Source: Candidatus Woesearchaeota archaeon (GTDB lineage: Archaea; Nanobdellota; Nanobdellia; SCGC-AAA011-G17; GW2011-AR17). Taken from it: 35,433 nucleotides of DNA. Under the pieces are notes generated by a model, which was not told the origin of the DNA, ran no database searches, and was given only the letters and a program-made list of their open reading frames with translations. Within the stretch, counting starts at the first letter, position 1. Every line of letters begins with the position of its first letter. Below are positions 1 through 35,433 of this stretch, one piece after another. Location: NCBI GenBank assembly GCA_003694495.1, contig RFJO01000038.1, forward strand, positions 1-35,433, given 5' to 3'. The position numbers and the translations under genes are program-made.

Positions 1-7454: not shown

Positions 7455-10400
7455 TTATACCGGTGGCTGGAGTTGCGTGCGTAGGAAAATTGTTGAAGAC
7501 ATTTCGTTGTCGTGAACATCTTTGCAGGTTAGGTAGATTTTTTCTGTAAGAGGGTCAACATTGATTGAAACAATTTGTGATGTGGGAAGCTGGGAGTAGT
7601 CTTCGTTGTTGGTTGAGTAGGAACATGAAGCGTCTTCGTTAAGCATAACCTCAAGTAATGCGCCAGTGTAAGATAATCCAGTAATCTCTGGAGGTTCAGT
7701 GTCAATATCTACTGTAAAAGAAAGGTTTTCCCGTGCTACATTGTTAGCAATGTCCCTGCATTCTATAATGTAATCATACTGTTGTTTTGTTAAGCCTGAT
7801 AAAACCTGGGTGTGGTAAGTTGAGTTTGTGTTAAAAAACTCAATGTTGTTGTAGTAACAGATTGATTTGCCGTTTAACGCGCCCTTGGCAGTTTTAACTT
7901 GCAAAGTAATGTTGGATGAATAAATTGTGCCTGACGGGGAAAGCGCTGTGATAATGAGAGGCTCGGCTTTGCTGGCGCGCCAAATGTAACTTTCAGAGTT
8001 TTCGTTTCTTACTTGTGAATTCTCTGGCTCGTCACGGCACCTGAAATAATATGTGTTTAAGCCGTCCCTTACTGGAAGTTTTACCTGGCACTCGGCGTAC
8101 TTTGAGTAAATGCTGTCAGGCGGCATTTCTGCACAGGTCATGTTTAACGGCATCTGGTCGAACGGCATGTCCTGGGTTGAGGCGCGGCAGGAAAACGGCG
8201 AGACTTCGTCTACAACTAAAGTTAAACTGGTTTCGTTTGCGTTGGCTGCAACGTAGCCCATGTCTGGTATAGAAGATGAGATTAGCCTTGGCGGTTCTAA
8301 GTCTGGCGCTCTGTCAGTTGAAAATTCTATGACGTAAGGTGGAGATCTTTTGTCGTCTTTAGGGTTGCCGTTGGCGTCTTTACAGATAACATAAAACTTA
8401 TAATCTGTTGCAGGCTGGAGGTTGCCAATGTAGTAGTTGTGGACTTTGTCAAAGTAACTTTCGTTGAAGCGTAAGCTTAAATCGTTAAAAGTGTACTTAA
8501 GTTCTTTGTCAAGCTTGCACATGGACGGTTCGTTGGTTTGTATGCCAAAGTATAGCTTGGAAAAGGCTGGAAGTTTTTTGCTGCCGATAAGATAACCGTT
8601 TTGTTTTTCCACAATGCTGTAGTCTGTGGTAATATCTTTGCCTTGATAAGTTAGCTTGAACGCCTCATTCCATGGGGTTATGATGGGTTTGTTAACATCG
8701 TTCGGGTCGGCTGCTATGCATTTTGGGCGAGATGTGCCTTCGTTTTCTTTAATGAACTTGCAACCTGCGCCCAGGGACATGCATTTGTATTCAGAGCACG
8801 GGCTCATCGGGTCTTCGTCGCATTTTGCACAATTGTCGCTGCCGGGGGGAGGTTGCCAAAGCTTGCACTCGGTTGTGACAGTGCGTTTTTGGTATTTCCT
8901 GAAAACGATTTCTGTTAACACTATGTAAAGTGTTACCAAAGCGCCGATGCCGGACACCCAGGAGGCAGCGCTGCTTGCTGCACTAGTGCCAATGGCTTTT
9001 AATATTAAGCCTGTAAGCTGGACAGTTATACCGATGCCTTTTGTTATTGCCTGGGCGATCTTTTTGTCTTTGTAAACATCTTCTGCGTTCAAGTTAGATA
9101 AATATAACTCTTTGTTTGCTTTATGCCATACTTCTTCAAACGCTCCAGCCATGGTTTGGTCAACTTGCATTTTGGGTTCTTCTGATTGACGGTTGTAGTA
9201 GGATGACTGGAACGATTTTCCCCTGTCAAAAATTATGTCCCAGCCTTGGTAAGAATGGTCCCAGCTGCGTAGGAAACCTTCTTTTGAAAAACCGCCAATG
9301 TAATTATAATGTGCGCCGCAATCGCCTATGCTTCTGCAATAGTTGTTCTGTTCTTTGATATAATCGTTACTGAAACATTCACAGTTGCCTTCTTTTACGC
9401 AAGACCATTTCCAGTTGGTGTAAATCATTTTGGTGAAAACGGTTGTGCATTTCTTGGTGGCAGTGCTGCATGTTTGGTCTGATGCTGTTTGCGTTGTGGC
9501 AGATTTGGTTTGTTTTTGCGGGTTCCAAAACCTGAACCCTGGCGGGTGCTGCGGGATGCATGTGCCAGAGTTTTCGTCGCCTGCCCAGAAACAGTCCCTT
9601 AAGTCTGACCTTTCACAACATTCTTTGTCAAGCTTCATTGCCAAAGCAATATCTTCAGGGCTTGTTTTGTCTTTGGCTGTGTTACATATAGTGGTGCAAT
9701 CTTTCCAACGGTTTTCTTTGCAGGCAGCTTCACTAAACAAGTAGTTCTGGGCAGTGGCAGAAATTTTGCCCTCAGCGGTTTCTTTAATGCCTGTGTTTAG
9801 TGTCTCGTAAACGTCTGATTGTAAACAAACCTCTTCACGGAAATCTTTGCATGGTTCTACTATTTCTTCACCGTTAATGCAAATGTGACGGTAATGCCTG
9901 GAACCAGGAAGGTCTAACGACGGGCCAATTGCGCCGTCAAACTCGCACCAACTTTCGCCGTTGATCCTTCTACCGCCGTCACCTTCAACTACAGGGTTGT
10001 CCCAAGTGGTGGGGCAGTCTAAACTTTTGCAAACATAATCGCCGTCTTGAGTTTGGCCGCATAATGTGCCCTTGGCATAATCACAATCTTCTGCAACTCC
10101 TTCAGGATTTCCACAGGAGTCAAACCAGTAAACGTCGTCAGTGCCGTCAAGGCAACCTTTGTACGAGTGAGCCTTGCATTGTTCGCATGGCAAGTTGTTG
10201 TTTGAACAAAATAAACCTTCATAAAACCCTTCCCCACCAATGCCGTCCTGCATGTTGCATGTTGCACGCGACGTCCAAACACATTCTTCGTTGGCAGACT
10301 TGACACAACAGCCCCTGTCAGCCTGGCGGCAAATGTCTGAGCATTCTTGCTCGGACTTGGATTGTCGGAAGTCTTTGCTAAGCTCCGGGTAGTCTAGAAG

Positions 10401-10796
10401 AATGTTGTTGCATTTTTTTTCTGTAACATACGCACAACTTGCACCTGCTAACACACAACAACCCTTGTTGCATTCTTTTACTGAGTCGCATGTTGCGTCA
10501 GGGTTCCATGTGTAACCTGCGTTCTCGCACGCTGCCTGTGATGTCTGCTTTGAACATGATCCGTCAGGGGAAATGCAACAGCCTAACTTGCAAAAAGACG
10601 TGTCTTCACATTTTTGATAGTTGGCAACTTTGTAAGAGTCGTCGCATTGAGATGAAGAAGTGTAAACACAACTTTCACCGGATAAAGTTTGCTCGCAACA
10701 TGCTTTGCCATCATCTTCTGCAGTTACAGGAAGTAAGTAAACAGTGAAAGTAATACTAATAACTAGGTAAATCATGAACAATGCTTTAAGCTTCAT
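7455..10796 (-). CDS. giant cysteine-rich surface protein, paralog B (1113 aa), unknown family
   Basis: ATG start, with signal peptide MKLKALFMIYLVISITFTVYLLPVTA followed by EDD. It has four [GA]CC-x6-8-C-x7-9-C modules, a conserved Cys core, a hydrophobic hairpin (aa 580-632), a post-hairpin Cys cluster (CKLWQPPPGSDNCAKCDEDPMSPCSEYKCMSLGAGC) and four Cys-pair repeat modules. I counted about 66 Cys by hand. It is clearly paralogous to 10834-14220. Confidence 0.85.
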   Translation of the reverse strand: MKLKALFMIYLVISITFTVYLLPVTAEDDGKACCEQTLSGESCVYTSSSQCDDSYKVANYQKCEDTSFCKLGCCISPDGSCSKQTSQAACENAGYTWNPDATCDSVKECNKGCCVLAGASCAYVTEKKCNNILLDYPELSKDFRQSKSEQECSDICRQADRGCCVKSANEECVWTSRATCNMQDGIGGEGFYEGLFCSNNNLPCEQCKAHSYKGCLDGTDDVYWFDSCGNPEGVAEDCDYAKGTLCGQTQDGDYVCKSLDCPTTWDNPVVEGDGGRRINGESWCEFDGAIGPSLDLPGSRHYRHICINGEEIVEPCKDFREEVCLQSDVYETLNTGIKETAEGKISATAQNYLFSEAACKENRWKDCTTICNTAKDKTSPEDIALAMKLDKECCERSDLRDCFWAGDENSGTCIPQHPPGFRFWNPQKQTKSATTQTASDQTCSTATKKCTTVFTKMIYTNWKWSCVKEGNCECFSNDYIKEQNNYCRSIGDCGAHYNYIGGFSKEGFLRSWDHSYQGWDIIFDRGKSFQSSYYNRQSEEPKMQVDQTMAGAFEEVWHKANKELYLSNLNAEDVYKDKKIAQAITKGIGITVQLTGLILKAIGTSAASSAASWVSGIGALVTLYIVLTEIVFRKYQKRTVTTECKLWQPPPGSDNCAKCDEDPMSPCSEYKCMSLGAGCKFIKENEGTSRPKCIAADPNDVNKPIITPWNEAFKLTYQGKDITTDYSIVEKQNGYLIGSKKLPAFSKLYFGIQTNEPSMCKLDKELKYTFNDLSLRFNESYFDKVHNYYIGNLQPATDYKFYVICKDANGNPKDDKRSPPYVIEFSTDRAPDLEPPRLISSSIPDMGYVAANANETSLTLVVDEVSPFSCRASTQDMPFDQMPLNMTCAEMPPDSIYSKYAECQVKLPVRDGLNTYYFRCRDEPENSQVRNENSESYIWRASKAEPLIITALSPSGTIYSSNITLQVKTAKGALNGKSICYYNNIEFFNTNSTYHTQVLSGLTKQQYDYIIECRDIANNVARENLSFTVDIDTEPPEITGLSYTGALLEVMLNEDASCSYSTNNEDYSQLPTSQIVSINVDPLTEKIYLTCKDVHDNEMSSTIFLRTQLQPPV
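8901..9059 (-). other. hydrophobic hairpin region of paralog B
   Basis: IAQAITKGIGITVQLTGLILKAIGTSAASSAASWVSGIGALVTLYIVLTEIVF. The second helix is clearly hydrophobic, while the first is weaker and amphipathic. Confidence 0.5.
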
Positions 10797-10818
10797 TGAG
10801 AAATATAATAGAAAGAGA

Positions 10819-10826
10819 TATTTAAA
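10819..10826 (-). promoter_or_regulatory. TATA-box-like element upstream of giant paralog B
   Basis: The minus strand reads TTTAAATA 23-30 nt upstream of the ATG at 10796, inside the 37-nt gap between paralogs A and B. Confidence 0.45.
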
Positions 10827-10833
10827 TGCTTTA

Positions 10834-13800
10834 CTATGAACCTATTGTCTTAACATTTGATGGAGTAGAAGTTGGAGCGTTTGGAATGGTGGGTAAGACG
10901 GATTTTTTTACAACTTTAATCCTTGGCAAGTAAGGTACAATGTTTACCGGGTTCATGATGTTGTCAAACAAGTCTTTACAAATTAAAGTGTAACTCCCTT
11001 CACCGGATAAAGAATGAATATCAGAGTTTATCGCAGAAGTTTTGCCTTGCCCGAAAACAAAGCTTGAGTTCATGTACTCGCACGTGGCTGGCTCGTTTAG
11101 TTTTACTATAATATTATCTCCGGATTTTTTTAACGATGTTACAAAGGGTGCGTCATAGTCTCTTATTGAGGTGAAGTTGATTTCAGTTAGTGCAACGTTT
11201 TCAACGTAGTCAGTGCAACGAATGTTGAAGTTGTATTGCCCTGGGGGAAGGTCAGTGAAAACGTTTTCATTTTTTGAAGTGTTTGTCACGCCGAACGCGC
11301 CCGAGACTTTATCACTGTCGTAAGTGCATGAAGCTGTGCCGTCAGCGCCGCCGGAAACCTGTACGAACATCGTGATGTTTTTATCGTACAATTCGCCTGA
11401 AGGACCTTTTGCAATGATTTCCAATGGAGGGGTTTTCTCAAACTGTACAACGTAACTTTCAGTGTTGGTGTTAGGTTCAGAGTTGACAGGGTGGTCCTGG
11501 CAACGGATGTAGTAAGTGTTTGCGCCTTCGCTAACGTTTACTAATGCGGCGCAGTAGTTGTAGGATGAGTAAAGTGACTCTGGAGGGTTTTGCGCGCAGC
11601 CCATCTCTGTTTCCATTAATTCGTAATCTTGATCATGGGTGGAGATCTTACAATCAAACTCTGAAACTTCGTCAACATAAACCATTATTGGTGTGCTGTT
11701 TTTATTATGTGCAATCTTGTTGTTTTTTGGAAGGTAAGTTGAAACTATGTAAGGCACGTCAAGGTCGGGAGAGTTGTCGGTCTTGAACTCTATAATGTAC
11801 GGCGTAACGTATTCGTCGTCTTTAGGGTTAGGCTGGCTGTCCCTGCAGGCGATGTAAAACTTGTACTCTGTGTCCGGCTGAAGGTTGTTGTATGTGATGT
11901 TATGAACACTGTCGTAAAACGTGTCTGGCATAGGAGATGTGTAGTCGGTGAAAAGGTATTTGTCTTTAAACTCGGTTGTGTAATAACACTGTGAAGGTTC
12001 ATTGGTTTGAATGCCGAAGGATACTTTTGAAAAGGCTGGAACCTCTGGATTTATTTTGTAGCCTGATGGTGTAGATGAGATTGTGTACTGTTGGGTTATA
12101 TCGTTGCGTTTTGAAACAACTTTTAATGATTCAGGGTGAGGTTTGATGACGGGTTTTTCAACATCTTTTGGATTAGCGTTAATACAGGTTTCCCTGCCAG
12201 TGCCTTCGTTTTCTGCAATGAAACGACAGTTTGCGCCCAGTGACCTGCAACGGTATTCCGAGCAAGGCTTCATTGGGTTTTCGTCGCATTTTGAACAATC
12301 GTCGCCGCCTGGAGGAGGTTGCCATGGCTGGCAGGTTACTGTTACTGTTCTGTCTTCTGTTTCTGGCCAGGTGAAAGCAATTGTTAGTGCTGCTATAATC
12401 ACTCCGATGGCAGCAATAACCCATCCAATAACAGGTATTGATGCAGAAACCAATACCGGGGCAGCTATAGCTTCTAAAATTGCAACGTATGCTACCATGC
12501 CCAATCCAACTAAAGCAATAGTCCCACCAATAACGCCTCCAGATATTGCTCCTTCATAGCCTCTTATACCACCTAATTTGCCCCAATAATCTTGCATACT
12601 AAACTTACCAAAATCAAGAGCATTGCCTGCCTGTTTCCATTTTTCCAAAAAGTTTCCGGCCATTTCTTCATCTACTCTAATTTTTGGATTACCAACTGGA
12701 TCTTTTTCCCATGTTCTAATTGAACCATCATTAGTAAATTTCCCTAAATAATTATAATGTGCGCCGCAATCTCCAAGGCTTCTACAGAACTGGTTCCTTG
12801 TTTGCAAAAACTCATCTTTGTAAACATCACAGTTATTTTTGCATTCCCATTTTGACGTAACATCTAATTTTTTCCTACCCCACTTTGCTTTCGCTTCATA
12901 AGTTCCTTTTTCGCATTCTTCAACTGCACTTGCGTCAGGAGTTTGCTGGTTTTCATCATCAGACCAAAACTTTAACCCTGGAGCAACTAATGGGATGCAA
13001 AGACCATTATTTTCATCTTCACTAATCCATTCACAATCCCTTAAATCACTCCGTTCACAACATTGCTTATCTTCTTTCATTCTAATCTTTTGTTCTTCTT
13101 CATCTTTTGCATCTTTAGCAGTGTTGCAGGTAGTGGTACAATCTTTCCATCTGTTTGGTTTACATTGCGCAACTTTCATTTCTCCTTGAGGCGCATCTGT
13201 GGCAGTTATCGAAGTACAAATCTCTTCCCTGTAATCTTTACACGGCTCAACAATCTCTTGACCGTTAATGCAAATGTGACGATAATGCCTGGAACCAACC
13301 ACGTCAAAAGTTGGGCCAACCTTTGCATCATAAGAACACCAACTTTCGCCATTCAACCTTGTTTTACCGTTTTGAGGGTCAGTAGATGTTGGGTCTTCCC
13401 AGGTAGTGATACAGTTTACACTTTTACAGTAAGCTTCTTCATGAAACGAGTCCGCTTCACTGCAAATTGAACTTTTGTAAGTGTAATCACAATCTTCTGC
13501 AACATCTTCTGGGTTACCACAGGAGTCAAACCAGTAAACGTCTTCTTCACCGTCAAGGCAACCTTTTCTGTAATGCCTTTCACATTCGCAGTTTAAGTTT
13601 TGGTTAGAACAGAAAACGTCTTTATAGAACCCGTTACCGCCAACACCGTCAGGCAACCCGCAATTTCCTCTCGTGCCCCATGTGCAGCTATCATCTTTAA
13701 CACAACACCCCCTGTCGGCTGAACGGCAAATTGCAGTGCACTCAAACTCTGAGCCCGACTGCCTAAAATCTTTATCAAGCTCAGGGTAATTTTCTAGCAT

Positions 13801-14220
13801 AATATCGCACCTTTGTTCTGTCACGTAAGAACAAGTTGCACCGCCAAGAACGCAACAACCTTTCTTGCATTCTTGTACAGAGGAACATTCCGCGTCAGCC
13901 ACCCATTTGAACCCTTGCAGTTCGCAAGCAGCTTTAGAAGTCTGTTTTGAACATGATCCTTCGTCAGTAACACAACAACCTAATGCGCAGTAAGTTGTAT
14001 CTTCACATTTCTTGAACGTCTCAATATTATAATCCTGGTTGCAGTTTTCAACTGAAGTGTAAACGCAATTGTCTCCAGATATAGTTTGCTCACAACAGGC
14101 CATGTCTTTTAACTCTTCCTCAGCTGAAACTTCTTTCAAAGCTACACCCGAAATGAATGTTAAGCTTATTATAAGATAAATCATAAAAACAGCTTTTTCT
14201 TTTATCAACCCTTTTTTCAT
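10834..14220 (-). CDS. giant cysteine-rich surface protein, paralog A (1128 aa), unknown family
   Basis: ATG start 21-30 nt downstream of a TTTTAAATTT box. The signal peptide is ...MIYLIISLTFISGVALKEVSA followed by EEE. The block order matches paralog B (ACCEQTISGDNC..., DVYWFDSCGNPEDVAEDCDY, GSRHYRHICINGQEIVEPCKDYREEIC, CRSLGDCGAHYNYLG). There are two strong TM helices (aa 558-617), then CQPWQPPPGGDDCSKCDENPMKPCSEYRCRSLGANC, followed by four repeat modules. Confidence 0.85.
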   Translation of the reverse strand: MKKGLIKEKAVFMIYLIISLTFISGVALKEVSAEEELKDMACCEQTISGDNCVYTSVENCNQDYNIETFKKCEDTTYCALGCCVTDEGSCSKQTSKAACELQGFKWVADAECSSVQECKKGCCVLGGATCSYVTEQRCDIMLENYPELDKDFRQSGSEFECTAICRSADRGCCVKDDSCTWGTRGNCGLPDGVGGNGFYKDVFCSNQNLNCECERHYRKGCLDGEEDVYWFDSCGNPEDVAEDCDYTYKSSICSEADSFHEEAYCKSVNCITTWEDPTSTDPQNGKTRLNGESWCSYDAKVGPTFDVVGSRHYRHICINGQEIVEPCKDYREEICTSITATDAPQGEMKVAQCKPNRWKDCTTTCNTAKDAKDEEEQKIRMKEDKQCCERSDLRDCEWISEDENNGLCIPLVAPGLKFWSDDENQQTPDASAVEECEKGTYEAKAKWGRKKLDVTSKWECKNNCDVYKDEFLQTRNQFCRSLGDCGAHYNYLGKFTNDGSIRTWEKDPVGNPKIRVDEEMAGNFLEKWKQAGNALDFGKFSMQDYWGKLGGIRGYEGAISGGVIGGTIALVGLGMVAYVAILEAIAAPVLVSASIPVIGWVIAAIGVIIAALTIAFTWPETEDRTVTVTCQPWQPPPGGDDCSKCDENPMKPCSEYRCRSLGANCRFIAENEGTGRETCINANPKDVEKPVIKPHPESLKVVSKRNDITQQYTISSTPSGYKINPEVPAFSKVSFGIQTNEPSQCYYTTEFKDKYLFTDYTSPMPDTFYDSVHNITYNNLQPDTEYKFYIACRDSQPNPKDDEYVTPYIIEFKTDNSPDLDVPYIVSTYLPKNNKIAHNKNSTPIMVYVDEVSEFDCKISTHDQDYELMETEMGCAQNPPESLYSSYNYCAALVNVSEGANTYYIRCQDHPVNSEPNTNTESYVVQFEKTPPLEIIAKGPSGELYDKNITMFVQVSGGADGTASCTYDSDKVSGAFGVTNTSKNENVFTDLPPGQYNFNIRCTDYVENVALTEINFTSIRDYDAPFVTSLKKSGDNIIVKLNEPATCEYMNSSFVFGQGKTSAINSDIHSLSGEGSYTLICKDLFDNIMNPVNIVPYLPRIKVVKKSVLPTIPNAPTSTPSNVKTIGS
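12370..12549 (-). other. two-helix transmembrane hairpin of paralog A
   Basis: AISGGVIGGTIALVGLGMVAYVAILEAIAAPVLVSASIPVIGWVIAAIGVIIAALTIAF forms two ~22-25 residue hydrophobic stretches joined by a short turn. Confidence 0.7.
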
Positions 14221-14240
14221 TAGTTGTATTAAGTTTTAGT

Positions 14241-14250
14241 AAATTTAAAA
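14241..14250 (-). promoter_or_regulatory. TATA-box-like element upstream of giant paralog A
   Basis: The minus strand reads TTTTAAATTT 21-30 nt upstream of the ATG at 14220. This spacing fits a leaderless or near-leaderless archaeal transcript. Confidence 0.45.
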
Positions 14251-14258
14251 GCTTTTTG

Positions 14259-14492
14259 TTACTTTTTAATAAACTTAAATATTGAACATGAATAGTATAG
14301 ATGCATTAACAATAAAACTACTAAGGCGTAAATTAAGTTTGAGTGAATCTTGAATGATAAGGATTTGGTGAGCAGGCCAAATGTGATGGATTCTATAAAT
14401 CTATATTGAGTTATCCCAAAGCCGGTTATTATATACAATACTATGACTGCCAAAAGCAAATGCGCTGAGATTAGTCTTAACTTTTTTTTCAT
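14259..14492 (-). CDS. small two-helix membrane protein (77 aa) with three His, possible redox partner of the upstream molybdoenzyme domain
   Basis: The start overlaps the stop of 14489-15127 by 4 nt (ATGA). Two hydrophobic helices are LISAHLLLAVIVLYIITGFGI and IHSNLIYALVVLLLMHLYYSCSIF, with His residues inside or at their edges. Confidence 0.5.
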   Translation of the reverse strand: MKKKLRLISAHLLLAVIVLYIITGFGITQYRFIESITFGLLTKSLSFKIHSNLIYALVVLLLMHLYYSCSIFKFIKK

Positions 14493-15127
14493 TCTAAAAA
14501 CCCATCGTCAAGGTTGCCTGTGTTTGAGTATCCTCTACTTTCCCAATAACCTTTATAATCACTGTTGTTTGAAACTTCTATCCTTGTTATCCATTTAATC
14601 CATTTGTAGCCCCATTTGTCCTCAGCTACAAGCTGGAACGGGTAGCCTCTCTCCGGAGGAAGAACAACATCGTTCATTTTGTACGCCATTATGATGTCGT
14701 TGTCAAGCAGGTAACTTAACGGGAATGATGTAGAGTAACCGTCGTAAGCGTAAAATATCACAGTTGTGGCTTCAGGCAAAATGCCGGCGTCATTTAAAAT
14801 GTCTTTCACCAAAACTCCTTCCCATAAAATGTTAGCGCTCCAACCTTCAACACAGTTTAATTTTACAACCTTTTTATATTTTTGATACGATAACACGTCA
14901 TCGTAAGTTAAACTTAGTTTGTTTTTAACTAACCCGTTAACTTTAAGCTTATAATCTGCAATGTTGATATATTGAGGGCCTTTGATTGAGTTTTCCCTGA
15001 AATCTGAAACAGAGTCTAACTTTTTGCCTTGGTATTCCCTAACTTCTTTGCTTTGCAATTCTTTGACGTTTTGATTAACGCAACCTAGTAAGAGAATTAA
15101 AATTATGATTGTGAAAAAAGTTTTCAT
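14489..15127 (-). CDS. exported oxidoreductase with molybdopterin-binding domain (sulfite oxidase / MsrP-YedY family), lipobox signal
   Basis: The N-terminus MKTFFTIIILILLLGC is a lipobox-type signal (LLGC). The body carries family-typical strings: YKLKVNGLV...LSLTYDDVL, LNCVEGWSANILWEGV, YDGYSTSFPL, MAYKMNDVVLPPERGYPFQLVAEDKWGYKWIKWITRIEV. Confidence 0.75.
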   Translation of the reverse strand: MKTFFTIIILILLLGCVNQNVKELQSKEVREYQGKKLDSVSDFRENSIKGPQYINIADYKLKVNGLVKNKLSLTYDDVLSYQKYKKVVKLNCVEGWSANILWEGVLVKDILNDAGILPEATTVIFYAYDGYSTSFPLSYLLDNDIIMAYKMNDVVLPPERGYPFQLVAEDKWGYKWIKWITRIEVSNNSDYKGYWESRGYSNTGNLDDGFLE

Positions 15128-15200
15128 GCTTTTTTGTAAGAGTTTATGTACATATAAATTTAACGATACTTTTTTATATTTAAGCTGCGTAAGAATTAAT

Positions 15201-15608
15201 ATGTTATCATTGATTATGGCATTGCTAGGAATACTTTATGCAGTGGTGGGTGCAACGGCAACATTGGCAAACCTTAACGTAAACGTGTTCATGCTGCCTT
15301 CATTATTTTACACACCAATCGCAACAAAGATAGCTTTGGCTATAGGCGCAATAATGCTGTTCATTGCATCGTGGCTGATAAAAGACATGAACGCAAGCCT
15401 TGACTGGAGCCTTATAATAACTTCCATAATTTTTCTTCCTATAGGAACCTTCCCATTGTTGCAGGATTATAACTTTTTTAACATGTTGCCGTTTACGCTT
15501 AAATTGGATTTGCCTAACATAGTGTACAGCGTAATGTTGTTCCTGTTTGGGATTTTTCTTATATTCTGGACAGTAAAAATGAGAAGGTCTTCTATGTTCT
15601 TCGGATAA
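15201..15608 (+). CDS. integral membrane protein (135 aa from ATG at 15201, about 4 TM helices), unknown function
   Basis: The track ORF starts at 15105 but would then overlap the divergent gene. The ATG at 15201 gives MLSLIMALLGILYAVVGA... and is preceded by TTTTTATATT at -21 to -30. Confidence 0.6.
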   Translation: MLSLIMALLGILYAVVGATATLANLNVNVFMLPSLFYTPIATKIALAIGAIMLFIASWLIKDMNASLDWSLIITSIIFLPIGTFPLLQDYNFFNMLPFTLKLDLPNIVYSVMLFLFGIFLIFWTVKMRRSSMFFG

Positions 15609-15659
15609 ATATATCCTGAATCAGCATAAACTTAATAAACAAATAATATATTCCAACAG

Positions 15660-16409
15660 ATGAAAATGAATTTGACATTAGCAGAACCAAGGTTGTTGAA
15701 AGAAAGCGTGAATATTATATCTGAACTTGTGAACGAAGTGACGTTTAAGGTTGACCCTGCAAAGATTGAACTTGTTGCAATGGATCCTGCAAACGTCGCA
15801 ATGGTGGATTTTAAGCTGCTTAGCACGGCGTTTGCCGAGTATGATGTTAAAGAAGATAAAGAAATCTCTGTTAACCTTGATAATCTTAAAGCAATATTGA
15901 AAAGAGCAAAGCCTACGGATACAATCCAGCTTAAACTGGATGAAGAAAAAAACAGGTTGAAGATTGAACTTGTTGGGGAAAATAAAAGAACATTTAACTT
16001 AGCATTGTTAAATGTTGACGAGGGTGAACAAAAAGTGCCAAACCTTGAGTTTGGTGCAAGGGTTGAAACCTCTACAACCAAGTTTGATGAAGCTATAGAA
16101 GACATGGGCGTGGTGGCTGAGTCTGTTGCATTGATGGTTGAGGACGGAAAGTTTGTGGTTAAGTCTGAAAGCAACTTTAGTGATGCAAGCGTAGTTATAC
16201 CGCAGACAGAAGAAACCAAAATTGATGCCGGAGAAAATGTGCGTGCAAAGTATTCCATCGAGTACCTGAAAAAGATGATTAAAGGGTCTAAGCTAGCAGA
16301 CAATATTGTTATAAGCTTTGGCATGGATTATCCTCTGAAGATTGAGTATATTCTATTGGACAAGCTTAAGTTAGGATTCGTTCTTGCGCCTAGGGTAAGT
16401 AATGATTAA
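15660..16409 (+). CDS. pcn: DNA polymerase sliding clamp PCNA
   Basis: 249 aa. LAEPRLLKESVNIISELVNEVTFKVDPAKIELVAMDPANVAMVDFKL... and ...YSIEYLKKMIKGSKLADNIVISFGMDYPLKIEY are typical of archaeal PCNA in both length and layout. Confidence 0.9.
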   Translation: MKMNLTLAEPRLLKESVNIISELVNEVTFKVDPAKIELVAMDPANVAMVDFKLLSTAFAEYDVKEDKEISVNLDNLKAILKRAKPTDTIQLKLDEEKNRLKIELVGENKRTFNLALLNVDEGEQKVPNLEFGARVETSTTKFDEAIEDMGVVAESVALMVEDGKFVVKSESNFSDASVVIPQTEETKIDAGENVRAKYSIEYLKKMIKGSKLADNIVISFGMDYPLKIEYILLDKLKLGFVLAPRVSND

Positions 16410-16447
16410 GACCTATCTCTTGAAGGAAAAATAAATTTATAGAAACA

Positions 16448-16455
16448 TTTAAATA
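16448..16455 (+). promoter_or_regulatory. TATA box of the first wHTH-nucleotidyltransferase/HEPN operon
   Basis: TTTAAATA lies 32-39 nt upstream of the ATG at 16487. Confidence 0.45.
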
Positions 16456-16475
16456 TGTTATAATTATTATAACAT
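16455..16475. promoter_or_regulatory. 21-nt perfect inverted repeat (putative operator)
   Basis: ATGTTATAAT-T-ATTATAACAT has 10-nt arms that are exact reverse complements. It sits between the TATA box and the start codon of the wHTH-containing gene. Confidence 0.5.
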
Positions 16476-16486
16476 TTGTTACTAAA

Positions 16487-17089
16487 ATGATAACAATACT
16501 AAAGCCAGGGTACTTCAAGATCATGCAACTTTTTTATAAGGATAAAACTGTCAAGCTGCACCTAAGGGAAATAGCAAGGCGGACAAAATTGCATGAGCCG
16601 AGCGTGTCAAGATTTTTAAGCAGCCTTGAAAAAGACCAAATGCTGAAGTCAGAGAAGGACGGTAACCTAAAGAAATACTCGGTTAAGAAAGGTTTGAGGG
16701 CTTATTTTTTATTTGAAGCAATTGATCTTGACCGTTTTGAAAAGCTTCCAAGCATAAGAAGAAACGCCATAAAAACGTATTTGGACAATCTTCCGGAAAA
16801 GCCGATCTTTGCAGTGCTTTTCGGCTCAACTGTAAAAGGAACATACAAAGAAGACTCAGACATAGACATCCTTATCATAACCAATAAGAAGATATCCGCA
16901 AAGAAAGCAGAAAAAGAAACAGATGCACTTACAGCAATGAAGATAAGCACGTTCCAGATGACTTATAAAGACTTCTTAACTGAACTTAAGATGAAAGAAG
17001 ACAAGGTTGTTCAATCAGCAATCAACTCAGGATATCCACTGATCAATCACATACAATACTATGAGGTGCTTTACGATGAGAGAATATGA
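16487..17089 (+). CDS. winged-helix + minimal nucleotidyltransferase (MNT) domain protein, partner of a HEPN protein
   Basis: The N-terminal wHTH-like segment is LHLREIARRTKLHEPSVSRFLSSLEKDQMLKSEK. The Pol-beta-type NTase signature is AVLFGSTVKGTYKEDSDIDILIIT (GS...DxD). Confidence 0.8.
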   Translation: MITILKPGYFKIMQLFYKDKTVKLHLREIARRTKLHEPSVSRFLSSLEKDQMLKSEKDGNLKKYSVKKGLRAYFLFEAIDLDRFEKLPSIRRNAIKTYLDNLPEKPIFAVLFGSTVKGTYKEDSDIDILIITNKKISAKKAEKETDALTAMKISTFQMTYKDFLTELKMKEDKVVQSAINSGYPLINHIQYYEVLYDERI

Positions 17090-17600
17090 CCTTCAAAAGT
17101 TGATTAATAATCCGGAAATTGTTGATAAGAAAATAAAAGAGCTCATGGAGAAGAAGTTATTGTTCAAGCAAGAGGTTGACAAAGAAGAGATGATGGGCTA
17201 CCTATTAAAGGCCGAACATAATTTGCGGTTTGTGTTAAAGATAATTAAAGAAAATTTCTTTGACTGGGCGCTGACTGGATGTTATTATAGCTGCTACCAT
17301 GCAGCACTTGCACTTATACAAAGCAAAGGATATACATCAAAAAATCATTTAGCAACCCTATGTGTAATCATAAAAGAGTTTTATAAAAAAGAACTTACAA
17401 AAGAAGACGTTGAGATACTCTCTAATTTCTTGGATTATGAAGATGTCTTATTTTATGTTGAAACAAAGCATAAACGTGAAGATGCTACATATTCGACTAA
17501 AACACACTTTGACAAGAATGAAGTGGAACGGCTGAGAATGCAGGCAACAATGTTTGTGAACAAGATTAAAGATGTCCTAAAAGAAGTCATTTATAGGTAA
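17076..17600 (+). CDS. HEPN domain protein
   Basis: LLKAEHNLRFV...FFDWALTGCYYSCYHAALALIQSKGYTSKNHLATL is the typical helical HEPN core of MNT-associated HEPN proteins. I prefer the ATG at 17076 (GGTG 7 nt upstream) over the track start at 17061. It overlaps the MNT gene end. Confidence 0.75.
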   Translation: MREYDLQKLINNPEIVDKKIKELMEKKLLFKQEVDKEEMMGYLLKAEHNLRFVLKIIKENFFDWALTGCYYSCYHAALALIQSKGYTSKNHLATLCVIIKEFYKKELTKEDVEILSNFLDYEDVLFYVETKHKREDATYSTKTHFDKNEVERLRMQATMFVNKIKDVLKEVIYR

Positions 17601-17690
17601 TTAGAAATTGACAAAATGAGTTATTTTATTTATAATGGCAATTCAGAAAAACTAGTAGGCAATCTGTTGAATAAACTGATAAATTCAGAA

Positions 17691-17724
17691 TTAACTTAAG
17701 TTAATATGTTTTAACTAAGGTTAA
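17691..17724. promoter_or_regulatory. two TTAAC-N4-GTTAA inverted repeats (putative operators) upstream of the second MNT/HEPN module
   Basis: TTAACTTAAGTTAA (17691-17704) is a perfect 14-nt palindrome, and TTAACTAAGGTTAA (17711-17724) has the same arms. Their centres are 20 nt apart, immediately upstream of the ATG at 17726. Confidence 0.45.
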
Positions 17725-17725
17725 A

Positions 17726-18255
17726 ATGTATAAACATCCTTCCAAGAAAATATCCTGAGGGTATTATTTACTAAAAATGGGGCTGTCTTAAATCAAAGGC
17801 AGATCGCAAAGGCAGTAAATGCGAGCCCGCCAGGTGTTATGAAGGCATTGCCTCTTCTTGAAAAATTAGATTATATCAAATTAAAAAAGATAAAGAAACA
17901 AAAAGGTGGGCAATAATGTTAAACACATCAAATCAAAAAGTGATGTAACTAAAAATGGTTGATAACCTCAAACGATTATACGAATCAGGTCTTGCAGATG
18001 TTTTGGAAAAGGAGTTTGCTGGGGCAACAATAATTCTCTTCGGTTCTTACTCCAGAGGGGAAGACTTAAAGGGGTCAGATATAGACATTGCAGTTATAGG
18101 TAGAAAAGAGAAGGAATTAGATATTGAAAAATATGAAAAATTATTGCATAGGCCAATTTACATAAATTTTTATGAATCATGGAAAAAGATCCATAAGCAT
18201 TTAAAAAAATAATATATTAAACGGAATAGTTCTTGCTGAAAGTGTTGAAGTGTGA
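17726..18255 (+). pseudogene. disrupted wHTH-nucleotidyltransferase gene (paralog of 16487-17089); only an 85-aa NTase core ORF (17955-18212) is intact
   Basis: The pieces lie in three frames:
- MYKHPSKKIS* from 17726;
- ...ENILRVLFTKNGAVLNQRQIAKAVNASPPGVMKALPLLEKLDYIKLKK...* (17734-17916, wHTH-like);
- ...WAIMLNTSNQKVM*LKMVDNLKRLYESGL...ATIILFGSYSRGEDLKGSDIDIAVIG, with an in-frame TAA at 17946-17948.
The frame changes coincide with A-runs at 17747-17750 and 17900-17904. The ORF ends in an A7 run (18203-18209), after which another frame reads NNILNGIVLAESVEV* and stops at 18253-18255, overlapping the HEPN GTG start by 4 nt. Confidence 0.65.
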
Positions 18256-18683
18256 AAGATTTTAACGAGTATTTAGAGAAGGGAATTGTTAAAAAAGTCA
18301 CCTCTGATAAACAAAGGGCAGAGAACCTCATGCAGGAATCAGATAGCAAATATGATTTCCTCAACAAAATGATTGAGAAAATGGGAATAGATGACAATAC
18401 TGCAAATAACTTTATTGAATTTTGCTATAACATAATCATCTACCGAATAAGAGCTATTATGCTGGAACAGGGCTTTTCAAGTTCAGGGTTTGGGGCTCAC
18501 GAAGCAGAAGTTGCTTTTGCAGCAAAATTAGGTTTTAGTGAAAGAGACGTCAGAATTTTAGATCAACTAAGATACTTTAGGAATGGTATTCTCTATTATG
18601 CTAAGAAGTTTGATAAGGAATACGCTGAGAAAATAATCAATTTTACAAGAGAGATCATTAAGAGGTTAAAATGGCAAAACTAG
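18252..18683 (+). CDS. HEPN domain protein (second copy)
   Basis: GTG start. NNFIEFCYNIIIYRIRAIMLEQGFSSSGFGAHEAEVAFAAKLG...LDQLRYFRNGILYYAKKF has the same helical HEPN layout as 17076-17600. Confidence 0.7.
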   Translation: MKDFNEYLEKGIVKKVTSDKQRAENLMQESDSKYDFLNKMIEKMGIDDNTANNFIEFCYNIIIYRIRAIMLEQGFSSSGFGAHEAEVAFAAKLGFSERDVRILDQLRYFRNGILYYAKKFDKEYAEKIINFTREIIKRLKWQN

Positions 18684-18710
18684 TCCCTTCTCATAAATAT
18701 CCTATTTTCT

Positions 18711-20066
18711 CTAAATAATTAGCTTATTGTGTCTTTTCCATGAACCGTTGGCAAACCATACAACAGCTATTAACGCTGAGATAATGTTTGCAGACGGGAA
18801 AGCTAGCCAAATGCCTGTAGATTGAAGTGAAGTATAATTGGATAAAATGTAAGCAATTGGAAGTCTTAGCACCCATAATGAAATTATGGACAGAAGCATT
18901 GAAGTTAAAGTGTTGCCAGAACCCCTGAACGCGCCGTTGATTGCCATTTGTACAGCGATAAAGCCAAACGTTAGGCTTGTTATGCGGAGAAAAAGTGTGC
19001 TTAACTTAATTGTTTCAACATCGCCCGGAATGAAAAATGAAGATATGGGCCTAGCGAAAATGAAAAATAAAATGCCTACCAAGCTTAAAACAACAAAACC
19101 AGTAACCAAACTTATCTTAACTGTTTTTTCTGCGCGTTCTGTTTTTTTTGCACCAATGTTTTGGCCTACTAAAGTTGAAGTGGACATGGAGATTGCCAAG
19201 GAAGGTATTATGATAAAACTAATGATCCTTGCGCCAATGCCGTAAGCAGCCAACACTGTGGCGCCGAACCTTGAAACAATGAAAACCATTATTGTCATGC
19301 CTAATGCCCTGGTTGATTGTTCAATAGAGGTTGGAAAGCCAAGCTTGGTTAACTTCTTTATCAACCTAAAGTCAGGTTTGATTTTTTTAATGTCTAACTT
19401 AATATCATGGTTGCCTTTGAATAGAAAGTAAAGTCCTATAACGAATGCTAAAAGTTGTGTGGACAACGTTGCAACGGCTGCCCCTGCAACGCCGTACGAT
19501 GGTATGAACCATTTTCCAAAAATGAATAACGGGTCAAGGATTAAGTTGAGAAGAACTGAACTTAAAATAATATACATTGGGACCTTTACCTCGCCAACAC
19601 CACGCATTAGTGATTGGAATGCGATGTAGCCGAAAACAAAAATGAAACCAATAAATGAGATTTGTAGATAACTTACTGCGCCATGATAAATTGTTGGGTC
19701 TTGGGTAAGAAGGCGGATTATGAATGGTGTTAGCAAATAGCCAATAAAGGAAAGTACTGCAGAAACAATAAGTACCATTAGCATTGTTTGCGTTGCGGTG
19801 TGGTTGATACGGTTGTTATCCTTTTTGCCTTTATATTGTGATACTAAAATTGAGCCTGCGATAGCTAAACCTGAAGCTAAAGAAATTACCAAGAAAATAA
19901 TAGGGAAACTTATCGAGACTGATGCAACGGCTTCCTTGCCTAACCTTCCAACCCAAAATGTGTCTGTAAGGTTGTAAGCTGTCTGAAGAAGGTTGGCAAG
20001 AATTAACGGGATTGATAATGTTAAAAGTGATTTTAGTATTGAACCTTGAGTTAAGTCTTTAGCCAT
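18711..20066 (-). CDS. MATE family efflux transporter
   Basis: 451 aa and about 12 TM helices. The N-terminus GSILKSLLTLSIPLILANLLQTAYNLTDTFWVGRLGKEAVASVS is the classic MATE (NorM/DinF) opening motif, and the internal duplication is visible (...STRALGMTIMVFIVSRFGATVLAAYGIGARI...). Confidence 0.85.
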   Translation of the reverse strand: MAKDLTQGSILKSLLTLSIPLILANLLQTAYNLTDTFWVGRLGKEAVASVSISFPIIFLVISLASGLAIAGSILVSQYKGKKDNNRINHTATQTMLMVLIVSAVLSFIGYLLTPFIIRLLTQDPTIYHGAVSYLQISFIGFIFVFGYIAFQSLMRGVGEVKVPMYIILSSVLLNLILDPLFIFGKWFIPSYGVAGAAVATLSTQLLAFVIGLYFLFKGNHDIKLDIKKIKPDFRLIKKLTKLGFPTSIEQSTRALGMTIMVFIVSRFGATVLAAYGIGARIISFIIIPSLAISMSTSTLVGQNIGAKKTERAEKTVKISLVTGFVVLSLVGILFFIFARPISSFFIPGDVETIKLSTLFLRITSLTFGFIAVQMAINGAFRGSGNTLTSMLLSIISLWVLRLPIAYILSNYTSLQSTGIWLAFPSANIISALIAVVWFANGSWKRHNKLII

Positions 20067-20156
20067 TTAATAACCTTAAAATAATGTTGTTTATAAAACT
20101 TTTTTATAATAAAAAAAGCAAATTTTATAAATGTCTATTTAAATACTATAAACCCT

Positions 20157-23100
20157 ATGTACGAATTTAAAAAAACTGAAGAAAGTGTGTTGAAGTTCTG
20201 GGAAGATAATAACATATACAAAAAAGCCGTGGAAAAGAATAAAGGTAAAAAGAAGTTTTATTTTCTGCAAGGTCCGCCGTACACTAGCGGAAGGTTGCAT
20301 ATTGCTCATGCGTGGAATAATTCTTTGAAAGATATCATGCTTAGGTATAAAAGAATGAAAGGGTTTGACGTGTGGGACAGGGCTGGGTATGATATGCATG
20401 GGCTGCCTACAGCGAAGAAAGTTATGGCTGAGCATAACCTAAAAACTAAAGAAGATATACAAAAGTTTGGTGTTGAAAAGTTCATAAATGAGTGTATAAA
20501 TTTCTCAAAAGAAAAAGCAAGGATAATGGATAAGGATTTGTGGAGGGTTGGGATTTGGATGGATTATGAAAATGCTTACTGGCCGATAAGAAATGAATAT
20601 ATAGAAAGTGTGTGGTTTCTTATAAAAAAAGCCGATGAGAAAAAAAGGCTTTATGAAGGTTTAAGAACAATGAGCTGGTGCCCGAGCTGCCAGACTGCTA
20701 TGGCTAAACACGAGTGCCAGTATAAAGAAGTTGAAGAAGATTCAATATTTGTTAAGTTTAAATTGAAAGGCAAAGATGATGAGTATATTCTTGTATGGAC
20801 GACGACGCCGTGGACTATGGCGTATAATCTTGCAGTGATGGTTAACCCTGAACTGGATTATGTTAAAGTTGACGTTGGTGGAGAGAAGTGGATCATAGCG
20901 AAAGGGTTGATGGCAATATTCTTGAACAATTATACGGATAAAAAGTATCATATAGTGGAAGAGTTTAAAGGCGAGGAAATGGATGGGTGGGAGTATGTGC
21001 ACCCGTGGCATGATAAGATACCTTATTTTGATGAGCTTAAACAAAAGTACCCAAAAGTGCATACTGTGTTGTTGTCCTCAGAGTATGTTAACTTGGGTGC
21101 AGGCACAGGCTTAGTGCATTGTGCACCGGGTTGCGGGCCTGAGGATTATGAAGTGGGACACAGGAATAATGTGCCGCCGTTCAATAACCTAAAAGAAGAT
21201 GGGACTTTCCCGGAAGAAATGGGAGAGTTTGCAGGGTTGAAAGCGAAAACTGATGATAAAGTCTTTATACAAAAGCTTGACGAGGTTGGGGCGTTGATTG
21301 CTGTTACAAAAGTTGAGCATGATTATGCGCACTGTGAAAGGTGTCATAGCCCTGTGGTGTTCAGAGCAACCAAACAGTGGTTCTTTAAAACTGAAGATAT
21401 AAAAGATAAAATGCTTGACATGAATAAAGATGTTTTGTGGGTGCCTGAGTCAGGGAAAAATGCGTTTGATTCCTGGCTTGACAACCTTAGGGATAATTCT
21501 ATAACCAAGCAAAGGTTCTGGGGTACACCAGTGCCAATATGGAAGTGTGAGTGCGGAAATTATGTTGTTGTGTCTTCAAGGAAAGAAATGCAAGAACTTA
21601 ACGCGAAAAATGTTCCTGAGAACTTGCATAAGCCGTGGATTGATGAAGTTAAAATACCTTGCAAGAAGTGCGGCAAGGATATGACAAGGTTGCCGGATGT
21701 GCTTGACGTGTGGATTGATGCAGGGTGCGCGTCGTGGGCTTGCCTGGAATATCCGCATAGGAAGGATTTGTTTGAAAGACTTTACCCTGCAGATTTTATA
21801 CTTGAAGCAAGGGAACAAGTTAGAGGGTGGTTTAACCTGCTTATGGTTGCATCAACTTTGGCTTTTGATAATGCGTCGTTCAAGAATGTTTACATGCATG
21901 GAATGTTGACTGACATTGAAGGACAAAAAATGTCTAAGTCTTTAGGCAATGTTATTTCGCCGTATGAGCTTATAGATAAATACGGTGCTGACACGTTAAG
22001 GTTCTATATGTGCAGGACTAATGCAGGCGAAGATATAAAGTTTAGCTGGGAGGAAGCTAAGCTGAAGTATAAAAACCTTTCAATATTGTGGAACTTGCAT
22101 AGTTATCTTATAGAATATGCTAATAACCTTAATATTAATGCGAAAGAGTTTGATGTTGAGCAAGAGTTTGATGTGGAAGAACTTTATATGTTGTCTAAGT
22201 TGAACTCTACCATAAAAGATGTTACTAACTTGTATGAAAATTATAAGATAGATGATGTGCCTAAGCTGATTGAAGATTTATTCTTAGAACTGAGCAGGAC
22301 GTATGTGCAGATTATAAGGGATAAAGTGGTGCTTAAGCCTAAAGTTGTGTTAACAACGTTGTTTAAAGTGTTGTATGAAACTGTAAAAATGCTGGCAACT
22401 ATTTCGCCTTTCATAAGTGAGAAGATTTATCTTAACCTGAAAGACAAGTTTGGGCTTGAAAAGGAAAGCGTGCATTTGCTTGAATGGCCTGAAGCTGATG
22501 AAAGTTTGATTGACAAAAAGCTTGAGAAAGATTTTGAAATCGTGCAAAATGTTGTGCAGGCTGTGCTGGCTGCAAGAGAAAAGGCAGGGATAAGCGTAAG
22601 GTGGCCGCTGAAAGAAGCTGTCGTTTTAACAAAGGATGATGCTGCGTGGGAAGCTGTGGAGAGCTTGAAAAACCTTGTCATGCTTCAAACTAATGTGAAA
22701 GATGTAGTTCTTATGCCGACAATGAAAGGCGCAACGTTGCAGATTACGCCAAACAAAGGACAGATTGGCAAAGACTTTAAACAGGATTCGCCTAAAATAT
22801 TGAACGAACTTAATGATGAAATCATGAAAAAGATTAATGAGGAAGGTAAGGCTTACATTGGAGATTTTGAGTTGACGGAAAAGCATATTAACGTAACAGA
22901 AACGTTGCCGGAAAATTTGGTGGCTTCAGATTTTAGGTATGGTAATGTGCAGATAAACACAGAGATTACAAAAGAGCTTGAACAGGAAGGGTTTGCAAGA
23001 GAAGTTACCAGGAGAATACAGGAAATGAGGAAACAGCAAGGGTTGACAAGGGATGACAAAATTGAAGTTTCAATTGTGTCAAATTATGATTTATCTAACT

Positions 23101-23225
23101 GGGGAAAAGAGATCAAAACTAAAGTGGGGGCAGTTGCCCTGTATTTTGAAGATAAAGGGTTTGAAGTGTCAAATGAAGTCGAAATTAAGGGGGAAAACTT
23201 TAAACTGGCACTGAGAACTCTTTGA
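20157..23225 (+). CDS. ileS: isoleucyl-tRNA synthetase
   Basis: 1022 aa. It has the HIGH motif (GRLHIAHAWN), the KMSKS motif (GQKMSKSLGN), the editing-domain region (VWTTTPWTM) and the class Ia IleRS layout. Confidence 0.95.
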   Translation: MYEFKKTEESVLKFWEDNNIYKKAVEKNKGKKKFYFLQGPPYTSGRLHIAHAWNNSLKDIMLRYKRMKGFDVWDRAGYDMHGLPTAKKVMAEHNLKTKEDIQKFGVEKFINECINFSKEKARIMDKDLWRVGIWMDYENAYWPIRNEYIESVWFLIKKADEKKRLYEGLRTMSWCPSCQTAMAKHECQYKEVEEDSIFVKFKLKGKDDEYILVWTTTPWTMAYNLAVMVNPELDYVKVDVGGEKWIIAKGLMAIFLNNYTDKKYHIVEEFKGEEMDGWEYVHPWHDKIPYFDELKQKYPKVHTVLLSSEYVNLGAGTGLVHCAPGCGPEDYEVGHRNNVPPFNNLKEDGTFPEEMGEFAGLKAKTDDKVFIQKLDEVGALIAVTKVEHDYAHCERCHSPVVFRATKQWFFKTEDIKDKMLDMNKDVLWVPESGKNAFDSWLDNLRDNSITKQRFWGTPVPIWKCECGNYVVVSSRKEMQELNAKNVPENLHKPWIDEVKIPCKKCGKDMTRLPDVLDVWIDAGCASWACLEYPHRKDLFERLYPADFILEAREQVRGWFNLLMVASTLAFDNASFKNVYMHGMLTDIEGQKMSKSLGNVISPYELIDKYGADTLRFYMCRTNAGEDIKFSWEEAKLKYKNLSILWNLHSYLIEYANNLNINAKEFDVEQEFDVEELYMLSKLNSTIKDVTNLYENYKIDDVPKLIEDLFLELSRTYVQIIRDKVVLKPKVVLTTLFKVLYETVKMLATISPFISEKIYLNLKDKFGLEKESVHLLEWPEADESLIDKKLEKDFEIVQNVVQAVLAAREKAGISVRWPLKEAVVLTKDDAAWEAVESLKNLVMLQTNVKDVVLMPTMKGATLQITPNKGQIGKDFKQDSPKILNELNDEIMKKINEEGKAYIGDFELTEKHINVTETLPENLVASDFRYGNVQINTEITKELEQEGFAREVTRRIQEMRKQQGLTRDDKIEVSIVSNYDLSNWGKEIKTKVGAVALYFEDKGFEVSNEVEIKGENFKLALRTL

Positions 23226-23296
23226 TTTATTTATAAATACATTTATAAAGGAATATAACTTCTCTAGTATATAAATTATCTATAGGGGGTATCTAA

Positions 23297-23845
23297 ATGC
23301 CAGCAAAAAGTGAAATAAAAATACAAAATATTGTTGCTACGACTAACCTTGGGGTTGCGGTGCCGTTAGTGAAACTGGCGGAAACTTTGCCTAACACTGA
23401 ATATAATCCAGAACAGTTCCCCGGGTTGGTTATGAGGATTAAAGAGCCGAAAACTTCTGCACTGATATTTAGTTCAGGAAGGATAGTGTGTACCGGCGCT
23501 AAGTCGATGAAAAAAGTTAAAGAAGCAATCAGCGCGATCGTTAAAAATATTGAAAAGATTAAAATTAAAGTTAAAGAAGAGCCTAAAGCTACAGTGCAAA
23601 ACATGGTGGCTTCAGGGAGCATAGGGATTGACTTAAACTTGAATTCCCTAACAATAGACCTTGAAAATACTGAGTATGAACCTGAACAGTTCCCGGGATT
23701 GGTGTATAAATTGCCAGGGACAAGGGCGACGTTCTTGCTTTTTAGTAACGGAAAAATTGTTTGCACCGGTACTAAGTCTGAAAAGAAGTTGCATGAAGCT
23801 GTAGATAAGTTGATAGAAAACCTTGCAAAAATTGGTTATAAATAA
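23297..23845 (+). CDS. tbp: TATA-box binding protein
   Basis: 182 aa with the two direct TBP repeats: IQNIVATTNLG...EYNPEQFPGLVMRIKEPKTSALIFSSGRIVCTGAKS and VQNMVASGSIG...EYEPEQFPGLVYKLPGTRATFLLFSNGKIVCTGTKS. Confidence 0.95.
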   Translation: MPAKSEIKIQNIVATTNLGVAVPLVKLAETLPNTEYNPEQFPGLVMRIKEPKTSALIFSSGRIVCTGAKSMKKVKEAISAIVKNIEKIKIKVKEEPKATVQNMVASGSIGIDLNLNSLTIDLENTEYEPEQFPGLVYKLPGTRATFLLFSNGKIVCTGTKSEKKLHEAVDKLIENLAKIGYK

Positions 23846-23859
23846 TTTTTTTATTTTTT
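23846..23859 (+). terminator. oligo-T tract after tbp
   Basis: TTTTTTTATTTTTT lies directly after the tbp stop codon. Archaeal transcription termination typically uses oligo-T runs. Confidence 0.5.
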
Positions 23860-23942
23860 ATGCAAATTGTTGCGTTTAACCATGAATAAATTTATATAGC
23901 TATTAATTATACCATTTTTTGTTTGGGGGTGTAAAAGAAGAA

Positions 23943-25961
23943 ATGGTTTTAGAAGCGATTGATCAAGTTGAAAAGTTTCAAGAATTCTTTGAAATCAATT
24001 ATGTTAATGATATAAATAAAGCTATATCTAAAGGATTAAGATCAATAAATGTTGACTTTTTTCAGTTAACCAAGTTTGATCCGGATTTGGCGGAAGTTTT
24101 ACTTGAAGAACCTGAAGAAGTTATTAAGGCTGCGGAGCTGGCAATTGAGCAGTTTGAAATAAAAAAGCCGTTAAGGGTTAGGTTTTATAATTTTCCTGAA
24201 TCGCAAAAGATATTTATAAGAAACATAAGATCAGACCATCTTAACAAGTTTATAGCAATCGAAGGCATAATAAGGCAAGCTTCTAATGTAAGACCAGAGG
24301 TAGTGTCTGCAAGGTTTGAGTGCCCATCATGCGGGAACATAATAACCATGCAGCAAAATGAAAACAAGTTTAGGGAACCTAGCAGGTGTAGTTGTGGAAG
24401 AAGAGGGAAGTTCAGGTTGTTGTCTAAAGATTTAGTGGATGCGCAAAGGTTGGTGATAGAAGAAAACGCGCAGTCGCTGGAAGGCGGGGCAGAGCCGAAA
24501 AGGTTGTCGGTTTTCTTGAGGGAAGATTTAGTTGAGCCTAGGATGGAGAAAAAGACTACGCCCGGGAAAAGTGTGGTTGTAACCGGTATCCTGAAAGAAG
24601 TGCCTATACCTGCAAGAGATGGTGGGATTTCTACAAGGTTTGATATAGTGATGAATGCAAACTCAATTGATACAATTGAAGAGGATTTTTCTGACGTGGA
24701 AGTGAATGAAGATGATGAGGCTATGATAAAGCAACTTGCAAAAGATAAAAATATTTATGAAAAGCTTAGGAACTCTATTGCACCGAGCATATATGGTCAT
24801 GACCTGATAAAGGATGCAATAGCGTTGCAGTTGTTTGGCGGAGTTAGAAAAACCAAAGTTGACGGGACAATAATAAGGGGTGACATACATGTGCTTTTGG
24901 TTGGTGACCCTGGTGCGGGTAAGTCTGCCATGCTTACGTTTGTGAAGAATACTGCGCCTAAGGCGAGGTATGTTGCAGGGAGAAGTGCTTCAGGAGCAGG
25001 TATCACGGCTACAGTGGTTAAAGACGAGTTCTTAAGAGGCTGGGCGCTGGAAGCAGGGGCGATTGTTCTGGCAGATAAGGGTGTGCTTGTGCTGGATGAG
25101 ATGGATAAAATGAGTGCAGAAGATACTTCTGCGTTGCATGAGGGAATGGAACAGCAAACTATAACCATAGCAAAAGCAAACATACAAGCTACGTTAAGGG
25201 CGCAAACTACAATACTTGCAGCTGCAAACCCTAAACTGGGAAGGTTTGACCCGTATGCGCCGCTGGCACAGCAGATAAAGCTGCCGCCGGCGTTGATTAA
25301 CAGGTTTGATTTAATATTTATATTAAGAGATTTGCCTGACAAGGAAAAGGATGCAAAAATTGCGCACCATGTGTTAATGCACCAGGCTAAAATGGGTAAC
25401 GTGGCAGAGATTGAGCCTGAGTTGTTAAGAAAGTATATAGCTTATGTTAAGCAAAGAGTTTTCCCTGTATTGACAGAAGAGGCAAGCGAAACGATAAAAG
25501 ATTTTTATGTAAACATAAGGAACTCTTCAACCAACGGCGATGACCCGGCGATAAAGCCTATACCAATTTCTGCAAGGCAGCTTGAAGCTGTAGTGAGGTT
25601 GGCGGAAGGGTCGGCAAGGATAAGGTTGAGTGATAAGGTTGAAAAGAAAGATGTCTTAAGAGCAATAAACTTGTTAAAGTCGTGCTTAATGGAAATTGGG
25701 GTTGACCCTGAAACAGGAAAAATTGATATTGATAGGATTAATACTGGTATAACTGCATCAGAAAGAAGTAAAATTGTCGGTGTGAGGGATTTAATATTTA
25801 AAATGGATGAAGCCGGTAAGAAGCTGATTGCTATTGATGAGTTGTATGAAGAGGCTGCAAAGAGAGGTATACCTGAGCATAAAGTTGATGAAGCAATAGC
25901 AAAGCTTAAAAGTACAGGGGATATATTCGAGCCTAAACCAAACTTTATACAAAAATTATAA
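23943..25961 (+). CDS. mcm: MCM replicative helicase
   Basis: It has a zinc-finger CPSCGN...CSCG, Walker A GDPGAGKS, Walker B VLVLDEMDKM, the arginine-finger region ALINRFDLIF and a C-terminal winged helix. The track start at 23919 is a TTG. I prefer the ATG at 23943, which is preceded by GGGGGTG 11 nt upstream. Confidence 0.93.
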   Translation: MVLEAIDQVEKFQEFFEINYVNDINKAISKGLRSINVDFFQLTKFDPDLAEVLLEEPEEVIKAAELAIEQFEIKKPLRVRFYNFPESQKIFIRNIRSDHLNKFIAIEGIIRQASNVRPEVVSARFECPSCGNIITMQQNENKFREPSRCSCGRRGKFRLLSKDLVDAQRLVIEENAQSLEGGAEPKRLSVFLREDLVEPRMEKKTTPGKSVVVTGILKEVPIPARDGGISTRFDIVMNANSIDTIEEDFSDVEVNEDDEAMIKQLAKDKNIYEKLRNSIAPSIYGHDLIKDAIALQLFGGVRKTKVDGTIIRGDIHVLLVGDPGAGKSAMLTFVKNTAPKARYVAGRSASGAGITATVVKDEFLRGWALEAGAIVLADKGVLVLDEMDKMSAEDTSALHEGMEQQTITIAKANIQATLRAQTTILAAANPKLGRFDPYAPLAQQIKLPPALINRFDLIFILRDLPDKEKDAKIAHHVLMHQAKMGNVAEIEPELLRKYIAYVKQRVFPVLTEEASETIKDFYVNIRNSSTNGDDPAIKPIPISARQLEAVVRLAEGSARIRLSDKVEKKDVLRAINLLKSCLMEIGVDPETGKIDIDRINTGITASERSKIVGVRDLIFKMDEAGKKLIAIDELYEEAAKRGIPEHKVDEAIAKLKSTGDIFEPKPNFIQKL

Positions 25962-25976
25962 TGACGGTGGAAACTG

Positions 25977-26633
25977 ATGGAAGTACAAAAAAGACAAACG
26001 GCGTACAAGTTCTGGCTTAAAGATATTATGGAAGCTGAATCTTTTGTTAATGAAAACGGTGCACTGATGTTTAAAGTGAAAGGCAAGGATGTGATAAGGG
26101 TAAATGTGCTTGCAAGTGCTATACATAAATATGTTTCAGAGTCTGGGAATTATGTGTTTGTTACTTTAGATGATGGGAGTGCGCAGACAAGGTTGAAAGT
26201 GTGGAATGAAGATACGGGGGTTTTGGCTAATGTTGAAATTGGAGATTTGCTGCTTGTTGTGGGAAAAATAGGTATTAATAATAATGAGATATTTATAAGG
26301 CCTGAAGCGGTTAAGAAAATTGAAAACCCAGACTGGGAGCTTGTAAGGAAACTTGAGCTTACGAAAGAGTATGGAAAGCCTGAAGGCGAAAAAAAGCTGG
26401 TTGAGGATGAGCCGGTAGTGGAAGAAGTGGTTGTGTCAAATGAGCCTTCAATAAATCTTAGAGAAAAAGTTATATCTTTAATTGAAGTTAGCGGCCCTGA
26501 TGGGGTAAATGAAGAGGAACTTATAGAGAAGCTTGGCGAAAAGGAAGATGATGTGACAAAAGTGGTTGAAGAACTTTTGATGGAAGGCGAAATATATCAG
26601 CCGAAAAAGGGCTTTTTAAAGCTTATAGGGTAA
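25977..26633 (+). CDS. OB-fold plus C-terminal winged-helix protein (RPA32/Stn1-like layout), putative ssDNA-binding replication factor
   Basis: 218 aa, starting 15 nt after the mcm stop. The OB-like segment is VIRVNVLASAIHKYVSESGNYVFVTLDDGSAQTRLKVWNED...GDLLLVVGKI...IFIRPEAVKKI. An acidic linker follows, then the wH-like tail LREKVISLIEVSGPDGVNEEELIEKLGEKEDDVTKVVEELLMEGEIYQPKKGFLKL. Confidence 0.45.
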   Translation: MEVQKRQTAYKFWLKDIMEAESFVNENGALMFKVKGKDVIRVNVLASAIHKYVSESGNYVFVTLDDGSAQTRLKVWNEDTGVLANVEIGDLLLVVGKIGINNNEIFIRPEAVKKIENPDWELVRKLELTKEYGKPEGEKKLVEDEPVVEEVVVSNEPSINLREKVISLIEVSGPDGVNEEELIEKLGEKEDDVTKVVEELLMEGEIYQPKKGFLKLIG

Positions 26634-26668
26634 AAACTTATAAATAATTCCTGATTCTTTAATTAAAA

Positions 26669-27079
26669 ATGATGAAATATGAAGAGATGCTGGACAGGGC
26701 GTTCAAGCTTATGCCGGAAATTAATACTAAAGGTGAAAGGTTTGAAGTGCCTAAAGCGCATGGAAGAATTCAAGGTAATACTACAATCATAACAAATTTT
26801 CAACAAATGGTGCAGTTGTTTAGAAGAGATAGTGAGCATTTTCTTAAGTTTTTACAAAAAGAACTTGCAACGCCTGCACAGATTGACGGACCAAGGTTGG
26901 TGCTTAAAAGAAAACTTAGCCCGGCGCTGATTAATGCTAAGATAAAAAAATATGCAGACGAGTTTGTGTTGTGTTATACATGTAAAAAACCTGACACTCA
27001 AATAATTGAAGAAAACGGTGTGAATGTGCTTAAATGTGCAGCTTGCGGTGCTAAACATAAAATTAAGTCTGTGTTTTGA
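26669..27079 (+). CDS. eif2b: translation initiation factor aIF2 beta subunit
   Basis: YEEMLDRAF...ERFEVPKA...GNTTIITNF...FLKFLQKELATPAQIDG..LVLKRK, and a C-terminal zinc ribbon CYTCKKPDT...CAACG. Confidence 0.9.
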   Translation: MMKYEEMLDRAFKLMPEINTKGERFEVPKAHGRIQGNTTIITNFQQMVQLFRRDSEHFLKFLQKELATPAQIDGPRLVLKRKLSPALINAKIKKYADEFVLCYTCKKPDTQIIEENGVNVLKCAACGAKHKIKSVF

Positions 27080-27549
27080 AAATGGATGATTATGTGAAAA
27101 CTGAATATAAAAAACTTCAACAAAAGTATAACCTGCCAGAATATAAAAAGTTTAACGACGTTTTTGAAATTGTTTCAATCGAGGAAAATAAGTCTGGAAA
27201 GTTTGCAAATGCATTAACCAGGGTGGTGCATGGAAAAATTAAGTTCTTTTTAACTTTCTTTGACCCATTTCTTTTACCACAACCAAATTCAGCCTATATG
27301 ATGATTGTTTCGAAAGATATAGGCAGATTAAGAGAAGGTTTGCTTGAGGTGTATAAAGAATTAATGGTTGATTATAATAATGGATATTTGGTTCTTTTGA
27401 AAGGTGAAAAGGAAATGATGAATTATGTTAAAGATATCTGGAAAAAGCATGAAGCATATAAAAAGAAGTTGATAAAGTTTATTGAAGAATTAAATAAGAT
27501 AGTTTTAAAAACAACTGATGTTAAAGAAAATAAAGGGTATTTAGGATGA
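27076..27549 (+). CDS. hypothetical protein (157 aa)
   Basis: The ORF is translationally coupled on both sides (4-nt overlaps at 27076-27079 and 27546-27549). No motif recognised. Confidence 0.5.
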   Translation: MKMDDYVKTEYKKLQQKYNLPEYKKFNDVFEIVSIEENKSGKFANALTRVVHGKIKFFLTFFDPFLLPQPNSAYMMIVSKDIGRLREGLLEVYKELMVDYNNGYLVLLKGEKEMMNYVKDIWKKHEAYKKKLIKFIEELNKIVLKTTDVKENKGYLG

Positions 27550-27833
27550 TATTGGTAAAAATGCATAAGGACGGAGTGCTTGCACTTTGCGACGAAAACC
27601 TTGTAGGGAAAAAAATTGAACATGACTTATTACAGCTTGACGTGACGGAAAGGTTCTATAAAGGCGAAGAAAAAAGTAAAGAAGAAATACTTACTTTGGC
27701 TGAGGATGCAGCCACAATAAACATTGTAGGTGAAGAAGCTGTGAAGTTTGCAATAGATAATAAAATTGTGGATGAAGGGCAAATAATATACATTGGCGAC
27801 GTGCCGCATGCGCAAGTGTTTAAGATCCAATGA
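27546..27833 (+). CDS. DUF424-family archaeal protein
   Basis: 95 aa. VLALCDENLVGKK...LDVTERFYKGEE...INIVGEEAVKFAIDNKIVDEGQIIYIGDVPHAQVF matches my memory of the conserved DUF424 pattern. Confidence 0.6.
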   Translation: MILVKMHKDGVLALCDENLVGKKIEHDLLQLDVTERFYKGEEKSKEEILTLAEDAATINIVGEEAVKFAIDNKIVDEGQIIYIGDVPHAQVFKIQ

Positions 27834-28141
27834 AAGATAACGTTTATAGCAAGAACCAGTATTTTGAAGCCGTGATACAGTTGAGGCCTTATAATGAAGA
27901 AGTTATGAGGTTTATAGAAAACCAAGTTAAAAAGCAAGATAAAGTGTTTATTTCCAGGGTTGAAAAGCTTAAAACTGGTGTTGATATATATATCTCATCG
28001 CAAAGGTTTGCAAGAACACTCGGGCAAAAACTTAAACGTTCTTTTAAGGGGGAACTAAAAATAACTAAAACCTTGTTCGGAAGGGATAAACTGAAAAGCA
28101 AGGATATATATAGAGGAACTGTGTTGTTTAGGTTAGAGTAA
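27830..28141 (+). CDS. small NMD3-related protein (COG1499-like core without the N-terminal zinc cluster)
   Basis: 103 aa with no Cys. YFEAVIQLRP...ISRVEKLKTGVDIYISS..FARTLGQKLKRSFKGELKITKTLFGRD...YRGTVLFRL resembles the post-zinc-finger segment of archaeal NMD3 homologs. This call is from memory only. Confidence 0.4.
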   Translation: MKDNVYSKNQYFEAVIQLRPYNEEVMRFIENQVKKQDKVFISRVEKLKTGVDIYISSQRFARTLGQKLKRSFKGELKITKTLFGRDKLKSKDIYRGTVLFRLE

Positions 28142-28181
28142 ACCAAAGATTTATAAAGAGTTCTAATTAATATTATTTTTT

Positions 28182-28535
28182 ATGAACAAGAAAAAGGAAT
28201 TGCAAAAGAAGCAAGAACAACAGCAACAGATGGAAATACAAAGGGTTAAACTGCCTAGGGGAAACCAGGTGATAGGTATTCTTGAAACCAGGCTGGGTGC
28301 TTCAAAGATGAGAGTGAGGTGTTTTGACGGGAAAACAAGGATATGTAGAATACCAGGAAGGCTTAAAAGGAGGTTGTGGGTTAGGGAAGGTGATTATCTG
28401 TTGATTGAGCCTTGGGAGTTTGGCGGTGATGAAAAAGGTGATGTGATTTATAAATATAAATTTAACCAAGTTAATTGGCTTAAGAAAAAAGGCATAATTA
28501 AAGAAACTGTCCAGGAAGACTGGGAAGAGTTTTAA
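28182..28535 (+). CDS. eif1a: translation initiation factor aIF1A
   Basis: The S1-like OB core is VKLPRGNQVIGILETRLGASKMRVRCFDGKTRICRIPGRLKRRLWVREGDYLLIEPWEF...KGDVIYKY. Confidence 0.9.
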   Translation: MNKKKELQKKQEQQQQMEIQRVKLPRGNQVIGILETRLGASKMRVRCFDGKTRICRIPGRLKRRLWVREGDYLLIEPWEFGGDEKGDVIYKYKFNQVNWLKKKGIIKETVQEDWEEF

Positions 28536-29264
28536 ATGGAAAGGAAAGCAAGACCTTTAAGGTATAAAAAAAATATTTCTGCTAGGGAGAAGTTTAAAGC
28601 TTATGAAAATGTGTTTGACCAGGCAACATTAAGAGTATTGTTTAAGTTGTCTTCGCAAGGTTATTTTGATGAACTTCAAGGTGCCATAAAAATAGGCAAA
28701 GAAGCTAATGTATTTTTTGCAATAAAAGGGAAAAAGAAAGTAGTAGTTAAGATTTATAGAAAATCTGCCAATTTTAAGAAGATGTATGATTACATGGCGC
28801 CTGACCCTCGCTATATTGGTTTAAAACGGAATAAAATGAACATAATATCTACCTGGGCAAAAAAGGAGTACAGGAACCTGTTAAAAGCAAGAAGCGCAGG
28901 GGTGAAAGTGCCAACGCCTTATGCTGTTTACCAAAATGTTTTAGTTATGGAGTTTATAGGGGACAAAGAACCAGCACCTCAATTGAATAAAGTTAAGCCG
29001 GATGAGCCTAAACAATTTTACGAAACACTTATAAAATACCTTAAAAAACTATACCTCAACGCAAAACTTGTGCATGCAGATTTGTCAGAGTTTAACATCC
29101 TTAACGATAACGGAAAACCTGTCATAATAGATTTGTCGCATGCAGTGGATGTGCGATACCCAAATGTTAAAGCTTTGCTAAAAAGAGATCTGGATAACCT
29201 AGCAAGGTTTTTTAAAAAATTGAATGTTGAGGAAAAGGAAGTAAAATGGATTCAAAAGAATTGA
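28536..29264 (+). CDS. rio1: RIO-type serine/threonine kinase (Rio1)
   Basis: GAIKIGKEANVFFA, VVKIYR, WAKKEYRNL, LVMEFIG and LVHADLSEFNIL...IIDLSHAV are all present. It lacks the N-terminal wHTH of Rio2. The ATG directly follows the aIF1A stop. Confidence 0.88.
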   Translation: MERKARPLRYKKNISAREKFKAYENVFDQATLRVLFKLSSQGYFDELQGAIKIGKEANVFFAIKGKKKVVVKIYRKSANFKKMYDYMAPDPRYIGLKRNKMNIISTWAKKEYRNLLKARSAGVKVPTPYAVYQNVLVMEFIGDKEPAPQLNKVKPDEPKQFYETLIKYLKKLYLNAKLVHADLSEFNILNDNGKPVIIDLSHAVDVRYPNVKALLKRDLDNLARFFKKLNVEEKEVKWIQKN

Positions 29265-29797
29265 AGGTGCCAAAGGAAAGGTTGGCAGTTTTAATAGGTA
29301 AAGAAGGAGAAATTAAAAAGAAAATTGAAAGTCTTGGGCATGTTAAGTTAGATGTAAATTCTAAAACAGGAGACGTGATGATATCTGGCGAGGATTCATT
29401 AGACGTGTATATAACAAAAGATGTTGTGAAAGCTATAGCGAGAGGGTTTTCGCCAAAAATTGCGTTGAAATTGTTTAAGGAAGGTTATATGTTTGATTTA
29501 ATTGATATAAGAGATTATGTTGGCAATTCAAAAAATGCGCTTGAAAGGATAAGGGGAAGAGTTATTGGTTCTGAGGGTAAAGCCAGAAGGTACCTGGAGC
29601 ATGTGACGGAAACTAACATATCCGTGTTTCATAAGACTGTTGCAATTATTGGAGAAGTTGAAAATGTTACTATAGCCAGAAGAGCTATAGCGTTGTTGTT
29701 AGGAGGCTCGCCTCACGGAAATGTTTACAGGTGGCTTGAAAGGAAAAAGCAAGAGATGAGGAAAAGGCAGTTTGAAGAGGAACATGGAATATTGTAA
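29246..29797 (+). CDS. KH-domain RNA-binding protein (archaeal Dim2/Pno1-like)
   Basis: There are two KH-like segments: VPKERLAVLIGKEGEIKKKIE and RIRGRVIGSEGKARRYLEHVTETNISV. The conserved archaeal neighbourhood aIF1A-Rio1-KH supports the call. Confidence 0.8.
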   Translation: MDSKELKVPKERLAVLIGKEGEIKKKIESLGHVKLDVNSKTGDVMISGEDSLDVYITKDVVKAIARGFSPKIALKLFKEGYMFDLIDIRDYVGNSKNALERIRGRVIGSEGKARRYLEHVTETNISVFHKTVAIIGEVENVTIARRAIALLLGGSPHGNVYRWLERKKQEMRKRQFEEEHGIL

Positions 29798-30605
29798 CCT
29801 TATAAAAATAATTAAACAAAAAAAAGAGCTGAATTCTTTAAGTGATGAGTTTGTTCTTGGTATAATTAAAATATACTTAAAAAATGAAATGCCTAAACTT
29901 CTGGAAAACCAAGAGTGGTTGAATAATACTAAAAATAAGTATTTCAGAACTGTGGTGAAGAATGTTAGGAAAAACTTAAGGGAAGTTCACGGGGCGTTTA
30001 AGAAAAAAGGTTATGATAAAAAGTATAAACTGTTGGATGAAATTAAGTCGTTGAATGATTTTGAAGGTCATGCCAAGATATTAAAGCTGCACACGTCGAC
30101 AGCAGAAAGGTTGAAAAATTATATTGAAATATATGGTAAAATCTTAGAAAAAGTTTACAAGGTTGAAAGTTTGCTTGACCTTGGGGCTGGGCTTAACCCA
30201 TTGTCAATCCCGTTTATGGATTTTAAAGTTGGAACTTATTATGCTGTGGAGGTGGCAGAGGATGACGTGGAGTTTATCAATGCCTATTTTAAAAAGTTTA
30301 ACATTAAAGGGCATGCGTTTGTAAAAGACTTGACTTATGTTGACAATTTGCCAGAAGTTGATGTGTGTTTTATGTTTAAATTACTGGATACATTGGAAAG
30401 CCTGAAAAAGGATGTTACAAAAGAGCTGATAAGCAAGGTAAAAGCGAAATGGTTGGTGGTAAGTTTTGCAACAAAATCCTTGGGCGGGAGAAAAGTGATA
30501 AGCAAAAAAAGAACTTCGTGGTTTAAAAAGATTATAAAAGCGTATGAATATGATACATTTGAAGTGGATAACGAGTATTTTTTTGTTGTAAGAAAAGATT
30601 TATAA
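29772..30605 (+). CDS. ArmA/Rmt-type (FmrO family) 16S rRNA methyltransferase homolog
   Basis: Motif-by-motif resemblance to ArmA/RmtB as I remember them:
- LKLHTSTAERL versus IHSSTNER;
- SLLDLGAGLNPLSIPF versus ILDFGCGFNPLAL;
- YYAVEVAEDDVEFI versus YHAYDIDRAEIAFL;
- DVCFMFKLLDTLE versus DVVFLLKMLPVLK;
- LVVSFATKSLGGRK versus FVISFPIKSLSGKE and FPTRSLGGR.
An alternative start at 29784 is possible. Confidence 0.65.
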   Translation: MKRNMEYCNLIKIIKQKKELNSLSDEFVLGIIKIYLKNEMPKLLENQEWLNNTKNKYFRTVVKNVRKNLREVHGAFKKKGYDKKYKLLDEIKSLNDFEGHAKILKLHTSTAERLKNYIEIYGKILEKVYKVESLLDLGAGLNPLSIPFMDFKVGTYYAVEVAEDDVEFINAYFKKFNIKGHAFVKDLTYVDNLPEVDVCFMFKLLDTLESLKKDVTKELISKVKAKWLVVSFATKSLGGRKVISKKRTSWFKKIIKAYEYDTFEVDNEYFFVVRKDL

Positions 30606-30631
30606 AGAGGACTTAATTATTTTATGGCTAT

Positions 30632-30704
30632 AGTCCCGTAGTGTAGTGGCCAATCATTCAGCCCTTTGGAGGCTGAGACCCAGGTTCGAATCCTGGCGGG
30701 ACTA
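30632..30704 (+). tRNA. tRNA-Gln (anticodon UUG)
   Basis: Folded by hand. The acceptor stem is AGUCCCG/CGGGACU (A1-U72), the anticodon stem CAGCC/GGCUG, the loop CUUUGGA, the T arm CCAGG-UUCGAAU-CCUGG and the discriminator A. No CCA is encoded. Confidence 0.85.
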
Positions 30705-30724
30705 TTACTTATGTTTAATTGCAT

Positions 30725-30797
30725 AGCCCTGTAGTGTAGCGGCCAATCATCACGGACTCTGGATCCGTGGACCCAGGTTCGAATCCTGGCAGGGCTA
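30725..30797 (+). tRNA. tRNA-Gln (anticodon CUG)
   Basis: The acceptor stem is AGCCCUG/CAGGGCU (A1-U72), the anticodon stem ACGGA/UCCGU and the loop CUCUGGA. The D and T arms are identical to the neighbouring tRNA-Gln. No CCA is encoded, and the last 3 nt overlap the stop codon of the convergent truD. Confidence 0.85.
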
Positions 30798-31880
30798 TTT
30801 TTCCATAGCTTTTAACACCATGGTGGCGTAGCTTCCAGAAGGTAAAGAAAAACTTACCTTCTGTTTGAGTTTTTCCGGAAAAACATTATCTTTTTCTGCA
30901 GGGTAAAGGGTTAAATCCTTTAAAGTTATGGATGCGGGACGGTAGGTTGTCCTGTAAGATTGTTTGAACATTTTGGGTTCTATGTTTTCTTTGGCTAAAA
31001 TGTCAGAAATTATTGGCTTGAGATTTTTATTGTTCTCTACAAAATCGTAGCCGATTAAGGGGATTTTTAAATTGATAAATTCGTTGGTCATTGCCAGTTT
31101 TCCAATAACAGTGTCTATAAAGTAGTGTTCAAAGTTATCTTTAACGTAATTGTTTAAAATCTTGTTAAAGAGTAAAGATTGGTAGGAATGAATGAATAAG
31201 GTTAAAATTTGTTTGGGCAGTTGTTGGAAGGCTTTAAAGTAATCTTTTGGATGCTTTTCAAGATAAGTTATAACTTTTTTTTCAATAAGATAAGATGGTA
31301 TGATGCTAGAGTCAAAATATCCCCAGTTTTTTTCAATCTCTTGCCTGAAATTTTTGTGTTTTTCTGTTTCAGTTTCAAACGGGTTTGTTAAGTATATTTT
31401 CATGGCTTCCTCAAATTTGCGCTCAAGCAAAAGCTTGCCAACTAAGGCAGTGTTAGGTCTTTTACCGCCAAAGCGCTGGTCATCGTAATAGTTGCAGAAA
31501 TGATTAATTTTTGCTAAAGGTTTAATTAATTCTCTTGCAGTAATTATAAATTTATTGCCAATGTGAGAGTTTAACTTTAATGGCTTGTCATTATAACCAA
31601 CAAAATCTATTTTAATGTCTTTTATTCTTACCTTTAAATCTTCTTTTTTTAAGTTATATACAGACACTAATTGGGTAGTTATGCCTTCTTTGTCTTTCAT
31701 GCCCGATACATTAAACCTTTTCGGGCTTACATTAAGTTTTTTTGCAAGCTTTAATATTGCTCTGGATGTTGTCCAGTTCTTTTTTGTTAAATTAAAGTAA
31801 CAGTATTTGCCCTTAGATGATAACTTTATGTTGTTTATTTCTTCAACAACAAAATCTTCTGGGGAATATTTTAAAATCAT
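30795..31880 (-). CDS. truD: tRNA pseudouridine synthase TruD/Pus7 family
   Basis: The N-terminus is YSPEDFVVEEI. The catalytic motif is SGMKDKEGITTQ (GxKDxxAxTxQ type), and YYDDQRFG is also present. Confidence 0.85.
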   Translation of the reverse strand: MILKYSPEDFVVEEINNIKLSSKGKYCYFNLTKKNWTTSRAILKLAKKLNVSPKRFNVSGMKDKEGITTQLVSVYNLKKEDLKVRIKDIKIDFVGYNDKPLKLNSHIGNKFIITARELIKPLAKINHFCNYYDDQRFGGKRPNTALVGKLLLERKFEEAMKIYLTNPFETETEKHKNFRQEIEKNWGYFDSSIIPSYLIEKKVITYLEKHPKDYFKAFQQLPKQILTLFIHSYQSLLFNKILNNYVKDNFEHYFIDTVIGKLAMTNEFINLKIPLIGYDFVENNKNLKPIISDILAKENIEPKMFKQSYRTTYRPASITLKDLTLYPAEKDNVFPEKLKQKVSFSLPSGSYATMVLKAMEK

Positions 31881-32001
31881 AACAAAAACATGTGATAACT
31901 ATGTTAAAAATGTACCGAAAGTCTTATAAATAAAACCAATTTTCAATAAAAAATCAAGAGATGGGGCGGTGAATGAAAGCTTCCCCATACTGGAGACGAA
32001 A

Positions 32002-32457
32002 ATGGCAAGAATGTATTCAGGTAAACACGGAAAGTCTTCTTCAACAAAGCCAGTTAAGAAGACAAAGCCCGTATGGTTGTCTTATAAACCTAAAGAAGTT
32101 GAAACCTTAGTTGTTAAACTTGCAAAGGCAGGAAACTCGCCTGCAATGATTGGCCTAATACTAAGGGACACATACGGTATACCAGACGTAAAAACAGTTA
32201 CAAAAAAGAAAATAACGCAAATTCTTAAAGAAAACAAGCTTGAGTCTAAATTACCATCAGATTTGGCAGACCTAATAAAAAGATTTATCGCAGTGCAAAA
32301 GCATATGGAGATAAATAAAAAGGATTATACCGGTAAAAGAGGTTTGCAACTGGTTGAGTCAAAAATAAAAAGGCTTGTGAAATATTATAAGTCTAAAGGC
32401 GTACTTCCACAAGAGTGGAGATTTGACAAGAACCGTGCAAAGATGTTGGTGGAATAA
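32002..32457 (+). CDS. rps15: 30S ribosomal protein uS15 (S15P/S13e)
   Basis: MARMYSGKHGKSSSTKP...WL...EVETLVVKLAKAGNSPAMIGLILRDTYGIPDVK. The track start at 31969 is a GTG. I prefer the ATG at 32002, with GGAG 6 nt upstream. Confidence 0.9.
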   Translation: MARMYSGKHGKSSSTKPVKKTKPVWLSYKPKEVETLVVKLAKAGNSPAMIGLILRDTYGIPDVKTVTKKKITQILKENKLESKLPSDLADLIKRFIAVQKHMEINKKDYTGKRGLQLVESKIKRLVKYYKSKGVLPQEWRFDKNRAKMLVE

Positions 32458-32458
32458 A

Positions 32459-33028
32459 ATGGCAGCAAAAAGAAAAACAACAAAAATGCAAAAGAAGAAA
32501 AGGTGGTTTAATGTAGTTGCGCCACAGGAATTTAAGAGTGTCTCATTAGGAGAAACGCCAGCACTTGAACCAGACAACCTTAAAGGAAGGACGTTTAAGC
32601 TTAACTTGATGACTATAACTAAAGATATGAAAAAGCAAAGCTTTTCCGTTAAGTTTAGGACAACAGAAGTTAAAGGCAACGATGTTCATACTGAATTAAT
32701 AAGGTATGAAATGGGTAATGTCCATGTAAAAAGAGTGGTTAAGAAAGGAAAAGACAAAGTTGATGACAGTTTTGTTGTGCAAACTAAGGATGGAGTGAAG
32801 GTAAGGTTGAAACCGTTGCTTATAACAAGAAACAAAGTACAGAACTCGGTGAAGACTACTCTAAGAAAGTCTGTTAGGGAATTGTTGCAGGAACAGTTTA
32901 AGCAGAAAGATTATTCGCAAGTTGTTACAGCGCTTATAAGATATGAACTGCAGTCAAAAATTAAATCAGAAATGAAAAAGGTTTATCCTTTGGCATTTGT
33001 AGAGTTTAGAGTATTTGAAAAACTTTAA
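32459..33028 (+). CDS. rps3ae: 30S ribosomal protein eS1 (S3Ae)
   Basis: MAAKRKTTKMQKKKRWFNVVAPQEFKSVSLGETPALEPDNLKGRTFKLNL... The ATG at 32459 lies 1 nt after the rps15 stop, with GGTGGA upstream. The track start at 32423 would overlap rps15. Confidence 0.9.
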   Translation: MAAKRKTTKMQKKKRWFNVVAPQEFKSVSLGETPALEPDNLKGRTFKLNLMTITKDMKKQSFSVKFRTTEVKGNDVHTELIRYEMGNVHVKRVVKKGKDKVDDSFVVQTKDGVKVRLKPLLITRNKVQNSVKTTLRKSVRELLQEQFKQKDYSQVVTALIRYELQSKIKSEMKKVYPLAFVEFRVFEKL

Positions 33029-33041
33029 TTTTTTCTTTTTT
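33029..33041 (+). terminator. oligo-T tract after rps3ae
   Basis: TTTTTTCTTTTTT lies immediately after the stop codon. Confidence 0.5.
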
Positions 33042-33082
33042 AGAAAAATTTTTAAGCAAAAAACAATACACAACACATCAAT

Positions 33083-33155
33083 GCCTCAGTAGCTTAACGG
33101 TTAGAGCACCTGACTTGTAATCAGGAGGTTGGGAGTTCAAATCTCCCCTGAGGCT
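33083..33155 (+). tRNA. tRNA-Thr (anticodon UGU)
   Basis: The acceptor stem is GCCUCAG/CUGAGGC, the anticodon stem CCUGA/UCAGG, the loop CUUGUAA and the T arm GGGAG-UUCAAAU-CUCCC. No CCA is encoded. Confidence 0.85.
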
Positions 33156-33159
33156 TTCT

Positions 33160-33232
33160 GGGCTTGTGGTCTAGTGGCTATGACGTTGCCTTGACGTGGC
33201 AAAGGTCCCCGGTTCGATTCCGGGCAGGCCCA
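33160..33232 (+). tRNA. tRNA-Val (anticodon GAC)
   Basis: The acceptor stem is GGGCUUG/CAGGCCC, the anticodon stem UUGCC/GGCAA, the loop UUGACGU and the T arm CCCGG-UUCGAUU-CCGGG. It starts 4 nt after tRNA-Thr. No CCA is encoded. Confidence 0.85.
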
Positions 33233-33273
33233 TATAAAAACATTTATATATGTTGTTTTATTTATTATTTGAT

Positions 33274-34071
33274 ATGAAAAAGGGGTTAGTATTTTTTGTA
33301 TTGATGTTAATTTTTTTAATGCCTTTTGCATCAGCTGGTTTTTTAGCTGATTTTTATGAAAAGTTCAGTTCACATAACCAAATTACAGGAATGTTTTCAT
33401 TTCGTGAATTGAGTAAGACGATAGATGGTATTAGGACTACAACCACTACACCAAAATCTCCAACCAAAACAGTAACACAGCAGCCTACATCTAATACAAA
33501 TCCATCTCCAACCCCTACAGCAACGCAGCAACCGTCATCTAATACTAATCCATCTCCAACCCAAACAGATACAACAACTGATTCAAGACAGGATACTGAT
33601 AGTTCTAATAAGGATCAAATAGAAGAGACAAATGTTAAAAGATTTAAAGCAAAACCCGGAAGGTATTTAATATCAAATGAAGGGGCTAAAAAAGAGCTTG
33701 TTATAAATTTGGTCATGGATAGAAATGGAAAAAAATTTGCAAGGTCTAAAATAGTTTATTCCAACATTAATAATAAAATAATAGATATAAAAGGTGCTAA
33801 ATATAAAGTTACTGTGCAAGGTGATAAAGTTAAGCTTGTTGAAGTTTCTGAAAGTTCAACCTCTGGAGGGATAGATCGGGCGGCGGCTGGTGTAGCACTA
33901 GGCAATAATAATTTAGCAGGTTCTACTCAAAGCACTTCTGGTTCAAGCGCAGTAACTTCTTCATCCTCATTAGGTTCAAGTGCAGTAACTTCTTCATCCT
34001 CATCAGGTTCAAGTAGTTCGTTATCATTTACAAGAGCTATTACAAGATCATTAGGAGGATTGTTCAGATGA
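33274..34071 (+). CDS. secreted low-complexity (T/P/S/N-rich) protein, unknown function
   Basis: I prefer the ATG at 33274 (MKKGLVFFVLMLIFLMPFASA, a Sec-type signal), with a TATA-like CATTTATATATG 22-33 nt upstream. It contains two internal tandem repeats and a Ser-rich C-terminus. The stop overlaps the next gene's ATG (ATGA at 34068-34071). Confidence 0.65.
   Translation: MKKGLVFFVLMLIFLMPFASAGFLADFYEKFSSHNQITGMFSFRELSKTIDGIRTTTTTPKSPTKTVTQQPTSNTNPSPTPTATQQPSSNTNPSPTQTDTTTDSRQDTDSSNKDQIEETNVKRFKAKPGRYLISNEGAKKELVINLVMDRNGKKFARSKIVYSNINNKIIDIKGAKYKVTVQGDKVKLVEVSESSTSGGIDRAAAGVALGNNNLAGSTQSTSGSSAVTSSSSLGSSAVTSSSSSGSSSSLSFTRAITRSLGGLFR
33475..33570 (+). repeat. 48-nt imperfect tandem duplication in coding sequence
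   Basis: The two units encode TQQPTSNTNPSPTPTA and TQQPSSNTNPSPTQTD. Confidence 0.8.
33940..34017 (+). repeat. 33-nt tandem repeat, about 2.4 copies, in coding sequence
   Basis: ggttcaagcgcagtaacttcttcatcctcatta and ggttcaagtgcagtaacttcttcatcctcatca are followed by a partial ggttcaagtagt. They encode GSSAVTSSSSL and GSSAVTSSSSS. Confidence 0.85.
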
Positions 34072-35408
34072 GGGTTAATAAAATGTTTACTTTATTTTTA
34101 GTGATATTGTTATTGTCAAGTTTAGTTTATTCAGCTGCGTTAGACCAAATAAGTGGTGTTGGTAAAGATCAACCTCAGTCTAAAAGTAATGATGATAAAA
34201 GAGGTATCTTTGCTTCATTCTTTGGTTTTTTTTCTCCAACAGCATCTAATGAAAATGAACAACAACAAGATGTTCCTCAACAACAAACAAATCCAGAAAC
34301 AACTTCAGATGAAGGATTTAATATGCCAATTGATGTAGAGGAAGGTGAGCAGGATACTGAAGGTAAAATAGAAAAAGGTAAAATTGCTTCGCATGAGGAA
34401 ACACAAAGGGGAAGAAAAAAATCTGATGTAAAATGTGAAGATACCGATAGAGGTAGAGATTTTACGAGAGCAGGAGTTGTTACAGGAAAGATTAGCCTTG
34501 ATGGAGAGGTGAAAACAATTGCAGACAGGTGTATTGATGAAAACACTCTTGTTGAAGCATTTTGTAACCCTTGGACAGATTTAGTACAGTTTAATAAAGT
34601 ATATTGTCCAAATGGATGTGTTGAAGAGTTGCCTCAAACTCCAGGTGGTAGATTAGGTAACCAACCTCAGTTAACTAGCTTAACAGTTAAAACAGCGAAA
34701 TGTATATCCCCACCGTATTGTCTTGATACTGATAGAAAAGAGTCTAATAAAATAAGGGGTTATTTATTATTATTTAAATCTGGCAGCTTGTTTGATGCAG
34801 GTTCAATCGCAGAATTAAATATTAACGATAGAATCGAAGCTCATAGGGATTATTGTGATCCAAATGATAGAACTAAAGTTATACAACATAAGTGCTCAGT
34901 TGATGGTTATGAAGAAGTTGTTACAAATTGTGGAGATGATGAAAGGTGTAGGTATGGTGTATGTTGTAAAAAGGAAGAATGCCCTCCTTTAGAAGAAAGT
35001 AAAGATTCAGGAGATGTTGTTATTGAGAATCCACAAACTTCATCTATTAGACATAACTCAGCTATTACAACAAAAAGTACTGATGCTAATGGAGAGCAAA
35101 TTGAAATAACTAAAGGGCAGACAAAAACAGTTAATGGTGTTAGGCTAAAATTTGATAAAGATGGGACTTTGTCTTATGATCTTACAATTGAAGTAGGTAA
35201 AATTACTGATGGTATCTTGTTAGAAGATGATGAAACTGATAAAGCAACCAACAATGTTCAAGATCTTAAGCAAGATTCAACGCCTAGTTCGCAAGCAACT
35301 TCATTGGATGAAAATAAAGATACAAGTAGCCAGGATGATAGTACAAGTTCTCAAAGTAATTATCAAACCACTAACTTAAATCTAAGAAAATTGAATATTA
35401 GAATTTAA
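34068..35408 (+). CDS. secreted protein with two Cys-containing C-x-D-T-D-R modules, unknown function
   Basis: The signal peptide is MRVNKMFTLFLVILLLSSLVYSA. The two modules are KCEDTDRGRDFTRAGVVTG...ADRCIDENTLVEAFC...VYCPNGC and YCLDTDRKESNKIRGYL...HRDYCDPNDRTKVIQHKC...TNCGDDERCRYGVCC. The C-terminus is acidic and S/T-rich. Confidence 0.65.
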   Translation: MRVNKMFTLFLVILLLSSLVYSAALDQISGVGKDQPQSKSNDDKRGIFASFFGFFSPTASNENEQQQDVPQQQTNPETTSDEGFNMPIDVEEGEQDTEGKIEKGKIASHEETQRGRKKSDVKCEDTDRGRDFTRAGVVTGKISLDGEVKTIADRCIDENTLVEAFCNPWTDLVQFNKVYCPNGCVEELPQTPGGRLGNQPQLTSLTVKTAKCISPPYCLDTDRKESNKIRGYLLLFKSGSLFDAGSIAELNINDRIEAHRDYCDPNDRTKVIQHKCSVDGYEEVVTNCGDDERCRYGVCCKKEECPPLEESKDSGDVVIENPQTSSIRHNSAITTKSTDANGEQIEITKGQTKTVNGVRLKFDKDGTLSYDLTIEVGKITDGILLEDDETDKATNNVQDLKQDSTPSSQATSLDENKDTSSQDDSTSSQSNYQTTNLNLRKLNIRI

Positions 35409-35433
35409 TCAAAATCTTTAAATACATTTAAAC

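What the first reader, a model, noticed from the sequence alone, without database searches (positions are those of the whole stretch)
8901..12549. Mid-protein transmembrane hairpin implies two separate Cys-rich ectodomains per giant protein
In A, two strong hydrophobic helices (aa 558-617, nt 12370-12549) are joined by a short turn. B (nt 8901-9059) and C have hydrophobic segments at the same place.

With a cleaved N-terminal signal peptide, an even number of helices places both the ~550-aa N-terminal Cys-rich part and the ~480-aa C-terminal Cys/repeat part outside the cell. This is consistent with cysteines and sequons occurring on both sides.

A central hairpin anchor between two large ectodomains is an unusual design for an archaeal surface protein. 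Such proteins normally use a C-terminal anchor, a PGF-CTERM signal or a lipobox. The first helix of B is weak (it contains K and Q), so the topology there is less certain.
Basis: inference. Interest (0 to 1): 0.6.

Follow-up and report, generated by a model that had tools for sequence, protein, structure and literature searches.

The report
Hairpin membrane anchor between two outside lobes
One of three giant cysteine-rich envelope proteins of a tiny DPANN archaeon is very probably held in the membrane by a two-helix hairpin in its middle, with both large halves outside the cell and tied together by a disulfide; this hairpin is a variable add-on in a huge, uncharacterised protein family, not a fixed feature of it.

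Summary
The hydrophobic stretch in A is real and lies at the stated coordinates. It has two segments (aa 558-582 and 597-618). None of 2000 shuffles of the mature protein gave two such windows. B has one strong helix and one weak helix. C has two marginal segments about 170 aa apart.

The core inference, that both halves lie outside, gained independent support:
- Total cysteines are even in 68/69 and 123/135 relatives, yet each half is odd, which implies a disulfide between the halves.
- Natural gene-split forms encode a secreted, TM-less N-half (41 or 43 Cys) and a separate C-half (23 Cys).
- Some full-length members have no hydrophobic segment at all.
- The C-half is built of tandem Ig/FN3-like domains.
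- The genome encodes DsbA-like proteins, at least one with an export signal, and AglB.

The hairpin is not a conserved design. Relatives carry 0-5 hydrophobic segments in a hypervariable linker. Relatives of C usually have none, and two of them carry 12-20 cysteines in the supposed "cytoplasmic" loop. The turn shows no positive-inside signature.

The family has no Pfam or NCBIfam match, and the N-half fold has no PDB or BFVD match. It occurs in 59/61 genomes of the order.

Verdict: A, and probably B, are hairpin-anchored. C probably rides on them.

The parts
10834..14220 (-). Giant paralog A (1128 aa): signal peptide, Cys-rich N-lobe, variable linker with hydrophobic hairpin, Ig/FN3-like C-lobe
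   Evidence: ORF and translation. 73 homologs, all from DPANN MAGs. AF2 mean pLDDT 83.9.
14122..14220 (-). A, Sec-type signal peptide (aa 1-33, ...KEVSA/EEE)
   Evidence: Basic n-region plus a 19-residue h-region with KD 2.36. The cleavage site was read from the sequence; no SignalP run was possible.
12763..14109 (-). A, N-lobe (aa 38-486): 47 Cys, no sequon, fold without known relative
   Evidence: AF2 pLDDT 90.9. No PDB or BFVD match (best E 0.35 and 0.62). Cys count.
12334..12762 (-). A, hypervariable inter-lobe linker (aa 487-629), 0 Cys
   Evidence: Linker length is 91-388 aa among 69 relatives and 119-489 among 135 more.
12475..12549 (-). A, first hydrophobic helix H1 (aa 558-582), glycine-zipper-like (GxxxGxxxG)
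   Evidence: KD19 2.25, Hessa sum 0.0. 5 GxxxG in the block. Modelled as coil with pLDDT <40 by AF2.
12433..12474 (-). A, apolar turn (aa 583-596, EAIAAPVLVSASIP), one acidic residue, no K/R
   Evidence: Sequence. Turn charge statistics.
12367..12432 (-). A, second hydrophobic helix H2 (aa 597-618), the family's 'proximal' helix
   Evidence: KD19 2.63, Hessa -2.2. AF2 helix 599-617. Nearly identical in P0004.
12307..12333 (-). A, invariant start of the C-lobe, C630-x-P-W-Q-x-P-x-G, 12 residues after H2
   Evidence: C630, W633 and P636 are invariant in 65 sequences.
10936..12333 (-). A, C-lobe (aa 630-1095): 17 Cys, 7 sequons, tandem Ig/FN3-like domains
   Evidence: Foldseek PDB hits to PTP-delta Ig-Fn, titin and GhpA, E down to 3.5e-13. 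Cys and sequon counts.
7455..10796 (-). Giant paralog B (1113 aa), sister clade of A
   Evidence: Translation. Tree.
8979..9047 (-). B, weak first hydrophobic segment (aa 584-606, contains K and Q)
   Evidence: KD19 1.33-1.35, Hessa +5.5 to +6.7.
8901..8969 (-). B, strong proximal helix (aa 610-632), followed by RKYQKR
   Evidence: KD19 2.03, Hessa +1.7.
2639..6637 (-). Giant paralog C (1332 aa), member of an old paralog clade with long linkers
   Evidence: Translation. Tree.
4697..4753 (-). C, marginal hydrophobic segment 1 (aa 629-647)
   Evidence: KD19 1.62, Hessa +3.2.
4184..4696 (-). C, low-complexity K/T/S/N-rich insert between the two segments (aa 648-818), 2 Cys
   Evidence: The equivalent stretch holds 12 and 20 Cys in P0042 and P0044.
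4127..4183 (-). C, marginal hydrophobic segment 2 (aa 819-837), 15 residues before the C-lobe motif
   Evidence: KD19 1.64, Hessa +2.8.

Best explanation
A, B and C are three paralogs of a very large, uncharacterised family of Sec-exported, disulfide-rich, two-lobed envelope proteins. The family is a core gene set of this DPANN order.

In A, a glycine/alanine/isoleucine-rich block of about 65 residues sits in the otherwise hypervariable inter-lobe linker. It most likely acts as a helical hairpin. H1 stops translocation of the chain that follows the exported N-lobe. H2 re-starts translocation, so the Ig-like C-lobe also ends up outside. The protein is then held in the cytoplasmic membrane by its middle. 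At least one disulfide joins the N-lobe to the C-lobe and closes the loop that contains the hairpin.

B probably uses the same arrangement with a marginal first helix. C, like most of its clade, is probably not membrane-spanning. It is probably kept at the surface by binding the anchored paralogs and/or the co-encoded pilin-like proteins.

Shown: the hydrophobic segments; the variability of the linker; Cys parity; the gene-split forms; TM-less members; the Ig-like fold; the presence of DsbA-like and AglB genes. Inferred: that the cysteines form disulfides; the inter-lobe bond; the actual membrane passes; the C-on-A/B association.
For: 1. A has two strong hydrophobic windows, absent from 2000 shuffles. 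The family's folded halves almost never reach KD 1.6.
2. No member has a C-terminal hydrophobic anchor, and A has no lipobox.
3. Cys parity. Total mature Cys is even in 68/69 relatives and 123/135 independent 50%-cluster representatives. The N-half is odd in 60/69 and 110/135. The C-half is odd in 68/69 and 127/135. Counts move in steps of two (17/19/21/23; 41...55).
4. All 9 N-even members of the first set, and 21/25 of the second, have an odd linker count. In the first-set members the extra Cys was located and lies 9-20 residues before C630. This arose in at least 4 separate clades.
5. Gene fission. In L010 and L012 the N-half is a separate 585- or 575-aa protein with a signal peptide, 43 or 41 Cys and no hydrophobic tail. 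The C-half is a separate protein with 23 Cys that carries the hydrophobic module.
6. P0065, P0064, P0042 and P0040 keep both lobes with no segment of KD >= 1.6 between them.
7. The C-lobe is tandem Ig/FN3-like domains with 7 recurrent sequon columns, against 1-5 for control motifs.
8. The genome has two STT3/AglB genes. It also has two DsbA-like thioredoxin-fold genes; the C57 one has an N-terminal signal or anchor and a CPFC site.
9. In 10 further genomes of the order, each has at least one short paralog with a proximal helix of KD 2.0-3.4, usually with one or two further hydrophobic segments. In 7/10 the long C-type paralog has none.
Against: - No real topology predictor could be run.
- AF2 gave coil with pLDDT <40 for H1.
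- The turn carries almost no K/R (0.40 per 15 residues), whereas the flanks carry 1.4-1.9. B has RKYQKR right after its proximal helix. This is the opposite of the positive-inside pattern expected for a cytoplasmic turn.
- Crude helix counts are odd in about half of the family (1 or 3 segments). So hydropathy counts do not map simply onto membrane passes. P0004, A's closest relative, scores three segments.
- Disulfide pairing is inferred from counts, not seen. Parity is partly inherited, so the sequences are not independent trials.
- C-lobe sequon density is only at expectation (0.98).
Confidence: 0.62

Rival explanations
1. Single-pass type I topology. Only the proximal helix next to the C-lobe spans the membrane. 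The N-lobe is outside and the Ig-like C-lobe is cytoplasmic.
For: - B has only one convincing helix.
- By crude calling, 24/69 relatives (Hessa scale) and 33/135 representatives (KD >= 1.6) have exactly one strong segment.
- K/R clusters often follow the proximal helix directly (RKYQKR, MYKK, GKSKKR), like stop-transfer flanks.
- The C-lobe starts with CxxC...CxxxxC, which could be read as a metal site.
Against: - A has two strong segments, which would put its C-lobe outside.
- TM-less members export the same C-lobe.
- The odd/odd Cys split with an even total, and the gain of Cys in pairs in the C-lobe, point to disulfides and an inter-lobe bond.
- Split forms keep an odd Cys count in each gene.
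- The C-lobe has an Ig/FN3 architecture with recurrent sequons.
Confidence: 0.1
2. The hydrophobic block is not a stable anchor in the cell's own membrane. Instead it is a membrane-active or oligomerising element. It could be a glycine-zipper segment that dips in from outside as a re-entrant hairpin. It could pack into a homo- or hetero-oligomeric pore or stalk. Or it could insert into the host cell's membrane during episymbiotic contact.
For: - The composition is Gly/Ala-rich and fusion-peptide- or glycine-zipper-like (e.g. FAGAMMGAGIGLMVGFMVA, VGAAFGAAAIGAAIGAIAG; 5 GxxxG in A).
- The turn is uncharged, with charges of both signs on both flanks.
- The number of segments is free to vary from 0 to 5.
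- The organism has a reduced 0.84-Mb genome of DPANN type.
- The operon is shared with pilin-like proteins.
Against: - Segments this hydrophobic (Hessa sums of 0 or below) are expected to leave the Sec translocon sideways during export. This is established knowledge from Hessa et al. 2005 and 2007, recalled and not tested here.
- Each helix is long enough (about 20-25 residues) to span the membrane.
- There is no sequence or fold match to any fusogen or pore former.
- Nothing observed here bears directly on the host.
Confidence: 0.15
3. Polyprotein-like processing. H2 acts as an internal signal peptide and is cleaved by signal peptidase, as in flavivirus or bunyavirus glycoprotein precursors. 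This would leave an N-lobe with a C-terminal anchor and a released, disulfide-tethered C-lobe.
For: - The architecture (ectodomain, two hydrophobic helices, ectodomain) is the same as in those precursors.
- An odd Cys count in each lobe would keep the cleaved parts together.
- Nature has split the gene at this linker.
Against: - No conserved small-x-small site follows H2 in A's clade (LTIAFTWP, LTIMFTWP, YTVLTWP).
- H2 is 22 residues long, longer than typical cleaved h-regions (rule recalled, not tested).
- In the split forms the hydrophobic module stays with the C-half, and the N-half has no anchor.
Confidence: 0.05

Closest known systems
Helical-hairpin (N-out/C-out) membrane insertion, as in E. 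coli leader peptidase and in flavivirus/bunyavirus glycoprotein precursors (recalled knowledge)
   Same: Two adjacent hydrophobic helices joined by a short Pro/Gly/Ser-containing turn. The first would stop and the second re-start translocation, so exported domains lie on both sides of the hairpin.
   Different: - There is no sequence or fold relationship.
- The turn lacks the positive charges typical of cytoplasmic loops.
- No signal-peptidase site follows H2.
- The hairpin is optional within the family (0-5 segments).
Sulfolobus S-layer pair SlaA/SlaB (PMC6098224)
   Same: A large unanchored surface subunit is held by a beta-sandwich-rich, membrane-anchored subunit. The split forms here (soluble N-half plus anchored Ig-like C-half), and the TM-less C-type paralogs beside anchored A/B-type paralogs, suggest the same division of labour.
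   Different: - SlaB is anchored by a C-terminal helix after a coiled coil. Here the hydrophobic module precedes the Ig-like domains.
- No homology was detected.
- Lattice formation is unknown.
Usual archaeal surface-protein anchors: C-terminal TM helix, archaeosortase/PGF-CTERM lipid anchor, lipobox (PMC6098224)
   Same: The proteins have a Sec signal peptide and the hallmarks of a glycosylated surface protein.
   Different: None of 75 family members has a C-terminal hydrophobic segment. A, B and C have no lipobox Cys at the end of the signal peptide. The only hydrophobic block lies in the middle.
Glycine zipper 2TM domain (Pfam PF05433) and related Gly-zipper families
   Same: Short Gly/Ala-rich paired hydrophobic helices with GxxxG spacing.
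   Different: No Pfam hit for seven family linkers, including A's, even at E <= 5, or for A, B and C as whole proteins at E <= 1. The resemblance is compositional only.

Membership tests
2-TM helical-hairpin anchored protein with both termini/domains outside | Two hydrophobic segments, each long and hydrophobic enough to span the membrane, joined by a short turn | tested here: met
   A: aa 558-582 (KD 2.25) and 597-618 (KD 2.63) with a 14-15-residue Pro-containing turn. B: second helix only is strong. C: both marginal.
2-TM helical-hairpin anchored protein with both termini/domains outside | Both flanking domains on the extracytoplasmic side | tested here: met
   The evidence is indirect but convergent: signal peptide; Cys parity and steps of two; split genes; TM-less members; Ig/FN3 fold.
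2-TM helical-hairpin anchored protein with both termini/domains outside | Connecting turn on the cytoplasmic side (positive-inside signature) | tested here: not met
   K+R per 15 residues is 0.40 in the turn, against 1.42 and 1.88 in the flanks, in 26 two-segment members. This does not exclude the topology, because orientation is set by the upstream exported domain. It gives no support either.
2-TM helical-hairpin anchored protein with both termini/domains outside | Call by a trained topology predictor or an experimental map | not testable with these tools
   TMHMM, DeepTMHMM and Phobius were not available. AF2 models only H2 as a helix.
Type I single-pass surface protein | Exactly one membrane-spanning helix between ectodomain and cytoplasmic domain | tested here: not met
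   A has two strong segments. Relatives have 0-5.
Archaeal C-terminally anchored / PGF-CTERM / lipobox surface proteins | C-terminal hydrophobic helix (with or without PGF motif), or a lipobox Cys after the signal h-region | tested here: not met
   No C-terminal hydrophobic segment in 75 members. No Cys at the signal-peptide junction of A, B or C.
Pfam glycine-zipper 2TM (PF05433) and any other Pfam/NCBIfam family | Profile match above the curated cut-off | tested here: not met
   No family above cut-off for the whole proteins or for seven linkers at E <= 5. The PDB profile search gave nothing.

The most novel reading that the evidence does not exclude
The three giants and the five pilin-like proteins form one hetero-oligomeric envelope or contact apparatus that is a core invention of this DPANN order. 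In it, the anchored A/B-type paralogs carry the TM-less C-type paralog through inter-subunit disulfides. The glycine-zipper hydrophobic module would be more than an anchor: it would be the part that assembles a channel or inserts into the host membrane at the episymbiont-host junction.
Probability: 0.12. Interest if true: 0.85.

Novelty: new variant of a known kind. Interest (0 to 1): 0.5.

Why it matters
DPANN archaea depend on physical contact with host cells, yet almost nothing is known about their envelope proteins.

- This family is found in 59 of 61 sampled genomes of the order and in all 39 high-quality ones.
- It has thousands of sequence clusters.
- The N-lobe fold has no known structural relative.
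- It has no annotation.

Knowing that both lobes face outward tells experimenters which parts to raise antibodies against. So does knowing that they are probably disulfide-linked, and that only some paralogs carry the membrane anchor. The same facts show which paralog to tag as the membrane handle, and they predict a hetero-complex.

The Cys-parity and gene-fission argument is a general, cheap way to infer the topology of uncultured organisms' surface proteins.

Tried and rejected
- Pfam, NCBIfam and PDB-profile searches of the giants, their linkers and the neighbouring pilin-like proteins found nothing above cut-off.
- Foldseek of full-length A returned only generic Ig/FN3 chains. Foldseek of the N-lobe alone against PDB and BFVD found nothing.
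- Three literature searches found no description of the family.
- A regex-based parse of paralogs in other genomes gave false motif hits. It was replaced by adding the sequences to the alignment.
- Sequon density as a topology marker for the C-lobe gave a neutral result (0.98 of expectation). Only the positional recurrence and the strong depletion in the N-lobe were informative.
- I tried to identify the N-lobe partner of the inter-lobe disulfide from the variants. C388 is lost in 7 of 9 N-even members and C179 in 2. But C388 is also absent in other members with an odd N-lobe, so the partner is not settled.
- Model coordinates are not returned by the tools, so Cys-Cys distances could not be measured.
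- The signal-peptidase-cleavage idea for H2 was rejected for lack of a conserved site.

Full report
**What is there**

The window carries three large genes on the minus strand: A (10834-14220, 1128 aa), B (7455-10796, 1113 aa) and C (2639-6637, 1332 aa). Five small genes are interleaved with and follow them. Their products begin with class-III (prepilin-like) signal sequences.

Each giant starts with a Sec-type signal peptide. After it come:
- a cysteine-rich N-half of about 450-540 residues;
- a variable linker;
- an invariant C-x-P-W-Q-x-P-x-G motif;
- a C-half of about 480 residues.

None of the giants matches any Pfam or NCBIfam family above cut-off. A profile of the family finds nothing in the PDB sequence set.

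**The observation**

In A, residues 556-621 form one uncharged hydrophobic block with two maxima.
- Kyte-Doolittle 19-residue means are 2.25 and 2.63. Summed Hessa-scale values are 0.0 and -2.2.
- The maxima are separated by a 15-residue apolar turn with two prolines.
- None of 2000 shuffles of mature A yields two separate windows of KD >= 2.2.
- Within 69 relatives, the folded N- and C-halves reach KD 1.6 in only 1 and 0 proteins. The linker reaches it in 58. The signal is therefore specific.

B has one good helix (aa 610-632, KD 2.03) and a weak one (aa 584-606, KD 1.35). B's closest non-identical relatives have two segments above 1.6.

C has two marginal segments (KD 1.62 and 1.64), separated by about 170 low-complexity residues.

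A and B have no N-x-S/T sequon before the hairpin; all 7 and 6 sequons lie after it.

I could not run a trained topology predictor. AlphaFold (mean pLDDT 83.9) models both halves confidently. It shows only the second hydrophobic segment as a helix and leaves residues 545-601 as low-confidence coil.

**What the halves are**

The C-half is a chain of Ig/FN3-like beta-sandwich domains. Foldseek hits include PTP-delta Ig-Fn, titin and the Aureispira grappling-hook protein, with E down to 3.5e-13.

The N-half, modelled separately at pLDDT 90.9, has no significant match in the PDB (best E 0.35) or in BFVD (best E 0.62). It looks like a fold without a known relative.

**The family**

- A word-seeded search gave 73 relatives. 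All that carry a source name come from Nanoarchaeota/Woesearchaeota MAGs.
- An exhaustive profile search gave 8028 50%-identity clusters at E <= 0.001 and 2447 at E <= 1e-30.
- In the window's own taxonomic order, 59 of 61 sampled genomes, 39 of 39 high-quality ones and 46 of 47 genera have it. Most have several copies.
- The window's genome is 0.84 Mb and about 90% complete. It has exactly these three copies.
- Synteny is conserved: PCNA, then two or three giants interleaved with proteins of about 250 aa, several of which begin with class-III-like signal sequences (checked in L001).
- A and B are sister clades. C belongs to an older paralog clade.

**Are both halves outside?**

Five independent lines say yes.

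(i) Cysteine parity.
- In 69 aligned relatives, the mature protein has an even number of Cys in 68.
- The N-half is odd in 60 (41 to 55, in steps of two). The C-half is odd in 68 (17, 19, 21, 23). The linker has none in 47.
- In 135 further cluster representatives the figures are 123, 110 and 127.
- Gain and loss in pairs, with an even total, is the signature of a protein in which every Cys is in a disulfide. An odd count on each side of the linker then requires a bond between the halves, and so the same compartment.
- All 9 N-even members of the first set have an odd linker count. The extra Cys lies 9-20 residues before C630, after or at the end of the proximal helix. This arose in at least four separate clades. 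In the second set, 21 of 25 N-even members show an odd linker count.
- This is the pattern expected if the C-half's unpaired Cys normally bonds to the N-half, and these variants have replaced that partner with a local one.

(ii) Gene fission.
I checked two other loci.
- In L010 and L012 the N-half is a separate protein of 585 or 575 aa. It has a signal peptide and 43 or 41 Cys. It ends just after the LGDCG motif and has no hydrophobic tail.
- The C-half is a separate protein (P0073, P0074) with 23 Cys. It carries its own signal sequence and the hydrophobic module.
- The N-half is thus a secreted soluble unit. The hydrophobic module belongs to the C-half unit. Each keeps one unpaired Cys.

(iii) TM-less members. 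Some full-length members have no hydrophobic segment between the halves: P0065 (linker of 91 aa), P0064, P0042 and P0040. With an N-terminal signal peptide, their C-halves must be exported.

(iv) Fold and glycosylation sites.
- The Ig/FN3 fold of the C-half, with two conserved Cys per domain, is typical of extracellular proteins.
- Complete sequons recur in seven alignment columns, against 1-5 for control tripeptides.
- The N-half is threefold depleted in sequons: 104 observed against 295 expected, and below expectation in 67 of 69 proteins. Such depletion is hard to explain unless that half meets the glycosylation machinery.

(v) Machinery. The genome encodes two STT3/AglB homologs. It also encodes two DsbA-like thioredoxin-fold proteins. 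One has an N-terminal signal or anchor and a CPFC active site.

**Is the hairpin the family's design?**

No.
- The linker is hypervariable, at 91-489 residues.
- Among the 135 new representatives, the number of windows with KD >= 1.6 is 0 in 23, 1 in 33, 2 in 32, 3 in 30, 4 in 15 and 5 in 2.
- The only fairly constant element is a strong helix ending 10-20 residues before C630. At KD >= 2.0, 97 of the 135 have at least one such window.
- Upstream of it lie zero to three weaker, glycine-zipper-like segments.
- Because both halves are outside, the true number of passes must be even. The many crude counts of 1 and 3 therefore show that hydropathy alone mis-counts here, through marginal partner helices or hydrophobic segments that do not span.

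C's clade stands apart.
- The proximal position usually holds an aromatic amphipathic helix (NTIxWIYTIYxLID), not a TM helix.
- Two members (P0042, P0044) carry 12 and 20 cysteines, in small disulfide-module spacing, in the stretch that a hairpin model would place in the cytoplasm.
- In ten further genomes of the order, every genome has at least one short paralog (1020-1140 aa) with a proximal helix of KD 2.0-3.4, usually with one or two further hydrophobic segments. In seven of the ten, the long C-type paralog has no segment above 1.6.
- I therefore read A, and probably B, as the anchored subunits. C is probably a peripheral subunit, and its 170-residue insert is probably extracellular.

**Evidence that does not fit**

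- In 26 two-segment members with a short turn, the turn is almost free of charge (K+R 0.40 and D+E 0.18 per 15 residues). The flanks carry 1.4-1.9 K+R.
- B has RKYQKR immediately after its proximal helix.
- A cytoplasmic turn would normally be the positive side. Orientation here should be dictated by the upstream exported domain, so this does not refute the hairpin. It does keep two other readings open: a re-entrant or membrane-active role for the module, and a single-pass topology for B-like members.
- P0004, A's closest relative, has an 8-residue longer middle and scores three segments.

**Comparison with known systems**

Reviews of archaeal surface biogenesis list these anchoring modes: multi-TM, N- or C-terminal TM, lipid anchors, and protein-protein anchoring (PMC6098224).
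- No member of this family has a C-terminal hydrophobic segment.
- A, B and C have no lipobox.
- A central hairpin between two ectodomains works like the helical hairpins of leader peptidase, or of flavivirus/bunyavirus glycoprotein precursors (recalled knowledge). There is no homology to them and no conserved signal-peptidase site after H2.
- The anchored/unanchored division resembles SlaB/SlaA.
- The glycine-zipper resemblance to Pfam PF05433 is compositional only; there is no hit.

**Verdict**

- The topological inference, two ectodomains per protein, is well supported by new evidence.
- The hairpin is a lineage-variable anchor module in a plastic linker, not a conserved architectural principle.
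- The more notable facts are about the family itself. It is near-universal in its order and very large. It has an N-lobe fold with no known relative. It has an inferred inter-lobe disulfide that survives gene fission.
- Confidence that both lobes are outside is about 0.85. Confidence that A is anchored by a two-pass hairpin is about 0.6.

Noticed in passing
window 12763-14109 (A N-lobe) and family-wide: The N-lobe is threefold depleted in N-x-S/T sequons (104 observed against 295 expected over 69 proteins; 0 in A and B). The C-lobe is at expectation, with recurrent sites. This suggests selection against glycans on the N-lobe, possibly because it is a binding face.
   Followed up: partly
window 12586-14109 (-): The N-lobe is modelled at pLDDT 90.9 but has no significant PDB or BFVD structural match. 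It may be a new disulfide-rich fold.
   Followed up: partly
window 32-2642 and 6643-7404 (-): The five prepilin-like proteins of the operon all have even Cys counts (6, 6, 2, 4, 4). None needs an intermolecular partner, unlike each lobe of the giants.
   Followed up: partly
L010 4151-9169; L012 1337-8033: Natural gene fission of a giant into an N-half gene and a C-half gene. A pilin-like gene (L010) or a block of HEPN/nucleotidyltransferase cassettes (L012) sits between the two halves.
   Followed up: yes
P0072 (1099 aa, relative from another assembly): The N-terminus resembles the 253-aa prepilin-like protein of the window (6643-7404). It is fused to the Ig-like repeats of the giants' C-lobe. 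This is a Rosetta-stone hint that pilin-like proteins and giants work together.
   Followed up: no
window 15660-16409 (+); L001 2768-3490; L003 9015-9761: A PCNA gene lies directly upstream of the giant-protein operon in three distantly related genomes. The synteny is unexplained.
   Followed up: no
window 14259-15127 (-): A lipobox-type molybdopterin oxidoreductase (PF00174, E 8.5e-38) and a 77-aa two-helix cytochrome-b-like protein lie immediately upstream of A. This could be an MsrP/MsrQ-like repair pair for oxidised envelope proteins.
   Followed up: no
genome contigs C57:3861-4340 and C61:3345-3833: Two DsbA-like thioredoxin-fold genes (CPFC and CSFC active sites), one with a clear signal or anchor. 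No VKOR homolog was found, so the re-oxidant is unknown.
   Followed up: partly
P0044 and P0042 linkers: Cys-rich mini-modules (20 and 12 Cys) are inserted in the inter-lobe linker of C-type paralogs. The linker is a hot spot for domain insertion.
   Followed up: partly

Follow-up and report, generated by a model that had tools for sequence, protein, structure and literature searches.

The window analysed here, i.e. the whole stretch of 35,433 nucleotides, belongs to the 843-kb genome of a small, symbiotic DPANN archaeon whose nearest relatives are labelled Woesearchaeota or Nanoarchaeota. Its plus strand carries a conserved gene cluster, the upstream part of which (26669-28141; Pfam matches, with a gene order shared with relatives) comprises aIF2beta (26669-27079), a 157-aa open reading frame with no family assigned (27076-27549), DUF424 (27546-27833) and an NMD3 C-terminal-like protein (27830-28141). 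Then follow, again on the plus strand, the translation initiation factor aIF1A (28182-28535; PF01176, 70 bits; NF003084, 132 bits and above its cut-off), the atypical kinase Rio1 of late small-subunit maturation (28536-29264; PF01163, 178 bits; NF041310, 228 bits and below its cut-off) and a Dim2/Pno1/Krr1-like KH-domain protein (29246-29797; arCOG04150; TIGR03665, 205 bits against a cut-off of 114; also PF21800, PF22891 and PF00013). The KH gene lies directly upstream of the gene studied here. All three of these neighbours had been correctly named in the original prediction, as had the overlap with the KH gene.

The gene itself occupies an open frame on the plus strand from 29772 to 30605, which would encode 277 aa if read from an in-frame upstream TTG at 29772. 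The start is likely to be the ATG at 29784 instead (29784-30605, 273 aa), because the database protein begins there, its N-terminus aligns with those of homologues and a GAGGA precedes it. This purine-rich stretch (29777-29781, plus strand), just 5' of the ATG and within the end of the KH gene, is possibly a Shine-Dalgarno-like site; the host 16S rRNA terminates in ...GGAUCACCUCCU. Read from the ATG at 29784, the gene shares its first 14 nt with the end of the KH gene (stop at 29797). On the same strand, a pair of tRNA-Gln genes (UUG, 30631-30705; CUG, 30724-30798; ARAGORN and Rfam RF00005) begins 26 nt downstream, followed by a gene for a TruD/Pus7-like tRNA pseudouridine synthase on the minus strand, i.e. 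convergent with the cluster (30795-31880; PF01142, 283 bits; TIGR00094, 184 bits and above its cut-off).

Profile searches and structure prediction together confirm that the gene encodes a full-length methyltransferase of the FmrO/Arm family (PF07091), a real relative of ArmA and the Rmt enzymes, as had been proposed from its motifs. PF07091 matched with 76.2 bits (E 3.6e-21; gathering cut-off 27) and, in a scan of the whole genome, found a single copy (75.8 bits). The generic 'Rmt family' model of NCBIfam (NF000466) gave 143 bits (E 9e-42), below its equivalog cut-off of 250, and the models for RmtB to RmtH gave 40-68 bits against cut-offs of 500-550, i.e. by NCBIfam score the protein does not belong to the acquired-resistance Rmt equivalogs. 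In a phmmer search of the PDB, the matches with E up to 0.01 were exclusively m7G1405 methyltransferases: Sgm (2.3e-17), RmtF (5.9e-16), RmtC (about 8e-15), ArmA (8e-11) and RmtB (6e-9). An AlphaFold2 model (pLDDT 92, pTM 0.88) predicts eight helices at the N-terminus and then a core in which beta strands and alpha helices alternate, i.e. the two-domain architecture of a helical N-terminal docking domain and a C-terminal class I Rossmann domain. The top 16 Foldseek matches of this model in the PDB were Sgm, RmtC, RmtF, RmtB and ArmA, all full length (TM 0.82 and 0.86 to Sgm and RmtF, up to 0.86 overall; alignments to Sgm, RmtF, RmtB and RmtC of 272-295 columns), and the next family followed only at E 2.6e-8 and TM 0.45; the best structural fit is thus to these enzymes and not to another methyltransferase family.

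The motifs on which the original prediction was based are all present and align with functional residues of Sgm and RmtC: H-T-S-T-A-E-R, LDLGAGLNPL, an acidic motif II after Y-A-V-E, DVCFMFKLL and SFATKSLGGRK. For the individual residues, whose roles are taken from work on the bacterial enzymes (PMC2896518, PMC10288597), we counted conservation in an alignment of 159 DPANN homologues. The predicted SAM-binding site is almost invariant, with Sgm R108, D131, D156 and D182 corresponding to R109 (R in 155/159), D132 (D in 158/159), E156 (always D or E) and D182 (D or N in 150/159), and Sgm G135 to G136, which is invariant in a 17-sequence alignment. The residues predicted to position the flipped G1405 are likewise present: F72 (RmtC Y60, Sgm F64; F or Y in 157/159), S105 (RmtC S107, Sgm S104; S in 154/159), E108 (RmtC E110, Sgm E107; E in 152/159), K199 (RmtC K204, Sgm K199; K in 156/159) and K231 (RmtC K236; K or R in 105/159).

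Common descent does not necessarily imply a common substrate, and the enzyme could instead modify a different 16S rRNA guanine, 23S rRNA or tRNA. Several features would fit such a shift in specificity. Divergence is greatest in the N-terminal docking domain, where about 20 aa are inserted compared with the bacterial enzymes; the column of the RmtC docking lysine K20 holds E in 106/159 sequences, though lysines stand before it, and RmtC His54 is replaced by R66 (R in 98/159, H in 32/159). Both H54 and K20 are essential in RmtC (PMC10288597). The RmtC Arg211 column is variable, and the counterpart of Loop237-246 is one residue shorter in the query. Moreover, the gene adjoins tRNA genes and TruD, and for the archaeal homologue NEQ545 Husain et al. 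called it unclear whether the function is the same (PMC2896518). Against this stands the near invariance of F/Y72, K199 and, to a lesser degree by count, K231, which would sandwich and orient the flipped G1405, as well as that of the loop residues predicted to insert opposite A1408 and distort helix 44, i.e. R236 (RmtC Arg241; K or R in 138/159) and the hydrophobic I239 (RmtC Met245; M, I or L in 156/159). In addition, R62 and K59, which would serve in docking, are kept (R or K in 158/159 in the R50 column, K in 151/159 in the K47 column), the predicted N-terminal domain as a whole superposes on Sgm and RmtF (TM 0.82-0.86), and RmtC itself docks on an rRNA surface (h24, h27, h44 and h45) that is highly conserved (PMC10288597). 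A different substrate therefore seems improbable to us, and G1405 the most likely target.

This nucleotide is present in the host. Its 16S rRNA reads GCACACACCGCCCGUCAAACC ... AAGUCGUCACAAGG and keeps G1405, U1406, A1408, A1492, A1493, U1495 and C1496, and from sequence we infer N7 methylation of G1405 as the activity of the enzyme. The m7G modification leaves little trace in ordinary sequencing reads.

m7G1405 is known as the high-level aminoglycoside-resistance mark of producer and plasmid-borne enzymes. The same activity could thus be maintained in the archaeon as intrinsic resistance against 4,6-disubstituted aminoglycosides from neighbouring actinomycetes, rather than for ribosome function or biogenesis. 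The host ribosome could in principle bind such drugs because its drug site is of the bacterial type (A1408, G1405, U1406/U1495), and every characterised member of the family confers aminoglycoside resistance (PMC2896518, PMC10288597). Aminoglycoside uptake, however, depends on a membrane potential that is driven by respiration; this point, raised for CPR bacteria (bioRxiv 10.64898/2026.07.13.738296), probably extends to fermentative DPANN archaea. The distribution, inheritance and genomic setting of the gene also bear on this alternative.

Within the order, 93 of 151 genomes carry the gene (72 of the 91 high-quality ones), and within the phylum 178 of 301 good genomes do, i.e. it is present in about 60-80% of good genomes at these two levels, nearly always as a single copy. 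A search seeded with seven closer sequences recovered at least 547 loci from the species representatives of GTDB, and homologues of the family form 1406 clusters at 50% identity; in four control archaea, the PF07091 family was not found. The gene is dispensable, since about 40% of the good genomes of the phylum do without it, and a distribution as uneven as this, with about 60% of genomes having the gene, would fit an accessory trait such as resistance. Its inheritance, however, does not look like that of a mobile resistance gene. The archaeal gene tree almost perfectly tracks GTDB families, as expected for vertical descent, with 16 label changes against a possible minimum of 15 and a mean of 59.8 after shuffling, and none of 200 label shuffles came as low as the observed tree. 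As to the relationship between archaeal and bacterial members, a branch with 99% SH-aLRT support parts the DPANN clade from all six resistance references (Rmt, ArmA, Sgm) in a tree that is unrooted, so that its topology does not tell whether the family passed from bacteria to DPANN archaea or the other way.

The same data bear on a recent horizontal transfer from bacteria, or a misassembled or misbinned contig, which might be suspected given that the first known members of the family were bacterial and that one close homologue (P0056) bears a CPR label (Buchananbacteria). This suspicion is essentially refuted. The contig is archaeal along all of its 35 kb (aIF1A, aIF2beta, Rio1, MCM and S3Ae), with uniform G+C content around the methyltransferase gene, all 11 other gene-carrying members of the host's GTDB family have the gene in the same position, and the tree is congruent with taxonomy. 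P0056 itself nests within the DPANN clade beside family f9 (96% support), and its contig is probably a misbinned archaeal one because it carries a TFIIS-type zinc ribbon (TFS type) and archease. A DPANN-to-CPR transfer, which P0056 had suggested, was dropped in favour of this more likely misbinning.

The genomic setting of the gene is similarly informative. In four GTDB families (f1, f8, f14 and f15) it resides within an aIF2beta-DUF424-NMD3C-aIF1A-(Rio1)-KH cluster, although in two different positions: it follows KH in 11/11 loci of f1, 5/5 of f15 and 8/11 of f8, and it follows NMD3C in 5/5 loci of f14, where aIF1A and KH come next in the sole locus whose flank shows both (G014). Other families differ in context, with diphthine synthase directly after the methyltransferase gene in ten loci and the order Pelota, FmrO, TrmB, PheRS in 14. 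The aIF1A/KH cluster holds the gene in 17 of the best 80 loci from genome contigs and, at the level of the order, in 29 of 80 loci, with 51 outside. Universal linkage to KH was thus rejected; synteny with rio1 and KH is family-specific. Throughout, the neighbours are repeatedly translation or ribosome-biogenesis genes, often with overlapping stop and start codons; some translation neighbours are to be expected by chance in the small DPANN genomes, where such genes are abundant. The gene in the window is chromosomal and lies in the aIF1A-Rio1-KH cluster, not in a plasmid, transposon or aminoglycoside producer cluster, and across relatives it recurs among translation and ribosome-biogenesis genes rather than near transporters or mobile elements. 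Together with vertical inheritance, the absence of mobility signs and a clade apart from the resistance enzymes, this makes selection for drug resistance an unlikely reason for the gene's maintenance.

How does the archaeal enzyme compare with known systems? With Sgm, GrmA, FmrO, ArmA and RmtA-H it has in common the predicted two-domain fold, the SAM-binding triad plus arginine, the H-x-S-T-x-E-R motif, the F/Y and K residues positioning G1405, the SF-x-x-K-S-L-G-G-[RK] loop with a hydrophobic residue where RmtC has Met245, and a similar length (273 versus 251-281 aa). Identity to the plasmid-borne enzymes, however, is only 23-30% (tblastn) or 21-25% (Foldseek alignments), and whereas those comparators adjoin TEM-1, a Tn3-like transposase and similar genes, the archaeal gene is operonic with ribosome-biogenesis genes. 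The original prediction had described the characterised members as bacterial, which holds for characterised members only, since archaeal orthologs were reported in 2010 and 2013 (PMC2896518, PMC3655853). Husain et al. (2010) described NEQ545 of Nanoarchaeum equitans as the 'first archaeal ortholog' of Arm, in which the catalytic motifs are perfectly conserved and the helical N-terminal domain has diverged (PMC2896518), and Podar et al. (2013) listed NEQ545 and its Nst1 ortholog among 15 Nanoarchaeota-signature genes (PMC3655853). Going by these published descriptions, the protein studied here is, like NEQ545, a DPANN archaeal member of Arm. Those reports concern two hyperthermophilic Nanoarchaeota, without context, distribution or function, whereas here the gene lies in a genome with Woesearchaeota-labelled relatives, and the family extends phylum-wide, is vertically inherited and is linked to the aIF1A-Rio1-KH cluster. 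In the literature that we searched, we found neither follow-up work on FmrO or 16S-RMTases in archaea or on NEQ545, nor any description of the breadth of the family, its vertical inheritance or its operon link, which would be the new elements; our finding extends the two brief earlier notes rather than establishing a new category.

Overall, routine methylation of the archaeon's own ribosome is the most likely reading and acquired resistance is not, because the gene is vertically inherited and stands among ribosome-maturation genes; copy number, too, favours the housekeeping role originally proposed over an acquired cassette. We therefore consider it probable that the enzyme constitutively methylates N7 of the G1405 equivalent in the host's 16S rRNA, with a role late in small-subunit biogenesis. 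Presumably expressed together with aIF1A, Rio1 and the Dim2-like KH protein, this SAM-dependent enzyme would dock via its N-terminal helical domain onto a late pre-30S particle or the mature 30S subunit, flip out G1405 at the top of helix 44, as has been shown for RmtC, and methylate it with its Rossmann domain; insensitivity to 4,6-disubstituted aminoglycosides may come along with this. Homologues of aIF1A, Rio1 and the Dim2-like KH protein in eukaryotes and archaea act around the decoding-centre/platform region. By analogy, the role would resemble the constitutive, non-essential late methylation at the top of h44/h45 by bacterial RsmF, RsmH, RsmI and RsmE and by the universal KsgA/Dim1, which work on the same 30S surface but belong to unrelated families and modify other nucleotides. 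The genome also encodes fibrillarin (157 bits) and KsgA/Dim1 (122 bits), and the idea that the enzyme compensates for lost rRNA-modification machinery was rejected on these grounds.

A broader proposal, which we regard as evenly poised between right and wrong, is that in many DPANN archaea of the Nanoarchaeota/Woesearchaeota radiation the G1405 equivalent is constitutively modified to m7G, in the last Rio1/Dim2-dependent maturation steps, and that the ArmA/Rmt resistance enzymes and the archaeal lineage share an ancestor that served ribosome biogenesis, with the unrooted tree giving no direction. If so, m7G1405 would also exist as a normal ribosome feature, the first 'housekeeping' instance in the literature searched. 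In resistome surveys, an FmrO/Rmt match should not be counted as acquired resistance if it comes from a DPANN bin or a misbinned 'CPR' bin. These archaea could provide a natural system for studying how m7G1405 affects decoding, which would also bear on the origin of the resistance family.

The protein encoded in the window belongs to the Arm/FmrO family of 16S rRNA m7G1405 methyltransferases, which bears out the original prediction of an ArmA/Rmt-type homologue. It matches the Pfam family FmrO (PF07091) with 76 bits (gathering score 27) and the generic Rmt model of NCBI with 143 bits, which is significant, yet far under the 250-bit equivalog cut-off. A phmmer search of the complete set of PDB sequences (E up to 0.01) returned m7G1405 methyltransferases only, i.e. 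Sgm, RmtF, RmtC, ArmA and RmtB. An AlphaFold2 model built from 17 homologues (mean pLDDT 92, pTM 0.88) was compared with the PDB by Foldseek, and its best 16 matches were all Sgm/Rmt/ArmA-type m7G1405 enzymes, with alignments that span the whole protein, its helical N-terminal domain included (TM 0.82/0.86 to Sgm and RmtF). Since the first match outside this group, BchU, follows far behind (E 2.6e-8, TM 0.45), no other methyltransferase family provides a better fit.

The 16S rRNA gene of the source genome (G000:C97) contains a helix 44 with the 5' strand GCACACACCGCCCGUCAAACC and the 3' strand AAGUCGUCACAAGG, and its rRNA has G1405 and the partner C1496 as well as U1406, U1495, A1408, A1492 and A1493. 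For the enzyme, residue roles were taken from the Sgm structure (PMC2896518) and the RmtC–30S cryo-EM study (PMC10288597) and followed in an alignment of 159 DPANN homologues with the plasmid-derived RmtB, RmtC, RmtE, RmtF and ArmA and with Sgm (from the phmmer alignment). SAM-binding residues are nearly invariant among the 159 DPANN homologues, with R109 being R in 155, D132 being D in 158, position 156 being D or E in all 159 and D182 being D or N in 150. The residues holding the flipped guanine are similarly maintained: F72 (RmtC Y60, Sgm F64) is F or Y in 157/159, K199 (RmtC K204) is K in 156/159, S105 is S in 154/159 and E108 is E in 152/159, and K231 (RmtC K236) is K or R in 105/159. In the loop responsible for opening up helix 44, the basic residue R236 is K or R in 138/159 and I239, at the Met245 position, is M, I or L in 156/159; the RmtC docking residues R50 and K47 are kept in 158 and 151 of the 159, respectively. 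Where the DPANN enzymes differ from RmtC, the differences cluster in the docking domain: His54 is replaced by Arg in most DPANN sequences, and the Lys20 column holds Glu with one or two lysines just before it. Relative to the bacterial enzymes, the DPANN sequences also have an insertion of approximately 20 residues and a loop that is one residue shorter. The docking-domain differences could be an adaptation to the archaeal 30S surface; the same divergence is the main reason why we keep alive the alternative that the enzyme acts on a target other than G1405.

The open frame of the methyltransferase gene (29772-30605, + strand) yields 277 amino acids if begun at TTG 29772, whereas the database protein (P0001, 273 amino acids) starts at ATG 29784. 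The latter appears to be the likelier start, because the resulting N-terminus aligns with those of the homologues and GAGGA is located just upstream (29777-29781). Whichever start is used, the 5' end extends over the stop codon of the KH gene before it (29797). Co-transcription of the two genes is therefore almost certain, and their translation is possibly coupled. The predicted aIF1A–Rio1–KH context was indeed found: upstream on the same strand lie genes for aIF2beta, a 157-amino-acid ORF without a match in Pfam, DUF424, an NMD3 C-terminal-like protein, aIF1A, Rio1 and, immediately 5', the universal archaeal KH protein arCOG04150 (Dim2/Pno1/Krr1-like). The NMD3-like gene (27830-28141) codes for a stand-alone 103-amino-acid protein whose match to NMD3 is confined to the C-terminal part (profile positions 141-243), and together with the preceding DUF424 gene it is kept with aIF2beta and aIF1A in many relatives. 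Beginning 26 nt 3' of the methyltransferase gene, two tRNA-Gln isoacceptor genes follow in tandem, with tRNA-Gln(CUG) at 30724-30798. The convergent truD gene (30795-31880) overlaps the 3' end of the latter with its stop codon by approximately 4 nt on the opposite strand; beyond it lie S15, recognized by reading its translation and by tblastn to relatives, and S3Ae.

When 80 loci of the same order were grouped by GTDB family, FmrO came after KH in 11/11 loci of the window's own family, 5/5 of family f15 and 8/11 of family f8, i.e. the linkage is real, yet not universal. In family f14, FmrO directly follows NMD3C in 5/5 loci (L136, L110, L111, L126 and L144), and in L136 of genome G014, the only one of these with downstream genes detected, it lies between NMD3C and aIF1A, which represents a second insertion point within the same conserved aIF1A/KH cluster. 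Both aIF1A and KH were seen 3' of FmrO in G014 and at locus L078. A diphthine-synthase-like gene is located immediately 3' of FmrO in 10 loci, and at three f15 loci (L041, L043, L036) a Top6B-like gene, identified by reading the sequence, comes after it. Among the best 80 loci of a wider set, 14 show Pelota, FmrO, TrmB and PheRS alpha and beta, a MiaB-like tRNA methylthiotransferase, FmrO, a tRNA-binding protein and aIF2gamma occur together in two complete and two partial loci, and 12 have a lone FmrO flanked by pilin-like or secretion genes in divergent orientation. Translation is the recurrent theme of FmrO neighbours, and genomes this small would show some of it by chance.

The source genome (843 kb, 106 contigs, approximately 90% complete) contains a single FmrO gene and is that of a DPANN archaeon, since the MAGs nearest to it carry the labels Woesearchaeota, Nanoarchaeota or Nanoarchaeia. 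Elsewhere in the window (2639-14220, - strand), three huge neighbouring ORFs (1332, 1113 and 1128 amino acids) did not match any Pfam family (E up to 1e-5), and the G+C content of this stretch is 0.40-0.45, compared with about 0.35 in the rest. Giant surface or adhesion-type proteins are typical of DPANN, and these ORFs may encode such proteins or constitute a foreign island. FmrO was present in 93/151 evenly sampled genomes of the same GTDB order, including 72/91 of high quality, and in 178/301 good genomes of the phylum, nearly always as one copy; none was found in 14 control genomes, four of them archaeal. GTDB species representatives contain at least 547 loci, and a library of 1.8 billion proteins 1406 clusters at 50% identity. 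An unrooted maximum-likelihood tree was computed from 90 sequences; in it, the six resistance references and one G+C-rich homologue stand apart from every DPANN-type sequence behind a branch supported at 99% (SH-aLRT). On the DPANN side, 16 GTDB family labels cost 16 changes (minimum 15), compared with a mean of 59.8 after shuffling of labels, with 0/200 shuffles as low. The result agrees with vertical inheritance over the long term and losses in individual lineages, not with a mobile resistance cassette; the tree being unrooted, it does not polarize the enzyme's origin as bacterial or archaeal. One homologue (L168, 6001-6876, JGI Ga0209542_10005889; also L169) is labelled 'Candidatus Buchananbacteria' (CPR). 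It is positioned inside the DPANN clade beside family f9, and its contig, which also codes for a TFIIS-type zinc-ribbon protein (TFS type) and archease, is probably misbinned archaeal DNA. Contigs of this kind would inflate CPR 'resistome' counts.

A 2026 preprint has discussed grm-like genes in CPR bacteria and doubted their role in resistance (bioRxiv 10.64898/2026.07.13.738296). Within the Arm family, NEQ545 of Nanoarchaeum equitans had been noted as 'the first archaeal ortholog', its function being unclear (Husain et al. 2010, PMC2896518), and the methyltransferase is among 15 Nanoarchaeota-signature genes (Podar et al. 2013, PMC3655853). Several homologues are annotated as '16S rRNA (guanine(1405)-N(7))-methyltransferase' by the JGI pipeline and as hypothetical by NCBI. 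Our literature search found no paper on phylum-wide distribution, vertical inheritance, operon linkage or an experimental test. The finding enlarges the picture of an archaeal branch that was already known, though neglected, within a well-known family.

Going by what is established for homologues of these factors, the A site at the top of helix 44 is where aIF1A binds, and late pre-40S particles carry Rio kinases and Dim2/Pno1 at the decoding centre and platform. RmtC, in turn, docks onto h24/h27/h44/h45 of assembled 30S subunits (PMC10288597). On the basis of these locations, we propose that the enzyme would methylate the G1405 equivalent on the late pre-30S or mature subunit as a routine maturation step. 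Such an m7G leaves little trace in ordinary sequencing reads. Overall, we infer that the housekeeping methylation originally suggested is the best reading of our data, with insensitivity to 4,6-disubstituted aminoglycosides as a by-product that G1405-equivalent methylation would confer.
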